From Betaproteobacteria bacterium (lineage in GTDB: Bacteria; Pseudomonadota; Gammaproteobacteria; Burkholderiales; SG8-39): a DNA stretch of 64,000 bases. Shown here one piece after another: positions 1-64,000 of the stretch. Location of the stretch: contig CANJXQ010000007.1 of assembly GCA_947478805.1 (NCBI GenBank), positions 15 through 64,014 on the forward strand, in the 5' to 3' direction. The notes beneath the pieces were generated by a model that ran no database searches, was not told the DNA's origin, and was given only the letters and a program-made list of their open reading frames with translations. The translations under genes were made by a program, and so were the position numbers. Every line of letters starts with the position of its first letter. Positions within the stretch are counted from its first letter, which is position 1.

Positions 1-2
1 TC

Positions 3-83
3 GGCGCCTTCATCATCTACTGCCTGATGATCGCCATCCTGATGGTGCGCCCGCAGGGGCTCTTTGCGCGCGGGGGCCGCTAG
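3..83 (+). CDS. livH: C-terminal fragment of branched-chain amino acid ABC transporter permease (LivH-type); 5' end outside window
   Basis: Frame 3 reads GAFIIYCLMIAILMVRPQGLFARGGR*, a typical LivH-family C-terminus. A LivM-type permease starts 2 nt downstream, followed by two ATPases. Confidence 0.6.
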   Translation, partial: GAFIIYCLMIAILMVRPQGLFARGGR

Positions 84-85
84 CC

Positions 86-1099
86 GTGGCCAATGCACCA
101 TCGGGACCATCGAGCGTGAAAGCGTCCGCGCGCGCGGCGCTGCAGGCGGCCTCGCGCTGGCGCGCGCTGGAGTTCGCCTTCTGGCTGGTGCCCGTGGCGG
201 CGTACTTCCTCTTCCCACGCCACTACCTGCTGCTGAACGAAATGGCGATCTTTGCGCTGTTCGCCCTCTCGCTCGACCTCATCCTCGGCTACGCGGGGAT
301 CATTTCGCTCGGGCATGCGGCCTTCTTCGGCTTCGGGGCCTATGCCGCGGCGCTCTTCGCCAAGCACATCCATCCCGATCCGCTGCTGGGCCTTGCCGCC
401 ACGGCGGCAGGCGCGGCGCTCTTCGGCCTGGTGTCCAGCGTGCTCATCCTGCGCGGCACCGACCTCACGCGCCTCATGGTGACGCTGGGCATCGCGCTCA
501 TCACCTATGAAGTCGCGGCCAAGATGGCCTGGCTCACCGGCGGCACCGACGGCCTGCAGGGCGTAGTCGTGGGACCGCTGCTCGGCCGGTTCGATTTCGA
601 CATGTCGGGCCGCACCGCCTACCTCTACAGCCTGGCGACACTCTTCGTTCTCTTTCTCATCGCGCGCCGCGTGGTGCATTCGCCCTTCGGCATGGGGCTG
701 AAGGCCATCCGCGACAACCGCCTGCGCGCTGCGGCCATCGGCATCCCGGTGAACCGGCGCCTGGCCGCAGTGAACACGCTCGCCGCCACCATGGCTGGTA
801 TGGCAGGGGCGCTGCTGTCACAGTCCACGTCATTCGCCTCGCTCGACGTGCTCGCATTCCACCGCTCGGCCGAGGCGCTGCTGGTGCTGGTGATCGGCGG
901 CACGGGCTGGCTCTATGGCGGGCCCATCGGCGCGGTGGTGTTCACGCTGCTGCACGACCGCCTGGCCGCGCTCACGCCGCAGTATTGGCAGTTTTGGGTC
1001 GGCGCGATCCTCGCCGGCCTCGTGCTCATCGGGCGCGAACGCATGCGGCTCATCGTGCGGCCGTGGCGGTGGTTCAAAGCGAAGAAGGTGGGCGAATGA
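86..1099 (+). CDS. livM: Branched-chain amino acid ABC transporter permease (LivM-type)
   Basis: 337-aa polytopic hydrophobic ORF with GTG start. The LGHAAFFGFGAYAAALF region is typical of LivM/BraE. Its stop overlaps the next start (ATGA at 1096-1099). Confidence 0.85.
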   Translation: MANAPSGPSSVKASARAALQAASRWRALEFAFWLVPVAAYFLFPRHYLLLNEMAIFALFALSLDLILGYAGIISLGHAAFFGFGAYAAALFAKHIHPDPLLGLAATAAGAALFGLVSSVLILRGTDLTRLMVTLGIALITYEVAAKMAWLTGGTDGLQGVVVGPLLGRFDFDMSGRTAYLYSLATLFVLFLIARRVVHSPFGMGLKAIRDNRLRAAAIGIPVNRRLAAVNTLAATMAGMAGALLSQSTSFASLDVLAFHRSAEALLVLVIGGTGWLYGGPIGAVVFTLLHDRLAALTPQYWQFWVGAILAGLVLIGRERMRLIVRPWRWFKAKKVGE

Positions 1100-1845
1100 C
1101 AGCGCTCGCCACCTTCTCGCTCAACAAGCGCTTCGGCGGCGTGGCGGCCACGCAGGACGTGTCGCTCGCCATTGAGGAGGGCGCGCGCCATGCCCTGATC
1201 GGCCCCAATGGCGCGGGCAAGACCACGCTCATCAACCTGCTCACCGGGGTGCTCCCGCCATCCGGCGGGCGCATCGAGCTGCAGGGCAAGGACATCACCG
1301 CGCTCGCCCCGCACCAGCGTGTGCGCCGCGGCCTGGTGCGCACCTTCCAGATTAACCAGCTCTTCGCGCAGCTCACGCCGCTGGAGAGCGTCACCCTCGC
1401 GGCGAGTGAATCCCACAGACTCGGCGCGCGCGCCTGGCAGCGGCTGGGGGCCAACGCCGTTGTGCGCGACGAAGCCGCCGACATTCTCGAGCGCTTTCGC
1501 CTCGCCGACGTGATGACCCGGCCCACGGCCGAGTTGCCCTACGGCAAGCGGCGGCTGCTGGAAGTGGCCATCGCCATCGCCTGCCGGCCGCGCGTGCTGC
1601 TGCTCGATGAACCGGTGGCCGGCGTGCCCGAGGGCGAGCGCGCGGAGATCCTCGATTCGCTCGCCGCGCTACCGGCGGACGTGACCGTGCTGCTCATCGA
1701 GCACGACATGGATCTCGTGTTCAGCTTTGCCTCGCGCATCTCGGTGATGGTGGGCGGCGCGCTGTTTGCCGAAGGCACGGGTACCGAGATCGCCGCCGAC
1801 CCGCGCGTGCGCGCCGTGTACCTGGGCGAGGGCGGCCATGGCTGA
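1096..1845 (+). CDS. livG: ABC transporter ATP-binding protein (LivG-type)
   Basis: Walker A GPNGAGKTT, signature-like LPYGKRRLLEVA, Walker B LLLDEP. I chose the internal ATG at 1096 (MTALATFSLNKRFGG) because it overlaps the livM stop. Confidence 0.85.
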   Translation: MTALATFSLNKRFGGVAATQDVSLAIEEGARHALIGPNGAGKTTLINLLTGVLPPSGGRIELQGKDITALAPHQRVRRGLVRTFQINQLFAQLTPLESVTLAASESHRLGARAWQRLGANAVVRDEAADILERFRLADVMTRPTAELPYGKRRLLEVAIAIACRPRVLLLDEPVAGVPEGERAEILDSLAALPADVTVLLIEHDMDLVFSFASRISVMVGGALFAEGTGTEIAADPRVRAVYLGEGGHG

Positions 1846-2599
1846 TGCCCGGCAAGACACCATGCACAGCAAGGCCCCGCTGCTGGAAGTGAGCGGCCTC
1901 GTCGCCGGCTACGGCGGGGCGAGCATCCTGAACGGCGTGTCGTTCCGGCTGGAGGCAGGCCAATCGCTTGCGCTGCTCGGGCGCAATGGCGCGGGCAAGA
2001 GCACGCTCATCGCGAGCATCCTGGGCCTCACCGAACGCCATGCAGGGCGCGTGCTGCTCGCTGGCGTGGACGTGACGAACCTGCGCCCCGACCAGCGCGC
2101 AACCCACGCGGTGGGCGCCGTGGGCTGGGTGCCGCAGGAGCGCAACATCTTCAAGTCGCTCACCGTCGAAGAAAACCTCACCGCGATTGCACGTACGGGG
2201 GCGCGGCCCGGGCCGTGGACGGTGGCGCGCGTGTTCCAGCTTTTTCCGCAACTGGAAGGCCGGCGCGGCAACCTCGGCTCGCAGCTCTCGGGCGGCGAGC
2301 AGCAATTGCTCGCCATCGGCCGCGCGCTCATGCTGAACCCGGCGTTATTGCTGCTCGACGAACCTCTCGAAGGCCTCGCACCCCTCATCGCCGCGCAGGT
2401 GCTGGACGTGGTGCGCAAGTTGATCAAGGACGAGGGCCTTTCCGCCATCGTCGTCGAGCAGCACGCACGCAAGGTGCTGGAGATCACCGACCAGGCCATC
2501 ATCCTCGAGCGCGGCAGCATCGTGCATGCCGCAAGTTCCATCGACCTGTTGCATCGGCCGGAGGAGTTGGATGCGCATTTGGGGGTGGGTGGGCGGTAG
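1838..2599 (+). CDS. livF: ABC transporter ATP-binding protein (LivF-type)
   Basis: Walker A GRNGAGKST, signature LSGGEQQLLAIGRAL, Walker B LLLDEP. The ATG at 1838 overlaps the livG end; ATG 1862 is an alternative start. Confidence 0.85.
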   Translation: MADARQDTMHSKAPLLEVSGLVAGYGGASILNGVSFRLEAGQSLALLGRNGAGKSTLIASILGLTERHAGRVLLAGVDVTNLRPDQRATHAVGAVGWVPQERNIFKSLTVEENLTAIARTGARPGPWTVARVFQLFPQLEGRRGNLGSQLSGGEQQLLAIGRALMLNPALLLLDEPLEGLAPLIAAQVLDVVRKLIKDEGLSAIVVEQHARKVLEITDQAIILERGSIVHAASSIDLLHRPEELDAHLGVGGR

Positions 2600-2747
2600 T
2601 CTCGAGCCACTCGCCCTAGAGGCACGTCAGAAATTGTCTGATGGAAATCTGAGTGGTGGGTGTTGTACGCAGGTTCTGGATTTCACTTGTATGTCGCATC
2701 GCGACGCGGATACATCGGTGTTGGGCTTCATATAGCAATTGACTCGT

Positions 2748-2765
2748 GTTCTCAAATTTGAGAAC
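2748..2765. promoter_or_regulatory. Perfect 18-bp palindrome GTTCTCAAATTTGAGAAC, candidate TA operator
   Basis: Read directly from the sequence. It ends 5 nt before the toxin ATG (2771), and TTGACT lies at 2739-2744. Type II TA operons are typically autorepressed at palindromes overlapping their promoter. Confidence 0.55.
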
Positions 2766-2770
2766 ATTAC

Positions 2771-3100
2771 ATGATGCTCTATTCGATCGAATACTTTCAT
2801 CCGAAAGTGCTTGCCGAAATCGAGTCTTGGCCCGTTGATGTTTTGGCGGACTATGCACGCATCGTAGAGCTTCTCATGAAACACGGCCCGAATCTGAGGC
2901 TTCCGCATTCGAGGACATTTGGTGATGGTCTGTTCGAGCTCAGGCCGAGAGGCAGATCAGGCATTGGACGGGCGTTTTACTGTTTTCTCTTGGGCAGGCG
3001 TGTAGTGGTGCTGCACGCGTTTATCAAGAAATCACAGCAGACGCCAGATCGAGAACTGAAGCTTGCCCGGAAACGCATGAAGGAGATATTTCATGGCTGA
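2771..3100 (+). CDS. Type II toxin, RelE/ParE superfamily, Gp49/HigB-like
   Basis: 109 aa. GDGLFELRPRGRSGIGRAFYCFLLGRRVVVLHAFIKKSQQTPDRELKLARKR matches the phage Gp49-like/HigB-type toxin pattern. The toxin precedes the antitoxin with an 8-nt overlap. G+C is lower than in the flanks. Confidence 0.8.
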   Translation: MMLYSIEYFHPKVLAEIESWPVDVLADYARIVELLMKHGPNLRLPHSRTFGDGLFELRPRGRSGIGRAFYCFLLGRRVVVLHAFIKKSQQTPDRELKLARKRMKEIFHG

Positions 3101-3401
3101 AATTAAATACCAACCCGTAGACCACGATCACAAGGCTTTTCTCAAGAGAGCCAAAAAGCGTCGTGGTTTTCAGACGGCGTACCAGGCTCTCGCGGTCGAG
3201 TATGCGGTCGCGAGCGAAATGCTGGCTGCTCGCTCCCGGGCCGGTCTTACACAAGAAGTGGTGGCCTTTCGCATGGGCACGACAAAAAGCACTGTTTCGC
3301 GCCTTGAGTCGGCTGGCAAGCACGCGCCATCGCTTACGTCACTCAAGAAGTATGCTGAGGCTGTAGGTTGCAAAATTGAGATCAAGCTGGTTCCGAGATA
3401 A
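3093..3401 (+). CDS. XRE-family helix-turn-helix antitoxin (HigA-like)
   Basis: 102 aa with HTH core LTQEVVAFRMGTTKSTVSRLESAG. SD AGGAG at 3081-3085. The ATG lies inside the toxin's terminal codons (ATGGCTGA). Confidence 0.8.
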   Translation: MAEIKYQPVDHDHKAFLKRAKKRRGFQTAYQALAVEYAVASEMLAARSRAGLTQEVVAFRMGTTKSTVSRLESAGKHAPSLTSLKKYAEAVGCKIEIKLVPR

Positions 3402-3424
3402 AGGGGCCTGTCCCCTTTTGTGTT
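3401..3424 (+). terminator. Rho-independent terminator-like hairpin after the antitoxin
   Basis: AAGGGG-CCTGT-CCCCTT followed by TTGTGTT, starting at the last base of the TAA stop. It overlaps the putative GTG start (3420) of the cyclase gene. Confidence 0.55.
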
Positions 3425-4517
3425 CCGGGCGTTCACGATAGGAGCACGATTGATCTACCAGCGCCAATGGCGGGAGTACGTCGCAGCGATCCGCTTCGCG
3501 GCGGTGCTGGGCCTCTTCTTTGGCTTGTCGGCGGGGGCGGTGATGCTCAAGCCGCCGCTGGTGGGTGCCCTTTTCGGCGCGGTGAGCGCTGTAACGGACT
3601 TCTCCGTGGGTATGGCGTTGATCGGCGCCATGGAAATACTTCTGCCACACACGGTCCTCGGACGTCGCCTGCTGGCCCGGCCGTTCCTTGTCGTGGTGCT
3701 GGTGAAGGCCCTGGGGTACCTCGCCGTCGTGGGCCTCGTGATCGGCGGACGGTTGGGGCCGGCGGTGGTGGGGCTGCTGGGCGGAGCGCAAGTCGCGTCG
3801 CGAATTCTGGAGCAGATCGATGCCGCGTTCCCGCGCGGACTCATCGTCGTGTTCGCCGCGCTGGTGACGTTCCTGCTGGTCGTGCTGCGACATGCGTCGC
3901 AGATCATTGGTGAGCAGAGTTTTCGCGACATCATGCGCGGCCGCTACCACCGGCCGCGCTCCGAGGAGCGTTTCTTCCTATTCGTCGATGTGGTGGGCTC
4001 CACGCCGGTAGCCGAGCGCTTGGGCCCGCATGCGGTGCACCGCTACCTCGACCGGGTGTTCCGCATTGCCTCGGACCCTGTGGACGAACACTACGGCGAG
4101 GTGTTCCAGTACGTGGGCGACGAGATGGTGGTCACTTGGACACTCGCCGAGGGGCGCCAGGAGGCGCGGCCGCTCGCGTGCCTCTTCGCCATCGAAGCGG
4201 CGCTCGCGGCGGCGGCCCCGGATTTCGAGCGCGAGTTCGGCACGGTGCCGAAGGTCCGCGCCGCGCTGCACGCGGGCGAAGTCGTCACCGGCGAGATCGG
4301 CGGCAGTCGCCGCGCCATTGTGTTCCACGGCGACGTGATGAACACCACCTCGCGAATAGAAAACGCGACCCGCGAACTGGGGCGGAATTTCCTCGTCTCG
4401 GAAGAAGCGCTCACGCGTCTGGACGACGCATCGGGCTACTCGCCCGAGGACCTCGGACAGCACCAGTTGCGCGGTCGCGAGGCTATGGTGCGGCTGTATA
4501 CGGTGAGGAAAATATGA
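3420..4517 (+). CDS. Membrane-anchored class III adenylate/guanylate cyclase
   Basis: The N-terminal ~170 aa contain several hydrophobic helices. The C-terminal cyclase domain has FFLFVDVVGST, YVGDEMVV and HGDVMNTTSRIE (metal Asp residues plus the Asn/Arg pair). Start uncertain. Confidence 0.8.
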   Translation: MFRAFTIGARLIYQRQWREYVAAIRFAAVLGLFFGLSAGAVMLKPPLVGALFGAVSAVTDFSVGMALIGAMEILLPHTVLGRRLLARPFLVVVLVKALGYLAVVGLVIGGRLGPAVVGLLGGAQVASRILEQIDAAFPRGLIVVFAALVTFLLVVLRHASQIIGEQSFRDIMRGRYHRPRSEERFFLFVDVVGSTPVAERLGPHAVHRYLDRVFRIASDPVDEHYGEVFQYVGDEMVVTWTLAEGRQEARPLACLFAIEAALAAAAPDFEREFGTVPKVRAALHAGEVVTGEIGGSRRAIVFHGDVMNTTSRIENATRELGRNFLVSEEALTRLDDASGYSPEDLGQHQLRGREAMVRLYTVRKI

Positions 4518-4770
4518 AAAAGCCGGCAAAGCCTAATAGTGATGGTGTGCGAGGTGTAGTACTTCAGGGGTGTTCGGTCGGGCCGGCGAAGATTCCTGAT
4601 GACAAACAGTTTGGCTCGGGTTAGTTTCGAGTCCGCGAGCTGCCTGGCTCGCCGTGTGCATGTTCATCAGGAGGAGAACCGATCGTGGCTTTTCTGCGTA
4701 TTGTCGTCACTGCTGCGGGCGTCCTCGGGATCGCCTGCGGGGCCGCGCCGGTTGAACCGGCCGGCAAGCC

Positions 4771-6018
4771 ATGACCCTGTTCAGTCGCTTCCTCACGACG
4801 TCGGAGGCCGAGGAGGCTGTCAGCGATGCGCAGTTCATCGCGGCGATGCTGCGCTTTGAGGCGGCGCTGGCGCGTGCAGAAGCAGCTGGCGGGCTGATCC
4901 CGCAGGACGTCGCACAATCGATTGCCAGCACCTGCAAGGTTGCGTTGGTTGACGTGCCGGCCATCGTGCGCGACAGCCGGCGCGCGGGGACGGTGGTGAT
5001 TCCGCTGGTGAAGGCGCTGAAGGACGTGGTGCGCCTGTCCAACCCGGCGGCCGAGCGCTGGGTGCACTTCGGCAGCACCAGCCAGGACGCGATCGACACC
5101 GCGATGGCACTGGTGACGCGCGACCTGCTCGCGCTCATCGATGCCGACCTCGATCGTGTCGTCAATGCCCTGCTCGCGCAGGCAGCCGAGCACGCGGGCG
5201 CGCCGATGCTCGCGCGCACGTTGCTGCAGCCGGCCTCCGTTACCACCTTCGGGCTGAAGTGCGCACAGTGGGCATTGCCGCTCTCGCGCAGCCGCGCGCG
5301 CATGGCGGCGCTGTCATCGCGGGCGCTGTGCGTGCAACTGGGCGGTGCGGTGGGCACGCGCCAGCAGTTGGGGAAGCGCGCCGACGCGATCGTGCGCGAC
5401 GTGGCGGAAGAACTCGGCCTCGCCGTGCCGGGGGCGACGTGGCACACGCAGCGCGACGAGTGGGTGGCGCTGGGCTGCGAGCTGGGGCTCGTCGCAGGAA
5501 GCCTGGGAAAGATTGCAAAGGACCTGTCGCTGATGGGGCAGTTCGAAGTGGGCGAGGTCGTGGAGCCGGGCGGCGGTTCGTCGGCCATGCCGCACAAGCG
5601 AAACCCGCTGGGGTCGATGATCGCGCTCACGGCGGCGCAGCGCGCGCCGCACCGGGTTGCTGCGCTTCTCGCAGCAATGCCCCAGGAGCACGAGCGCGCG
5701 CTGGGCGGCTGGCAGGCGGAGTCGGCGGAGTGGGGCGATTTGCTGCAGATCGTGCATGGAAGCGCACGGGCCATGGCAGCGGCGTGCACGGGCCTTGAGG
5801 TGGACACGCGGCGCATGAGTGATAACCTCGATGCCGTGCGACGGGCCGTTCCGGCCGAGGTCGCTGCCGAATGGTTCGATCCCGCGATGGCGCGGTCGCT
5901 GCGGGTACAGGTTGATGCGCTCATTGCGCATGTGCGCACCCTGGGCGCTGCATTGCGGCCAGCGGCCAGCGGCCAGCGCAGGCCAGTGAAAGACGTTTTG
6001 AGGAGGCAGCATGATTGA
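4771..6018 (+). CDS. pcaB: 3-carboxy-cis,cis-muconate cycloisomerase
   Basis: Fumarate-lyase superfamily signature GGGSSAMPHKRNP. It sits at the head of the pcaHG/IJ/D/C genes and overlaps pcaH by 8 nt. Confidence 0.85.
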   Translation: MTLFSRFLTTSEAEEAVSDAQFIAAMLRFEAALARAEAAGGLIPQDVAQSIASTCKVALVDVPAIVRDSRRAGTVVIPLVKALKDVVRLSNPAAERWVHFGSTSQDAIDTAMALVTRDLLALIDADLDRVVNALLAQAAEHAGAPMLARTLLQPASVTTFGLKCAQWALPLSRSRARMAALSSRALCVQLGGAVGTRQQLGKRADAIVRDVAEELGLAVPGATWHTQRDEWVALGCELGLVAGSLGKIAKDLSLMGQFEVGEVVEPGGGSSAMPHKRNPLGSMIALTAAQRAPHRVAALLAAMPQEHERALGGWQAESAEWGDLLQIVHGSARAMAAACTGLEVDTRRMSDNLDAVRRAVPAEVAAEWFDPAMARSLRVQVDALIAHVRTLGAALRPAASGQRRPVKDVLRRQHD

Positions 6019-6709
6019 AGTCTATCGTCGCCCCATGCAGGGAACGCAGCCGGAGTATCGGTTCCCGCCCTATGGCTCGACGGCAAAGCGCGCGCCGACC
6101 AGGCCGCTGGTGATGCTGCCGCACACCTTGTCGGAAACCACCGGGCCCGTGTTCGGCCACGACAGCGTGAAGGCAAGCGAGTTTGACCTCACGGCGGGGC
6201 ACGCCGATCTTCCATTGGGAAAACGCATCGTGGTGAGCGGCCGCGTGCTCGATGATGGCGGCAAGCCGGTTCGGCATACGCTGGTGGAGATCTGGCAGGC
6301 CAATTCGGCGGGGCGCTACCGGCATCCCAATGACGGCCCGCATTCGCCGCTCGACCCCAACTTCACGGGTTGCGGGCGCGCCATGACCGACGCCGAGGGT
6401 CGCTACCGTTTCATCAGCATCGAGCCGGGCGCCTATCCGTGGCGCAACCATTACAACGCCTGGCGCCCCAAGCACATCCATTTCTCGCTCTGGGGCGAGG
6501 CCTTCACGCAGCGCTTGGTGACGCAGATGTACTTCCCGGGCGACCCATTGCTGCCGTTCGATCCGATCTTCAACTGCGTGACCGACACCAAGGCGCGCGA
6601 CCGACTGGTGTCGTCGCTCGATTGGGAGACGACCATCCCGGAGTCTGCGATCGGCTATCGGTTCGACATCGTGCTGCGCGGTCGCCACGCCACGCCCGTG
6701 GATCGGTAG
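6011..6709 (+). CDS. pcaH: Protocatechuate 3,4-dioxygenase beta subunit
   Basis: 232 aa with IWQANSAGRYRHPND...WRPKHIHFSLWG, typical of intradiol dioxygenase beta chains. SD GAGGAGG lies upstream. Confidence 0.88.
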   Translation: MIEVYRRPMQGTQPEYRFPPYGSTAKRAPTRPLVMLPHTLSETTGPVFGHDSVKASEFDLTAGHADLPLGKRIVVSGRVLDDGGKPVRHTLVEIWQANSAGRYRHPNDGPHSPLDPNFTGCGRAMTDAEGRYRFISIEPGAYPWRNHYNAWRPKHIHFSLWGEAFTQRLVTQMYFPGDPLLPFDPIFNCVTDTKARDRLVSSLDWETTIPESAIGYRFDIVLRGRHATPVDR

Positions 6710-6718
6710 GGGGACGCC

Positions 6719-7279
6719 ATGAGCCTTCAGCAATCCACATCACAAACCTTCGGGCCGTATTTCCACATCGGGCTGAAGCCCATCGCGGTGCGCCTGCCCG
6801 CCGGCGCCAAGCCCGTGGTCATCACCGGCCGTGTGCTCGATGGCGACGGCAAGCCGGTAAGCGATGCCGCCATCGAAACCTGGCAGGCGGACCTCGCCGG
6901 TGCCTACCCCGTGCAGCCTGCGGATGGGTCGTGTCCGGCGACGTCCACGCTGGCGGGGCTCGGTCGCGCGCCCACCGATGCCGAAGGTCGATTTCGCATC
7001 GACACCTATCTGCCAGGCCGCGTGGCGGCGCCGGGCGGTGCGCATTCTGCAATCCTGCAGGCCCCGCACATTCTCGTGGCCATCGGCATGCGCGGCCTCC
7101 TGAAGCACCTCGTGACGCGAATCTATTTCCCGGGCGAGGCCTCCAATGCGGATGATCCGGTGCTGAAGCTCGTCCCGGCAGACCGTCGCGACACGCTCAT
7201 TGCGCGCGCAGAGGGCGGCGAACTGCACTGGGACGTCGTGCTGCAGGGGGCGGGCGAGACGGTGTTCTTCGACTGCTGA
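6719..7279 (+). CDS. pcaG: Protocatechuate 3,4-dioxygenase alpha subunit
   Basis: 186 aa with TFGPYFHIGL...IETWQAD...PHILVAIGMRGLLKHLVTRIYFP. Directly follows pcaH. Confidence 0.88.
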   Translation: MSLQQSTSQTFGPYFHIGLKPIAVRLPAGAKPVVITGRVLDGDGKPVSDAAIETWQADLAGAYPVQPADGSCPATSTLAGLGRAPTDAEGRFRIDTYLPGRVAAPGGAHSAILQAPHILVAIGMRGLLKHLVTRIYFPGEASNADDPVLKLVPADRRDTLIARAEGGELHWDVVLQGAGETVFFDC

Positions 7280-7292
7280 TGGCGCCCCGCGC

Positions 7293-7973
7293 ATGATCAA
7301 CAAGATTGTCGCCTCGGCCGAGGCCGCCGTCGCCGACATCAAGGACGGTTCAACCGTCATGATCAGCGGCTTTGGCGGGGCGGGCATGCCGGTCGCGCTG
7401 GTCGATGCGCTCATCGCCCAGGGCGCGCGCGACCTCGTCATCGTCAACAACAACGCGGGCAACGGCGAGACGGGGCTCGCGGCGCTGATGAAGGCGCGGC
7501 GCGTGCGAAAGATCCTGTGTTCCTTCCCGCGCCAGGCCGATTCCTACGTGTTCGACGGCTTGTACCGCGCGGGGGAGATCGAGCTCGAAGTCGTGCCGCA
7601 GGGCAATCTGGCAGAGCGCATCCGCGCGGCCGGCGCCGGCATCGGAGGTTTTTTTACGCCCACGGGCTACGGCACGCTGCTCGCCGAAGGCAAGGAGACG
7701 CGCGAGATCGACGGACGGCAATACGTGTTCGAGTCGCCGATCCACGCCGATGTCGCTCTGGTGCGCGCCGACCGTGCCGACCGCTGGGGCAACCTGACCT
7801 ATCGCAAGGCGGCGCGAAACTTCGGGCCCGTCATGGCCACGGCGGCCAAGTGCACCATCGTGGAAGTGCGCGAGGTGGTCGAACTGGGCGCGATCGACCC
7901 GGAGCACGTGGTCACCCCAGGCATCTTCGTGCAGCGCGTCGTCAAGGTGGGCGGGATGGGGAGGACTGCGTGA
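7293..7973 (+). CDS. pcaI: 3-oxoadipate CoA-transferase subunit A
   Basis: MINKIVASAEAAVADIKDGSTVMISGFGGAGMP is the classic family I CoA-transferase A subunit N-terminus. I chose the internal ATG at 7293 over the ORF-track start at 7200. Confidence 0.88.
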   Translation: MINKIVASAEAAVADIKDGSTVMISGFGGAGMPVALVDALIAQGARDLVIVNNNAGNGETGLAALMKARRVRKILCSFPRQADSYVFDGLYRAGEIELEVVPQGNLAERIRAAGAGIGGFFTPTGYGTLLAEGKETREIDGRQYVFESPIHADVALVRADRADRWGNLTYRKAARNFGPVMATAAKCTIVEVREVVELGAIDPEHVVTPGIFVQRVVKVGGMGRTA

Positions 7974-8617
7974 AGCGCTGGACCCGTGACGAGATGGCGG
8001 CGCGCGTGGCGCGCGACATCCCCGATGGTTCCTACGTGAACCTCGGCATCGGCCTGCCCACGCTGGTGGCCAACCACATCCCGCCGGATCGCGAAGTGAT
8101 CATCCAGAGCGAGAACGGCGTGCTCGGTGCAGGCCCCACGCCCGCCAAAGGGCAGGAAGACCCGGAACTCATCAATGCCGGCAAGCAGCCGATCACGCTG
8201 TTGAAGGGCGGCGCGTTCTTTCACCATGCCGATTCCTTTGCCATGATGCGAGGCGGCCATTTGGACTACTGCGTGCTAGGCGCCTTCCAGGTGGCGGTGA
8301 ATGGCGACCTCGCCAACTGGCACACCGGGGCGCCGGACGCGATTCCGGCCGTGGGCGGCGCGATGGACCTTGCGATCGGCGCCAAGCGCGTGCTGATCAT
8401 GATGGAGCACCTGACCAAGTCGGGCGAGAGCAAGATCGTGCCTGCCTGCACCTATCCGCTCACCGGTATGGGCTGCGTGAACCGCGTGTATACGGACCTC
8501 GCGGTGATCGACATCACGCCGCAGGGGCTGGTGGTGCGCGATTGCGTCGACGGGCTGTCGTTCGATGAGCTGCAGCGGCTGACCGGTGTGCCGCTGCGCC
8601 CGGCGGAGCGGACATGA
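7970..8617 (+). CDS. pcaJ: 3-oxoadipate CoA-transferase subunit B
   Basis: The GTG at 7970 overlaps the pcaI stop (GTGA). Catalytic SENG motif (IIQSENGVLG), and NLGIGLPT near the N-terminus. Confidence 0.88.
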   Translation: MKRWTRDEMAARVARDIPDGSYVNLGIGLPTLVANHIPPDREVIIQSENGVLGAGPTPAKGQEDPELINAGKQPITLLKGGAFFHHADSFAMMRGGHLDYCVLGAFQVAVNGDLANWHTGAPDAIPAVGGAMDLAIGAKRVLIMMEHLTKSGESKIVPACTYPLTGMGCVNRVYTDLAVIDITPQGLVVRDCVDGLSFDELQRLTGVPLRPAERT

Positions 8618-9444
8618 GCGCGACAAAGGTCGAGAAGTGGGCGCCGGGTATGAAGCCGGCAGCCTCGGGCCTCATCACCGTAGACGGGGTGCGCCTCTAC
8701 TGCCGAATCGACGGCCATGCCAAGTCGCCGCATCTAATGTTATCGAATTCGATCGGTACTGACCATTCCACTTGGTCAGAGCAGGTAAATATACTCAAGA
8801 AGCATTTCCGCGTGGTGAGCTACGACACGCGCGGCCATGGCGCGTCGGATGCGGGCGACAAGGATTACGGCATCGAGCGCCTCGGCCGCGACGCGCTCGG
8901 GTTGCTCGACGCGCTGGGCATTGCGCGCGCCCATTTCTGCGGCCTGTCGCTGGGCGGCATGACCGGGATGTGGCTGGGCATCCATGCGCCCAAGCGCATC
9001 GACCGCCTGGTGTTGGCCAATACCGCGGCGCACATCGGGCCGCCTGAGATGTGGACCACGCGCGCCGCGACGGTTCGCAAGGACGGCATGCAAGCCATCG
9101 TGGAGGGTGTGCTCAAGCGCTGGCTGACCGCGCGCTGCCTGGCTGAAAACCCGATGGTGGTGGAAAAGGCACGGCGCATGCTGCTCGCCGTGCCGCCCGA
9201 AGGCTACGCGCGCGCCTGCATGATGCTCTCGGCCATGGACCAGCGCGAGACCGTGTCGCGCATTGCCGCGCCGACCCTGGTGATCGCCGGCCTGCAGGAC
9301 GCCGCCACGCCACCCGCCGATGCCCAATTCCTCGTCGAGCGCATTCGTGGCGCGCGCCTGGTCGAACTGGACGCCGCGCACCTGTCGAATCTCGAATTGC
9401 CGCAACCTTTCACTGCTGCGGTCGAAGCTTTCCTCAAACCCTGA
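8614..9444 (+). CDS. pcaD: 3-oxoadipate enol-lactonase (alpha/beta hydrolase)
   Basis: Nucleophile elbow GLSLGG, alpha/beta-hydrolase length (276 aa), position in the pca operon, start overlaps the pcaJ stop. Confidence 0.85.
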   Translation: MSATKVEKWAPGMKPAASGLITVDGVRLYCRIDGHAKSPHLMLSNSIGTDHSTWSEQVNILKKHFRVVSYDTRGHGASDAGDKDYGIERLGRDALGLLDALGIARAHFCGLSLGGMTGMWLGIHAPKRIDRLVLANTAAHIGPPEMWTTRAATVRKDGMQAIVEGVLKRWLTARCLAENPMVVEKARRMLLAVPPEGYARACMMLSAMDQRETVSRIAAPTLVIAGLQDAATPPADAQFLVERIRGARLVELDAAHLSNLELPQPFTAAVEAFLKP

Positions 9445-9459
9445 AAAGGAGCACATCGC

Positions 9460-9852
9460 ATGGATGAGAAAGCGCGTTACGAGCAAGGCATGGCGGTCCG
9501 CCGCGAGGTGCTGGGCAAGGAATATGTCGACAGGTCGGTGGCCCGGCGCACCGAGTTCAACAGCGAATTCCAGGAACTGCTCACGCGCCATGCCTGGGGC
9601 GACATCTGGACGCGGCCCGGGCTGCCGAGAAGCACACGCAGCCTTATCGTGATCGCGATGATGGTGGCGCTCAACCGCGAAGGGGAGTTCAAGCTGCATG
9701 TGCGCGCCGCCGCCAACAATGGCGTGACGCGCGAGGAGATCAAGGAACTGTTGCTGCAGGCCGCGGTGTACTGCGGTGTCCCGGCCGCCAATACGGCGTT
9801 CCATTGGGCCGAGGTGCTGTTCGCGGAAATGGATGCGGCGAAGAAGGGCTGA
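9460..9852 (+). CDS. pcaC: 4-carboxymuconolactone decarboxylase
   Basis: 130 aa with MDEKARYEQGMAVRREVLG...WGDIWTRPGL...EEIKELLLQAAVYCGVPAAN, the typical PcaC/CMD fold pattern. SD AAGGAG lies upstream. Confidence 0.88.
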   Translation: MDEKARYEQGMAVRREVLGKEYVDRSVARRTEFNSEFQELLTRHAWGDIWTRPGLPRSTRSLIVIAMMVALNREGEFKLHVRAAANNGVTREEIKELLLQAAVYCGVPAANTAFHWAEVLFAEMDAAKKG

Positions 9853-9887
9853 GGCCCTGGTCTCGCGCGCTGGCCCTGTGGGCGCAG

Positions 9888-9915
9888 AAAAAAAGGGGGC
9901 GTGAAGCCCCCTAAT
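9888..9915. terminator. Bidirectional Rho-independent terminator between convergent pcaC and the dienelactone hydrolase gene
   Basis: AAAAAAA-GGGGGC-GTGAA-GCCCCC-TAATT. On the minus strand the hairpin is followed by a T7 run. Confidence 0.7.
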
Positions 9916-9936
9916 TCATTTGTACTGCACTATGGC

Positions 9937-10824
9937 TCAGGACTTCAGGTGCGTCCCGAAAAAGGCTAGTGTGCGCGACCAGGCGAGCTTGGCCGCGGCA
10001 TCGTCGTAGCGCGGCGTGGTGTCGTTGTGGAAGCCGTGGAGCGTACCCGGGTAGACATGCAGCTCGAATTTCTTGTTGTTGGCCTTGAGGGCGGCCTCGA
10101 ACGCGGGAATACCGGAGTTGATGCGCTCATCAGTGGCGGCGTAGTGGGCGAGGACGGCAGCGTTCATTTTGGCCACGTCCGCGGCGGCAGGCTGAACACC
10201 GTAGAAGGGCGCCACCGCGGCCACCTCGGGAATCCGTACCGATAGCAGGTTGGCAATTCCTCCGCCGAAGCAAAATCCGGTGGCACCGGTCTTGCCGGTG
10301 CATTCCGGGTGTGCCTTGAGAAACAGCGCTGCGGCGACGAGGTCTTCGGTGCGCTTGCCGGCATCGAGGGCGGCGAATTTCTTCGCGGCTTCCTCTTCGT
10401 TGCCAGGGTAGCCGCCCACCGGCGTGAGTGCGTCTGGGGCGAAGGCGATGTAGCCTGCAACGGCAAGCCTGCGGGCCACGTCCTCGATGTAGGGATTGAG
10501 ACCGCGGTTTTCATGGATGACCGTGACGCCGGGATGGCGGCCGCCGCTGGCGGGGCGAGCCAACAGCCCGCGCATGGTCCCGGAGCCCTGCGGCGAGGGG
10601 TAGGTGACGTACTCGGCCTTGATGCGCTTGTCGTCCTTCGGCACCTGCTGCGCCCAGGCAAAATTCGGGCGCAGGCTCTCGAACATCGCGGCGGCAGTCA
10701 TGCCACCCACAGCGAACTTGGCGGCGCCGTCGAGAAAGTCGCGCCGGGTGATGTCGCCGTGCACGTAGCCGTCGAACAGCTTCATGACGCCGGCCGGGAA
10801 GTCGCTTGCTTTCTTGCGTTCCAT
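9937..10824 (-). CDS. Dienelactone hydrolase family protein with twin-arginine signal
   Basis: Tat-like TRRDFLDGAAKFAVGGMTAAAMF...AWAQQ. DLH-type core GATGFCFGGG. I chose the ATG at 10824 (MERKK) because GAGGA lies 8-9 nt upstream. Confidence 0.8.
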   Translation of the reverse strand: MERKKASDFPAGVMKLFDGYVHGDITRRDFLDGAAKFAVGGMTAAAMFESLRPNFAWAQQVPKDDKRIKAEYVTYPSPQGSGTMRGLLARPASGGRHPGVTVIHENRGLNPYIEDVARRLAVAGYIAFAPDALTPVGGYPGNEEEAAKKFAALDAGKRTEDLVAAALFLKAHPECTGKTGATGFCFGGGIANLLSVRIPEVAAVAPFYGVQPAAADVAKMNAAVLAHYAATDERINSGIPAFEAALKANNKKFELHVYPGTLHGFHNDTTPRYDDAAAKLAWSRTLAFFGTHLKS

Positions 10825-10977
10825 GGAATTCGTCCTCACGCTAAGGGTTCGATCGCGGGGATCCCATTGGGAATTTTCCGCGGTATTCGCCAGCCGCTTG
10901 CCGACAGGCCGGCGCGGCGGAACTTTACCCCAGGCAGGGGCAGAATTGGCGAGGAAAATTTCTTTGGCGAGAGGGAC

Positions 10978-10991
10978 TTATTCTGGAATAA
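10978..10991. promoter_or_regulatory. Inverted repeat TTATTC-TG-GAATAA in the divergent intergenic region
   Basis: Read directly from the sequence, ~73 bp upstream of the MBL-fold gene start (11064). Function unknown. Confidence 0.25.
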
Positions 10992-11063
10992 TCCGGCCCG
11001 CGCGCTGTTCGCAACAGTTGCGTCAACCCCCCAATGAACCTTTGAAAAAGTCTGGAGGAGCAC

Positions 11064-12533
11064 ATGTTTTACAAGCGATTTTTCTCGAATTGGGCCCTGC
11101 CGGCGCTCGCGCTGGCCCTGTTGCCTGGCGTAGCCGCGGCACTGGACGCATCTTCCGTGCTCAAGCGTGCCTCGGCGGCAATGGGCAGCACCGAACTGAA
11201 GACCCTGTCCTACAGTGCCGATGGCTGGGGCTACACGTTCGGCCAGGCCTTCGTGCCCACTGCCCACTGGCCCAAGATCCAGATCCGCAGCATGGAGCGC
11301 AGCATCAACTACGACACGGCTTCCATGCGCGAACTGATCACCTACACCCGCGCCGAACCCAAGGGGGGCGGCGGATATCCTCTGGTCGCTCCGCAGACCG
11401 ACGACCGTTACATCAGCGGCGGTTTTGCCTGGAACGTGGCGGGTGGCAACCCTGCCGGCAATCCGCGTTTTGTCCCGGAGCGGATACACGAGCTGTGGAT
11501 CTCCCCGCATGGCGTGCTGAAGGCTGCGATCAAGAACAATGCCACGCTCGAGTTCAAGACGGTCGGCGGGCGTTCGATGGCCGCGGTGTCCTTCACCGAG
11601 GCCGGGCGTTTCAAGGCCACCGCCTACATCAACGAGGACTTCCTGGTTGAGCGGGTCGAGTCACGCTATCCGGAGCACGTCCAGGGCGAAACCGATGTGG
11701 TGACGACGTTTTCGAGCTATCGCGATTTCAACGGGATCAAGTTCCCCAGCCTGATCCAGCAGAAGAACAACGGTCGCTTCACACTCGATGTCACTGTGAC
11801 CAAGGTCGAGCCGAATGCCGCGGTTGCCATCGCGGTCCCGGATGCGGTGCGCAATTACGCCGAGCGCATCACCACGGATAAAGTTGCGGACGGCGTCTGG
11901 TTCGTCGCCGGTGCTTCCCACAACAGCGTGGCCATCGAGATGAAGGATCACCTGGTGCTGGTGGAGTCGCCGCTTGGTGATTTTCGCACTGCGCCGGTGA
12001 TCGAGGCGGTGAAGAAGCTGGCGCCGGGCAAGCCGATTCGCTTCGCGGTCAACTCGCACCATCACTATGATCATTCGGGGGGCGTGCGGGCGGCGGCGGC
12101 TGAAGGTGCAACCATCGTCACGCAGGCGAGGAACAAGAGCCACTATGAAAAGATCCTGGCAAGCAAGGTCACCGTCAATCCGGACCTGTATGCCAAGTCG
12201 GGCAAGAAGGGCAAGGTGATGGCCATTGGCGACAAGGGCCAGCTGACCGATGGCAAGCGCGTGATCGAGATGTACAACATCAAGGACAGCATCCATACCG
12301 ACACGTACCTGATGGTGTACCTGCCTGCCGAAAAACTCCTCATCGAAGCCGACGAGTTCACGCCGGGTCCGCCCAACGCCAAGCCGCCGGCACAGCCGGA
12401 TCCGCGGCACCTGAACCTCGTGAACAATATCGAGCGCCTGAAGCTGTCGGTGGACCGGATCCTTCCGCTTCATGGGCGCGTGGTTCCCATCTCGGAGCTT
12501 TACGCCGCCATCGGCAAGACCGCGCCGCGCTAG
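11064..12533 (+). CDS. Secreted MBL-fold metallo-hydrolase
   Basis: Signal peptide MFYKRFFSNWALPALALALLPGVAAA. Metallo-beta-lactamase motif NSHHHYDHSGG. SD GGAGGA upstream. Confidence 0.8.
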   Translation: MFYKRFFSNWALPALALALLPGVAAALDASSVLKRASAAMGSTELKTLSYSADGWGYTFGQAFVPTAHWPKIQIRSMERSINYDTASMRELITYTRAEPKGGGGYPLVAPQTDDRYISGGFAWNVAGGNPAGNPRFVPERIHELWISPHGVLKAAIKNNATLEFKTVGGRSMAAVSFTEAGRFKATAYINEDFLVERVESRYPEHVQGETDVVTTFSSYRDFNGIKFPSLIQQKNNGRFTLDVTVTKVEPNAAVAIAVPDAVRNYAERITTDKVADGVWFVAGASHNSVAIEMKDHLVLVESPLGDFRTAPVIEAVKKLAPGKPIRFAVNSHHHYDHSGGVRAAAAEGATIVTQARNKSHYEKILASKVTVNPDLYAKSGKKGKVMAIGDKGQLTDGKRVIEMYNIKDSIHTDTYLMVYLPAEKLLIEADEFTPGPPNAKPPAQPDPRHLNLVNNIERLKLSVDRILPLHGRVVPISELYAAIGKTAPR

Positions 12534-12576
12534 CCGGCACGCCGCAACAGCGCTTCTCCTCGCCCGTCATGGGGCT

Positions 12577-12614
12577 CCCGGTCACACGGGGGCTGCTGTG
12601 ACGGGTTCTTTTTT
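12577..12614 (+). terminator. Rho-independent terminator after the MBL-fold gene
   Basis: CCCGGTCACA...TGTGACGGG stem (one mismatch) followed by TTCTTTTTT. Confidence 0.6.
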
Positions 12615-12721
12615 GCCGGGCCATGTGGGTGGTGCATGGTTGCTCTCGGTTACCACCAACAGACCGGCCGATTGCCTTTGGGTTACTCTTGCCGGATTGC
12701 AGTGATTTACAAGGGGGCGCA

Positions 12722-13708
12722 ATGAAAGTCGAGGGACAGGGTATGACGCGCTGGGTACGTTGGGTGCTGCTTTCCGCCGCGATCATCGTGGCGCATGGCG
12801 CATTGGCCCAGCCGTTTCCTGCCAGGGCCATCACAATCGTCGTGCCATTCGCACCCGGAGGCCCGGGCGACATCACGGCGCGGATGGTTGCACGCGACCT
12901 TTCGACCAAGCTGGGTCAGCCTGTGCTGGTCGACAACAAGGGCGGGGCGGGTGGTTTGATCGGCACCCAGGCGGTCACGCGGGCTGCGCCCGACGGCTAC
13001 ACCTTGTTGCTGCACTCGTCATCGCTGACTTCCAACCAGGCCATGCAGGTCAACCCCGACATTGATGTGCGCCAGGATTTGGTGGGCGTCACGCCCGCTA
13101 TCTTTGGAATCATGGGCGTGTTCGTGAATCCGACGGTGCCTGCCCGCAATATGCAGGAGTTGATTGCCTACGCCCGGTCGCGTCCGGGGGCGATGAACTT
13201 CGGCTCGTCCGGCGTTGGCTCGCAGACGCATCTGTACGGCGAAATGCTCAAGGGTGCCGCGGGGATCGACATGGTGCATGTTGCTTATTCGGGCGGGGCG
13301 CCATCCGTCGCCGCGGCGCTGTCCAACGAAGTGCAGTTGCTGGTCATCGATGTCGGTTCGGCCAAGGCCCAGTCGGACGCGGGCAAGCTGCGTCTATTGG
13401 CGGTTGGCACCGAGCAGCGTTCAACTCTCTTGCCCGACGTTCCTACGGTTGCAGAGAGCGGCCTTCCGGGTTATCGCGCGGATTTCTGGTTCGGCTTCTT
13501 TGCGCCGCGACGAACACCCAACGCCATCGTCGAGACCCTGGGCGCGGAAATATCGACGATCCTGAACAAGCCCGAGGTGAAGCAGAATCTCAACAATCGG
13601 GGCTATGAAATTCGCAGCATGAGTGCCGCCGCGTTCCAGCAGCTTGTTGGCAGCGAAGTCGCCAAGTGGGAAAAAATCATCAAGGATGCGAAGATCGCAC
13701 GCCAGTAA
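12722..13708 (+). CDS. Bug-family (TctC-like) tripartite tricarboxylate transporter substrate-binding protein
   Basis: Signal peptide, then PFPARAITIVVPFAPGGPGDITARMVA and DNKGGAGG, hallmarks of Bug/TctC proteins. No tctA/tctB adjacent. Confidence 0.85.
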   Translation: MKVEGQGMTRWVRWVLLSAAIIVAHGALAQPFPARAITIVVPFAPGGPGDITARMVARDLSTKLGQPVLVDNKGGAGGLIGTQAVTRAAPDGYTLLLHSSSLTSNQAMQVNPDIDVRQDLVGVTPAIFGIMGVFVNPTVPARNMQELIAYARSRPGAMNFGSSGVGSQTHLYGEMLKGAAGIDMVHVAYSGGAPSVAAALSNEVQLLVIDVGSAKAQSDAGKLRLLAVGTEQRSTLLPDVPTVAESGLPGYRADFWFGFFAPRRTPNAIVETLGAEISTILNKPEVKQNLNNRGYEIRSMSAAAFQQLVGSEVAKWEKIIKDAKIARQ

Positions 13709-13789
13709 ATGGTGATGCCTGGAATGGCGGCGTGATGCTTGCGGCGCAATTCAGGCGCCAACCGGCTGGCGGCTCGCCCGCCACCTTGT

Positions 13790-14548
13790 TCAGGTCAGGG
13801 ACTGCGTCATTCCGCCATCGACCTGAATGGCCTGTCCGGTGATGAATCCGGCCTGCTTCGACGCAACGAACGCGACGGTTCCCGCGAACTCTTCCATCGA
13901 TCCCAATCGCCTGAGGGGAATGGCGGCGGCGCGTTCGTCGAGATTGTGAAATTTTGCGAGACTTTCGGTGAGGATGGTTGCCGGCGCTACGGCGTTCACC
14001 GTTACGCCATACCGGCCGATTTCGTTGGCGAGATGCTTCAAGGCGGCCTGGACGCCGGCCCTGAAGATGGTCGATATCGCATGTCGCGGCATGGGCTGGC
14101 TGACCGTCGCAGATGTAATGCCGATGATCCGCCCCCAGCCTTTTTCCACCAGCAGCGGGGAGATTTCTCCGAGGATGTTCAATGCCCCCTTCAGTTGCTG
14201 GTCATAGGCTTCTTGCCAGCGCGAATCGTCATTCTCGTCGAGGAACTCGCGCATGGGGCTCGGCGGTCGCGCAGTGTTCAGTACCAGGATGTCCAGGCCG
14301 CCGGTGGAGCGCAGATACGCGACTGTCTCCTTCATCGCGTCGCGGGAGGTCATGTCGCAGCTCCGGCAATCGACTCGGACACCAGGTGTTCCCGAGAGCT
14401 GCTGTCTCGCCTGTTCCAGTCGTTCTGCATTGCGTGCTGCCAGCACAAGGTTGACGCCCTCGGTGGCCAGTGCGCGGGCGACCGCGAAACCGAGGCCCGA
14501 GCTGCCGCCAAAAACGAGTGCGCGCTTGCCGGAGATGCCAAGATCCAT
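13790..14548 (-). CDS. SDR-family protein (divergent; canonical YxxxK not evident)
   Basis: Rossmann motif ALVFGGSSGLGFAVA. 252 aa from MDLGISGKRALV. The last gene of the minus-strand CoA operon. Confidence 0.75.
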   Translation of the reverse strand: MDLGISGKRALVFGGSSGLGFAVARALATEGVNLVLAARNAERLEQARQQLSGTPGVRVDCRSCDMTSRDAMKETVAYLRSTGGLDILVLNTARPPSPMREFLDENDDSRWQEAYDQQLKGALNILGEISPLLVEKGWGRIIGITSATVSQPMPRHAISTIFRAGVQAALKHLANEIGRYGVTVNAVAPATILTESLAKFHNLDERAAAIPLRRLGSMEEFAGTVAFVASKQAGFITGQAIQVDGGMTQSLT

Positions 14549-14613
14549 GTGTTTTCCTTCCTCGCTGAAATGAGACAGGGAACAGAACCCGGTTCCCTGG
14601 ACTGGTGCGGCGG

Positions 14614-15888
14614 TCAGATGATCGAGCGCTCTTTCAACTTGCGTAGCGTTTCTTCGCTCATGCCAAGCAGTCGGGTGTAGACCTCGCTGTTGTGATCGCC
14701 CAGCATTGGGGCGAGTTGGTCGTAGCCCACCTTGCATTCCGAGAATTGCAGCGGCACGCCTGCAGTGGCGGTCTCGACGCCCGGCGGCAGCTTTGGGTGC
14801 TTCAGCGTGACCACCGCGCCGCGCTTGCGCACCGCCGGATCGTCGCAGGCCTGCTGTGGCGTGCGGACCGGGGCTGCTGTGACGCTGTTGCTTGCCAGCA
14901 GCTTGATGAGGAAATCGGTCGTGTGTTGCCGAGTCCATTCCTCGATGATCCCGTTGATGAGCTTTGCATTGATGGCCCGCCCGCCACGCGTCCTGAATCG
15001 TTCGTCCGATGCGAGTTCCGGGCGACCCATGGCGCGAAAGAGCGAATGGGCCCACGCATCCTGCGGCGCGGCAATGGCGACGTGGCTGTCTCGCGTCTCG
15101 TAGATGCCAAACGGGGTGAGTCGGTCCTGGTTGTTGCCGGTGCGGGGTGATGCGCCCTTGGGCGTGAGCACATCGAAGTGCTCGAGCGCGAGCAGCGCTG
15201 TCAGCGTGTCGAGCATGCTCACTTCGATCTTCTGGCCCTTGCCGGTGCGGCCGCGATGGATGAGGGCCGCGAGAATTCCGCTCAGGGCATAGTGCGGGGC
15301 GATCATGTCCGCAAGGGGGATGCCGATTCGGCTGGGCGGCCCGTCGGGGAAGCCGGTGACTTCCATGATGCCGCTGAGTGCCTGGACGATGATATCCATC
15401 CCCTTCATTTCCGGCGGCGCATCCTTTCCGATCGAGCTGACCGATGTGTAGATCAGCGCGGGGTTGGCCGCGCGGAGGGTCTCATAGTCAATTCCCAGTC
15501 GCTCGACGGTCCCGACACTGAAGTTCTCGACCAGGACATCGGCCTGCTTGACCAATTGGATGAAAATCGCCTTTCCTTCCTCCTGCTTCAAGTCGAGTGT
15601 GATGCTCTTCTTGTTTCGATGCCGGTCCAGCATGAGCAGGGATACCTCTTCGGGCTGCCGGTCCCCGTAGTTGAAGTCGGAGCCCGCGCAGTAGGGCGGG
15701 TTGTTGCGCGCGATATCGCTGCCGCCGGGCGCCTCGACCTTGATGACTTCCGCGCCCAGTCCACCGAGCAGCAGGGTGCAGTAGGGTCCTGCCAGGGCCA
15801 AAGTGAGATCGATGACACGAATGCCGGCCAGTGGCCCCAGGCGGGCAACCGATTGGTCATCGTTTTGGCTGGTGTTGTCGTTCCACAT
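14614..15888 (-). CDS. Family III CoA-transferase (CaiB/BaiF type)
   Basis: GPLAGIRVIDLTLALAGPYCTLLLGGLGAEVIKVE is the canonical family III N-terminus. Start taken at MWNDN (15888). Confidence 0.85.
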   Translation of the reverse strand: MWNDNTSQNDDQSVARLGPLAGIRVIDLTLALAGPYCTLLLGGLGAEVIKVEAPGGSDIARNNPPYCAGSDFNYGDRQPEEVSLLMLDRHRNKKSITLDLKQEEGKAIFIQLVKQADVLVENFSVGTVERLGIDYETLRAANPALIYTSVSSIGKDAPPEMKGMDIIVQALSGIMEVTGFPDGPPSRIGIPLADMIAPHYALSGILAALIHRGRTGKGQKIEVSMLDTLTALLALEHFDVLTPKGASPRTGNNQDRLTPFGIYETRDSHVAIAAPQDAWAHSLFRAMGRPELASDERFRTRGGRAINAKLINGIIEEWTRQHTTDFLIKLLASNSVTAAPVRTPQQACDDPAVRKRGAVVTLKHPKLPPGVETATAGVPLQFSECKVGYDQLAPMLGDHNSEVYTRLLGMSEETLRKLKERSII

Positions 15889-16008
15889 CGAGGAAGTTCC
15901 TTTGGGTATGGGCTCACAGCGGATGCTTGGGCTGTACTGGGCTGGCATGATCTGCGAACCCGGTGCAGCCAAGCGTGCTGCGATCAGATTCGACGCCGGG
16001 GCCTCGCG

Positions 16009-16935
16009 CTATCGGCCAACTGATCGTTCTTCGTCGCGAAGGCGGAACCTCTCGGCCCGCGCGAGCAGTTCCCTTGCGGGCGCAAGCATTGCGATATCCA
16101 CCATGACCCCCTCGTGGCGGGTCGCACCATTGCCCGCTTTGGCGGCTGTCATCAATGCCTCCACCAGTCCCTTGGCGTGTTCGACTTCTGCCTCGGTCGG
16201 CCGGAAGATGGCGTTGGCAATGGGAACATGGCTCGGATGGATCAGTGCCACCCCGGAAAAGCCAAGTTGCTTTGCTCGGCGAGCAAGGAGCTCCACGGTG
16301 TCCAGGTCGTCGAGACGTGTGCCCTGGATGGTGCCGATGGGATAGTTTGCGCCGGCGGCCCTGCTGGCCAGGATGGTGCGCGATTGCAGGAAAAGCTGTT
16401 CACTGCCCTCGACGGTTGGCGAAAAGCCGGCAGCACGAGACACGTCACCGGCGATCGGGCCGGACACCGCGGTGATCAACCCGGTGACGCGCGGGCTTGC
16501 TCCGGCAATTTCGCGCACTGCCCACAGGCCTGCGGCGGTTTCCGGTAGCGCGACGATGCCAACTTTCCCCGCAGGAACGCCGTTTTTTGATTCCGCTTCG
16601 GCGATCAATCGGTCAAGCCGATGGACGTCGGTGGCGCTGTCGGCCTTGGGAAGCATGATGCCGAGCACGCCCGGCAGAACGACCGCGGGCAGGTCCTCCT
16701 CGCCGCCGTGGCCGAGGGCGTTTATGCGCACGACGACCGCAACACCGTGGCTATCGAGAACTTCGACCGCTTCGCCAATCAGCGAGCGCGCCTCGTGCTT
16801 TCGCTCCGGGATCACGGAGTCCTCGAGATCGAGGATGATCGCGTCGACCGACGAGCGGGCAATCTTCCGCACCCAGTCGATGCGCGTGGCAGGCAAGAAA
16901 AGCAGTGATCGCAGCGGCCAGGAGGCTTGAGTCAT
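16009..16935 (-). CDS. HpcH/HpaI aldolase / citrate-lyase beta-like CoA ester lyase (citramalyl/malyl-CoA lyase type)
   Basis: LRSLLFLPATR...DAIILDLEDSV...LPKADS...ALPETAAG...ALIHPSHV is the typical CitE-like pattern. Start at MTQASWPL (16935). Confidence 0.8.
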   Translation of the reverse strand: MTQASWPLRSLLFLPATRIDWVRKIARSSVDAIILDLEDSVIPERKHEARSLIGEAVEVLDSHGVAVVVRINALGHGGEEDLPAVVLPGVLGIMLPKADSATDVHRLDRLIAEAESKNGVPAGKVGIVALPETAAGLWAVREIAGASPRVTGLITAVSGPIAGDVSRAAGFSPTVEGSEQLFLQSRTILASRAAGANYPIGTIQGTRLDDLDTVELLARRAKQLGFSGVALIHPSHVPIANAIFRPTEAEVEHAKGLVEALMTAAKAGNGATRHEGVMVDIAMLAPARELLARAERFRLRDEERSVGR

Positions 16936-16966
16936 GTCGGAGGATAGGTCGATAGCGTGCGAGGGG

Positions 16967-17941
16967 TCATTCTTGCGGAATCTTCGCGCTGGTGATGACC
17001 TCGCGGTACTTGACGAGCTCATTGGATATCATCGCCCGGAATTGCTGGGGCGAGATGATCGGTACCTGCGATCCCTTGCTTTCCATGTCCTTGCGGTAGG
17101 CGGGGTCCGCGACGAGCAGCGATACTTCGTCGAACAGGATCTTGGTTACCGGCGCAGGGGTTCCCGAAGGTGCGAACAGGCCATACCAGACGGCCGGGTT
17201 GAACGGCAGGCCTGCCTCTGCCGTGGTGGGCACGTTCGGGAATGAGGCGACGCGCTCGGTGCTTCCGACGGCGAGCAGTCGGATCTTGCCGGCCCGAATG
17301 GCCGCGAGTCCCGAGGCAATGTCCACGGTCAGCACCTGGATGTCGTTGGCCATCAGCGCAGTCACCGCCGGCGCGCCACCGTTGTACGGGATGTGTACCA
17401 TGCGCAAGCCGTTCTCCAGGCCGAGTCGTTCCGAATTGATGTGCATGATGCTGCCGTTGCCCGAGCTGCCGAAATTGAGTTTGCCAGGATTCTTTTTCGC
17501 GTAGGCGATCAATTCTCCCAGGGTGTTCGCCGGCAGTTCGGCATTGACGAAAATCCCCATTGGCGCGAGGGCAAGCATGATGACCGGGGTGAAATCTTTC
17601 TCGACGTCGAATCCCGGGTTCTTGTAGACAGCCTGCGCTGTGGTCAGCGAGGTGCTCTGGACCATCAGGGTGTAGCCATCCGGTTTGGCCCGGGCGAGCA
17701 GGCCCGCGCCCAGCGTCCCCCCCGCTCCAGGCTTGTTGTCGACGATGACCGGTTGCTTGAACTTGTCGTTCAGCCGCTTGGCGATGACGCGCGCCAGGAT
17801 GTCGTTGGCGTTGCCCGGTGTCGCGGCGACGATGATGTTGATCTGCCTGTCGGGGTAGGCGCTTTCCGCGGCGTGAATGGGCGTTGCCAGCACGCCAATG
17901 GCGAAAGTGGGAACGGCGAACCACTTGCTGAGCTTCTTCAT
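16967..17941 (-). CDS. Bug-family (TctC-like) substrate-binding protein
   Basis: Signal peptide MKKLSKWFAVPTFAIGVLATPIHA, then YPDRQINIIVAATPGNANDILARV and DNKPGAGG. Confidence 0.85.
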   Translation of the reverse strand: MKKLSKWFAVPTFAIGVLATPIHAAESAYPDRQINIIVAATPGNANDILARVIAKRLNDKFKQPVIVDNKPGAGGTLGAGLLARAKPDGYTLMVQSTSLTTAQAVYKNPGFDVEKDFTPVIMLALAPMGIFVNAELPANTLGELIAYAKKNPGKLNFGSSGNGSIMHINSERLGLENGLRMVHIPYNGGAPAVTALMANDIQVLTVDIASGLAAIRAGKIRLLAVGSTERVASFPNVPTTAEAGLPFNPAVWYGLFAPSGTPAPVTKILFDEVSLLVADPAYRKDMESKGSQVPIISPQQFRAMISNELVKYREVITSAKIPQE

Positions 17942-17985
17942 GTTTCCTCCTTGGGGTTCCGGGTTCGAAAAACCATTGGCTGGCG

Positions 17986-19188
17986 CTACGAAGCGGCCGG
18001 CGACTTTTTCGGTGCAATGGGGGTGGCGGGTGCGACGGGCGGCACGCGCGGCAGCACCCCTGAATCGATGAGTTGCTGGATCTCGCCGCGTTCCAGCCAG
18101 CCGTCGAGCGCGCCATGCACGTCCGAATTATCCGATGGCTGCGGGGGCAGCGGCGTGCCCGGGTCGGTGCGGCTGAAGCGCGGTGCCGGACGGGGCTGCA
18201 CGACGCCGTCGATCTCGATGTAGGTGCCACGTGCACGGTTATGGGGGTGCGCGGGTGCTTCGGCTGCGGTGAGCACCGGCGCAAAGCAGGCATCGGTGCC
18301 TTCAAGCAGCTTGCACCAGTAGTCGCGAGGCTGGCGGCGAAAAATTTCCGTAAACAGGGCGTGAAGGCGCGGCCATTCCTTTTCGTCCCATTGGGTCGGG
18401 ACGTCGGCGGGATCGATCGGCAGCAGGCGGATGAGCTCGGCGAAGAACTTCGCTTCGATGGGGGCAATGGAAATCCAGAGGCCGTCGGCGCATTCATAGA
18501 CTTCGTAGAAGGGGGCACCCGAATCAAGGATGTTGGTGCCGCGCTCCGGCCGGTGGATGCCCGCCGCGTACAGGCCGAGCACGGGCGACATCAGCGATGC
18601 TGTCCCGTCGATGATGCTCGAGTCGACAACCTGCCCCTTGCCCGAGTGACGCGACTCGAGAATGGCGGACACCATGCCGAGCGCAAGGTACAGGGCGCCA
18701 CCCGCGTAGTCGCCAAGAAAGTTGACCGGCGGCGTCGGCGGCTGGCCCTTGCGGCCGATCATGTGCAACGCGCCTGTCAGCGCGATGTAGTTGAGATCGT
18801 GGGCCGCAGACTGCGACAGCGGCCCCGTTTGGCCCCATCCCGTCGCGCGCCCGACCACGATTCTGGGGTTGCGCCGCAGGCATTCATCCGGGCCAATGCC
18901 CAGGCGCTCGATGACCCCGGGGCGAAATGGATCGATCATGCCGTCGGCGTTCTCGACCAGTCTCAAGACGAGTTCGACGGCTTCCGGCCGCTTCAGATCA
19001 AGCGATATGACTTTGCGGCCGCGCATGGCCAGGCTGAACTTGAGCGGGCGGGGAAAGCCGAGGCCGCTCGGTTCGAGTCGATCGACCTTCAGCACTGTTG
19101 CGCCGAGATCGGCCAGCAGCATCGCGCACATCGGTGCGGGGCCGATACCGGCCAGCTCGACGATCCTTACATTTGCCAGAGGGCCGAT
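17986..19188 (-). CDS. Family III CoA-transferase; conserved N-terminus lacks a canonical start codon
   Basis: The ORF-track start (19131) truncates the conserved motif. In-frame upstream codons read GPLANVRIVELAGIGPAPMCAMLLADLGATVLKV with no ATG/GTG/TTG back to the acyl-CoA dehydrogenase stop. ATC at 19186-19188 has GGAG 8 nt upstream. Confidence 0.75.
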   Translation of the reverse strand: MGPLANVRIVELAGIGPAPMCAMLLADLGATVLKVDRLEPSGLGFPRPLKFSLAMRGRKVISLDLKRPEAVELVLRLVENADGMIDPFRPGVIERLGIGPDECLRRNPRIVVGRATGWGQTGPLSQSAAHDLNYIALTGALHMIGRKGQPPTPPVNFLGDYAGGALYLALGMVSAILESRHSGKGQVVDSSIIDGTASLMSPVLGLYAAGIHRPERGTNILDSGAPFYEVYECADGLWISIAPIEAKFFAELIRLLPIDPADVPTQWDEKEWPRLHALFTEIFRRQPRDYWCKLLEGTDACFAPVLTAAEAPAHPHNRARGTYIEIDGVVQPRPAPRFSRTDPGTPLPPQPSDNSDVHGALDGWLERGEIQQLIDSGVLPRVPPVAPATPIAPKKSPAAS

Positions 19189-19221
19189 GGGAAAAGCTCC
19201 AATGCCAGTGGTGCGGCCGGG

Positions 19222-20388
19222 TTAATACGACTTGGGCAGGCCAAGCACGCGCTCGGCAATGTATGCCATCGCAAGGCTTTGCGAGACCGGGGCGAAGCGC
19301 CACAGGCGTGTCTCGCGGAAGTACCGCTCGACATGAAACTCCGTCGCGTAGCCGAACCCGCCATGCGTCTGAAGCGCGCGGTCGGCTGCCTCGAAGGCCG
19401 CATCGCCAGCGAGCCATTTCGCCATATTGGCCTCAGCGCCACAGGGCAGGCCGGCGTCATACATGGTGGCCGCCTTGATGGCCATCAGGTGCGCGGCTTC
19501 AAGCTTGGTATATGACTCGGCGAGCGGCAGCTGGACGGCCTGATTCTGCCCGATGGGCCGATTGAATACGACGCGGTTTTTCGCGTATTCGGATGCTCGC
19601 CGAATCGCGCAATGCCCGAGGGCAACCGCCTCGAAGGCGATCAGGATGCGTTCTGCATTCAGTCCGTCGAGCAGGTATCTGAACCCCTTGCCCTCCTCGC
19701 CGACGCGATCGGACTCGTGAACGCGCAGCCCGTCAAAGAACAACTCGCATGACGATACGGAATTGCGTGCCATTTTCTTGATCGGCTTGATGGTGACATG
19801 TGCCGGATCGAGGTCCACGAGAAACAGCGTCATGCCGTCGCTTGGGCGCGCTACCTTGTCGCGTGGCGTGGTCCGGGTGAGCAGCAGGCACTTCTGCGAT
19901 TCGGCCGCCTTGCTGATCCAGACCTTTTTCCCGGTGATCACGTAGTGGTCGCCATCGCGCACCGCGGCCGTGGTGATCTTGGTGGTGTCGCTGCCGGCGT
20001 CCGGCTCGGTGACGCCGAAGCAGACATGCAATTTGCCTTGGACAACCGCGGGGAGGTACTTCTGCTTCATTTCCTCGCTGCCAAACTTGACCACCGGGGT
20101 CAGGCCGAAAATGCTCAGATGCACCGCACTGGCGGCACCCAATCCGCCACCGGAGCCCGAGACTTCGCCCAGCGCGACAGCCGTATGCGTCAACCCCAGT
20201 CCCGAACCGCCGTATTCGGGCGGAATGACGATACCCAGGTAGCCCGACTTGGCGAAGGCATCGTAGAACGCGGTCGGAAAAGTGTGCGTCTCATCCCTTT
20301 CGGCCCAGTACTCGTCGGGGAAGTCGCGCATCAGGCGCCTGATGGCCTCCGCGATTTCCTCATGTTCTTCAGTCAGGCCAAACTTCAT
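19222..20388 (-). CDS. Acyl-CoA dehydrogenase
   Basis: 388 aa with MKFGLTEEHEEIAEAIRRL..., LTEPDAGSD-like VTEPDAGSD, and C-terminal GGFGYATEFHVERYFRE. Confidence 0.88.
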   Translation of the reverse strand: MKFGLTEEHEEIAEAIRRLMRDFPDEYWAERDETHTFPTAFYDAFAKSGYLGIVIPPEYGGSGLGLTHTAVALGEVSGSGGGLGAASAVHLSIFGLTPVVKFGSEEMKQKYLPAVVQGKLHVCFGVTEPDAGSDTTKITTAAVRDGDHYVITGKKVWISKAAESQKCLLLTRTTPRDKVARPSDGMTLFLVDLDPAHVTIKPIKKMARNSVSSCELFFDGLRVHESDRVGEEGKGFRYLLDGLNAERILIAFEAVALGHCAIRRASEYAKNRVVFNRPIGQNQAVQLPLAESYTKLEAAHLMAIKAATMYDAGLPCGAEANMAKWLAGDAAFEAADRALQTHGGFGYATEFHVERYFRETRLWRFAPVSQSLAMAYIAERVLGLPKSY

Positions 20389-20425
20389 CGTCGAATGTCC
20401 TTCGGAATCGGCTGCGTATCCTGGG

Positions 20426-20887
20426 TCAGGGCTTGGGACGCTTCATCATCAGGGCCGCCCGGCCAATTACCGCCACAATTTCGTTGCGCTGGTTGAACCC
20501 GGTGTGCGTGAAATTCACGATCCCTGCGTCGGGGTACTTCTTTGACTCGCGTTTCGATACGACGATCGACTCCGCTCGCAGTGTGTCGCCCACCCGGACG
20601 GGCGCGGGGAAGCGGACATTGTCAAAGCCGAGGTTTCCTAGCGTGGTCCCATGCGACAGGTCGGATACCGGGAATCCAACAATCAGCCCGAGCGTGAAAA
20701 CACTATTGACCAGTCGCGTGCCGTACATCAGCTTCTTGGAAAATTCCTCATCCAGGTGCAGCGGCTGCGTGTTGTGCGTCATGGTCGTGAAGAAGAGGTT
20801 GTCAGTCTCCGTCACGGTGCGCGTCATCGAATGTTTGTACAACTGATTGACGACAAAATCCTCGTAGTACAGTCCTGCCATTTTCAT
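20426..20887 (-). CDS. MaoC-family (R)-hydratase/dehydratase (itaconyl-/mesaconyl-CoA hydratase-like)
   Basis: 153 aa hot-dog fold pattern TMTHNTQPLHLDEEF. First gene of the minus-strand CoA operon. Confidence 0.8.
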   Translation of the reverse strand: MKMAGLYYEDFVVNQLYKHSMTRTVTETDNLFFTTMTHNTQPLHLDEEFSKKLMYGTRLVNSVFTLGLIVGFPVSDLSHGTTLGNLGFDNVRFPAPVRVGDTLRAESIVVSKRESKKYPDAGIVNFTHTGFNQRNEIVAVIGRAALMMKRPKP

Positions 20888-21093
20888 TTCCTCGGTTTGG
20901 ATCCGGCTTGGTCGGGGTCATTGCCTCGGGTGTGGCGGTGTTGCGCCGTAGGCATGGGCCGGGGTGATTGTGAGCGAACTGGATAGATAGCCGATGGTTT
21001 TGGGGCTGTCAAGTCATCGGCATGCGCAACACAACGCCTGCATCTCCTGCTTTCCCGTCGATCGCGCGACCCTTTGCCCCTTTGGCGTTTCGG

Positions 21094-22119
21094 CTACTTC
21101 TTGACGATGCCCTCCCAGCGCGCGCGGTACGCCTTGATCACTTCGGGCGTGTACTTCGTCGGATCGTAAGGCGCGATGCCACGCGCGTCGCCGCTGCCGG
21201 GAATGTTCGGCAGCGGGCTGGCGGCCTCGCCCAACCCGTTCCATGCGGTTTGGCCTGCGCGTGACATGACGTAGTCCATGTAGACCTGCGCCGCATTGGG
21301 GCGCTTGGACCATGCCACGATTCCACCGCCGTACTGGATGCCGAATGCCGACTCCGGATAAACCAGCTTGACCGGGGCGCCCTTGGCGACCAGCGGCAGC
21401 ACCATGGTTGCGCTCATGAAACTTACCACCGGCAACTCGCCCGAGGCCACCATCTGTGCGCCGATGGGGTTGCTGCCGTAGATCTTGGGCTTTTGCGCCG
21501 CGAGTTTGGCCATGAAATCGGGGCCTTCCTTCTTCTCCAGCCAGTCGTAGAAGGCGATGAGGCTGGTGGCCACGAGGTCGATCATGCCGACCTTGCCGGA
21601 GAACTCGGGCTTGAGCAGATCGCGGTAACTGGTGATCGGCGATTTCACAAGGGTGGTGTTGTAGGCGATGCCGAAGGGCTCCAGAGCGAGCACCGGAATC
21701 GTCCCCTTCACCATGAATGCGGCGGGCCAGGTGGCGGCGTTGGGGCCGGCGGGCGCCTTCAGCGCGCCTTCCTTCAATCGGTCTTCCAGCCAGACCATTT
21801 CGGTGGTGATGGTGACATCGCCGCCATCGACGCCAGTGGCGCGTTCCTGGTCGAGCTTGCTCATCATGGGGCCGCTCGACATGCGCGTCTGCTCCAGCCG
21901 AATGCCGGGGTAGGTCTTCTCGAAGTCGGCCTTGATGCGTTCCATCACGCTCGGGCCCTGTGCCGAGAACACCACCACGCGGCCTTCCTTCTGCGCGGCC
22001 GCCACGACATCCTTCCACGCCGCGGATTGCGCCTGCGCGATGCTGGCTGCTCCTGCGGCGAGCGCCGCCAGGATCAGCGTGGCAAGCCGGGTCATGCTGA
22101 TTGCGTCGCGGTAATTCAT
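21094..22119 (-). CDS. Periplasmic ABC-type solute-binding protein, orphan (paralog 1 of 3)
   Basis: Signal peptide ...AAGAASIAQA, then AAAQKEGRVVVFSAQG...FEKTYPGIRLEQTR...LDQERATGVDGGDV. Clear paralog of 27327-28325 and 36245-37285. No permease or ATPase adjacent. Confidence 0.8.
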   Translation of the reverse strand: MNYRDAISMTRLATLILAALAAGAASIAQAQSAAWKDVVAAAQKEGRVVVFSAQGPSVMERIKADFEKTYPGIRLEQTRMSSGPMMSKLDQERATGVDGGDVTITTEMVWLEDRLKEGALKAPAGPNAATWPAAFMVKGTIPVLALEPFGIAYNTTLVKSPITSYRDLLKPEFSGKVGMIDLVATSLIAFYDWLEKKEGPDFMAKLAAQKPKIYGSNPIGAQMVASGELPVVSFMSATMVLPLVAKGAPVKLVYPESAFGIQYGGGIVAWSKRPNAAQVYMDYVMSRAGQTAWNGLGEAASPLPNIPGSGDARGIAPYDPTKYTPEVIKAYRARWEGIVKK

Positions 22120-22327
22120 GATGGTGATCTCCTCGGGCTTTTGCGTTACAGCGGTGCGTTACGGCGGGGGCGTTACGCTGCCATATTACATCCGCCCGGG
22201 AACCCGCATGTCGTCATGCATGTTCTGCAATGCAGCGGGCGAGCCGGGGGTGGCGATGGCTCTGCTAACATCGCCGGCATGTCGCGCGATCAGTCGATGG
22301 CGCTGGCTTTGGGATCGGGAAATCAGC

Positions 22328-23509
22328 ATGAGTGGATCAGCAGCGCCCCTGCGGGGGGCAGCGGCCATCGCCGGCGTGGGCGAGAGCGCCATCGGGCGCG
22401 TGGAGGGCAAGAGCGGTGTGCGGCTCGCGATCGATGCCGCGCGCGCGGCCATGGAGGACGCAGGCCTCGCGCTCGGCGACATCGACGGGCTGCTGGTCAC
22501 GCCGGTATTCGTGAAATCGTGGCCGCGGCAGGCCAATGTGTTCGCGGAGTTTCTCGGCGTGAAGCCGCGCTGGGCCATGACCTACCAGAACTCCGGCGCC
22601 AGCGCCTGTTCCATGGTCGGCACCGCAGCCGCGGCCGTTCATTCCGGCCTCGCCGACGTGGTGCTGATCGCAACCGGCGACAACGAACTCACGGGCCTGG
22701 GTACTACCGGAGTGGTCACGGAGCTTGCGCGGCAGCGCGACCCCGATGTGGAAGTGCCTTATGGGCTGATCGTTCCGGCAGGATTTGCCATGGCAGCGCG
22801 CCGTCACATGCACGAGTACGGCACCACGCCCGAACAGATGGCCGCGGTCGCCGTGACCATGCGTGACCACGCGCGGCGCACCGGGCGCGCGCATCACGCA
22901 GGGCCGCTCAACGTGGCCGACGTGCTGGCCTCGCCGATGATTGCCGATCCGTTTCATCGCCTCGACTGTTCCCTGGTGTCTGATGGCGGCGGCGCGGTCA
23001 TCGTCACTTCGCTCGAGCGCGCGCGCCACCTGAAGAAATCGCCGGTGCCGATCCTTGGCGTTGGCGAAGCCTACACGCATGAGCGCCTGTCCAACGCGCC
23101 ATCGCTCACCACGTTCGGGGGCAAGCTCTCCGCCGAGCGCGCCTACGGCATGGCGGGCGTGGGCCCGGCCGACATGCAGGTGGCGGGTATCTACGACTGC
23201 TTCACCGGGGTGGTGCTGATCGAGCTGGAGGACTTCGGCTTCTGCAAGCCGGGAGAGTCCGGCCCGTTCGTGGCCAGCGGCGGCATCGGCGTGAATGGCC
23301 GCATCCCGGTCAATACGCACGGTGGGCTGCTGTCCTATTGCCATCCGGGCTATCCGGGCGGCATCTTCCACGTCATCGAAGTGGCGCGGCAGTTGCGCGG
23401 CGAGGCGAGCGGGCGTCAGGTGAAGTGCGACCTGGGGTTCGTCAATTCCATGGGTGGGGTATTCGCCACCAATTCGACCGTCATTCTCGGCACGGAGAAC
23501 GCGTTATGA
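22328..23509 (+). CDS. Thiolase-fold protein (SCP-x/lipid-transfer-type thiolase-like)
   Basis: The internal ATG at 22328 gives MSGSAAPLRGAAAIAGVGESAIGRV. Thiolase-like C-terminus NTHGGLLSYCHPGYPGG. Its stop overlaps the start of a DUF35 OB-fold partner. Confidence 0.8.
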   Translation: MSGSAAPLRGAAAIAGVGESAIGRVEGKSGVRLAIDAARAAMEDAGLALGDIDGLLVTPVFVKSWPRQANVFAEFLGVKPRWAMTYQNSGASACSMVGTAAAAVHSGLADVVLIATGDNELTGLGTTGVVTELARQRDPDVEVPYGLIVPAGFAMAARRHMHEYGTTPEQMAAVAVTMRDHARRTGRAHHAGPLNVADVLASPMIADPFHRLDCSLVSDGGGAVIVTSLERARHLKKSPVPILGVGEAYTHERLSNAPSLTTFGGKLSAERAYGMAGVGPADMQVAGIYDCFTGVVLIELEDFGFCKPGESGPFVASGGIGVNGRIPVNTHGGLLSYCHPGYPGGIFHVIEVARQLRGEASGRQVKCDLGFVNSMGGVFATNSTVILGTENAL

Positions 23510-23916
23510 GCAAGTCATCGCAAATGGCCGAGGGCCTCGACGATCCGGATGCCGCGGCGTTCTGGCGCGCGGCCGCCGAAGGGCGGCTGGTCTATTCGCA
23601 GTGCACGGCGTGTGAGGCGAAATGGTTTCCGCTGCGCGGTGTTTGTTCGGCCTGCGGCAGCGACTGCGCCGAGCGCCAGTCATCCGGTCGTGGCGAGGTC
23701 TATACCTGGAGCCGCGTGCATCGCTCGGGCGAGACCGGCTTCGCGCAGCAGGTCCCGTACGTGGTGGGCATGATCGCGTTGGATGACGGCTTTCGCATCA
23801 TGGCCAATATTGAGCCGGTGGCCGCAGTGGAAATCGGCAGGCGCTGCCACGTGACGTTCCGGGCGTCGCCGGCCACCGGCAAGCCGGCGCCGCTCTTCAT
23901 CCTCGACGAAGCGTGA
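23506..23916 (+). CDS. Zn-ribbon/OB-fold protein (DUF35 family), thiolase partner
   Basis: CTACEAKWFPLRGVCSACGS rubredoxin-like ribbon followed by an OB-fold segment (GEVYTWSRVH...VVGMIALDDGFRIMANI). ATGA overlap with the upstream thiolase-like gene. Confidence 0.8.
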   Translation: MSKSSQMAEGLDDPDAAAFWRAAAEGRLVYSQCTACEAKWFPLRGVCSACGSDCAERQSSGRGEVYTWSRVHRSGETGFAQQVPYVVGMIALDDGFRIMANIEPVAAVEIGRRCHVTFRASPATGKPAPLFILDEA

Positions 23917-23923
23917 GCGTGGC

Positions 23924-25474
23924 GTGACCGGGGTCGCGGCTGTGTTGTCGGCAGGTGAGTGCCCCGGAGATGCCGCACTGCCGCTCGCGCAGGTGCTGCT
24001 TGATCGCTATGCCGATTCGCGCGATCGGCCCTTCATCGCCTTCGAGGGCGGCGAGGCTTATACCTATGGTGAAACGGTGGGCCGCGCGGCATCCATCAGT
24101 GCAGCCCTGGCCGATGCCGGGCTCTCGCCCGGCGACCGCGTGCTCGTCGCATTAGACAACGGCCCCGCCTTCATCGATGCATGGTTCGGCTGCGCGCTCG
24201 GGGGCTTTGTCATGGTGCCGCTCAACACGCTGCTGAGCGGGCGCTTGCTCGAGGATGTGGTGAGGCGCAGTGCACCGCGCGCTGTGGTGGCGCAGGAGCC
24301 GTATGCAAGCGGCCTCGATGCCCTGACATCAAGTTGCGCGTTGCGCCTGATCGTCGACGCAGCGCGCAGCGGCTGGACCGCGCATGCCGGAGTCGTCCGC
24401 AACGACGCCGTGCCGCGCGATGCCGGGGTCAAGGGCGGTGATCCGATGTCGATCATGTTCACTTCGGGCACCACCGGCCCCGCCAAGGGCGCGATCCTGT
24501 CGCAGGCGCACTGCGTGGCGCGATCAGGCTCCTATCGCGAGGGCCTGAGGATCGACGACAGCGACGTGATGTTCACCTGCCTGCCGCTGTTTCACAACAA
24601 CGCGCAGATGGCGAGCGTGCTGGTGGCGGTGCTGGCGCGTGCGCGAGCGGCGGTGTACGACAAGTTCAGCGTGTCACGCTTCTGGTCGAATGTCCGCGAG
24701 GCGAAGGCAACACGCTTCACGCTGATCGGCCGCATGGCCAACCTGCTGCTGGCGTCGCCGGTGCATGCCGAGGAGCGTGCGCATGCGGTGCGCTCTGCCT
24801 GCATCGTTCCCCACCCGAACGGCGAGGACGCGTTCGAGCGCAGGTTCGGCATTCGCGTCATTTCGCAGTACTACGGCTGCACGGAAATGATTCCGCTTGC
24901 TCCGCGCATCGACCAGGAGCGGCGTATCGGCAGTTGCGGCAAGCCGACCCGGGGCTTCGAGTGCATGGTTGTGGATGCGGATGGGCAACCGGTTCCCGAT
25001 GGCGAGATGGGGGAGCTTGTGGCGCGGCCGGTACGCCCTGAGGGCGTCATGAGCGGTTACCTCGACATGCCGGTGGAGACGCTGCATGCTTTTCGCGGTC
25101 TCTGGTACCACACCGGCGATGCCGCGCGCCGTGACGCCGACGGGTTCTTCTATCTGGTGGGCAGGTTGAAGGACTTCATCCGGCGCAAGGGCGAGAACAT
25201 ATCGGCCGCTGAAGTCGAGGCGGCGCTCGCGGGACATCCTGCAGTATTCGAATGCGCCGCCGTCGGCGAGCCCGATGCCTGGGGCGAGGAGGACGTGGTG
25301 CTGTGGGTGGAAGCCAGGCCCGGCGTGCACCCTGACGTGGCCGAGCTGCAACGCATCTGTGCCGAGCGCCTGCCGGCGTTCATGGTGCCCGCACGCATCC
25401 GGCTGATCGATGCGCTGCCGAGGAATGCGCTGGGGCGGATCGAAAAGTTCAAGCTGAGGGCGAGCGCCGCCTAA
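23924..25474 (+). CDS. AMP-dependent synthetase/ligase (acyl-CoA ligase)
   Basis: AMP-binding motif FTSGTTGPAKGA, then YYGCTE, WYHTGD, and C-terminal GRIEKFKLR. Confidence 0.85.
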   Translation: MTGVAAVLSAGECPGDAALPLAQVLLDRYADSRDRPFIAFEGGEAYTYGETVGRAASISAALADAGLSPGDRVLVALDNGPAFIDAWFGCALGGFVMVPLNTLLSGRLLEDVVRRSAPRAVVAQEPYASGLDALTSSCALRLIVDAARSGWTAHAGVVRNDAVPRDAGVKGGDPMSIMFTSGTTGPAKGAILSQAHCVARSGSYREGLRIDDSDVMFTCLPLFHNNAQMASVLVAVLARARAAVYDKFSVSRFWSNVREAKATRFTLIGRMANLLLASPVHAEERAHAVRSACIVPHPNGEDAFERRFGIRVISQYYGCTEMIPLAPRIDQERRIGSCGKPTRGFECMVVDADGQPVPDGEMGELVARPVRPEGVMSGYLDMPVETLHAFRGLWYHTGDAARRDADGFFYLVGRLKDFIRRKGENISAAEVEAALAGHPAVFECAAVGEPDAWGEEDVVLWVEARPGVHPDVAELQRICAERLPAFMVPARIRLIDALPRNALGRIEKFKLRASAA

Positions 25475-25594
25475 ACGTTTTGCTCCACGTCTGCTCCTGC
25501 GGACTCGGAGGTGGCGTCTATAATCGTGGCGCAATCTGCTTTGTTCAGGTTGCTTTCGCCGCGTCACTGTTTTCCCGAAGGTTATCCCGCGCCC

Positions 25595-27253
25595 ATGCCC
25601 ACGTCCGACGCAAGAAACACCTACCCGGAATTCACCCCGGCATTCCCGCAAAAGAAGGATTGGGCACTGCCGTTCATTTTGCAGGCACGTGCGGCGACCC
25701 ATGGCGCGCAGGTGTTTCTCGACTTTCCGCTGACCGGGGAAAAGTGGACTTATACCGACACTTTGCGTCTCGCTAGGCGTGCAGCGTCTGCAGTGCTCTT
25801 GGCAGGCGCTGCCCCTGGCGACCGCCTGCTCATCATGGCCTCCAACCGGCCGGAGTTTGTGTTCTCGTGGCTGGCCGCGGCCTTCGCGGGCATGATCGAG
25901 GTGCCGCTGAGCACGCAGCTGCGCGGCAGCTTCTTCGAGCACCAGGTGCGCACGGTGAGCCCGAGCATCTGCGCCATCGAGCCTGAATTCGCGACACATT
26001 TTCTCGAGGCGAAGAAGGACTGCGCGTCGATCCGCCGTTTCTATGTCATGGGTGACGGTCCTGCGACGAACGCTGCGATCGCCGCGTTGCGTGCGGCCGG
26101 CTGGTCGGCGGAGCGCTTTGCCGACCTGATGGAGCCGGGCGCGCAGGGTGACGATCAAACGACTTCGTTGCCGGTGGTGCGTGTGCACGACCCCGCGGCC
26201 ATCTTCTTCACCTCGGGCACGACGGGGCCCGCCAAGGGCGTGATCATGTCGCATGCGCAGATGGCGCTGTTCGCGCAGGAACTGGTAGAGCTGACGCGCC
26301 TGACCGATGCCGACACCTACATGGCCTGCAACCCGCTGTTCCACGGCAACGCCCAGTTCCTCGCCATGTATCCGGCGCTGATCGTGGGCGCGCGTTTCGT
26401 CCTGCGCGAAAAGTACAGCGCCACCGCTTGGACGAGCTGGGTCCGGGACTCAAAGGTCACCATCACCAACCTGATGGGCGTGATGTTCGACTTCATCTGG
26501 AAGCAGCCGCCGCAACCCGACGATGCGGACAACGACCTGCGCTGCATCTTCGCCATCCCGACGCCAGGCTTCGGCGAACAGTTCAAGCAGCGCTTCGGCT
26601 TCGACACCTTCGTCGAAGCGTATGGCATGACCGAAGTGTCGATGCCGATGATGACGCCCTATGGCGAGAAGTATCCTCCCGGCGCCTGCGGGCGCCTCGT
26701 CGACCAGTGGTTCGACGTGCGAATCGTCGACTCCGATACTGATGAGGAAGTCCCGGACGGGCAGGTGGGCGAGTTGCTGGTGCGGCCGAAGTCCATGTGG
26801 ACCATCAACTCGGGCTATTACGGCATGCCAGAGCGCACGGCGGAGGCCTATCGCAACCTGTGGTTCCACACCGGCGACGGGGTGCGTCGGGACGCCGATG
26901 GCTGGTATTACTTCGTCGACCGGTTGAAAGACACCATCCGCCGGCGCGGCGAGTACGTGAGTTCCTACGAGCTCGAGCAGACCGTGCTGGATCACCCGGC
27001 TGTCATCGAATGCGCCGCGGTGGCCATCAAGGCAGAGGAAGGCGGCGATGACGAGATCGTGATCTTCGTCGTTCTGCGCGAAACGGCGAGCGATGTCGGC
27101 GAGGCGGAGATCCGCGCCTGGTGTCAGCAGCGCCTGCCGCGCTTTGCGATGCCGCGCGACATCCTGTTTGCGACTGACCTGCCCAAGACGCCTTCCGGGA
27201 AAATCCGCAAGGCCGAGCTGCGTGTGGACGCGAAGCGCCGGCTGGGCGGGTGA
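25595..27253 (+). CDS. AMP-dependent synthetase/ligase (second acyl-CoA ligase)
   Basis: FFTSGTTGPAKGV, AYGMTE, WFHTGD, PSGKIRKAEL. Start at ATG 25595 (MPTSDARNTYPEF). Confidence 0.85.
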   Translation: MPTSDARNTYPEFTPAFPQKKDWALPFILQARAATHGAQVFLDFPLTGEKWTYTDTLRLARRAASAVLLAGAAPGDRLLIMASNRPEFVFSWLAAAFAGMIEVPLSTQLRGSFFEHQVRTVSPSICAIEPEFATHFLEAKKDCASIRRFYVMGDGPATNAAIAALRAAGWSAERFADLMEPGAQGDDQTTSLPVVRVHDPAAIFFTSGTTGPAKGVIMSHAQMALFAQELVELTRLTDADTYMACNPLFHGNAQFLAMYPALIVGARFVLREKYSATAWTSWVRDSKVTITNLMGVMFDFIWKQPPQPDDADNDLRCIFAIPTPGFGEQFKQRFGFDTFVEAYGMTEVSMPMMTPYGEKYPPGACGRLVDQWFDVRIVDSDTDEEVPDGQVGELLVRPKSMWTINSGYYGMPERTAEAYRNLWFHTGDGVRRDADGWYYFVDRLKDTIRRRGEYVSSYELEQTVLDHPAVIECAAVAIKAEEGGDDEIVIFVVLRETASDVGEAEIRAWCQQRLPRFAMPRDILFATDLPKTPSGKIRKAELRVDAKRRLGG

Positions 27254-27326
27254 GGATGTGCGGCGAGTAACATGCGGTCGGGCGGGCGCAGGGTCTGCCG
27301 ACAACCGTTCATTCGGAGGACGTGCG

Positions 27327-28325
27327 ATGCACAAGCTGATGACTGTGATGCGGTTCATGGCGTTTGCCGTGTTGGGTGCTTCTCCGCTCGCCGGATGGTC
27401 GCAGGCCGGCGACTGGCCATCCATCGTTGCGGCGGCGCGCAAAGAAGGCCGGGTGCAGTTCTATACAGGCCAGACCCTGCCGGTCGCCAACCGGATCGTT
27501 GCCGGCTTTCGCAAGCAGTATCCGGACATCGCGGTCGAGGTGACGCGCGGACCGAGCGGCGAGATCCTCGCCAAGGTGGACCAGGAACGCGCCGCGAATC
27601 TGGACGGCGCCGATGTGTTCGTGTCCACCGAGGTGGCGTGGTTCACCGACCGCGCCAGGGAAAACCGCCTGTTGAGGCCGGCGGGGCCTGCCCTGAAGGC
27701 GTGGCCCGCGCAGTTCCTGGCGCAGGGTGTGGCGCCCATTGTCGGGTCCGATCCGTTCGTGATCGTGTACAACCGCAACCTGCTGCCCAATCCGCCGAAG
27801 ACCTATGCCGACCTGCTCGGTCCGGAATACCGCGGCAAACTCGGCACGATGGAATTGGCCTCGACGGTGCTGGTCGCCTGGTACGAATGGCTTGAAAAGA
27901 CCCAGGTCCCCGATTTCCTGGTCCGCTTGAAGGCGCAGCAGCCAAAGCTCTACACGGCGATCGCGCAATCGGTGGCCTCTGGCGAGATTGCCGTAAGTCC
28001 GTTCGGCATTCCCTCCGCGATCACGCCGCTGGTGCAGCAGGGGGCGCCGCTCGGCTTCGTGGTGCCGACACCGGTGATGGGTAACCTGTATGGGGCCGGT
28101 GCGCTCAACTGGAGCCGGCGGCCGAATGCCGCGCTGGTGCTCGTCGACTATGTGATGTCAGCGGAGGGGCAGACGCTCTGGCACGGGGGTGGTGAAAGCG
28201 CCAGTCCGCTGAGTGGCATCCCCGGGGCGATCGCCATGTCGGCGATTACGCCGTTCGATCCGTCACGCTACCCGGCGGCGGCGGTCAACAAATACCGGGA
28301 ACACTGGAATCGGATCTTCAAGTAG
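27327..28325 (+). CDS. Periplasmic ABC-type solute-binding protein, orphan (paralog 2 of 3)
   Basis: SD GGAGGA, signal peptide MHKLMTVMRFMAFAVLGASPLAGWSQA, then AAARKEGRVQFYTGQ...FRKQYPDIAVEVTR...VDQERAANLDGADV. Confidence 0.8.
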   Translation: MHKLMTVMRFMAFAVLGASPLAGWSQAGDWPSIVAAARKEGRVQFYTGQTLPVANRIVAGFRKQYPDIAVEVTRGPSGEILAKVDQERAANLDGADVFVSTEVAWFTDRARENRLLRPAGPALKAWPAQFLAQGVAPIVGSDPFVIVYNRNLLPNPPKTYADLLGPEYRGKLGTMELASTVLVAWYEWLEKTQVPDFLVRLKAQQPKLYTAIAQSVASGEIAVSPFGIPSAITPLVQQGAPLGFVVPTPVMGNLYGAGALNWSRRPNAALVLVDYVMSAEGQTLWHGGGESASPLSGIPGAIAMSAITPFDPSRYPAAAVNKYREHWNRIFK

Positions 28326-28491
28326 GGGAGATAGGGGCTGCGGCGCGCGCGGGGCAGTCTTCCGATCCGTGGGCGACGCTGCGGGGGGGCAACGGCAACG
28401 TCCGGTGCTGTTAGTGCGAGAATGTCGCGATGCTGCGCCAATTCGGCGTGGCGATTCCGGTTTTTGCAATCAGCTTGAGGAAGAACACCAC

Positions 28492-29226
28492 ATGTCGATG
28501 ATCTTGTGTGAGGAACAGGGCCGCATTGCCCGCATTACGCTCAACGAGCCGACGCGCGGCAACGCGCTCAGCCGTGCCGGCGCTTCGGATCTGCGCCGCG
28601 CACTGGCGGGCCTGGGCAAGGATGTTGAGCTCATCGTGCTGCGCGGCGCCGGTGGACGGGCATTCTGCGGTGGGGTCAATTCGCCTGAGATGGTGGCGCT
28701 GCCGCCCGAGGAGCGGCGCGAGGCGCTGACGGCGTTTTCTGCCGCCTGCCTGGAGATCTGGGACCACCCTGCGCTGAGTGTCGCGGTGCTCGACGGCTAC
28801 GCCATCGGCGGCGGGGCGCATCTGGCCATGAGCTGCGATATGCGCGTCATGGCGCCGGAGGCGTTCATCCAGTTTCCTTCGTCGGGATACGGGCTGAACA
28901 TCACTACGGTGTGGATCACCTTGCTTGCAGGACCAGCCAACGCCGCATGGCTGATGGGCTCGGCGCGGCGTGTGCCGGCGCCCGAGGCGCTGCGCCTGGG
29001 CCTCGCGCAGGTCATCGCTCCTGGAGACGAGGCGTTGGCCGCGCTGGGGCTCGAAGGGCGCACCGGCTTCCTCGAGCTCAAGGCTGCGATCCGCGAGGCG
29101 ATTCCGCCGCATGTGGCTGGCGCCCTGCGTGCCGAGCAGGCGCGTGCCCGTGAACTGGTGGGCCTGGACCGGTTCGTCAATGCCCTCGGGCAGGAGCGCA
29201 GTGCCAAGAGCGCAAAAGCGAAGTAG
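28492..29226 (+). CDS. Enoyl-CoA hydratase/isomerase (crotonase) family protein
   Basis: GRIARITLNEPTRGNAL...LRGAGGRAFCGGVN is the typical crotonase oxyanion-hole region. Start at ATG 28492. Confidence 0.8.
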   Translation: MSMILCEEQGRIARITLNEPTRGNALSRAGASDLRRALAGLGKDVELIVLRGAGGRAFCGGVNSPEMVALPPEERREALTAFSAACLEIWDHPALSVAVLDGYAIGGGAHLAMSCDMRVMAPEAFIQFPSSGYGLNITTVWITLLAGPANAAWLMGSARRVPAPEALRLGLAQVIAPGDEALAALGLEGRTGFLELKAAIREAIPPHVAGALRAEQARARELVGLDRFVNALGQERSAKSAKAK

Positions 29227-29274
29227 GATTGGGCACTTCGCTACGCCCGTCCCCATACAACCGGAGGATCCGAC

Positions 29275-30444
29275 ATGAACGACGCATGCATCGTAGGCTG
29301 GGCCCACACACCCTTTGGCAAGCAGGACGCACTCGACATCGAAACGCTGATTTCGCGCGTGGCAAGGGAGGCCATCGCCGATGCGGGCATCTCGCCCGAT
29401 GATGTCGATGAGGTCTATCTCGGGCATTTCGGCGCGGGACTCATCCGCGAGAACTTCCTGTCCTCCTACCCCATGCAGGGCGTGCCCGAGCTGCGCTACA
29501 AGCCGACCACGCGGGTGGAGAATGCCTGCGCCTCCGGCACCGCGGCCATCTTCCAGGGGCTGAAGGCCATCGATGCCAAGCACGCGCGCATCGTGCTGGT
29601 GGTGGGTGCCGAAAAGATGACGCACCTGAAAACGGCCGAGGTGTCCGAATCGCTGATCAGTGCCTCCTACATGAAGGATGAGGCCAATGTCGCGGGTGGC
29701 TTTGCCGGCGTGTTCGGGCAGATCGCGCAACAGTACTTCGACCGCTATGGCGACCAGTCCGACGCGCTGGCGCGCATTGCCGCGAAGAACCACAAGAACG
29801 GTGCGAACAATCCGCTGGCGCAGTTCCGCCGTGATCTTGGCTATGAGTTCTGTCGCACCGAATCCGACAAGAACCCGATGGTTGCGGCGCCCCTGAAGCG
29901 CAGCGACTGCTCGGCAGTGTCCGACGGCGCGGCGGCGCTGGTGCTGGCCGACCGCTCCATCGCCGCGACGATGAAGAAGGCCATCGCGTTCCGCGCCGCA
30001 GTGCAGGTGAACGACATCAAGCCCATGAAGACGCGCGACATGACCTGGTTCAACGGCTGCGAGATCGGTTGGAAGAAGGCATTTGAGCAGTCGGGCACGT
30101 CGCTCGCCGATCTCTCCTGCGTGGAGACGCACGACTGCTTCACGGTCGCCGAATTGATCGAGTACGAAGCCATGGGCCTTGCGCCGCGCGGGCACGGCGG
30201 TCGCATCGTCGCTGAAGGCTGGACGGAAATGAACGGCCGGTTGCCGGTGAACGCCTCGGGCGGCCTGAAAGCCAAGGGCCATCCCATCGGCGCGACTGGC
30301 GTGTCCATGCACATCATGCAGTCCATGCAACTCACGGGGACGGCTGCCGATGTGCAGGTGCCGGGCGCAAAGCTCGCCGGCATTTTCAACATGGGTGGCG
30401 CGGCGGTGGCGAATTACGTGAGCATTCTTGAGCGGCTCAAGTAG
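29275..30444 (+). CDS. Thiolase (acetyl-CoA C-acyltransferase, SCP2-thiolase-like)
   Basis: Active-site Cys context VENACASGTAAI, C-terminal NASGGLKAKGHPIGATG and NMGG. Confidence 0.85.
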   Translation: MNDACIVGWAHTPFGKQDALDIETLISRVAREAIADAGISPDDVDEVYLGHFGAGLIRENFLSSYPMQGVPELRYKPTTRVENACASGTAAIFQGLKAIDAKHARIVLVVGAEKMTHLKTAEVSESLISASYMKDEANVAGGFAGVFGQIAQQYFDRYGDQSDALARIAAKNHKNGANNPLAQFRRDLGYEFCRTESDKNPMVAAPLKRSDCSAVSDGAAALVLADRSIAATMKKAIAFRAAVQVNDIKPMKTRDMTWFNGCEIGWKKAFEQSGTSLADLSCVETHDCFTVAELIEYEAMGLAPRGHGGRIVAEGWTEMNGRLPVNASGGLKAKGHPIGATGVSMHIMQSMQLTGTAADVQVPGAKLAGIFNMGGAAVANYVSILERLK

Positions 30445-30529
30445 CGGGAGCTTGCTGCCAGCTTCAGCGCAGCATTCAGGGAGCTTGGGTGCAGTAAACT
30501 GTGCTCCCTCTGCTTTTGATCGTTTGACC

Positions 30530-31912
30530 ATGCCCCGCCTATCAGCAATCCTGTCGGCAAGCGCGTTCGCGACCCTCACGTTGTTCTCGTCTCCCGGCGG
30601 CGCTGCGCTACCCGTCCTCGGGCAGGTCCCGCTGGATTCCAAGGGCACGCCGACCTTGGCGCCCATGCTCGCGACGGTGACTCCGGGTGTGGTGAACATA
30701 TCGGTGCTGTCGCGCGATCCGGCGGAGAGCAATCCGCTGTTGCGCGATCCGTTCTTCCGGCGCTTCTTCAACATCCCCGACCAGCAGGCGCGCCCGCAGC
30801 AAAGCGCGGGGTCCGGCGTGATCGTGGATGCCGCGCGCGGCCTGGTGCTGACCAATCACCATGTCGTGAAGGACGCGCAGGAAATCGTCGTCACGCTCAA
30901 GGACCGGCGCGAACTCAAGGCGCGCCTGGTGGGCGCCGATCCCGGAACGGATGTGGCGCTGCTGCGCATCGCGCCGGACCGGCTCACGGCGATGAAGTTC
31001 GGCGACTCGGATGCACTCAATGTCGGTGATTTCGTGGTGGCGATCGGCAACCCGTTCGGCATCGGCCAGACCGTGACGTCGGGCATCGTCTCGGCGCTGG
31101 GGCGCACGGGCCTGGGGATCGAGGGCTACGAGGAGTTCATCCAGACCGATGCTTCGATCAACCCGGGCAATTCGGGCGGTGCACTGGTGAACCTGCGTGG
31201 CGAGCTGATCGGCATCAACACGGCCATCATCGGCCCGACCGGTGGAAACGTGGGTATCGGCTTTGCCATCCCGGTCAACATGGTCCGTTCTGTGATGGAC
31301 CAGTTGCAGCGCTTTGGCGAAGTCCGCCGCGGGCGCCTGGGGGTATCGACTGAGGATCTCACTCCGGATACGGCCAAGAAGCTCGGCGTGGGAATCACCG
31401 AAGGTGCGGTGGTGGTCGGCGTCGAGCCGAACTCGCCGGCGCTAAAGGCGGGCCTCAAGGTCAAGGACATCATTATCGGCGCCGGCGGTCGGGCGGTGCG
31501 CAATTCCGCCGACGTGCGCAATCGCGCCGGCCTCACGCCGGTCGGCGAAGAGATCGAGTTGCGGCTGTTGCGCGGCGGCCAGACGATCCAGGTGAAGGCA
31601 CGTGTGGGAGAGCCTTTCGTGGCGACGAACCTTTCCGGGGAGGCGATACCCCAGCTGGTTGGGGCGAAAGTTTCCGACATCGAGCCGGGAATGCCGATGC
31701 ACGGGACGGTCACGGGCGCAATCATTGTGGCCATTGAGAACGGCAGCGCTGCGGCGCAAGTCGGATTGCAGCCGGGCGACATCATCTACGGGGCCAACCG
31801 TCGCCGCGTGCAGGGTGTGAAAGATCTGCTTGCGGCCCTGAGGGCGGGCGAGCGCCCGTTGCGCATTTTGTTGCTGCGCGGTGAGAACCGCCTCACGCTG
31901 ACCATTCGCTAG
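30530..31912 (+). CDS. Periplasmic serine endoprotease DegP/DegQ (HtrA family) with two PDZ domains
   Basis: Signal peptide MPRLSAILSASAFATLTLFSSPGGAA. Catalytic triad contexts TNHHVV, DVALLRI, GNSGGALVN. The C-terminal ~200 aa is PDZ-like. Confidence 0.88.
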   Translation: MPRLSAILSASAFATLTLFSSPGGAALPVLGQVPLDSKGTPTLAPMLATVTPGVVNISVLSRDPAESNPLLRDPFFRRFFNIPDQQARPQQSAGSGVIVDAARGLVLTNHHVVKDAQEIVVTLKDRRELKARLVGADPGTDVALLRIAPDRLTAMKFGDSDALNVGDFVVAIGNPFGIGQTVTSGIVSALGRTGLGIEGYEEFIQTDASINPGNSGGALVNLRGELIGINTAIIGPTGGNVGIGFAIPVNMVRSVMDQLQRFGEVRRGRLGVSTEDLTPDTAKKLGVGITEGAVVVGVEPNSPALKAGLKVKDIIIGAGGRAVRNSADVRNRAGLTPVGEEIELRLLRGGQTIQVKARVGEPFVATNLSGEAIPQLVGAKVSDIEPGMPMHGTVTGAIIVAIENGSAAAQVGLQPGDIIYGANRRRVQGVKDLLAALRAGERPLRILLLRGENRLTLTIR

Positions 31913-31919
31913 TAGCGTG

Positions 31920-31949
31920 GCGAACGCGCAGCCTTCAGGGCGCGTTCGC
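31920..31949. other. Perfect 10-bp-stem hairpin in the degQ-M61 intergenic region
   Basis: GCGAACGCGC-(10 nt loop)-GCGCGTTCGC with no strong T-run. Possibly a weak terminator or an mRNA stabiliser. Confidence 0.4.
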
Positions 31950-31975
31950 ATTGACCATATTCCCGAAAGAGTGAA

Positions 31976-33892
31976 ATGACCGAGCCGATCCGCTATCGCA
32001 TCATTCCCAAATCCCCTGAAGCCCACTTGTTCGAGGTGAGCTGCACGGTGACTGACCCCGATCCCGAAGGACAGTGCTTTGCATTGCCGGCTTGGATACC
32101 GGGGAGCTATCTCGTGCGGGATTTCGCGCGGCACGTGGTCACTATCCGCGCGCGCAGCGGCTTGGGGCGCGGCGGCGAAGCGCTCAAGGTGACCAAGCTC
32201 GACAAGCACACCTGGCGCGTTGTGCCCGATGCAACAAAGCCATCCGGGCCGGTGACTGTGACCTGCGAGGTCTATGCGTGGGACCTCTCGGTGCGCGGCG
32301 CGCACCTGGATGCGACGCATGGTTTCTTCAATGGCACCAGCGTGTTCCTGCGCGTGCTGGGACGCGAGGCGTTGCGCTGTGAAGTCGAGATCGTGCGCCC
32401 GGCGGGTGCCAGATACCGGCGCTGGGAAGTGGCGACGTCGTTGCGCCGCTGTGTGGCGCCGCCCTGGGGTTTCGGCCTCTACGATACCGCCGACTACGAC
32501 GAGCTGATCGACCATCCGGTGGAGATGGGTGCCTTCACACGCGACACGTTTATTGCGCGGGGCGTTCCGCACGACGTCGTCATCACGGGTCGCCACCGCG
32601 CCGACATGCCGAGGCTGTTGCGGGATATGAAGGCCGTGTGCGAAACACAGATCGATTTCTTTCACGGCCCGGCAGCGATACGCAGCGCCAGACGAGGCAC
32701 TCCCGCGTCGGCCGTCATTCCCTTCGACAAGTACGTATTCCTCGTCACCGCCGTCGGCGATGGCTACGGCGGGCTGGAACACCGGGCCTCCACCGCGCTC
32801 ATGTGTTCGCGCAACGACCTGCCGCATGCGGGGATGAAGCAGGCGACGGAGGGCTACCGCACCTTCCTCGGCCTCGTCAGTCACGAATACTTCCACACCT
32901 GGAACGTGAAGCGCATCAAGCCCGCGGCCTTTACGCCCTACGACCTCGATCGCGAGAACTACACCACGCTCTTGTGGGCCTTCGAAGGGATTACCTCCTA
33001 CTACGACGACCTCATGCTGTTGCGCAGCGGACTGCTGTCGACGGAGCAATATCTGGAGGCGCTCGGCCGCAGCGTGACGCAGTTGCTGCGCATGCCGGGG
33101 CGCCGCAAGCAGAGCCTGGCTGACTCCAGCTTCGATGCCTGGAACAAGTACTACCGCCAGGACGAGAATTCGCCCAACGCGATCGTGAGCTATTACGGCA
33201 AGGGAAGTCTTGCGGCGCTCTGCCTGGATCTTTACATCCGGGAACGCACGCAGGGTCGAAAATCTCTCGACGACGTCATGCGGGCGCTGTGGAAAAAGCA
33301 TGGCATGACCGGTATTGGCGTCGAGGAGGATGGCTTCGAGCGCATCGCTGAAGCCGTCACACGCTTGAGGCTTGGGCGTCAGTTCGATGCCTGGTTGCGT
33401 GCCACTGCGGAGCTCCCCTTGAAGCAGCTGCTCGCGACCCACGGCGTCGCGCTCGGGTTGCGGGCTGCGGAGTCGGCCACCGACAAGGGCGGGAAGAAAT
33501 CGTCGAAGGACGACGGGGCGCTGCGCGCGCGGCCGGAGCTGGGCGTGCGTGGATCTGTAGCTGCCGGCGAATACAAACTCACGCATGTCATCGATGGTGG
33601 TGCTGCGCAGGCGGCGGGACTTTCTGCGGGCGATGCCATCGTCGCCGTGGATGGAATTCGCATCGGGTCGGGTGGTGTGGATGCCATGCTCGCAACACGG
33701 CGTCCGGGGGAGACCATGGAGCTGCATGCCTTTCGCCGCGACGAACTGATGACCTTCAACGTGACGCTCAAATCACCGGAGGCCGATACGGCTTTTCTTG
33801 CGGTCGATGCGGCCGCCGATCGCGCGCGCGGTTCCGAAACACGTCGCCTGCGTCAGCACTGGTTGCACTTGGCCAAAAGGAGAAAAGCATGA
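31976..33892 (+). CDS. M61 family (glycyl aminopeptidase-like) metallopeptidase with C-terminal PDZ domain
   Basis: Zinc motif VSHEYFHTWNVKR (HExxH). N-terminal pattern MTEPIRYRI...PEAHLFEV...LPAWIPGSY. C-terminal PDZ-like GGAAQAAGLSAGDAIVAVDG. Confidence 0.85.
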   Translation: MTEPIRYRIIPKSPEAHLFEVSCTVTDPDPEGQCFALPAWIPGSYLVRDFARHVVTIRARSGLGRGGEALKVTKLDKHTWRVVPDATKPSGPVTVTCEVYAWDLSVRGAHLDATHGFFNGTSVFLRVLGREALRCEVEIVRPAGARYRRWEVATSLRRCVAPPWGFGLYDTADYDELIDHPVEMGAFTRDTFIARGVPHDVVITGRHRADMPRLLRDMKAVCETQIDFFHGPAAIRSARRGTPASAVIPFDKYVFLVTAVGDGYGGLEHRASTALMCSRNDLPHAGMKQATEGYRTFLGLVSHEYFHTWNVKRIKPAAFTPYDLDRENYTTLLWAFEGITSYYDDLMLLRSGLLSTEQYLEALGRSVTQLLRMPGRRKQSLADSSFDAWNKYYRQDENSPNAIVSYYGKGSLAALCLDLYIRERTQGRKSLDDVMRALWKKHGMTGIGVEEDGFERIAEAVTRLRLGRQFDAWLRATAELPLKQLLATHGVALGLRAAESATDKGGKKSSKDDGALRARPELGVRGSVAAGEYKLTHVIDGGAAQAAGLSAGDAIVAVDGIRIGSGGVDAMLATRRPGETMELHAFRRDELMTFNVTLKSPEADTAFLAVDAAADRARGSETRRLRQHWLHLAKRRKA

Positions 33893-34554
33893 GCGAGCAC
33901 CGCGATGGAACGCACCGGGCGCCGCGCCGCGCGCGGCTGATCGTGGTGCGCCACGGCGAGACGAAGTGGAACGCCGAAGGCCGCATCCAGGGGCACCAGG
34001 ACAGCCCGCTCACCGCCATGGGCATCAAGCAGGCCGAAGCCGTTGCGCATCGCCTGGGCGTCGAGAAGCTGGACGCCATTGTCGCCTCCGACCTTGGGCG
34101 CGTGCGCCAGACCGTCGAGCCGCTCTCCAAGCGCACCGGCCTTCAGGTGAGCTTCGATGCGGCACTGCGCGAGCGCAACTACGGTCTTTTCGAAGGCAAG
34201 ACGCTGGCCGAGCTCGATGTCGAGTTCCCGGGCCAGTTCGAAAAGCTCCGCACCGGCAACCCGCACGGCATTCCCCCCGGAGGGGAGAGCCTGGCACAGT
34301 TCCACGCGCGTATTGCCGCGGCGATGGAGCAGGTGGCGCAGGAAGCTGCGGGCAAGACGGTCGCAGTAATGGTGCATGGCGGCGTCGCCGGAGAACTGTT
34401 TCGCCATGCCATGCGCATTCCGCTGGAAGCGCCGCGCACGTTCTCGCTCTTCAACGCCAGCATCAACCGCTGGAGCTACAAGCGCGGCCTCTGGCACCTG
34501 GATGTGTGGGGTGACGTGTCGCACCTCCCAGCCGGCAGCCGCGAAGACACCTGA
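33889..34554 (+). CDS. Histidine phosphatase family protein (phosphoglycerate mutase-like)
   Basis: Catalytic RHGETKWN motif (LIVVRHGETKWNAEGRIQG). ATGA overlap with the M61 gene. Confidence 0.85.
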   Translation: MSEHRDGTHRAPRRARLIVVRHGETKWNAEGRIQGHQDSPLTAMGIKQAEAVAHRLGVEKLDAIVASDLGRVRQTVEPLSKRTGLQVSFDAALRERNYGLFEGKTLAELDVEFPGQFEKLRTGNPHGIPPGGESLAQFHARIAAAMEQVAQEAAGKTVAVMVHGGVAGELFRHAMRIPLEAPRTFSLFNASINRWSYKRGLWHLDVWGDVSHLPAGSREDT

Positions 34555-34589
34555 GTGTGCGCCGGTCATCCTGGCGAATAGGGGGCGGC

Positions 34590-36200
34590 GTGGAGGCATT
34601 CGATTTCATTGTCATCGGCGGCGGGTCGTCCGGCAGCATCGTGACCGCGCGACTGGCAGACGCCGGCTGCAGCGTGTGCCTGCTCGAGGCCGGTCCCATG
34701 GACAGCAAGTTCTGGATACACGTGCCAGCCGGTGTTGCAAAAGTGCATGGTGATCCGTCAGTCACCTGGGGATATGAGGTTGCCGGGCCCGCCGGCACCG
34801 GGCGCATGACGCCCGCGCGCCATGGTCGCGTGATCGGCGGCTCCGGTTCCGTCAATGGCATGATCCTCAATCGCGGCGCGGCAGCGGACTACGACGGCTG
34901 GGCCAGCCAGGGCAACGCCGGCTGGAGCTATGCCGAGGTACTGCCGTACTTCATGCGCACGGAGCGGCGCATCGGTGCCGGTGACGATCGCTACCGCGGC
35001 CGTAGCGGCCCGATGCCCGTCACCGACAGCGATTGGCGGCATCCGCTGGCCGACGCCTTCCATTATGCGGCCGTCAACAGCGGACTGCCGGACGATCCCG
35101 ATCTCAATGGGCCCGCGCCCGACGGCGTATGCCGTGTGCAGCACAACCTGCACCGGGGCCGCCGCATGAGTTCTGCGCGCGCGCTCTTGCACCCGGCCAT
35201 GCAACGTCACGGCAAGAACGGAACGCTCGACGTGCGCACCGGTGCGCAGGTGCTGCGCATTCTGTTCGAGGGCATGCGCGCCGTGGGCGTGCGCTACGCC
35301 GGGCCGGGTGGGGAGGTCGAGGTGCGCGCACGGCGCGAAGTCATCCTGTGCGCCGGCGCGCTTGCTTCGCCGAAAATTCTCCAGGTGTCGGGCATCGGTT
35401 CCGCGGCGCTGCTCCAGGCGCTGGATGTGCCCGTGGTGAATGCCCTCGAGGGCGTCGGCCGTAACCTGCAGGACCACTACCATGTGCGCATGTCGTACGG
35501 CATCCGCAACGCGGTAACCATCAACAGCCTCGCCAGCGGCCCGCGCTTCGCGGTCGAAGTCCTGAAATGGCTCGCCGGACGGCCGGGACTGATCCGCTCC
35601 AGCCCGCTGCAGATGCTGGCCACGGTGCGTTCGCGGCCGGACCTGCCTGCGCCGGACGTGACCCTCATCTTCTCACCCGGCAGCTTCACCGCGGTATCGG
35701 GTCGCGTGACGACCACGCCGGGTGCGAGCTGCATCGTCTGGCAGATGCGCCCATCCAGTCGTGGAACCGTGCGCGCGAAGTCGAAGGACGCCCGCGATCT
35801 GCCGGTCATTGATCCCGATTACCTGTCGGCCGAAGAAGACCGCCGCGCCTTGGTCGGCGGCATGCGCGTGCTGCGCCGGATCTTTGCCGCACCGCCGCTC
35901 AGCGACTATGTAACGGGCGAGAATGTGCCAGGGGTCGCCTCGGCAGATGACGCGGCATTGCTCGAGTTTGCTCGCACCACGGGCCTCACCTCGTTCCACT
36001 TCGCCGGCTCCAACCGCATGGGGCCGCGCAGCGATGCGCTGGCGGTGGTGGATGCCGATCTGCGCGTGCACGGCATCGACGGCCTGCGCGTGTGCGACGC
36101 CTCCATCATGCCGACCATTCCGTCGGGAAATACCAATGCGGCGTCGATGATGATCGGGGAGAAGGGCGCCGACTTGATCCTGTGCAGGACCGCAGCCTAG
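34590..36200 (+). CDS. GMC-family FAD-dependent oxidoreductase (choline/alcohol dehydrogenase-like)
   Basis: [20 protein letters not shown] dinucleotide-binding motif. GMC C-terminus [16 protein letters not shown] chose the GTG at 34590 with AGGGGG upstream; the ORF-track start at 34557 is also possible. Confidence 0.85.
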
Positions 36201-36244
36201 CGTATGCTGCCAAGGCTATCGGCAATTTTCTGGAGATCCGCAAG

Positions 36245-37285
36245 ATGAGCTTATCGCTGTTTCGCGCTGTCCTTGCACATGCTGTCATTGCCATTTCGGT
36301 GGCTTCGATATTTACCTCTTCTGCCAGCGCACAAAGTGCCGCGCCCGACACCCGTAACTGGGCCACAGTCCTCGATGCGGCGAAGAAGGAGGGGACCGTC
36401 TTCTTCTACAGCGCGCAGGCAGTTCCGGTGCTGCAGCGATTGAGCGACGGATTCAGGAAGGCGTACCCGACGATCAAGGTCGAATTCACCCGCATGAACA
36501 GCGGGCCGATGATTGCGCGCCTGGACCAGGAGCGGACCTCGGGTGCGGATGGGGCCGATGTTGCCATGCCGACGGACTATGCCTGGATGAGAAGTCGCGT
36601 TAAGGAAGGTCAGTTGTCGCGCCCGATCGGGCCTTCGATGCGCGATTGGCCGGCGAATTTCCTGCATGAAGGGCACTTTGTCACCGGTTCCTATGAGCCG
36701 TTTGTGCTGGCCTATAACAGCAAGGTCGTGTCCCGACCACCGCGCGCCTACACGGACCTGCTGGCAGCGGAATTCAAGGGGAAACTGGGAATTCCGGAGG
36801 CGCCTGCCGCGGTGATCATCGCCTGGTATGACTGGCTCGACAAGACGCAGGGCATGGACTTCCCGAGCAAGATCATGGCCCAGGATCCCAAGGTGTTCAT
36901 TTCCAGCCCGCCGCTGGCGCAGGCAATCGCCTCGGGCGAGATCAATGCATCGCTCCTGAACAATCCTTCCAGCATGCGGGCGCTGGTGGACAACGGCGCC
37001 CCGATCGCTTTCAACGTGCCCGACCCGGCGTTCGCGTTCGCGAACTACGTGGCCGCATTTCGCTGGAGCAAGCGACCCAACGCGGGGCTGGTGCTGCTGG
37101 ACTGGCTGATGTCACGCGATGGGCAGGCCGTCTGGTGCGGCACCGGGGAGAGCGCGAGCCCGCTCAAGGGCATCGCCGGGGCGTTGCAGGTGCCGGGAAG
37201 CGTGACCTTCTATGATCCCGATCAGTGGTCGCCAGAGGCGCAGAAGCGGTATGTCGAGCGGTACAACCGCGTCTATCGAAAGTAG
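36245..37285 (+). CDS. Periplasmic ABC-type solute-binding protein, orphan (paralog 3 of 3)
   Basis: Signal peptide MSLSLFRAVLAHAVIAISVASIFTSSASA, then AAKKEGTVFFYSAQ...FRKAYPTIKVEFTR...LDQERTSGADGADV. Confidence 0.8.
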   Translation: MSLSLFRAVLAHAVIAISVASIFTSSASAQSAAPDTRNWATVLDAAKKEGTVFFYSAQAVPVLQRLSDGFRKAYPTIKVEFTRMNSGPMIARLDQERTSGADGADVAMPTDYAWMRSRVKEGQLSRPIGPSMRDWPANFLHEGHFVTGSYEPFVLAYNSKVVSRPPRAYTDLLAAEFKGKLGIPEAPAAVIIAWYDWLDKTQGMDFPSKIMAQDPKVFISSPPLAQAIASGEINASLLNNPSSMRALVDNGAPIAFNVPDPAFAFANYVAAFRWSKRPNAGLVLLDWLMSRDGQAVWCGTGESASPLKGIAGALQVPGSVTFYDPDQWSPEAQKRYVERYNRVYRK

Positions 37286-37318
37286 CCTGTTTGCCCGGGC
37301 GTCGTGTGCCCAAGCACA

Positions 37319-38572
37319 TCAGCGCCGACGATGCTTCTTGTCGAGGTTGGGCAGGAATGCCGTCAACAGCCCGATCAGCAGAATGAACGAGCAGACCTTG
37401 TAGACATAGACGATGTCGGTGACATCGGCGAGTTTTCCGAGCAGGGCCGCGCCCAGTCCGCCGATGCCGAAGGACAGGCCGAAGAAAAGGCCCGCCACCA
37501 TGCCGACGCGCCCGGGCATGATGTCCTGGGCATAGACGATGATGGCCGGAAACGAGGAGGCGGACATCAGGCCGATCAACACGATCATGATGCCGGTCCA
37601 CTCCAGGTTCGTGTAGGGCAGCAGCATGGCAAACGGCGCGGCGCCGAGGATGGAAATCCAGATCACGTTCCTGCGCCCGATGCGATCCGTGACCACGCCG
37701 CCGAGCAACGTTCCTACGGCGACCGAGGCCAGCAGCAGGAAGAGGTAGAACTGCCCCGTCGATACGCTGGCCCCGAACCGCTCGATCAAGTAGAACGTGA
37801 GATAGCTGTTCAGGCTGGTGATGTAGAACGCTTTCGACAGCGCGAGCACCATCAGGATGGTCATGGACAGGGTGACCGCAGCCTTGGGCAGATCGGAGTG
37901 CATCGCTGAAGCCGGTGCGGGCTTGTTCGCGTTGGCGATGCGGTGGGCGCGATACCAGTTGCCGACGCTCCATAACACGCCGATCGCCAACAGCGCGACA
38001 GCCGAGAAAGCGCCCACGCTGGGGCGGCCGAACGGGATGATGATCCACGCGGCGGCCAGCGGCCCCATCGCCTGTCCGGCGTTGCCGCCGACCTGGAATA
38101 TCGACTGCGCGAGGCCGTGCCTGCCGCCCGATGCGAGGCGCGCCACGCGCGAGGACTCCGGATGAAACACCGCGGAGCCAGTGCCAACGAGTGCTGCGGC
38201 GAGCAGCACGAATCCGTAGCTGGGCGCCACGGCCAGGACGAGCAGGCCCACCAGCGTGAAGCCCATGCCGATCGACAAGGCGTAGGGCTTGGGGTGCTTG
38301 TCGGTGTAGATGCCGACCACCGGCTGCAGCAGCGAGGCGGTGAACTGGAACATCAGCGTGATCATGCCGATCTGCGCGTAGCTCAGGCTGAAATCCCCCT
38401 TGAGCATGGGATACAGCGCCAGCATCAGCGACTGCATCATGTCGTTGAGGAAATGCGAGAAGCTGAGAGCCCCCAGCACCTTGAAGCGCGTGCCGTCGGC
38501 CGGGTCTGGGGCGGGCTTCAGCTTTTCTTGCACCCCGGCAAGTTCGCTGGCGGCGCCGGGAACACTGTTCAT
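37319..38572 (-). CDS. MFS transporter (Fsr/fosmidomycin-resistance-like subfamily)
   Basis: 417 aa, ~12 hydrophobic helices. SHFLNDMMQSLMLALYP is characteristic of Fsr-type MFS proteins. Confidence 0.8.
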   Translation of the reverse strand: MNSVPGAASELAGVQEKLKPAPDPADGTRFKVLGALSFSHFLNDMMQSLMLALYPMLKGDFSLSYAQIGMITLMFQFTASLLQPVVGIYTDKHPKPYALSIGMGFTLVGLLVLAVAPSYGFVLLAAALVGTGSAVFHPESSRVARLASGGRHGLAQSIFQVGGNAGQAMGPLAAAWIIIPFGRPSVGAFSAVALLAIGVLWSVGNWYRAHRIANANKPAPASAMHSDLPKAAVTLSMTILMVLALSKAFYITSLNSYLTFYLIERFGASVSTGQFYLFLLLASVAVGTLLGGVVTDRIGRRNVIWISILGAAPFAMLLPYTNLEWTGIMIVLIGLMSASSFPAIIVYAQDIMPGRVGMVAGLFFGLSFGIGGLGAALLGKLADVTDIVYVYKVCSFILLIGLLTAFLPNLDKKHRRR

Positions 38573-38576
38573 CCGC

Positions 38577-39230
38577 TCAGGCCACTTTCTGCGGCTTGGC
38601 GGCCGGTTGCGATGCCGCGGCCGGCTTCTTCACGCTGGGGCGCGGGGCCACCCACGACTCGGAGCCCCAGGGCGAGAGCTTGCCCGAGTTCGGGTCGCTG
38701 AATTTGCCCGGCAGTTCCTCGATCATCTGCCAGCTGGCCTGCAGGCGGCCAAAGCCCACGGTGATCGCGCACCACACGCCAAGCTCCACCACCTGCTGCT
38801 CGGTGAAATGCTTCTTCAGCTCGGCGTACAGCTTGTCGTCGATGGCCAGATGGTTGGTCGCCATGAGGTCGGCGTAGCGCAGCCCCACGCGCTCCGCCTC
38901 GGTGAGGTCCGGTGCCTCGTAGGGCTTTTCCAGCGAGCAGACCTGGTCTTCGGTGAGGCCATCCTCGAGTGCATCCGAGTAGCGGATGGCCATGCAACTG
39001 CGGCACTGGTTGTGAAAGGCGATGCGCAGGCGGATCAGTTCGCGAAAGCGCGGCGTGAGCGTCGCGCATTTCCTGACGGCGCCGCCGAAGGCGAGATAGG
39101 CCTTGGTCAGTTCGGGGTCGTGGCCCATGGCGCGTACCGGCGCGAGCTGGCGCGACGAGAGGTCGGCGCCGGCCATGGAGCGCACTTCGGGGTCGAGCTG
39201 GTCGGGTGAGAGCATGCGGACGCGGGCCAT
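38577..39230 (-). CDS. Carboxymuconolactone decarboxylase (AhpD-like) family protein
   Basis: RLRIAFHNQCRSCMAIRY (CxxC in an AhpD-like helix). Start at MARVRML (39230). 4-nt gap to the downstream MFS gene. Confidence 0.75.
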   Translation of the reverse strand: MARVRMLSPDQLDPEVRSMAGADLSSRQLAPVRAMGHDPELTKAYLAFGGAVRKCATLTPRFRELIRLRIAFHNQCRSCMAIRYSDALEDGLTEDQVCSLEKPYEAPDLTEAERVGLRYADLMATNHLAIDDKLYAELKKHFTEQQVVELGVWCAITVGFGRLQASWQMIEELPGKFSDPNSGKLSPWGSESWVAPRPSVKKPAAASQPAAKPQKVA

Positions 39231-39369
39231 GGCTTTCTCCTTGGATATGCGATCGAAAGTGAGGTGCTTGTCGGGGGGGGGGCAGGCGCCGTTCGCCGGG
39301 CCCGTCTCGACGACCGCTCGAACTATAGCAGACGGGAACATGTTCTCGCCTGACGGCCACCGCCCCAGC

Positions 39370-40128
39370 TCAGCGGAGAAAGCCGTCGTAACCGGTCTTC
39401 AGGATCAGCGCCGTGACCACGACAATGAACACCAGGCGTACGAACTTTGCCCCGTGTTTCAGCGCGAGGCGGGTGCCGGCGAGGCTGCCGATCACATTGG
39501 CCACCGCCATGGCCAGCCCGACCTGCCACCAGATGTGCCCCTTCCAGGCGAAGAGCACGATGGCCGCAAGGTTGGTTGCGACATTGAGCAGCTTCGCCGC
39601 CGCCGACGCGTTGAGGAAGTCGTAGCCGAGGAAGCGCACGAAAAGGAAGATGAAGAAGCTTCCCGTGCCCGGCCCGAAGAATCCGTCGTACCAGCCGATG
39701 ACCCCGCCGAAGGCGCAGGCGAGCGTCGTTTCTCGGCGGGCCGAGGCGAGCGGCGCATGCGTCTTGCCGAGATCCTTTTTCGCCAGCGTGTAGACGAGCA
39801 CCGTCAGTAGCACGAAGGGCATCAGCCGCCGCAGGAAGGCCGGGTCGACCAGGGTCACCACCCACGCCCCGACAAAGCTTCCCGCGAATGCCGTCAGAGC
39901 GGCTGGCAGCAGCACCGGCCAACGCATGTGCACGCGCCGGCTGTACTGCAGCGTGGCCATGCTCGTGCCCCAAACCGATGCGCTCTTGTTGGTCCCCAGC
40001 AGCGTTGCAGGAGCGGCTGCGGGAAACGTAGCAAACAGCGCCGGCACGAGGATCAGTCCGCCGCCGCCGACGATGGAGTCGATGAAGCCGGCGAAGACCG
40101 ACGCAAGGCAGACGATGAGGACTTCCAT
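39370..40128 (-). CDS. TauE/SafE-family anion (sulfite-type) exporter membrane protein
   Basis: 252 aa, ~8 TM, with GFIDSIVGGGGLILVPAL and a repeated G-rich helix pattern typical of TauE/SafE. Confidence 0.8.
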   Translation of the reverse strand: MEVLIVCLASVFAGFIDSIVGGGGLILVPALFATFPAAAPATLLGTNKSASVWGTSMATLQYSRRVHMRWPVLLPAALTAFAGSFVGAWVVTLVDPAFLRRLMPFVLLTVLVYTLAKKDLGKTHAPLASARRETTLACAFGGVIGWYDGFFGPGTGSFFIFLFVRFLGYDFLNASAAAKLLNVATNLAAIVLFAWKGHIWWQVGLAMAVANVIGSLAGTRLALKHGAKFVRLVFIVVVTALILKTGYDGFLR

Positions 40129-40221
40129 GGGCTATGGCAATACTGTCGAATTGATCAGAAAGCCATTATCCCCCCTGCATCAAGGGAAAAAATGCTGACA
40201 GAAGTTCCGATGGCTCCGGGG

Positions 40222-40983
40222 TCAATGCTGGGTGTGGCCGAGTTCCCTGATGCGGTAGGCCGTCTGCAGCATGGATGATGCGCGCTGGATGCGCGCTGCT
40301 TCGCTCGGGTGGGTGGAGAATGCGCCCGCGGGCTCGCGATGCAGCTTTGTCAACATGCCGAGCATGGCGGCGGGATCATGCCCGCTTCGCGCCCCCAGCA
40401 CCAGGCCGATATAGTCGGCTTCCAGTTCCTGTCGGACGTAGAAGTCCGACATCCGCAGGCTTACGGTGAAGCTTTCGTCGAGTTCGCGCTGGATGTCCTC
40501 GAAACGCCGGTTGCGGCCGTTGTCCACGATGTAGCGCGCGATGCTGGCGAATTCGCGCGTGTGCTCGGCGAGCACGTGGGCCATTTCGTGCGCGAGCAGG
40601 TAGGCCAGTTCGCTGTCCGTGAACCCGAATTTCGCCACGAACTCTTCGCCGATGAGCAGGCGGCCACCCGCCATGGACGAGGCGGTTTCATCGCAGCGCC
40701 TGCAAGTGTGGATCTCCCAGCTGATGGCAAGGGCGCCTGGGTTCTCAATGCGTGCGGCACTGCCAAGGCCCTCCAGAATGTTGCGCAATCGCAGGAGCAA
40801 TGCGTGGTCTGCGTCGAGGCGTCCATCCCGGGACAGGCTCTTTAGCCGCGTGGTGTAGGCGCGCTCTGCTGCCGCCTCGACAGTCGTCCTGGGAAACGCA
40901 TGCTCGCCGGTGAACTCGAGCAGCGCCTGGGCGCAGGACAGTGCGGGTAACGAAATCAGTACGGCCGCCAGCAGGCTTTTCAT
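40222..40983 (-). CDS. Secreted M48-family zinc metallopeptidase
   Basis: Signal peptide MKSLLAAVLISLPALSCAQA. Zinc motif LLAHEMAHVLAEH (HExxH). C-terminal FSTHPS. Confidence 0.8.
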   Translation of the reverse strand: MKSLLAAVLISLPALSCAQALLEFTGEHAFPRTTVEAAAERAYTTRLKSLSRDGRLDADHALLLRLRNILEGLGSAARIENPGALAISWEIHTCRRCDETASSMAGGRLLIGEEFVAKFGFTDSELAYLLAHEMAHVLAEHTREFASIARYIVDNGRNRRFEDIQRELDESFTVSLRMSDFYVRQELEADYIGLVLGARSGHDPAAMLGMLTKLHREPAGAFSTHPSEAARIQRASSMLQTAYRIRELGHTQH

Positions 40984-41051
40984 TGTTGTTCTCCTTCTCC
41001 ACCAGCGCGTCGCAGCATCACGCGACCTGAACCAACACCTCGCAATCAAAA

Positions 41052-41067
41052 TGTCACAATTGTCACA
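41052..41067. promoter_or_regulatory. CRP-like site TGTCA-N6-TCACA (also a direct repeat TGTCACAAT x2) upstream of the M48 peptidase gene
   Basis: Read directly from the sequence: TGTCACAATTGTCACA, 69-84 bp upstream of the M48 start. One mismatch to the TGTGA-N6-TCACA consensus. Confidence 0.3.
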
Positions 41068-41115
41068 ATCGAATTATCGGCAATCCCGCGGAAAAGCCAA
41101 GAAGTTTTTTAACGG

Positions 41116-41628
41116 TTAGCTGCGCGCTGCGCTCGCAGCCCTCGCCACCAGGTCGAGCTCGACCGAAGCGCCCTTGGGCAACTGGTAGGCGCCCACCGAT
41201 GTCCGCGTGTGTGCGCCCGCAGGCCCGAGGACGGCACGCAGCACCTCGGAGGCGCCGTCGGCCACTTCGCTGAGCTGGGTGAACGTTTCGGCGCATTGCA
41301 CGTAGACTGTCATGCGATGCACTGAACGTACCTGTTCGAGGCTGCCCAGCTCGCGCTGCAGGAGCGCGAGGGCCCGCATGACGCAGACTTTTGCCGCCAG
41401 TTGCGCCCGTTCCAGCGAGACGGTGTCGCCCACGCGTCCGGTGACGACCACCGTATCGCCGACCCGCGGGATCTGGCCACTCACATAGAGGGTGTCGCCG
41501 TCACGCACCAGTGGCGCATAGTTTCCGCCGACCTTGATTTCGCCATCGAAGGCATAACCCAGGGTTGTAGCGACCTTGTTGAACGCGGTATCGGCCGGCA
41601 TTTCGCTACTTTCGGGCGCTACCGGCAT
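41116..41628 (-). CDS. RidA/YjgF-family protein
   Basis: LYVSGQIPRVGDTVVVTG...ASVELDLVA is the typical RidA pattern. Start ambiguous (41628 or 41601). Confidence 0.75.
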   Translation of the reverse strand: MPVAPESSEMPADTAFNKVATTLGYAFDGEIKVGGNYAPLVRDGDTLYVSGQIPRVGDTVVVTGRVGDTVSLERAQLAAKVCVMRALALLQRELGSLEQVRSVHRMTVYVQCAETFTQLSEVADGASEVLRAVLGPAGAHTRTSVGAYQLPKGASVELDLVARAASAARS

Positions 41629-42427
41629 TGGGCGAGTCCGGCGTGCCAGCCATTGCGCGCTGCGCGCTGAGCAGGCTTTCCTGGTTGACCTGGATGAGGC
41701 CGCGGCGCGGGCGATCGAGGTCGATGATGAGATAGACCACAAGGGCAATCAGCACCACCAGGGTGATGCCGGGGATGGTCACGCGATGAGACGACACCCC
41801 GGATGCATAGCCGAGGATGGCCGTGGTCATCACGAAAGTGAGGAACACGAGGAAGAGCACGCTCTCGGGCACATGGCGATCGAGCGCGGCATGGTGCCGG
41901 TCGGCCGAGTCGATCATGTCGTTGAGCGCCTGGATGAAGAGCCCGGTTGTCGCGGGCCGGTCATCTTTCGCGACGGCCTGCATGGCCAGTTCCCACACCT
42001 GTGCAGCGATGCTGCTGCCTTGCTGCACCAGGGCCTTGTCTTTTGCGGCATCGTCCAGGCTCAGGCGGCCTTCGCGCACGCGGATGTCGACATACTGGCG
42101 CAGCTTGCCCTGTATGTCCGCACGAATCCCGGCGGGTAGCAGTTGCGCCCGCAGATAGGTGGTCCCGATGGCATTGGCCTCGGCCACCACCGCCTGGCTG
42201 CGATCCTCGTAGCGCTGCAGCGCGAGTGAGTAGGTAAATCCGAGCAGCAGGGCGAGGAGTCCCAGCATGGCAGCGAGCACGGTATTCACCTGCGAGCGGA
42301 TGTGCTCGGTGGCCGTGGCCGATTTCCTGCGTCCGACCCGGTAGCCCAGTTCCACCGAGAGCAGCATGAAAACGAGGAGCCAGGTGACGATGGCAAGATT
42401 GCTCTGGTCGTACATCAGTTCATTCAT
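41606..42427 (-). CDS. DUF4239-like (bestrophin-like) membrane protein
   Basis: N-terminal TM, RYEDRSQAVVAEANAIGTTYLRAQLLP, two C-terminal TMs and IIDLDRPRRGLIQV, matching the DUF4239 pattern from memory. Confidence 0.65.
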   Translation of the reverse strand: MNELMYDQSNLAIVTWLLVFMLLSVELGYRVGRRKSATATEHIRSQVNTVLAAMLGLLALLLGFTYSLALQRYEDRSQAVVAEANAIGTTYLRAQLLPAGIRADIQGKLRQYVDIRVREGRLSLDDAAKDKALVQQGSSIAAQVWELAMQAVAKDDRPATTGLFIQALNDMIDSADRHHAALDRHVPESVLFLVFLTFVMTTAILGYASGVSSHRVTIPGITLVVLIALVVYLIIDLDRPRRGLIQVNQESLLSAQRAMAGTPDSPNAGSARK

Positions 42428-42583
42428 TGCGAATTCAGACTCCCGCGGCAAGGCGCCCGGCCAACGCGTGGCGCCGGACAGGCGCAGTGTAACTTCTTGG
42501 CGCAGGGTGGACCATGGCCCCTTTTTGGACTTGGGTCTTTCCAGCCGATGGGGTCATGCGTCGCGATGTTGCGGCGCTTGCCC

Positions 42584-43468
42584 CTACATCACCAGGCGAT
42601 GGAAGCCCCAGCCTGCCACCGTGAGCCCGCCGAGCAACAGTCCCAGGGGTAAAAGGGGGTGGACGTTGTTGAGCACTCGCATGAGGTTGCATATGAAGCC
42701 CACGGCCTTCTGCGGCGGCGTGACCGGGCTCTTGGAGTACTCCATGGCCGCCTTCACCACGTAGAACACGCCGGTGTTGGCGGCGAGCACTGCGCGAGCC
42801 ATGAAGCCGGACGCGAAGCCAAGCGCGCGCGGGGCGACGAGATAGTTGCATTTGAGCAGGATGCGCTGTTGGTCGTCCGGGTTGTACTCGCCTTCCACCC
42901 AGTGCAGCTCGCGGTGAAAATCGAGGATGCCGAAGTCGTAGGTGGCAAAGGCCTTCTCGATGCGGCTGTCGCCGAAAACGACCTTGTAGGTTCCGTCGGA
43001 CTGCAGGTAGATCAAGGAGCGCACCACCGCGCCCCAGGAGAGGAAGCGCAGGTTGCCGTCGTAATGCTTTCCGTACAGGCCCTCGTCGCCGCCATGGTCC
43101 TTGTTGTAGTGCGAGATATAGAGCTCGTCGGTGTGCTTCATCGGGGTGATGACGTGGTTCCGGTCGAACTGTTGCAGGATGGCGTCGTGGATGACCGGGC
43201 TGTCGCGCAGGCGATCCATCTGGCGGACGATGGATTCGGGCAGCAGCCGGATGTAGACATGCTTGGAGGGGCGGAGTTTCAGGTCCTCGCGAAAGTAGCC
43301 CTCCACCCACCTGGCAAGGCCGTCCACCGTCGATCGGGACGCCATGTCCTCGAAGCGCCCGATGGTGGCGGGGAAACGTCTTGCCGCGCTGCTGTTCCCG
43401 CTGCCGCCCTTGCGCCGCGCTTGCCCGCTGTTCCTTGCGTCCCTTGCGATCTGCGCTGTATCAGTCAT
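42584..43468 (-). CDS. Hypothetical tail-anchored protein, family not assignable
   Basis: 294 aa. Basic low-complexity N-terminus. Central region rich in His/Asp (HYNKDHGGDEGLYGKHYDGNLRF ... DFHRELHWVEGEY). C-terminal hydrophobic anchor LLPLGLLLGGLTVAGWGF. 27-nt gap from the PEMT-like gene. Confidence 0.6.
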   Translation of the reverse strand: MTDTAQIARDARNSGQARRKGGSGNSSAARRFPATIGRFEDMASRSTVDGLARWVEGYFREDLKLRPSKHVYIRLLPESIVRQMDRLRDSPVIHDAILQQFDRNHVITPMKHTDELYISHYNKDHGGDEGLYGKHYDGNLRFLSWGAVVRSLIYLQSDGTYKVVFGDSRIEKAFATYDFGILDFHRELHWVEGEYNPDDQQRILLKCNYLVAPRALGFASGFMARAVLAANTGVFYVVKAAMEYSKSPVTPPQKAVGFICNLMRVLNNVHPLLPLGLLLGGLTVAGWGFHRLVM

Positions 43469-43495
43469 GGAAAGCCTCCGTCGGTTGGCCCGCTG

Positions 43496-44281
43496 CTATG
43501 CGGGGGGTGATGACGGCAATGTGTAGCAGAAATAGATGACAACTGTGTGCGCGAGCAAAGCGGCGCCGACAATTGCGCCGGGGATGGCGCCAAGGTGCGC
43601 GCCCAGGATGGCACCGATGATCGCCCCGGACGTCACGCCGACGACTCGGGTTGGGAGGGCGCGCCTTCGCAGGCCGGCGGTGCTTCCCACGACGCCGTGC
43701 GCGGCGCGTGCGCCTCCTCGCAACGGCGTGACGGCCGTTTCCATGGCGAGAAGGCCGAAGTTCAAGGCGATGTGCAGCGTGGCGAGCGGCCACCAATCGT
43801 CGCGGAATGGAGCATTCAGGAGCGTGCCGCCGAAGGCCGCAATGTTGCCCACCAGCATCGGGTGCGACACCCATCCGTAGGGAAAGGCCATGATGCGCTG
43901 GTGTGGCAGGTCGTTCAGCTCATGGCCGTAGTAGGTGCGATCGGCACCCAGGGCTCGCGCGGCGACGCTGTTCAGGGCAAAGCCGCCCGCGATCACGGCC
44001 AGGGACAGCGCGTCGAGCGGCGTGGCGAAGTAGGCGAAGCCAAGGGCAACAAGCGACACGGTTTTCATCATGACGGCGTCGCGCTTGAAAACCCTCATGG
44101 CCACTGCACCATGGCGATAGGCGAGCCAGTAGAGCACGTAGTGCCAGAAGCTCAGGGCGTAGATGGCCAGTGGGCCGTGCCCATGCAACGCAACAAGCGC
44201 CACCAAGGTAATGAGTACGACGGCGCTGGCGAGCGATGCATGGTCATGCCAGTCGCGGGGGGATGGCGGCATGACGTTCAT
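43496..44281 (-). CDS. Phospholipid/isoprenylcysteine methyltransferase-like (PEMT/ICMT superfamily) membrane protein
   Basis: Polytopic protein. YGHELNDLPHQRIMAFPYGWVSHPMLVGNI resembles the PEMT-family SAM-binding region. Gly-zipper C-terminus GAIIGAILGAHLGAIPGAIVGA. Confidence 0.6.
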   Translation of the reverse strand: MNVMPPSPRDWHDHASLASAVVLITLVALVALHGHGPLAIYALSFWHYVLYWLAYRHGAVAMRVFKRDAVMMKTVSLVALGFAYFATPLDALSLAVIAGGFALNSVAARALGADRTYYGHELNDLPHQRIMAFPYGWVSHPMLVGNIAAFGGTLLNAPFRDDWWPLATLHIALNFGLLAMETAVTPLRGGARAAHGVVGSTAGLRRRALPTRVVGVTSGAIIGAILGAHLGAIPGAIVGAALLAHTVVIYFCYTLPSSPPA

Positions 44282-44312
44282 GGAGGTGCTGCAGCCAGCA
44301 CAACGCCAGCGG

Positions 44313-44753
44313 TCATTGCCCGAAATGGAGGGAAACGTGATTCCTGCCGTTCTCTCTCCGGTACGAAATGGCGGTCGGCGTAGAGGTGATCAGCACGCGC
44401 CCGAGGCCACCGATCCGGGCATTGGCCAATGCATGCTGAGCCGCGTCAGCCTCGATATCGGTCGGGTCGAAGGCCGGGCCATCGTCTTCATAGTGGATGT
44501 CCAGCCCCCTTTCGCAGGGAATTGCCTCAATCCAGACTGATAGTTTGGTATCGTCGGCGTGCGTGCCGGCGGCGAGGGCTTTCTCTCGCACGGCGTGGGT
44601 TGCGGAATTGGTAAACAATTCTTCGATGACCAGTTCCAGTTTCTTGACTTGGTACTCTGCAAGACCGGCAGCAACGCCCGCGTCGCGCACGCATTGAATG
44701 ACTTGGTGCATTGCGGTCATTTGGGCGGAGAAATGGTGGCGTCGTGTTGGCAT
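44313..44753 (-). CDS. RsbW/SpoIIAB-like anti-sigma-type serine kinase (HATPase domain)
   Basis: 146 aa. N-box EELFTNSATHA, G1 DDGPAFD, G2 GGLGRVL. The size and layout match partner-switching kinases. Confidence 0.75.
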   Translation of the reverse strand: MPTRRHHFSAQMTAMHQVIQCVRDAGVAAGLAEYQVKKLELVIEELFTNSATHAVREKALAAGTHADDTKLSVWIEAIPCERGLDIHYEDDGPAFDPTDIEADAAQHALANARIGGLGRVLITSTPTAISYRRENGRNHVSLHFGQ

Positions 44754-44781
44754 GGTGGCAACGTGTTATCGATGGGAGGCA

Positions 44782-45252
44782 ATGATGATGATGAAATTCA
44801 AGGAATTCGGGTGGATGGCTGCAGTTCTGGCCGCTTCCGCGGTGGCAACAAGCGCATGGGCCGCCGATGCGGCGGGCGAGGCGGGCATGGTGAAGACGTC
44901 CCGCGGCAGCGTGACCATCGAGCGGCAGGGCGCGCAGCTGGCGGCAGCGCCGGGCTTCAAGGTGCTGTCGTCCGATCGCGTGCGCACCGGGGCCGACAGT
45001 GCCGTGGGCATCACGCTGCGCGACAACACCTCGCTCACGGCGGGCGCCAACACCGTGCTGACGCTGGACCGGTACGCGTTCAACCCGACCACGCATGAAG
45101 GCGCGATGCAGACGTCGCTGCAGAAGGGCTCGCTGGCGGTGATCTCGGGAAAGTTGCCCAAGGCATCACCTGATACGGTGCGCTTCCAGACTTCGTCGGT
45201 GACATTGGGCGTGCGCGGCACGTACTTCATCATCGAGTCGGCAGGGGAGTAG
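44782..45252 (+). CDS. Secreted FecR-domain protein
   Basis: SD GGGAGG, signal peptide MMMMKFKEFGWMAAVLAASAVATSAWA. FecR-type beta region GSVTIERQG...VLSSDRVRTGADSAVGITLRDNTSLTAGANTVLTL. Confidence 0.75.
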   Translation: MMMMKFKEFGWMAAVLAASAVATSAWAADAAGEAGMVKTSRGSVTIERQGAQLAAAPGFKVLSSDRVRTGADSAVGITLRDNTSLTAGANTVLTLDRYAFNPTTHEGAMQTSLQKGSLAVISGKLPKASPDTVRFQTSSVTLGVRGTYFIIESAGE

Positions 45253-45254
45253 CC

Positions 45255-45896
45255 ATGGATCCAGTGATTGTGTTTGCGATTGCGGGTTTCGTCGCGTGGT
45301 GGAACCAGGTGCCGCCACCTCCGCCCAAGCCCGAGGTCAAGGTGGAGGCGCCCAAGGCTGTGCCGGATCGCGTTGTATTGTTGCCCGATGCCGATGGCAA
45401 CGCGGGCGCCGTGGTGTTGCGCGCGGGTTCGGGACCGGAGCAGGTGGTGGACAAGGCCTGGCTCGGCGCCGAGATCACGCGAGAGGGCGCCGTGACGGTG
45501 AGCCCACAGGATCCTGCTGCGGTACAGGCACGCTACGGCGCGCTGCTGGCGGCACGGCCGGCGGCGCCGGTGTCCTACGTGGTGTATTTCCAGTCCGGTG
45601 CCAATGCTCTGACGCCGGAGTCGCGCGCCGTGTTCGATGAGCTCAAGGCGGAACTCGCGCGCCGTCCGGTACCCGAAGTGCAGGTCATCGGCCACACTGA
45701 CCGTGTCGGGCGCCTCGAGGCCAACGACGAGCTGTCGCGTCGTCGCGCCGATGCCGTGCGCGACCTTCTTGTCGCCGCCGGCGTTCCGCGCGACCAGATC
45801 GAGACCTCCGGTCGCGGGGAGCGCGAGCCCCTGGTGCCGACTGCCGACGAGGTCGCCGAGCCGCGCAACCGGCGCGTGGAGATCAGCGTGCGCTGA
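45255..45896 (+). CDS. OmpA-family (peptidoglycan-binding C-domain) protein with N-terminal TM and Pro-rich linker
   Basis: VIGHTDRVGRLEANDELSRRRADAVRDLL...NRRVEI is the OmpA C-like signature. The start lies 2 nt after the FecR-domain gene stop. Confidence 0.8.
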   Translation: MDPVIVFAIAGFVAWWNQVPPPPPKPEVKVEAPKAVPDRVVLLPDADGNAGAVVLRAGSGPEQVVDKAWLGAEITREGAVTVSPQDPAAVQARYGALLAARPAAPVSYVVYFQSGANALTPESRAVFDELKAELARRPVPEVQVIGHTDRVGRLEANDELSRRRADAVRDLLVAAGVPRDQIETSGRGEREPLVPTADEVAEPRNRRVEISVR

Positions 45897-45909
45897 CGTC
45901 AGGGCCCGG

Positions 45910-45934
45910 CTGGCGCTGCTTATGGCAGCGCCAG
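45910..45934. terminator. Perfect 10-bp-stem hairpin between convergent genes (probable bidirectional terminator)
   Basis: CTGGCGCTGC-TTATG-GCAGCGCCAG. No strong T-run. Confidence 0.45.
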
Positions 45935-45958
45935 CGCGCCGCATCTTCGTATCCCGCT

Positions 45959-48076
45959 TCATCGCGCCCCGTGCCATTGAATGGCGAGCAGCGTCAGGTC
46001 GTCGGAGGGCTCGGCGCCGGCCACGAACCGGCGCACGTCTTCGCGCACGGCCGTGATCGTGCCCGCTGCGCCGCTGCGTGCGGCGGCGCTGGCGAGCACC
46101 CTATCGAGCCGTTGCGCGCCATAGGGTGAGAGTTCGCCGTTCATGGCTTCGGTGACGCCGTCGGTAACAAGGCACACCGTGTCGCCGGGCTGCAGCTGCA
46201 ATCCAAGTGCCTGGTAGTCGAAACCGTCGAGCATGCACAGCGGCGGACCGCCCTCGCCATCGGCGAGTTCGAGCGGGCTCGAGGCGCGCAGGATGCGCGG
46301 GGCGTCGTGGCCGGCAATGCACAGCTCCAGCGCGCCGGTGTCCACATCAAGCACCCCAGCCGCCATGGTGACGAACAGCATTTCAGGATTCTCGCGGGCG
46401 ATTTCCTCATTGGTGGCGGTCACGATGGCGGAGGCTCCCGCTGCCCCGCGCAGCGCGACGCTCTTGGCGAGGGCCTTGGTGACGGCCATGAAAAGGCTTG
46501 CCGGCACGCCTTTGCCCGAGACATCGCCGACGACGAAGAACAGTCGTTGCGCGTCGAGCATGAAGAAGTCGTACAGGTCACCGCCCACGTCGCGCGCGGG
46601 CTCAAGCAATGCAGCCACCGTGAAGCGCGTCTCTCCAGGGAAAGCCTTCGCCGGGTCGGGCAGCGTGCCCAGCTGAATGCGTCGCGCGGCGGCCAGTTCG
46701 CCGGCCGTCTGCGCTGCTGCCTCACGCTCGCGATGCAGTTCGGCTTCGGCGACCCGGCGCTGGCGGTCGGCTTCGATGAAGGCGCTGCCCAAGAGGCTGC
46801 CCAACACGATGTTGAGGCTGGCAAAGGCGCCCGCGGCGTCGAGCAGCAAGCCGGCGAACTTGAAAGTCGCAAACCCCGCGCCGAAGAGCACCCCGTACAG
46901 GATGATGGCGAGAAAGATCGCCAGGCGCGGTCGAAGCGCCGGCACCGCCCAGATGAGGAACGCGCCGCCCGCCACGAGGAGCGCGGTCTCCAGCCATCCC
47001 ATCCAGCGCGGCCTGAGCAGGAGGTCGTTGTCGAACAGGCTCTCAAGCAACTGTGCCTGGATTTCTACGCCCGGTACCTGCTCGCGCAGCGGCGTGAGGC
47101 GGTTGTCGACAAGGCCGAACCCGGACAGGCCTATCAGCACCAGCTTGTTCTGGATGGTATCGGCCGGCACCTTGCCCGCAAGCACCGCGGCGGCCGACAC
47201 GTAGCGCGCCGGGTCGGCCTTGCCGAAGTGCAGCCACACCTCGGCATCGGACTGCGTGTTCACGGCGAGGTCGGCCACGCGCACGTGATTGACGCCCAAG
47301 GGCCCCATGTCCACCTCGGCGGCGGGCGAGCCTGTGGCGATGCGCAGCATCTCGATGGCTAGGGACGGCAGCAGCGCATCGCCCACCCCCAGCACCAGCG
47401 GGATGCGCCGTACCACGGCGCCCTGCAGGTCCACTGACAAGAGCCCCTGGCCGCGGGCGGCCGCCTGCAGTTCGGGCAGGCTGGCGAGCACGAAGGGGTA
47501 GCGACGCACATGCGACAGCGCGTCGGCATCGCTGCCGCCGTTGACGCGCACCGGTGTTGCGCGCAGGGCGCGCGAAGTGGTGAGTGTCTCGTTGTCGAAC
47601 CCGGCCGCGCCCAGCACCGTGGGCGTCTCGCGGATGACATCGGCCAACACGCGGTCGTGGTCGGGCAGCGCCATGAGCGCACGTCGAAGCGCTTCCTGGC
47701 CCTTTTCCAGGCGCGCCGCCATTTTCGCGGGCGAGGTCTGGTCCGGCTCCGGCATGTAGATGTCCACGCCGATGGCGGCCGGATTCATGCGGCCGATGAC
47801 GCGGATCAGTTCGGCGGTGCGGTCGCGCGGCCACGGCCACTGGCCGATTTCCTTGAGGCTTGCCTCGTCGATGTCCACGATGACCACGGGCGCGGAGTCG
47901 CGTGCGCGCGGGAACACTGACTGGTACTGGTCGAATAGTTCCAGCCGCGCCACCTTGAAGGGCGTGCGCTCGGGGAATTGCGCAACCACCACCAGCCCGA
48001 TCAGGAGTGCTGTCGCCATCGGGCGGCCGTCGCCGGCCTGGAACAGCCGGCGCAGATAGGCCAGGGCGCGCCTCAC
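45959..48076 (-). CDS. CHASE2 sensor domain - transmembrane - PP2C/SpoIIE serine phosphatase (RsbU-like)
   Basis: 705 aa. CHASE2 hallmark IDEASLKEIGQWPWPRDR. Three or four TM helices around residues 355-440. A coiled linker. PP2C motifs GGDLYDFF, VGDVSGKGVPASLFM, LVTDGVTEA. Confidence 0.85.
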   Translation of the reverse strand: MRRALAYLRRLFQAGDGRPMATALLIGLVVVAQFPERTPFKVARLELFDQYQSVFPRARDSAPVVIVDIDEASLKEIGQWPWPRDRTAELIRVIGRMNPAAIGVDIYMPEPDQTSPAKMAARLEKGQEALRRALMALPDHDRVLADVIRETPTVLGAAGFDNETLTTSRALRATPVRVNGGSDADALSHVRRYPFVLASLPELQAAARGQGLLSVDLQGAVVRRIPLVLGVGDALLPSLAIEMLRIATGSPAAEVDMGPLGVNHVRVADLAVNTQSDAEVWLHFGKADPARYVSAAAVLAGKVPADTIQNKLVLIGLSGFGLVDNRLTPLREQVPGVEIQAQLLESLFDNDLLLRPRWMGWLETALLVAGGAFLIWAVPALRPRLAIFLAIILYGVLFGAGFATFKFAGLLLDAAGAFASLNIVLGSLLGSAFIEADRQRRVAEAELHREREAAAQTAGELAAARRIQLGTLPDPAKAFPGETRFTVAALLEPARDVGGDLYDFFMLDAQRLFFVVGDVSGKGVPASLFMAVTKALAKSVALRGAAGASAIVTATNEEIARENPEMLFVTMAAGVLDVDTGALELCIAGHDAPRILRASSPLELADGEGGPPLCMLDGFDYQALGLQLQPGDTVCLVTDGVTEAMNGELSPYGAQRLDRVLASAAARSGAAGTITAVREDVRRFVAGAEPSDDLTLLAIQWHGAR

Positions 48077-48143
48077 GCGACACCTGCCGGCGTCGAGCGC
48101 TTCATCGCGCTTTGCTCAAGGAAAAGGCGCCCATGACATGCGC

Positions 48144-49118
48144 CTAGAGGACGATTTCCAGGCCGTCCCACGCCGATAGCACTTCCAGCGCTGAATCGCC
48201 GCGGGTGATTTCCTCGAAGCGGCGCGTCTCGGCAAGCACGCTGTCGATGCGCTTGTCGTCATAGGCGGGTTCATGATGGATCATGCACAGCCGGCGCGCG
48301 CCGGCCATCTGGCACAGCTCAACTCCGACGATGTTGCTCGAGTGACCCCAGTCGGCCTTCACGGAAATCGCATCGGCGAGCGAATACATGGCGTCGAAGA
48401 TCACCAGGTCGGCATTGCGGAAGAAATCCACGAAGACTTTGGTTTCCTCGGCATTTTCGAGGCGGTGCTCGGAATCAGTGGAGTACACCACCGACTTGCC
48501 GGCGCGCTCGAAACGCCAGCCGTAGGAGTCCCCGCCGTGGTGCTGTTTCAGGGTGGTCGCGGTGACGCCAGCGACATGGCGCGTGTCACCCGGTGCCATC
48601 ACGTCGAATTCGATGGTGGATGCGAGCAGCGAGAAGTCCACCGGGAAGGAGGGCGCGGCCTGCTGGCGCTTGAAGGCGTGCTCGAGCTCGGCATGGCAGC
48701 CGTGGATCACGATGCGGTTGCCGGGGATGTAGACGGGTGTGAAGAAGGGGAAGCCCATGATGTGGTCCCAGTGCACATGGGACATGAACACATGATAGGT
48801 CTGCGGGCGGGCGGGGCCGTAGCGCTCCATCATGCGCTGGCCGAAGGCGCGCGCGCCGCTGCCCATGTCGCACAGCAGGTGCTCGTTGCCGGTGTCCTCG
48901 GCTCCGGTCTCGATCTCGACGCAGCTCGAATGACCGCCATAGGTGCCGGACACCGCGAAGCCCAGGCTGTCGATGAAGCGCTCGATGCCCGCGTCGTCGC
49001 CGATGGGCTGGGCGCGGTCTCGCGCGGCGCGCAGCGCCGCGGCGATCTTGGCGCGCACATCCTTCGCCGTGATCGATACCGGGATGGAGCCGCGCGTGCC
49101 CCAGAATCTCACCTTCAT
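48144..49118 (-). CDS. MBL-fold metallo-hydrolase (PhnP / class-II-phosphodiesterase-like), cytoplasmic
   Basis: MKVRFWGTRGSIPV N-terminus. Metal motif FMSHVHWDHIMGFPFF. Later DSEH and HHEP. Start at 49118, 10 nt after the STAS gene stop. Confidence 0.8.
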   Translation of the reverse strand: MKVRFWGTRGSIPVSITAKDVRAKIAAALRAARDRAQPIGDDAGIERFIDSLGFAVSGTYGGHSSCVEIETGAEDTGNEHLLCDMGSGARAFGQRMMERYGPARPQTYHVFMSHVHWDHIMGFPFFTPVYIPGNRIVIHGCHAELEHAFKRQQAAPSFPVDFSLLASTIEFDVMAPGDTRHVAGVTATTLKQHHGGDSYGWRFERAGKSVVYSTDSEHRLENAEETKVFVDFFRNADLVIFDAMYSLADAISVKADWGHSSNIVGVELCQMAGARRLCMIHHEPAYDDKRIDSVLAETRRFEEITRGDSALEVLSAWDGLEIVL

Positions 49119-49128
49119 GCGCGGACCT

Positions 49129-49482
49129 TCACGCTGCGGTGCCAAGTGCCGCGACGCCGGCATCCACGGTGTCGTGGACTTTCAGCACCAGGTGAAAGCG
49201 GCTGATCTCGAACACTTCGCGCACGGTGGGTTGCAGCGCGGCAATCGCGACCTTGCCCTTTTGCGCCCCCACGGAGCGCGCGATCAGCATGAGCGAGCGC
49301 AGCCCGACGCTGGAGATGTAATCGACACCGGAAAAATCCAGCAGCAGCGGGCTGCCCTCCTGGGTGCAGGCGGCCACGTGGGATTGCATCGCCTGCTGGA
49401 ACAGCGGCGCCTGGGCGTGATCGATGCGTCCCTTGGGCGCCACAACCGTGATTGCGCCGATCTGCGTGCTGCTCAGTTCCAT
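49129..49482 (-). CDS. STAS-domain anti-sigma-factor antagonist (RsbV/SpoIIAA-like)
   Basis: 117 aa from MELSS. LLLDFSGVDYISSVGLRSL retains the phosphorylatable Ser context of SpoIIAA/RsbV. Confidence 0.8.
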   Translation of the reverse strand: MELSSTQIGAITVVAPKGRIDHAQAPLFQQAMQSHVAACTQEGSPLLLDFSGVDYISSVGLRSLMLIARSVGAQKGKVAIAALQPTVREVFEISRFHLVLKVHDTVDAGVAALGTAA

Positions 49483-49547
49483 TGGCTTCGCTCCTTTGCT
49501 CGTGCTGTGTGATGCTTGGTTCAAGGCGCAATCGTGCAGGTGCTACC

Positions 49548-49562
49548 TGGGCGATTATCGCC
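49548..49562. promoter_or_regulatory. Perfect 7-1-7 palindrome GGGCGATTATCGCCC in the divergent STAS / yihY-like intergenic region
   Basis: Read directly from the sequence, 66 bp upstream of the STAS start. Function unknown. Confidence 0.25.
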
Positions 49563-49635
49563 CGAGTACTGCTATAGTCGCCATCGAGAAATGCGGGATG
49601 GCATGCAATGATATTCAATTGCCTGTCCTTCATCG

Positions 49636-50886
49636 GTGGCGCAGCGGATGTTTTCAGGGGGCAGTCTGGTGCTTGAAGAGGGCAGGGACGCATCGGAGCT
49701 TCGCCGTTTCGTCGACGGCGTGATCGGGCGCCTGCGCGAGGACCGCTGCTTCCAGGTGGCCTCCGGGCTTACCTTCACGACGCTGCTCGCCCTGGTGCCC
49801 TTGGTGATGCTGGCGCTGACGGTGCTGTCGATGACGCCGGGTTTCACCGGCATCGCGATGCGCTTCGACGACATGCTGGCGGGGCATGTCCTGCCTGAAT
49901 CCATTGGTCGCGCGGTGACGCGCTATTTCGAGCAGATCGCGCCCCAGGCGCAGCGGCTGACCCTGATCGGTGTCGTGGGCCTCCTGGTGACGGCGCTACT
50001 CACCATGCACACCATCGAGTCGGCGTTCAACGACATCTGGCGCGTGCCGCGCCGCCTGCTGACTGCACGCCGCTTCGTCATGTACTGGGCGGTGCTGACG
50101 CTGGGGCCCATCCTGATCGGCGCGAGCCTCACCATCTCGTCGTATGTGGTCACGCTGTCGCTCGGGCTGGTGGGCGGCGCACCGAGGGTGGCTGGCGTGC
50201 TCACCCGCCTTGCGCCCGGCGTGCTGACCATCGCGGCGTTTACCCTGCTCTATTACCTCGTGCCCGGGCGCCGCGTGAATGTTCGTCACGCGCTCTATGG
50301 TGGCCTGGTGGCGGGGGTCCTGTTCGAGCTTGCCAAGAGAGGCTTTGCGCTCTATGTGTCGGAAATGACGACCTACGCCTCCGTGTACGGCACCTTTGCG
50401 GCCGTGCCGGTGTTCCTGTTGTGGGTGTATGTGTCGTGGATGGTGACGATCATGGGCGCGGTGGTTTCGTCCATGCTGCCCGATTACGGCCGCATGCGGC
50501 TGGAGGGTTCGCGACCGCCGGGAATCGTGTTCTGCGAGGCGGTGGCGGTGCTGAAGGCGCTGGCTGATGTGCATGCCCGAGGCGCAGTGCTCAGCCTTGC
50601 CCAGTTGGCCGATGCCGCGTGCCTGCCGCGCCATCGCTGCGAAGACATCCTTGTCACGCTGGCCGCCAGGCAATGGGTCGGAAGACTCGCAGGCGAGCGC
50701 TGGGCGCTGGTGTGCGATCCATCCGTGGTCAGGCTCTCGGCGATTTACCGCCTGTTCGTGTCCGCCCCCGATGAACTGGCAGGGCTGGCTGCTGCGCCGG
50801 TGGTTGCCGCGGCGCTGGGCCGCCTGGGAATTGCGCTCGACGGTGCGCTCGACGGTACGCTGCGCGACTTGACTACCAAGGCGTGA
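49636..50886 (+). CDS. YihY/BrkB-family membrane protein with ~110-aa C-terminal soluble extension
   Basis: CFQVASGLTFTTLLALVPL, six hydrophobic segments, YASVYGTFAAVPVFLLWVY. The extra C-terminal domain follows residue ~300. Start ambiguous (49636, 49648 or 49669). Confidence 0.75.
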   Translation: MAQRMFSGGSLVLEEGRDASELRRFVDGVIGRLREDRCFQVASGLTFTTLLALVPLVMLALTVLSMTPGFTGIAMRFDDMLAGHVLPESIGRAVTRYFEQIAPQAQRLTLIGVVGLLVTALLTMHTIESAFNDIWRVPRRLLTARRFVMYWAVLTLGPILIGASLTISSYVVTLSLGLVGGAPRVAGVLTRLAPGVLTIAAFTLLYYLVPGRRVNVRHALYGGLVAGVLFELAKRGFALYVSEMTTYASVYGTFAAVPVFLLWVYVSWMVTIMGAVVSSMLPDYGRMRLEGSRPPGIVFCEAVAVLKALADVHARGAVLSLAQLADAACLPRHRCEDILVTLAARQWVGRLAGERWALVCDPSVVRLSAIYRLFVSAPDELAGLAAAPVVAAALGRLGIALDGALDGTLRDLTTKA

Positions 50887-50984
50887 CCGCCGCCCCGTTC
50901 GCGGCCCGGTCTCACGCGCACGATGGTGCTGGCTGGCGCCGGCGCGCGGCCGCCCCAGGCTGCCGGGATTCCCATCCCGGAAAA

Positions 50985-51052
50985 ATAAATACTGTCAATA
51001 AGATATCAAGTTACACATGCTACCTACATTGGCATTATAAATACTGACAATT
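50985..51052. repeat. AT-rich promoter region with a 51-bp-spaced direct repeat ATAAATACTG(T/A)CAAT
   Basis: ATAAATACTGTCAATAA (50985-51001) and ATAAATACTGACAATTA (51036-51052), in the only strongly AT-rich stretch upstream of the SulP gene. Confidence 0.4.
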
Positions 51053-51226
51053 ATAAGTGCAGATGGGCCTGCGGTCGAATCGGCCCGGCGATGCCGCCGT
51101 TTGATGTGCCGCAAGGAAAGTGCCGATCACTGGTGCTCAAATGGGCGGTACGGAGGTGGCGTTTGGATGCGAGGGCATCTTCGCCGCCGGGCGTGTCGAT
51201 GCATCGTTGACGGACCGGGACAGCAG

Positions 51227-53428
51227 ATGACTGAAACCAAGACCAGCAACCTGGCCGGCGATTTCTGGGGTGGCATGGCTGCCATGCTGGTCGCCTTGCC
51301 GTCGGCGATCGCCTTTGGCGTGACAGTTTTTGCGCCGCTCGGCGCGAGCTATGCGGCGCAGGGGGCGCTGGCGGGCATCCTCGGCGCCACCGCGCTCGGA
51401 CTGGTGGCATCCTATCTCGGCGGCACCAACCGCCTGATCACGGCGCCCTGCGCGCCGGCGGCGGCCGTGCTCTCCGCGTTCGCCATCCAGCTGATGCAGG
51501 GTAACACCGCTCCAGCCACCATCCTGCTGATGATGACGGTCATCGGCCTGTTGTGCGGCGCGCTGCAGCTGACGTTCGGGTTGGCGGGCGTCGGTCGCCT
51601 GATCAAGTACATGCCTTATCCTGTAGTTAGCGGGTACTTGAGCGGCGTGGGCCTGATCATCATCCTCAGCCAGATTCCGAAGCTGCTTGGCGTCCCCAAG
51701 GGCATGAATCTCGAGCACGCGCTGATTTCTCCCGACGCTTGGAACTGGAAGGGCATTACCGTCGGGGTAGTCACGGCGGCGGTAATGGTTTTCGCCCCAC
51801 GCGTCACCAAGGTCGTCCCAGCGGCGATTCTCGGGCTGGTTGCGGGCGTGTTCACCTATGCCGGGCTCGGGTTCGCCGACGCTTCGCTGTTCTCGCTCAA
51901 GGGGAATTCCCTGATCATCGGCCCCCTGGGTGGATCGGATGCCGGATTCCTCGATGGGTTGTCCGCGCGCTGGAAGGGCGTCGGTGGATTGGACCTCACC
52001 CTGCTCAAGGACTTGCTGGTGCCGGCATTGACGCTGGCCGTGCTGCTCTCCATCGACACGCTGAAGACCTGCGTGGTGCTGGATTCGCTCACCAAGAGCC
52101 GGCACGACTCCAACCGCGAGCTGATTGGCCAGGGGCTGGGCAACCTGGCCGCCACGCTGGTGGGCGGGATCCCCGGCGCCGGTACCATGGGCGCGACGCT
52201 GGTCAATATCTCGAGCGGCGCGCAGACGCGCACCTCCGGCCTGATCGAGGGCGTGCTTGCGCTCATGGCCTTCCTGCTGCTGGGCTCGGTGATCGCATGG
52301 ATTCCGATCGCGGCGCTGGCCGCGATCCTGATCGTCATCGGCGTGCGCATGTTCGATGTGCACAGCCTGCAGCTGCTGCGCAACCGTTCCACCATCCTCG
52401 ATTTCGTGGTGATCGTGGCGGTGGTGGCGGTCGCGGAGACGGTCAGCCTGATCGCGGCCTCCGGCACTGGCATCGCGCTGGCGGCCCTGTTGTTCATCCG
52501 CGAGAAGGTCACCACGTCCTGCGTGCGGCGCAAGGTCTACGGCAACCAGGTTTTCTCCAAGCAGATCCGGCTGCCGGAGGAGCGCGCGATACTGGAAGCG
52601 CGCGGCAACCAGTCGGTGGTGTTCGAACTGCAGGGCAGCCTCTTCTTCGGCACCGCGGACCAGTTGTACACGGCGCTGGAACCGGACCTGAAAACCTGCA
52701 ACTACGTGATCCTGGATCTGCGCCGGGTGCAGTCGGTCGACGTGACGGCCGCGCACATGCTCGAGCAGGTCGAGGGCATGCTGTCCGAGCGCGGCGCCTT
52801 CCTGATCTTCAGCCAGTTGCCGCGCAAGGTGCCGACCGGGCAGGACATGGCGCAGTACTTCGTCCAGGTGGGCTTGGCGCGCCCGGAGCGGCATGCACCG
52901 GTGTTTGATGAACTGGACGATGCGCTGGAGTGGGTGGAGAACCGCATCCTGGCCGAAGCGCATACGGTGCTGGTCGCCGAGGCGCCCCTGGAGCTGAAGG
53001 AAATCAGCATGTTCAGGGGGCGCAAGCAGGAGACCGTGGCCGAGCTCGAAGCCGGCATGGAAAAGCGCTCGCTCAAGGCCGGCGAACATGCCTTTTCACA
53101 GGGCGACACCGGTGATGAGCTGTTCCTCATCCGCAAGGGGTCGGTGCGCATCATGTTGCCGGTAGCGGAAGGCCAGGACCACCACATCGCCACCTTCGGG
53201 CGTGGCGACTTCTTCGGCGAGATGGCATTCCTCGATCGCAACCCGCGGTCGGCGCATGCCGTGGCCGAGGTAGATACGGATCTCTATGTGTTGTCGCGCG
53301 CGAAGTTCGACGAAATCACGGCGGCGCATCGCAAGCTGGCGATCCAGTTGCTCGAGGGTCTCGCGCGGACGCTGGCCGACCGCCTGCGCTACACCAACAT
53401 GGAATTGCGCACGCTGCAGGCTTCGTAG
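51227..53428 (+). CDS. SulP-family anion transporter fused to a STAS domain and a C-terminal cyclic-nucleotide-binding domain
   Basis: SulP core (FWGGMAAMLVALPSAIAFG ...). STAS (VVFELQGSLFFGTADQL...ILDLRRVQSVDVTA). CAP-type cNMP domain with phosphate-binding cassette GDFFGEMAFLDRNPRSAHAVA. Confidence 0.85.
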   Translation: MTETKTSNLAGDFWGGMAAMLVALPSAIAFGVTVFAPLGASYAAQGALAGILGATALGLVASYLGGTNRLITAPCAPAAAVLSAFAIQLMQGNTAPATILLMMTVIGLLCGALQLTFGLAGVGRLIKYMPYPVVSGYLSGVGLIIILSQIPKLLGVPKGMNLEHALISPDAWNWKGITVGVVTAAVMVFAPRVTKVVPAAILGLVAGVFTYAGLGFADASLFSLKGNSLIIGPLGGSDAGFLDGLSARWKGVGGLDLTLLKDLLVPALTLAVLLSIDTLKTCVVLDSLTKSRHDSNRELIGQGLGNLAATLVGGIPGAGTMGATLVNISSGAQTRTSGLIEGVLALMAFLLLGSVIAWIPIAALAAILIVIGVRMFDVHSLQLLRNRSTILDFVVIVAVVAVAETVSLIAASGTGIALAALLFIREKVTTSCVRRKVYGNQVFSKQIRLPEERAILEARGNQSVVFELQGSLFFGTADQLYTALEPDLKTCNYVILDLRRVQSVDVTAAHMLEQVEGMLSERGAFLIFSQLPRKVPTGQDMAQYFVQVGLARPERHAPVFDELDDALEWVENRILAEAHTVLVAEAPLELKEISMFRGRKQETVAELEAGMEKRSLKAGEHAFSQGDTGDELFLIRKGSVRIMLPVAEGQDHHIATFGRGDFFGEMAFLDRNPRSAHAVAEVDTDLYVLSRAKFDEITAAHRKLAIQLLEGLARTLADRLRYTNMELRTLQAS

Positions 53429-53458
53429 GGCTTACGGGACGCGCGCTCGGCACACCGA

Positions 53459-54733
53459 CTACAGGCGGGTGAACAGCACCGGAACGCTGGTGTAGATCTC
53501 GTAGTGCGTCGCCGCGTCGCGCACTGGCGGCCTGTCGGGGTCTAGGGCAATGCCGGCCGCATGAAAGCGGCGCAGCATCGACACCATGGTGCCGTCCACG
53601 CCGATGGCACCCGCGGGGTTGCGGCTGCCGGTGACCAGCGGCCGTCCGGGGCAGGCATGGGCGCCCACGCCGAACGACAGTCCCCAGGGTACCGTGCCTT
53701 GCGCCACGCTGCGGTGCGGATTGAACTCTCCGCCATCGTCTCCGAAGCGCGCGGATTCGCGATTGCCTTCCGCGAGGAACAGCGCCACGGTTTCGCCGGC
53801 CCTGAGGTGACGGCCGCTCGCCAGCGTCATCTCCTCCGTTGCAACGCGGATGCGCGCCGGCGGCGACACCGACACGCGCAGCGATTCGAACGCTGCCCGG
53901 CGCAGGAATTCCGGATCGCCGTCGATGAGCGCGCGATCCCCGGGGTGGCGCTCGAGCCAGCGCTCGAGCCGCATCACGTAGAGGATGAATGCGGTCATGG
54001 CGCTTTGCGTGGAGGCGGTGAGGAAGGTGTTGATCTCGCGCATGATCAGCAGATCGTCGCTTTTCCAGGTGTCTTCGCGGTGCAAGGCCATCAGCGTGAG
54101 CAGGTCGGGGGCCTTCGTGGCAATGGCGGCCGGGTCTTCGCCGCGCGCGCGGGCCTCGGCCACGCGCTGCTTGCGGCGCGAAAACGAGGGCTCGAAGAAC
54201 TCTGTGCGGAAGTCCTCATACGCGGCGTTGGCTCGGGCGATCACCGCGGACTTGTCGTCGAGGCTCCAGTCCACGGTCTTGCCTGCGACGATGGTGCGCA
54301 GCTGGCCGATGAAGCGCTGCACGGCGGCCTCGGAATCCACGCCGTCGATGCCGGAGAGTGCGCCGGCGACCCGGTGCATGCAGCGCTGGGCGAGCGGCGC
54401 AAGGTCGGTGTGCACAATGCCGTCGGCGCTGCGATGCGTGGCGGCTTCCTCGGCCAGGCAGCGCTCGATGACAGGAAGGAGGTGGCGGTCGCGGTAACTG
54501 GCGACAGCGCCATCGTCGAGCAGCCGGGCGAGGATGCGCTTGCGGGCGAGGTGTTCCTCGCCGTCGATCAGGAACAGCACGTCCTTCATCAGGGTGTCGC
54601 GCACCAGCTGGCTGCTGCCCTGGGCGAATTTGCGCGACCTCAGTACCTCACCGATTTCCTCGAAATCGGTGAGCTGGGTCATGCCCGCCACGGCGTCGGC
54701 GGCGTGTGTGTCTGCAGGCGTGATCTTGGCCAT
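53459..54733 (-). CDS. Cytochrome P450
   Basis: Heme-thiolate loop FGVGAHACPGRPL, ExxR (FESLRV), 424 aa. Confidence 0.85.
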   Translation of the reverse strand: MAKITPADTHAADAVAGMTQLTDFEEIGEVLRSRKFAQGSSQLVRDTLMKDVLFLIDGEEHLARKRILARLLDDGAVASYRDRHLLPVIERCLAEEAATHRSADGIVHTDLAPLAQRCMHRVAGALSGIDGVDSEAAVQRFIGQLRTIVAGKTVDWSLDDKSAVIARANAAYEDFRTEFFEPSFSRRKQRVAEARARGEDPAAIATKAPDLLTLMALHREDTWKSDDLLIMREINTFLTASTQSAMTAFILYVMRLERWLERHPGDRALIDGDPEFLRRAAFESLRVSVSPPARIRVATEEMTLASGRHLRAGETVALFLAEGNRESARFGDDGGEFNPHRSVAQGTVPWGLSFGVGAHACPGRPLVTGSRNPAGAIGVDGTMVSMLRRFHAAGIALDPDRPPVRDAATHYEIYTSVPVLFTRL

Positions 54734-54737
54734 GGAA

Positions 54738-54817
54738 CCCGTCAGTGTGCAGCTAAGCCCGCCGCAGCATGCACTTTCCCGTCAGTGTGCAGCTGGGCCC
54801 GTCGCAGCATGCACTTT
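54738..54817. repeat. Tandem 40-bp direct repeat (2 copies, 3 mismatches) immediately upstream of the P450 start
   Basis: CCCGTCAGTGTGCAGCTAAGCCCGCCGCAGCATGCACTTT / CCCGTCAGTGTGCAGCTGGGCCCGTCGCAGCATGCACTTT. Each copy carries GTGCA...TGCAC. Confidence 0.85.
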
Positions 54818-54883
54818 ACCTTGTGTCACGTGCACGATGGCGCGACCCAGGTTGTGGTAAATCCTGCTGCGGCGCGCAAGCGG

Positions 54884-55354
54884 CTACCATTCGTAGAGGA
54901 AGATCTGCATCGGCCGCCACATGGCCACCCAGCCGCCGATGGTCAGTCCCTCCTTGAGCACCCGCAGGTAAGGGCTGAAGGCGTAGCTTGCCAGGGAGTC
55001 GGCGCCGAGCATGCAGAATGCGAGAAAGCCCAGTCCGATCAGGAGGCTGGTGCGGCCTTCGAGCAGCAGAACGCGCAAGTTGCGCTTCATCAGCAGCGAT
55101 TTGTAGTCGAAGTAGTTGTGGATGGCTTCGGCGACAACCGGCGTGGGGTCATCCGGGGGCATGTTCTGGATGTGGACGACGATGCGAAAGTGACTGTCCT
55201 GCGGGAACTCCAGCGCCCAGCTTTCCAGGAATTCCTCCGCATCGGGGTCGAGGTCGCGATGATGGAAGGGTGTCGGGTCCATCGAGTTGAACAGCTGCGA
55301 GAGTTCGCTAACGCGCAACTCGATCTGGTGCACCGGCCCGTGGTTCTTCGGCAT
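54884..55354 (-). CDS. Hypothetical membrane protein (soluble N-half, two C-terminal TM helices)
   Basis: 156 aa. SELSQLFNSMDPTPFHHRDLDPDAEEFL, then LLIGLGFLAFCMLG and TIGGWVAMWRPMQIFLYEW. 39-nt gap from the MgtC/DUF4010 gene. Confidence 0.6.
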   Translation of the reverse strand: MPKNHGPVHQIELRVSELSQLFNSMDPTPFHHRDLDPDAEEFLESWALEFPQDSHFRIVVHIQNMPPDDPTPVVAEAIHNYFDYKSLLMKRNLRVLLLEGRTSLLIGLGFLAFCMLGADSLASYAFSPYLRVLKEGLTIGGWVAMWRPMQIFLYEW

Positions 55355-55393
55355 TTCAGCCTGCCCGGCCAGGGCGCGCCCTCGCGGCCCCGA

Positions 55394-56644
55394 TCACAGC
55401 AGCAAGGCCCCGGCGATCCCGGTGGCGAACAGCAGCGCGGAAATCGGCAGGGTGATGCGGCGCAGTTCCGCCGATCCCAGCCCGATCGCCATGCCGCTTT
55501 TGGTCATGGTGTTGGCCATGACGGCGATGATAATGGCGCGCGCCGCAGTCTGCAGGTTGGATGCGTCGGTATGCGCCAGGTTGGCCATGGCCAGGGTGAT
55601 GGCGTCCACGTCGGTCAGGCCGGCAAGCGCTGCGGCAAGATAGAGGCCCGCGTCCCCGAGGTATACCTGGGCCGCCTTGGCGATGAAGACGACGACACCG
55701 AACAGCAGGCCGAACTTGATGGCCTCGCTGAGCTCGAACGGGTTGCTGCCCGCCTTGACCTCGCCGCGCTCGCGCTGCTGGTGGCGTCGCCACAACCAGT
55801 AGCTCGAGGCGAGACTGGCGATGGACAGCATCCCGATTGCCACGAGGAGCCGACGACCGAGGTCCCAACTGATCAGCGAACTCATGATACCGACGCGCAG
55901 GAACATCACCGTCCATGCCAGCACGATGCCCAGCGCGAGGGACGATGCGTCCTCGCCTGCCTGGCGGCTGCGCTGGGAAAAGCCGAGCGTCACCGCGGTG
56001 CTCGACACCAGCCCGCCCAGCAGTCCGGCCAGGCCGATGCCATGTTCGGCACCGAGGATCTTGACCAGCAGGTAGCTGAGGAAGTTCAGCGCCGAAATCA
56101 GAACCACCATCAGCCAGATCTTGTACGGATTGATCACGTCGAGCGGTGCCGGGCCGTAGTTGATGTCCGGCACCAGCGGCAGGACGATCAGCGTGACGAT
56201 GGCGAACTGCAGCGTTGCCTGGACGTCGGAGCCGTCGATGCGGCTGGCCAGCTGGTGCAGCCAGTCGCGCAGGGCGAGCAGCAGCGCCATGGCGACCGCG
56301 ATCCACCCCGCCAGCTGCATCTGTCCGAGGGCGCAGAGAAGTCCCAGCGAGAATGCAAGCAGCGCCGAGACCTCGGTGGTGATGCCGGTCCCGCCCTGCA
56401 GCGAAGTCACCACATACATGCCGACGATGAGCGCGGCGATGGCGCCGAACATGAGCAGGCCCAGCCACGGCAGCGCCAGCTGGTCGCCGAGATATCCGGC
56501 GACCGCGCCGCTCAGCGCGATGAGCGCGAAGGTGCGCACGCCCGCGGCACCTTCCTCGCCCTTGGTGCGCTCGCGCTCCATGCCGAGCAGCATGCCCAGG
56601 CCGAGTGCGACGGCGAAACGCAGTGCGAGATCGGGATCTTCCAT
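55394..56644 (-). CDS. MgtC/SapB-family + DUF4010 polytopic membrane protein
   Basis: LRFAVALGLGMLLGMERERTKGEEGAAGVRTFALIAL is the MgtC-type N-terminus. ~10 further TM helices match DUF4010 fusions. The GTG at 56647 is an alternative start. Confidence 0.75.
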   Translation of the reverse strand: MEDPDLALRFAVALGLGMLLGMERERTKGEEGAAGVRTFALIALSGAVAGYLGDQLALPWLGLLMFGAIAALIVGMYVVTSLQGGTGITTEVSALLAFSLGLLCALGQMQLAGWIAVAMALLLALRDWLHQLASRIDGSDVQATLQFAIVTLIVLPLVPDINYGPAPLDVINPYKIWLMVVLISALNFLSYLLVKILGAEHGIGLAGLLGGLVSSTAVTLGFSQRSRQAGEDASSLALGIVLAWTVMFLRVGIMSSLISWDLGRRLLVAIGMLSIASLASSYWLWRRHQQRERGEVKAGSNPFELSEAIKFGLLFGVVVFIAKAAQVYLGDAGLYLAAALAGLTDVDAITLAMANLAHTDASNLQTAARAIIIAVMANTMTKSGMAIGLGSAELRRITLPISALLFATGIAGALLL

Positions 56645-56743
56645 CACGACAGTATGCAGTGCCCCATGTGCGCCCTCAAGCGGCGCGGGGCCCGTGCTTG
56701 ATCAGGATCAATTGCGTGCGCCCCCCATTCACTCTGACAATCA

Positions 56744-58360
56744 TTAGTCCACGAGTTCGAGCGCCAGCTGGCGCGCCGTGCTGCGCCCCATCGGAATGAT
56801 GTCCAGTCCGTGCTTCTTGTGGTCGAGCACGCGCGACAGGATCTTGTAGGTGTCGAGGTCGAACACCGGTTCCAGCCGCGAGTCCAGGCGCGCGTGCAGT
56901 TCGTCTTCGCTGCGCACGGTGCCCAGGTAGCACCAGTGGTCGAAGAGATGGATGTCCGCGCGCGGCTCGCAGGCAGTGGGGGCGCGCTGCATTTCGCGAA
57001 AACCGGTGAGGCCCTTGTAGGGCCAGGCGCGCATCCTTAGCTTGGTCAGGGCGCCCAGGAGGCGCAGGTTGTGCGCTGCGACGGATTCCCCGCCGCAGCA
57101 GGCGCCGCGGCACTTCTTCAACTGGTGGGCAAAGCATGGGCGCGGTTTTCCGCCGGCCGTCGCTGTTCGCGCGGTGCCTTTTTCAAGGCCGAGCAGCAGG
57201 GGGCACAGGCCATGCTCGGCGGCGATGGCTTCGAGTGCTTCGAGCGCGCGGCGCTTGGAGCGAAAGGTGCCGAAGGTTTCGGCGAGGCGGTGCGGGTCGA
57301 GGTCGGATGCGCGCACCAGCTCCGGCGGCTTGCAGGTGACCGCCCCTGGTGTCCAGCGGAAAGCGCACAGGTCGCCCGCGCGGCGCAGCATGCGATTGTG
57401 AACGGGCAGCAGTTCCTTCACCAGGCGCGCTTCGGTGAGCAGCGCGCCCAGTTCCCCCGCGGTCTCGATCCACTCGATGCGTGCAAGTTGCATGGAGATG
57501 CGCATCTCCTTGCCCGAGGCGTGATCGCCCGCGAAGTGCGACATCACGCGTGACCTGAGTCCCACGCTCTTGCCCACGTAAAGCGGCGTGTTCTCCTCGT
57601 CGTAGAAGATGTACACGCCGGGCCCTTCGGGAATGTCATCGAGCACGGCCGGGTCGAGACGCGGCGGCACGCTGGGCGTCTTCAGTTGGGCGCCGATGGA
57701 TGCGCCGAGCAGCGCCGGGTCGCAGTCGCGTCGGATGACCTGCGCGAATTGCCACAGCACCTGCGCGTCCCCAAGGGCGCGGTGGCGCGCGGTGCAGGTG
57801 AGGCCGTGGCGCTCGATCAGGCTGTCGAGGTTGTGCTTGCGGTGCTCGGGATAGAGCGAGCGCGAGAGCTTGGCCGTGCACAGCATCTTCGGGCGGAACG
57901 GGAAGGCGAGACGCCCGAATTCGTTCTTCAGGAATCCGTAGTCGAAGCGCACGTTATGGGCGATGAAGATGCGGCCCTCGAGGCGCTTGTGCACCTCGGC
58001 GGCCACCGACTCGAAGGGCGGCGCCGACTCGACCATGGCGTTGCTGATGCCGGTGAGCGCCTCGATGAAGGGCGGGATGCGCTGGCCCGGATTGACGAGC
58101 GAACTCCATTCCTCGACCGTGCCGTCGGGGTCGACGGTGACGATGCCCACTTCGGTGATGCGGTCGTGGTGCGCGGTGGCGCCCGAGGTTTCCAGGTCGA
58201 CGAACGCCAGGGGCTGATCGAAAAAGGATGGAAAGGCGGAAGCTGCCTTGGGTGAGGCGGTAACAGTTGCGGATTTTTTCACCGGCCAAGAGTGCCACAT
58301 TCGTCTGCCGGCCACCAGAATTCGGCAAGGCAATCTTTCGATGGACGGTTCGGACCGCAT
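56744..58360 (-). CDS. DnaQ-like 3'-5' exonuclease fused to a GIY-YIG (UvrC/Cho-like) nuclease domain
   Basis: Exo motifs FVDLETSG, AHNVRFDYGFL, HRALGDAQVL. GIY-YIG motif PGVYIFYDEENTPLYVGKSVGLRSRV. Cys-rich UvrC-like segment CFAHQLKKCRGACCG. Start uncertain (58360 or 58300). Confidence 0.8.
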   Translation of the reverse strand: MRSEPSIERLPCRILVAGRRMWHSWPVKKSATVTASPKAASAFPSFFDQPLAFVDLETSGATAHHDRITEVGIVTVDPDGTVEEWSSLVNPGQRIPPFIEALTGISNAMVESAPPFESVAAEVHKRLEGRIFIAHNVRFDYGFLKNEFGRLAFPFRPKMLCTAKLSRSLYPEHRKHNLDSLIERHGLTCTARHRALGDAQVLWQFAQVIRRDCDPALLGASIGAQLKTPSVPPRLDPAVLDDIPEGPGVYIFYDEENTPLYVGKSVGLRSRVMSHFAGDHASGKEMRISMQLARIEWIETAGELGALLTEARLVKELLPVHNRMLRRAGDLCAFRWTPGAVTCKPPELVRASDLDPHRLAETFGTFRSKRRALEALEAIAAEHGLCPLLLGLEKGTARTATAGGKPRPCFAHQLKKCRGACCGGESVAAHNLRLLGALTKLRMRAWPYKGLTGFREMQRAPTACEPRADIHLFDHWCYLGTVRSEDELHARLDSRLEPVFDLDTYKILSRVLDHKKHGLDIIPMGRSTARQLALELVD

Positions 58361-58413
58361 TTATACTGTCGCGATTCGTATAAAACCAATAACTTCGCAA
58401 GGGGAGTGACAGC

Positions 58414-59454
58414 ATGAAGCTTTGCCTGAACACGGGTTACAGCGGCCCGAAGATGGAAGTGCCGATCAAGCGCATCCTGCGCGCCGAGGAACTGGGGTTC
58501 GACACCGTCTGGACCTCGGAGGCCTACGGCTCGGATGCCATCACGCCGCTGGCCTACATCGGCGCGTTGACCAAGCGGATCCGCGTCGGCACCAACATCG
58601 CGCAGCTGGCGGCACGCACGCCGGCCAACCTGGCCATGAGCGCGCAGACCATCGACGCCATGATCGGGCGCGGCCGCATGATCGTGGGCCTTGGTGTCTC
58701 GGGGCCGCAGATCGTCGAGGGATGGTACGGCCAGCCCTGGGGCAAGCCCGCGGCGCGCATCCGCGACTATGTGGCGATCATGAGGAAACTGTGGAAGCGC
58801 GAAGTGCCGCTCACACATCAGGGCACGGAGATTTCGCTGCCCTATACGGGACCGGGCGCCACCGGACTCGGCAAGCCGCTCAAGAGCATACTGCACGGCA
58901 ACCCGGACATTCCCATCATGCTGGGCACGGCGACGCCGGGCAACATCCGCATGACCGGGGAGATTGCCGATGGCTGGCTCTCCATGCATCTGGTGCCTTC
59001 GACCATGCGCACGTACCTGCAGTGGCTCGGCGAGGGCATGGCCAAGCGCACCGACGGAAAAACGCTCAAGGACTTCGCCATTCATGGCTGGTTGAGCGTG
59101 GTGATCACCAACGACGTGAAGGCCGCCCTCGCCGCCGGAAAGCCGCGCGTGGCGCTCTACGTGGGCGGCATGGGCGCCAAGGACAAGAACTACCACAAGG
59201 ACAGCATGATTCGTCGCGGTTATCCCGAGGCCGCCGAGCGCATCCAGGAGTTGTATCTCGCCGGCAAGAAGGATGAGGCCGCCGCTGCGGTGCCCGATGA
59301 GTACGTGGACGAGCAGGCGCTGATCGGCCCATCGGACCGCATCATGGAGCGTTGGCCGAAATGGCGCGACTGCGGGATGACCATGCTCAGCCTGAACGAA
59401 CCCACCGATGAGGCGATGGAGCTGATGAGCAACCTGGTGCGCATCAGCGGATAG
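58414..59454 (+). CDS. Luciferase-like monooxygenase (LLM) class flavin/F420-dependent oxidoreductase
   Basis: AEELGFDTVWTSEAYGSDAITPLAYIGALTKRIRVGTNIAQL and GLGVSGPQIVEGWYG are typical of the LLM class. SD AGGGGAG. Confidence 0.8.
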   Translation: MKLCLNTGYSGPKMEVPIKRILRAEELGFDTVWTSEAYGSDAITPLAYIGALTKRIRVGTNIAQLAARTPANLAMSAQTIDAMIGRGRMIVGLGVSGPQIVEGWYGQPWGKPAARIRDYVAIMRKLWKREVPLTHQGTEISLPYTGPGATGLGKPLKSILHGNPDIPIMLGTATPGNIRMTGEIADGWLSMHLVPSTMRTYLQWLGEGMAKRTDGKTLKDFAIHGWLSVVITNDVKAALAAGKPRVALYVGGMGAKDKNYHKDSMIRRGYPEAAERIQELYLAGKKDEAAAAVPDEYVDEQALIGPSDRIMERWPKWRDCGMTMLSLNEPTDEAMELMSNLVRISG

Positions 59455-59619
59455 TGGGACCGCGCACCTAATCGAAAATGCGGCTACGCAGGCTCGGCCG
59501 CGCTGCGGAGGCGGGAGATGCGGGAGATGTGGGCAGAATGGCGTCTGAAAATGGCATTATAAGTAGTTGAAACATATGAAATAAGTACGTGATGGCGGGG
59601 TGTGGCGGCATGCTAAAAT

Positions 59620-59664
59620 GGGGCCTTCGATTTCCCCAGAAAACTCTTTTCCGTCGAAGGCCCC
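59620..59664 (+). promoter_or_regulatory. 5'-leader hairpin (perfect 11-bp stem) sequestering the glyA Shine-Dalgarno
   Basis: GGGGCCTTCGA-(23 nt)-TCGAAGGCCCC, ending 1 nt before ATG 59666. GAAGG lies in the 3' arm. TAAAAT (-10-like) sits at 59614-59619. Confidence 0.5.
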
Positions 59665-59665
59665 G

Positions 59666-60940
59666 ATGACCCTACTCAACCAGAGCGACCTCGCGCACAC
59701 CGATCCCGAGCTTTTCAGCGCCATCCAGAAGGAAAACCAGCGCCAGGAAGACCATATCGAGCTGATCGCCTCCGAAAACTACGTCAGTCGTGCCGTGCTC
59801 GAAGCCCAAGGTTCGCAGTTGACCAACAAATACGCGGAAGGTTACCCGGGCAAGCGCTATTACGGCGGTTGCGAGTTCGTCGACCTGGCCGAAGTGCTGG
59901 CCATCGAACGTGCCAAGAAGCTCTTCGGTGCGGAAGCGGCCAACGTGCAGCCCAACTCCGGCTCGCAGGCCAACCAGGCGGTGTTCTTCGCACTGCTCAA
60001 GCCGGGCGACACCTACCTCGGCATGTCGCTGGCCGAAGGCGGCCACCTGACGCACGGCTCACCGGTCAACATGAGCGGCAAGTGGTTCACGCCCGTCAGC
60101 TACGGCCTGAACGCCAAGGAAGAAATTGATTACGAGCAGGTCGAGCGCCTGGCCCAAGAAAAGAAACCGCGCCTGATCCTGGCCGGCGCCTCCGCCTACT
60201 CGCTGCGCATCGATTTCGAGCGCATGGCAAAGATCGCCAAATCCGTCGGTGCCTACTTCATGGTGGACATGGCGCATTACGCGGGACTGGTGGCCGCGGG
60301 CCTGTATCCCAATCCGGTGGGCGTGGCCGACGTGGTGACCACCACCACGCACAAGACCCTCCGCGGCCCCAGGGGCGGCATGATCCTGATGAAGGCAGAG
60401 CACGAGAAAGCCATCAACTCGGCCATCTTCCCCGGCATCCAGGGCGGACCGCTGATGCACGTGATTGCCGCCAAGGCGGTGGCGCTGCAGGAAGCACTGC
60501 AGCCATCCTTCAAGGCCTACCAGCAGCAGGTGCTCGACAACGCACGCGTCATGGCCGAAACACTGACCAAGCGCGGCCTGCGGATCGTCTCGGGCCGCAC
60601 CGAGAGCCACGTGTTCCTGCTCGACCTGCGCGCCAAGAAAATCAACGGCAAGGTGGCCGAGGCCGCACTGGGCAGCGCGCACCTTACCGTCAACAAGAAC
60701 GCCATCCCGAACGACCCGGAGAAGCCTTTCGTCACCAGCGGCATACGCATCGGCTCCCCGGCCATGACCACGCGCGGCTTTGGCACCGTCGAGGCGGAGA
60801 AGATCGCCAACCTGATCGCCGATGTGCTCGATGCGCCGGCCGACGAGGCGGTGCTCTCGCGGGTGCGGCGCGACGTCGAGGCGCTGTGCCGTCGTTTCCC
60901 GGTATACGCAACCCCGGCGCGCGCGGCAGCAGCTGCTTGA
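59666..60940 (+). CDS. glyA: Serine hydroxymethyltransferase
   Basis: [29 protein letters not shown]-lysine context [14 protein letters not shown]. Confidence 0.95.
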
Positions 60941-60993
60941 TCGGTATCAGGACTATTCCAGGCTCATAACAAATCCAATAAAAGGCCTCCCCA

Positions 60994-61473
60994 ATGCGCT
61001 GTCCCTTCTGCAAGGCCGAAGATACTGCCGTCATCGATTCCCGGATGTCCGATGACGGTGACAGCGTGCGCCGGCGGCGCGAGTGCAAGAGCTGCGACAA
61101 GCGCTTCACCACTTACGAGCGCGTGGAAATGTCCATGCCGCTGGTGGTGAAGGCCAACGGCTACCGCACCAGCTACGATCGCAACAAGATCCGCACCGGC
61201 TTCATGCGCGCGCTGCACAAGCGCCCGGTGCCGGCCGAGCAGGTCGAGGAGGCGATCAACCGCATCGAGCAGCGCGTGCTGGCGCTGGGCGAGCGCGAAA
61301 TCAAGAGCCGCGTGGTGGGCGAACTGGTGATGCGCGAACTGAAAAAACTGGATGACGTGGCCTACATCCGCTTTGCCTCGGTGTACGGCGATTTCCAGCG
61401 CATCGACGATTTTCGCGACGCCATCCTGCAGGTCAAGCGTCCCGCGACGCGGGCGAAGAAGTCCGCCCGCTAG
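60994..61473 (+). CDS. nrdR: Transcriptional repressor NrdR (zinc ribbon + ATP-cone)
   Basis: [17 protein letters not shown]...[17 protein letters not shown], then the ATP-cone. Confidence 0.95.
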
Positions 61474-61497
61474 TTGCGGGCGCCAATCCCGACCCCC

Positions 61498-62583
61498 ATG
61501 TTTTCCGATCGCGACCGTGAGTGCATGGCCCGGGCGCTGGCACTGGCCGAGCGCGGGCTGTTCACGACCACGCCCAACCCGCGCGTGGGGGCAGTGGTTG
61601 TCAACGACGGCCATGTCGTCGGCGAAGGCTTTCATGAGCGTTCCGGCGAGCCGCATGCCGAAGTGCATGCCCTGCGCGCGGCGCGCGGGCGGGCGCAGGG
61701 GGCCACGCTTTATGTCAACCTGGAGCCCTGCAGCCACCACGGACGAACACCGCCCTGCGCGGATGCCGTCATCGAGGCCGGTATCACGCGTGTGGTGGTC
61801 GCCATGCAGGATCCCAATCCCCGGGTGTCGGGCGACGGGTTCGCCAGGCTGCGCGAAGCAGGAATTACGGTCGATGTCGGTCTCATGGAGGATGAAGCGC
61901 GTGAACTGAACATCGGTTTCGTGTCGCGCATGGTGCGCGGCCGGCCATGGGTGCGCATGAAGGTCGCGGCGACGCTCGATGGGCGCACGGCGCTCGCCAA
62001 CCGGCAGAGCCAGTGGATCACGGGTGAAGCGGCGCGCGCGGATGGCCACGCCTGGCGCGCGCGCGCCTGCGCCGTGCTGACGGGATTTGGCACGGTTCGC
62101 GACGACAACCCGCGCATGGACGTGCGCCATGTGCCAACCACGCGCCAGCCTCTCAAGGTGCTTGTGGATAGCGGCCTGGAGACGCCGGCGGCGTCCCGCC
62201 TGTTCGATTCGGGGCCGGTGCTGGTCTACGGTGCGCGGGAGAACGCCACCGGCGCGGCAGCCCTGGAGGCGCGCGGTGGGAGGATCGTCCGGTTGCCGAA
62301 TGCACGCGGCAAGGTCGACCTGTCGCGCATGCTCGAAGACCTTGCCGTGCGCGGCGTGAACGAACTGCATGTCGAGGCGGGGACGAGACTGAACGGCTCG
62401 CTGCTCAATGAGGGCTGCGTGGACGAGTTGCTGGTGTACCTTGCCCCGAAGCTCATTGGAAACTCCGGGCTGGGCATGTTCGATCTGCCCGAGCTCACCG
62501 CGCTTTCCGGCGCGCGCGAGCTCGTGTTTCGCCAGGTGCAGCCTATCGGCGACGATCTGCGCATCCTGGCGCGCTTCAAATAG
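61498..62583 (+). CDS. ribD: Bifunctional diaminohydroxyphosphoribosylaminopyrimidine deaminase / 5-amino-6-(5-phosphoribosylamino)uracil reductase
   Basis: Deaminase zinc motifs HAEVHAL and PCSHHGRTPPC. The reductase half has VRMKVAATLDGR. Start taken at ATG 61498. Confidence 0.92.
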   Translation: MFSDRDRECMARALALAERGLFTTTPNPRVGAVVVNDGHVVGEGFHERSGEPHAEVHALRAARGRAQGATLYVNLEPCSHHGRTPPCADAVIEAGITRVVVAMQDPNPRVSGDGFARLREAGITVDVGLMEDEARELNIGFVSRMVRGRPWVRMKVAATLDGRTALANRQSQWITGEAARADGHAWRARACAVLTGFGTVRDDNPRMDVRHVPTTRQPLKVLVDSGLETPAASRLFDSGPVLVYGARENATGAAALEARGGRIVRLPNARGKVDLSRMLEDLAVRGVNELHVEAGTRLNGSLLNEGCVDELLVYLAPKLIGNSGLGMFDLPELTALSGARELVFRQVQPIGDDLRILARFK

Positions 62584-62591
62584 GGGGACGA

Positions 62592-63182
62592 ATGTTTACC
62601 GGGATCGTGCAGGCATTGGGAAAGATCAGCCGCGTGGACAAGCGCGAGGGCGGTGCCCGGCTCGCCATTCATGCCGTGAGGCTGGGCATGGACGACGTGG
62701 GGATTGGCGACTCCATCGCGGTCAACGGCGTGTGCCTTACCGTGGTGACCAAGACGACGTCGGGGTTCGAGGTTGACGTGTCGGCGGAGACCCTGCGCTG
62801 CACGTCGGGGCTGGATGCGGCAGGAGAGGTGAACCTGGAGAAATCGCTGCGGCTCTCGGATCGCCTTGGCGGCCACATCGTTTCCGGCCACGTGGACGGC
62901 ATGGGCGAGGTGGTCGAATTCAGGCCGGTGGGCGAGAGCCACCTGCTGCGCATTCGCGCGCCGAAGGAACTGGAGCGCTACATCGCGCGCAAGGGCTCGG
63001 TGACCGTGCAGGGCGTGAGCCTCACGGTGAACGACGTCAACGGCCCCGAGTTCGACATCAATCTCATCCCGCACACCATTGCGGTGACCACCCTCAAGCA
63101 CCTCAAGCCCGGCTCGAAGGTGAACCTCGAGGTGGACATGCTGGCCAGGTACGTGGAGCGGATTCTCGGCGCGACGCAGTAG
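62592..63182 (+). CDS. Riboflavin synthase (alpha chain)
   Basis: MFTGIVQALGKI N-terminus and an internal duplication (GDSIAVNGVCLTV / GSVTVQGVSLTV). Confidence 0.92.
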   Translation: MFTGIVQALGKISRVDKREGGARLAIHAVRLGMDDVGIGDSIAVNGVCLTVVTKTTSGFEVDVSAETLRCTSGLDAAGEVNLEKSLRLSDRLGGHIVSGHVDGMGEVVEFRPVGESHLLRIRAPKELERYIARKGSVTVQGVSLTVNDVNGPEFDINLIPHTIAVTTLKHLKPGSKVNLEVDMLARYVERILGATQ

Positions 63183-63252
63183 CCATCGGCAGAAACCCGC
63201 AGCGATTGAGAGGGCTCAAAGCAACCAAGCGGCCGCCGCGCGATGATCGCAA

Positions 63253-64000
63253 TTACATTGCGCTGGTCTGGCGGATCACGGCGCTGAACCGTTCCATGCG
63301 CTCCAGGCTCTCGGCGAGGTTCTCGCTGCGGAAATCGAAGATGAGTTCACTTACACCGAGCTTGGCGTAGCGGGCGGTGTCTTCGACGATCTCTTCCAAC
63401 GTGCCGGAGAAGGGTGGCTTCTCCCCGCTCTTGGCGTAGAAGGCCACCAGTGCGGGGTCGGACACCGGCACTTTGTAGGAGATGGTGATTTGCTTCGGAT
63501 CGCGGCCATTGGCTTCGGTCTGCCGGAACAGGTCATCGCGCGACCGGATCAGTTCGTCCGGAGGCAGGGGCACCGCCGGATTGGCGCCCACCGGATGCCA
63601 GCCGTCACCGTAGCTCGCGGTCCGTCGCAATGCCGCCTTGGTGCTGCCGCCAATCCAGATCGGTATATGGGGCGCCTGCACCGGCTTGGGCAGGCAGCGT
63701 ACCGGGTCGAAACGATAGAAGCGGCCCGTGAACGAGACCGGCTCGCCGCTCCAAAGCGTCTTGAAGATTTTCACGTATTCGTCGGTGACTGCCCCGCGCC
63801 GGTCGAAATCCTGTGAATCGAGCGCCTCGAACTCTTCGCGCATCCAGCCCACGCCGATGCCCAGGGTCAACCGACCGCCGGAGAGCACGTCGATGGTGGA
63901 AAGGACCTTGGCGGTCGCCACCGGATTGCGCTGCGGCACGATCAGGACGCTGGTGACCAGGCGCAGCGTCGTGGTCTTCGCGGCGAGAAACGCAATCGTC
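63253..64000 (-). CDS. LLM-class flavin/F420-dependent oxidoreductase, N-terminus outside window
   Basis: The reading frame continues upstream of the ORF-track Met to the window edge (…TIAFLAAKTTTLRLVTSVLIVPQRNPV). GGRLTLGIGVGW is typical of LLM proteins. Confidence 0.8.
   Translation of the reverse strand, partial: TIAFLAAKTTTLRLVTSVLIVPQRNPVATAKVLSTIDVLSGGRLTLGIGVGWMREEFEALDSQDFDRRGAVTDEYVKIFKTLWSGEPVSFTGRFYRFDPVRCLPKPVQAPHIPIWIGGSTKAALRRTASYGDGWHPVGANPAVPLPPDELIRSRDDLFRQTEANGRDPKQITISYKVPVSDPALVAFYAKSGEKPPFSGTLEEIVEDTARYAKLGVSELIFDFRSENLAESLERMERFSAVIRQTSAM

Follow-up and report, generated by a model that had tools for sequence, protein, structure and literature searches.

A conserved six-gene signaling cassette with partner-switching proteins, no sigma factor, and an MBL-fold hydrolase genetically coupled to the STAS protein

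The locus is a self-contained signaling cassette of six genes within the window, by which we mean the whole 64-kb stretch of DNA that was analyzed. Genes for a STAS protein, an MBL-fold hydrolase, and a CHASE2-PP2C phosphatase follow one another in one orientation, those for an OmpA-domain and a FecR-domain protein come next in the opposite orientation, and a kinase gene, divergent from FecR and co-oriented with STAS, completes the order. Independent gene calling of the source scaffold recovered the same six genes. The six domain assignments made in a preliminary description of this DNA were borne out by Pfam hits on all six proteins, by NCBIfam models, and by a kinase fold like that of RsbW, SpoIIAB, UsfX, and SiaB, and all the motifs it quoted could be located in the translations. 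Its gene spacings also hold when read from the sequence: the STAS stop lies 10 nt from the MBL start, the FecR stop 2 nt from the OmpA start, and the divergent start codons of the kinase and FecR genes are separated by 28 nt (44754..44781, no strand assigned). The convergent OmpA and phosphatase stops are 62 nt apart by the same reading. The kinase-FecR spacer is so short that any promoters there must overlap the adjoining coding sequences, and it is also short in relatives (median 62 nt, minimum 18 nt, between HMM envelopes). We found no description of such a cassette in the literature searched.

Our observations support the conclusion that the window holds a full PP2C/STAS/HATPase partner-switching set without a sigma factor. 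The single-domain STAS protein (117 aa; 49129..49482, minus strand; Pfam STAS, 3.4e-17) is a predicted phospho-switch that scored 72.5 bits against the TIGR00377 "anti-sigma factor antagonist" model, exceeding the cut-off of 53.45 bits, and the solved sequences closest to it are the SpoIIAA-like antagonists 4hyl, 4qtp, TM1442, and RsfB. Its predicted phosphoacceptor is Ser58, in the motif YIS-S58-V-G-L (there are no phosphorylation data). Across 44 related loci, conservation reaches 95% or more at Ser58, Gly60, Leu61, and Arg62, and the earlier view of this protein as an antagonist that keeps the phospho-Ser context stands. The RsbW/SpoIIAB-type serine kinase (146 aa; 44313..44753, minus strand; Pfam HATPase_c_2, 3e-13) conserves the N-box Glu/Asn, the Asp in DDGPAFD, and GGLG, and the top Foldseek matches of its AF2 model (pLDDT 81) were RsbW (6m37), SpoIIAB (1til, 1th8, and 1l0o), UsfX (8ih8), and SiaB (6kko, the SiaB-SiaC structure). 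A kinase gene occupies the equivalent position in 34 loci; its separation from the STAS and phosphatase genes, already remarked upon from the window alone, is, as gene order indicates, a conserved trait of the cassette and not a quirk of the window. Neither a Sigma70 nor a Sigma54 domain turned up in the scanned genes of the 64-kb window or in ORFs lying between the called ones, in agreement with the initial claim that no sigma factor is encoded there.

On the sensor side, the membrane phosphatase (705 aa; 45959..48076, minus strand; Pfam CHASE2, 8.5e-49, and SpoIIE/PP2C, 1.4e-42) comprises an N-terminal hydrophobic segment, a periplasmic CHASE2 domain, three TM helices (at about residues 360-428 in a hydropathy scan), a helical linker, and a PP2C/SpoIIE domain, an architecture common to more than 1700 homologues. 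Its catalytic motifs (GGDLYD, GDVSGKG, TDGxTE, and SDD) are invariant among 13 homologues. The secreted FecR-domain protein (156 aa; 44782..45252, plus strand; Pfam FecR, 1.3e-9), whose ATG run is preceded by GGAGG, bears the Sec-type signal sequence KFKEFGWMAAVLAASAVATSAWA/AD and is predicted to be the periplasmic partner of the CHASE2 domain. The OmpA_C (peptidoglycan-binding) protein (213 aa; 45255..45896, plus strand; Pfam OmpA, 4e-22) begins with MDPVIVFAIAGFVAWW and then PPPPP, a hydrophobic anchor followed by a Pro-rich linker, and with its start only 2 nt past the FecR stop its gene is putatively translationally coupled to FecR. OmpA adjoins FecR in 35 loci, and CHASE2-PP2C keeps an adjoining FecR even in variants without the MBL (L045, L049, and L055). 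The extracytoplasmic input through FecR, OmpA, and CHASE2 that had been proposed therefore has HMM support and conserved gene order behind it, and joint sensing itself is inferred.

CHASE2 receptors beside an extracytoplasmic FecR protein have been described in the Burkholderia "BiofilmReg" operon (PMC5192318), where the FecR protein bears a peptidoglycan-binding LysM that parallels the cassette's OmpA_C partner, in Sinorhizobium meliloti (CyaD1, SMc02176, with SMc02177; PMC5498481), and in the CHASE2 adenylate-cyclase clusters of Campylobacterota, which have an adjoining FecR-domain protein (PMC9239204). The FecR-domain protein encoded beside the S. meliloti CHASE2 cyclase is dispensable for signal perception (PMC5498481), which weakens the inference that FecR is a co-sensor. 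For output, these pairs use a histidine kinase or adenylate cyclase domain, whereas the cassette uses a PP2C feeding a STAS switch, and we found no mention of CHASE2 combined with partner switching in the literature searched.

The cassette order recurs in about 35-40 species and is fully canonical in 34 other species-level genomes. With one genome per species, 44 loci contained STAS, MBL, and PP2C, 34 of them fully canonical, and they span at least 8 classes or phyla: Beta-, Gamma-, Alpha-, and Deltaproteobacteria, Rokubacteria/Methylomirabilota, Dormibacterota, Acidobacteriota, and Binatota. Whether gene order is conserved had been left to be seen in the preliminary description; it is, and it reaches several phyla. 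The possibility raised there that orthologous loci carry an adjacent sigma factor, which would make this an ordinary RsbUVW-type system, was also checked, and no such sigma factor was found in a survey of the flanks of the 44 loci and their Pfam-annotated neighborhoods. Like RsbU-RsbV-RsbW and SpoIIE-SpoIIAA-SpoIIAB of Bacillus, the cassette has a SpoIIE/PP2C phosphatase, a small HATPase_c_2 kinase, and a single-domain STAS protein with its acceptor Ser two residues before Gly-Leu. However, it lacks a sigma factor (in the operon, the window, and the 44 related loci), it has its kinase gene in a separate divergent unit and an MBL gene inserted between STAS and phosphatase, and it takes its input through a membrane CHASE2 domain with FecR/OmpA, not from RsbT/stressosome or FtsZ-linked cues. 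Two kinds of output candidate had been put forward, the embedded MBL and nearby membrane genes. The membrane genes (PEMT-like and 294-aa) were rejected, as they are confined to contigs of the window's own sequence and missing from Sulfuritalea, Chitinimonas, Propionivibrio, and all other loci; the MBL gained support from STAS fusions in relatives.

This MBL-fold hydrolase (324 aa, cytoplasmic; 48144..49118, minus strand; Pfam Lactamase_B_2, 1.3e-17) has an invariant HxHxDH metal-binding motif and further invariant His/Asp positions, from which we infer, in the absence of enzyme activity data, that it is catalytically competent. The best structural matches of its AF2 model (pLDDT 81) were the ElaC homologue 1zkp, YhfI (6kns), RNase Z, PhnP, yeast PDE1, and phage Apyc1, with Foldseek E-values of 1e-13 to 1e-8, identities of 12-21%, and TM-scores of about 0.5-0.6; YhfI was also its best PDB sequence match (3.6e-6). 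The modeled fold places the protein in a phosphodiesterase-type clade (RNase Z/ElaC, YhfI, PhnP, class II PDE, and Apyc1). It shares the fold, HxHxDH, and the downstream His/Asp with these enzymes and differs from them in that all the genomic contexts examined link it to STAS. After its N-terminal WGTRGS strand it has a helical insertion of ~45 residues that is specific to the family. When scored against NCBIfam-type models, the MBL failed by a wide margin to reach the curated cut-off for any named enzyme family, including RNase Z (56 bits versus 293) and the cyclic-nucleotide PDE NF041851 (43 bits versus 400), so any substrate assignment is speculative; judging from the model, the likeliest target would be a nucleotide second messenger or RNA.

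The MBL is the best-conserved member of the cassette, with a median identity across loci of 60.4% (STAS, 46.6%; PP2C, 45.9%), and the kinase is the fastest evolving (30.0%). In 42 of the 44 loci the MBL gene is flanked by the STAS and phosphatase genes. Packing is tight, with HMM envelopes separated by median gaps of 28 and 14 nt, and genes of this run overlap in several loci. The association between MBL and switch outlasts gene rearrangement (L035 and L056), and in L077, where MBL, SBP_bac_3-PP2C, kinase, and STAS follow one another in the same orientation, the sensor has been swapped (SBP_bac_3 for CHASE2) and the MBL retained. Among the best 150 representatives of the MBL family, 45 carry a fused STAS domain (STAS-MBL in 8, MBL-STAS in 37), and none is fused to a HATPase kinase (HATPase_c_2). 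Pfam recognized both STAS and Lactamase_B_2 in all 10 fusions sampled, 5 of which continue into a Hanks-type kinase, and MBL-STAS-Hanks kinase(-AAA-TPR) proteins occur. At the DNA level, an MBL-STAS ORF was seen on 8 independent metagenome contigs, and Candidatus Desulfobacula maris has one in its NCBI records. These results show that STAS and MBL are genetically coupled, natural fusions included, and the fusions in relatives mark the embedded MBL as a core component. The acceptor position in the MBL-STAS-Hanks-kinase fusions is Thr in many and Val, Ile, or Met in some, and phospho-control is thus not universal in the wider family.

We lean, without strong conviction, toward a mechanism in which a phospho-STAS switch at Ser58 gates a phosphodiesterase-type MBL enzyme and not a sigma factor; no interaction, phosphorylation, or activity data bear on it. 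The phosphatase, through its CHASE2 ectodomain, would form the envelope sensor together with the secreted FecR protein and the OmpA_C peptidoglycan-binding protein anchored in the inner membrane. A signal passed across the membrane to the helical linker would alter PP2C activity by the general linker/dimerisation mechanism known from RsbU-type phosphatases (PMC12143880). Ser58 would be phosphorylated by the RsbW-type kinase, acting as a kinase only and without an anti-sigma function, and dephosphorylated by the PP2C domain. One of the two forms of STAS (by analogy, probably the unphosphorylated one) would bind the downstream-encoded MBL and switch its activity, giving an enzymatic output, not a transcriptional one. 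If our proposal is true, envelope sensing feeds an enzyme output via a kinase-phosphatase-STAS switch instead of a sigma factor.

In the SiaABCD system of Pseudomonas aeruginosa (PP2C SiaA, kinase SiaB, switch protein SiaC, and diguanylate cyclase SiaD), a membrane PP2C and a small kinase set the phosphorylation of a switch protein whose direct target is an enzyme rather than a sigma factor. Our kinase model has SiaB among its structural matches, and SiaA is the best NCBIfam match of the phosphatase domain, but the systems are not orthologues (the cassette phosphatase scored 48.8 bits versus a SiaA model cut-off of 700), the cassette senses through CHASE2 with FecR/OmpA, and its output is an MBL hydrolase instead of a GGDEF cyclase. 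The best reading, by analogy, is that a STAS-gated MBL would resemble SiaC/SiaD or the Anabaena STAS-glycosyltransferase. The latter, HenR/All4160 of Anabaena PCC 7120, is a STAS-domain glycosyltransferase regulated by phosphorylation through dedicated kinases and a PP2C phosphatase, and this direct action of a phospho-STAS on an enzyme is a precedent for STAS-MBL control (PMC13555669). STAS-MBL and MBL-STAS fusions share its design of a STAS attached to an enzyme, although in the window the two are separate proteins, the enzyme is an MBL phosphodiesterase-type hydrolase, and the input module differs.

Alternatively, the MBL may stand in the sigma factor's place in a classical partner switch, with the kinase binding and inhibiting it until dephosphorylated STAS captures the kinase and frees the enzyme. 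Such a scheme would depart least from the textbook logic. Target sequestration is the way of working of proteins with the RsbW/SpoIIAB fold, which the kinase shares, and kinase, STAS, and MBL occur together in 34-37 loci. We nevertheless consider it unlikely, given the 45 STAS fusions versus 0 HATPase_c_2 fusions among the 150 best MBL representatives, the Hanks-type kinase domain in fused forms, which has no sequestering role, and the placement of the kinase gene in a separate, divergent transcription unit. Pairing of the fastest-evolving protein (kinase, 30%) with the slowest (MBL, 60%) would also be unexpected in a tight inhibitory complex.

It is similarly improbable that the true target (a sigma factor, a diguanylate cyclase, or another protein) is encoded elsewhere, with the MBL an accessory or an unrelated operon passenger. 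Other partner switches have trans-encoded targets, and the existence of CHASE2-PP2C/STAS/kinase sets without an MBL (L045, L049, L055, and L023) indicates that the switch can evidently serve other outputs. Yet a passenger would not be expected to be the best-conserved member, kept between STAS and PP2C in 42 of the 44 loci, or to be fused to STAS in two orientations. Five of the 44 loci do have GGDEF/EAL genes no more than a few kb away, but these are a generic, multi-copy family at variable distance and side, and no flanking family exceeds that count. Upstream of STAS, 15 of the 44 loci carry a -10 hexamer close to the sigma-70 consensus (0.5 expected), which gives no sign of alternative-sigma autoregulation.

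It is also conceivable, though we doubt it strongly, that the MBL acts on the switch itself, resetting a modified STAS or making or destroying a ligand of STAS or the kinase as feedback or input. The fusions imply functional coupling without giving its direction, which leaves room for the MBL to work on STAS or upstream of it instead of downstream; in MBL-STAS-Hanks fusions, which hold a kinase and its substrate domain and no PP2C, the MBL could oppose the kinase. However, the cassette already has a dedicated PP2C with intact catalytic motifs, and the nearest structural relatives of the MBL hydrolyze nucleotide or RNA phosphodiesters, not phosphoproteins. Chance adjacency of unrelated signaling genes in one genome, for which nothing speaks beyond how common such genes are in genomes of this kind, is refuted by the identical order and orientation in 34 further species, where the flanking genes are unrelated.

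All six genes of the cassette were found where the preliminary description had sited them, and each is supported by Pfam. The kinase gene (44313-44753, reverse strand; HATPase_c_2, 3e-13) is followed on the forward strand by genes for a FecR-domain protein with a Sec-type signal sequence (44782-45252; FecR, 1.3e-9) and an OmpA_C protein (45255-45896; OmpA), and the remaining three lie on the reverse strand: the sensor phosphatase (45959-48076; CHASE2, 8.5e-49, and SpoIIE/PP2C, 1.4e-42), the MBL hydrolase (48144-49118; Lactamase_B_2) and the STAS protein (49129-49482; STAS). The motifs and the spacings of 28, 2 and 10 nt that had been described can be read in the sequence. The window comes from a GC-rich metagenome scaffold (~65% GC), and independent gene calls on that source scaffold (ENA ERZ28612979, MEHR18-2 scaffold_3581) match the six-gene layout. 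A simple GC3-based gene caller was misled by a 403-aa antisense ORF (44766-45977, reverse strand; GC3 0.81), which lies over the FecR and OmpA genes and which the caller preferred to them. Since the Pfam matches are on the forward strand, we accepted the FecR and OmpA genes as real and rejected the antisense reading as a high-GC shadow ORF. The rest of the window consists for the most part of catabolic and transport genes.

The relatives closest to the window are Betaproteobacteria and Rhodocyclaceae. Sulfuritalea, Chitinimonas prasina and Propionivibrio (51-55% identity) have the six genes in identical order and orientation between wholly different flanks. We surveyed 80 related loci, taking one genome per species and annotating them by iterated profiles built from the six proteins of the window. 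STAS, MBL and PP2C genes occurred together in 44 of the 80 loci; 42 of these 44 had the order STAS>MBL>PP2C, and 34 had the fully canonical arrangement STAS>MBL>CHASE2-PP2C> <OmpA <FecR kinase>. The canonical order was found in Betaproteobacteria (Duganella, Rugamonas, Rhodoferax, Gallionellaceae, Azonexaceae, Casimicrobiaceae and Usitatibacter), Gammaproteobacteria (Lysobacter and Salinisphaerales) and Alphaproteobacteria (an unclassified MAG, L022, and Sphingomonas alba), and also in Rokubacteria/Methylomirabilota, Dormibacterota, Acidobacteriota (Sulfotelmatobacter) and Binatus. Near-canonical loci included that of a deltaproteobacterium (L035), with the kinase gene between STAS and MBL (STAS>kinase>MBL>PP2C), and that of a Rhodospirillaceae MAG (L021), in which the kinase was not detected. 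Cultured hosts of the cassette include Duganella flavida FT135W, Rugamonas sp. CCM 8940, Chitinimonas prasina and Sphingomonas alba SE158. Chance adjacency of the six genes is excluded by the conserved order with unrelated flanks. One Burkholderiales MAG locus (L018, 3389-5654) carries two tandem OmpA-FecR pairs between its phosphatase and kinase genes.

All-against-all clustering of 2845 flanking ORFs revealed no recurrent neighbour as an alternative output: no family reached more than 5 of the 44 loci, and the top clusters either came from close relatives only or belonged to a generic PAS-GGDEF-EAL family at varying distance. The two membrane genes beside the kinase, a PEMT-like gene (43496-44281) and a 294-aa hypothetical (42584-43468), had been put forward as possible outputs. 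We set both aside: neither turned up in any of the 80+ related loci, and the only contigs on which they were found are those with the sequence of the window itself. Given that no flanking family recurs in more than 5 of 44 loci and that these two genes are absent elsewhere, we conclude that the cassette is a self-contained six-gene unit.

The assignments of the three switch proteins, proposed from motifs alone, withstood profile and structure searches. In the phosphatase (SpoIIE, 1.4e-42) all PP2C metal-binding motifs are retained, and GGDLYD, GDVSGKG, TDGxTE and SDD do not vary among 13 homologues. Its CHASE2-PP2C architecture is common: of the candidates scored, over 1700 were homologues at E <= 1e-20. 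Three hydrophobic helices follow CHASE2, and a helical linker precedes the catalytic domain, a layout that fits the general activation mechanism, by linker and dimerisation, described for phosphatases of the RsbU type (PMC12143880). The kinase was confirmed as RsbW/SpoIIAB-type by its HATPase_c_2 match and by Foldseek, in which its AlphaFold model (pLDDT 81) matched RsbW, SpoIIAB, UsfX, SiaB and the RsbW domain of Rv1364c ahead of all else, with RsbW, SpoIIAB and UsfX at the top. The N-box Glu and Asn, the G1-region Asp and the GGLG box are kept, and the ATP-binding residues are conserved. Searches of the PDB with the kinase sequence, both singly and as a profile, gave no usable match, as it is too divergent, and the NCBIfam RsbW model reached 16 bits on it against a cut-off of 145. 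Because sequence-only searches gave no solved relative, the fold assignment was taken from the structure search. The STAS protein passed the TIGR00377 ("anti-sigma factor antagonist") cut-off of 53.45 with 72.5 bits, in agreement with its description as a STAS antagonist, and the solved sequences nearest to it are SpoIIAA-type antagonists. Its predicted phospho-acceptor, Ser58, two residues before Gly-Leu, reaches at least 95% conservation in the 44 loci and occupies the position phosphorylated in SpoIIAA (Ser58) and RsbV (Ser56).

Partner-switching modules are commonly interpreted as regulators of sigma factors. With RsbUVW and SpoIIE-AA-AB the cassette shares a PP2C/SpoIIE phosphatase, a single-domain STAS protein and a HATPase_c_2 kinase; unlike in those systems, no cognate sigma factor encoded with the switch was found. 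The absence of a sigma factor from the 64 kb, which the preliminary description had noted, was borne out by a scan of called genes and larger gap ORFs of the window, by Pfam or precomputed Pfam annotation, in which no scanned gene had a Sigma70 or Sigma54 domain. Nor was a sigma factor present in the Pfam-annotated surroundings of the Sulfuritalea, Chitinimonas prasina and Propionivibrio cassettes. A phmmer search with RpoE of E. coli and SigB and SigF of B. subtilis gave one weak match in one locus; the query sequences were approximate, and we set this search aside as too insensitive. We also observed that a near-consensus -10 hexamer (TATAAT/TATACT) precedes the STAS start by 32-58 nt in 14 of the 44 GC-rich loci and by 78 nt in one more (L004, L007, L028, L030, L040 and L050 are among them), where ~0.5 would be expected from random windows of the same loci. 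As sequence matches, these hexamers suggest ordinary sigma-70 promoters rather than sigma autoregulation. We consider it highly probable that the cassette is a genuine partner-switching unit without a sigma factor.

The input side of the unit pairs CHASE2, which lies between membrane segments, with a secreted FecR-domain protein encoded by the adjoining gene. This pairing is kept in at least 35 loci. The third envelope component, the OmpA_C protein, has a hydrophobic N-terminal anchor followed by a proline-rich linker; these features and the FecR signal sequence were read from the sequence, with no dedicated predictor. FecR accompanies CHASE2-PP2C even in three variant loci (L045, L049 and L055) that lack both MBL and OmpA, and so we assign FecR to the sensor and MBL to the switch. 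CHASE2 and FecR are known as a pair elsewhere with histidine kinase or adenylate cyclase outputs, and the cassette shows that pairing. In Burkholderia, a CHASE2 histidine kinase is found beside a FecR protein carrying a peptidoglycan-binding LysM domain (PMC5192318), and FecR-domain proteins are found beside the CHASE2 adenylate cyclase CyaD1 of Sinorhizobium meliloti (PMC5498481) and beside CHASE2 adenylate cyclases of Campylobacterota (PMC9239204). A sensory role of FecR calls for some caution, since the S. meliloti FecR protein was not needed for signal perception in the assay used (PMC5498481). The window itself encodes a class III nucleotidyl cyclase (3420-4517, forward strand; Guanylate_cyc, 8e-14) and a SulP-STAS-cNMP_binding transporter (51101-53428, forward strand); these cyclic-nucleotide signalling genes are not conserved beside the cassette in relatives.

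What, then, would such a switch act on? The preliminary description had listed the MBL hydrolase among several candidate outputs, and its conservation, its packing, its retention in rearranged loci and its fusions to STAS raise it to a core component. Across canonical loci the MBL protein has the highest median identity to its window counterpart of the six (60.4%), followed by OmpA (48.9%), FecR (48.2%), STAS (46.6%), PP2C (45.9%) and the kinase (30.0%). In 42 of 44 loci its gene directly follows that for STAS. Little space separates it from the STAS and phosphatase genes on either side, and stop and start codons frequently overlap. Its association with the switch persists where the order is rearranged, as in L035 and in L056 (PP2C>kinase>STAS> <MBL), and also where the sensor has changed, as in the Desulfobacterales locus L077 (MBL > SBP_bac_3-PP2C > kinase > STAS). 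Directly after the latter set, L077 (6212-14344) encodes a 1504-aa SBP-PAS histidine kinase. That the target of the switch is encoded elsewhere is not excluded, and some loci do lack MBL. We looked for a substitute output in three of these (L045, L055 and L023), and the neighbours were unrelated (SDR, aminotransferase, glutaminase). The glutaminase gene of alphaproteobacterial L055 (10793-11920, reverse strand), directly upstream of STAS in the arrangement <FecR CHASE2-PP2C> <kinase <STAS, is not common to the sister variant L045.

Gene fusions provided a second view of this coupling. When 1.84 billion cluster representatives were searched with a profile, an MBL family of 7863 members emerged, 1402 of them at E <= 1e-30. 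Among the best 150 MBL representatives, 45 were fused to STAS (8 STAS-MBL and 37 MBL-STAS), ~30 had an MBL-STAS-Hanks-type kinase architecture, and none was fused to a HATPase kinase. Pfam confirmed STAS and Lactamase_B_2 in 10 of 10 sampled fusions; five of these were MBL-STAS-Pkinase proteins, with AAA_16 added in three and TPR as well in one. The Hanks-type kinase proteins (P0280, P0291, P0303, P0284 and P0293), with or without AAA_16 and TPR, reach ~1640 aa. In 8 independent metagenome contigs a single ORF encodes the MBL-STAS fusion, which is also present under NCBI accessions from Candidatus Desulfobacula maris and other MAGs. The N-terminal STAS fusions retain the Ser/Thr acceptor motif, and in the Hanks-kinase fusions the acceptor position is often Thr and sometimes hydrophobic. 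In the neighbourhood of the MBL-STAS fusion we saw neither a PP2C nor a HATPase kinase gene next to it, only a GAF-HD-GYP gene in one lineage. In two Desulfobacula-like loci (L089, 7432-9162, and L094, 7628-9301; GC 41%), whose flanks upstream of the fusion differ, the MBL-STAS gene is followed by a GAF-HD-GYP (HD_5) gene, which may hint at a link to cyclic-nucleotide turnover. Two further arrangements of the same parts are not excluded, namely that the kinase sequesters MBL and that MBL acts on the switch. Judged from sequence comparison, the fusion pattern, with STAS and not the HATPase kinase as the fused partner, and the relative conservation rates favour an action of STAS on MBL over these readings and over a target encoded elsewhere.

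We expect the MBL hydrolase to be catalytically active, although there are no activity data, because its HxHxDH motif and other metal ligands (H114, H116, D118, H119, H142, D215, H259 and H281/H282) are invariant in 40 homologues. Its AlphaFold model (pLDDT 81) best matched the ElaC homologue 1zkp, YhfI, RNase Z, PhnP, PqqB, yeast PDE1 and Apyc1, which fall mainly in the phosphodiesterase branch of the MBL superfamily; YhfI is also the nearest solved protein by sequence. Scores against curated families were low: 56.2 bits for RNase Z TIGR02651 (cut-off 292.95), 43.4 for the cyclic-nucleotide PDE NF041851 (cut-off 400) and 30.3 for GntH (cut-off 333), and the Apyc1 Pfam match was weak or faint only. 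A helical insertion of ~45 residues, specific to this family, follows the N-terminal WGTRGS strand. Since the protein falls far below every curated family threshold and has this insertion, we do not assign a substrate. There are weak hints of a nucleotide messenger in the faint similarity to Apyc1 and cyclic-nucleotide PDE, in the HD-GYP neighbour and in the Campylobacterota CHASE2-cyclase clusters, where a cAMP phosphodiesterase has been reported alongside a FecR protein (PMC9239204). An anti-phage defence reading was rejected: PADLOC gave no match for the kinase, FecR, phosphatase, MBL or STAS proteins, and only a generic MotB/ZorB-type match for the OmpA protein.

Direct evidence covers the domain content, the conserved gene order, the lack of a sigma factor and the genetic coupling of STAS to MBL. 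Beyond it, we infer that FecR, a peptidoglycan-anchored OmpA_C protein and CHASE2 would form an envelope sensor that modulates the PP2C domain; that the kinase and PP2C would set the phosphorylation state of STAS Ser58; and that one STAS state would bind the MBL enzyme and switch its activity, a step for which there are no binding data. In the gating of an MBL-fold phosphodiesterase by phospho-STAS, with binding and activity change both inferred, our belief only slightly outweighs our doubt. We are more doubtful of a broader possibility, offered tentatively, that such gating is a widespread undescribed output that takes the form of the six-gene envelope cassette and of the MBL-STAS-Hanks kinase proteins (with or without AAA_16 and TPR), the enzyme destroying a nucleotide messenger or cutting a specific RNA upon an envelope or peptidoglycan signal read by CHASE2, FecR and OmpA. 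In that case CHASE2 would gain a tractable enzymatic read-out.

A direct enzyme output of the switch has its closest functional precedents in SiaABCD and HenR/All4160, which, with SypA/SypE, are a few cases of a phospho-STAS protein working on other targets. In Anabaena HenR/All4160, a STAS domain is fused to a glycosyltransferase and controlled by phosphorylation (PMC13555669). In systems of the SiaABCD and HenR/All4160 type the effector enzyme is genetically coupled to the phospho-switch protein, which is also true of the cassette MBL. The cassette phosphatase is not orthologous to SiaA (48.8 bits with the equivalog model, cut-off 700), and the cassette has no GGDEF gene corresponding to SiaD. 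Sigma-independent partner switches and CHASE2-FecR pairs are each already known; what we propose as new is an MBL-fold phosphodiesterase gated by a phospho-STAS protein. In the literature searched on CHASE2 with partner switching or on STAS with MBL, we found no description of the cassette, and hydrolases go unmentioned in a review of STAS-only proteins. A metallo-hydrolase would be a new output class for partner-switching modules. The cassette is well supported, widespread, phylogenetically broad and open to experiment, and it joins CHASE2, which has no known ligand, its accompanying periplasmic FecR proteins and an unnamed MBL subfamily into one testable unit. The natural STAS-MBL fusions offer a direct experimental handle, because one polypeptide holds both regulator and enzyme.

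Elsewhere in the window, a 489-aa ORF (11064-12533, forward strand) has coding-like composition (GC3 0.81) and matches no Pfam family at E <= 1e-5. Where the GC content of the window is lowest (0.60), a Gp49/HigB-like gene (2.9e-26) and the HTH_3 gene that follows it (2771-3401, forward strand) look like a toxin-antitoxin pair.
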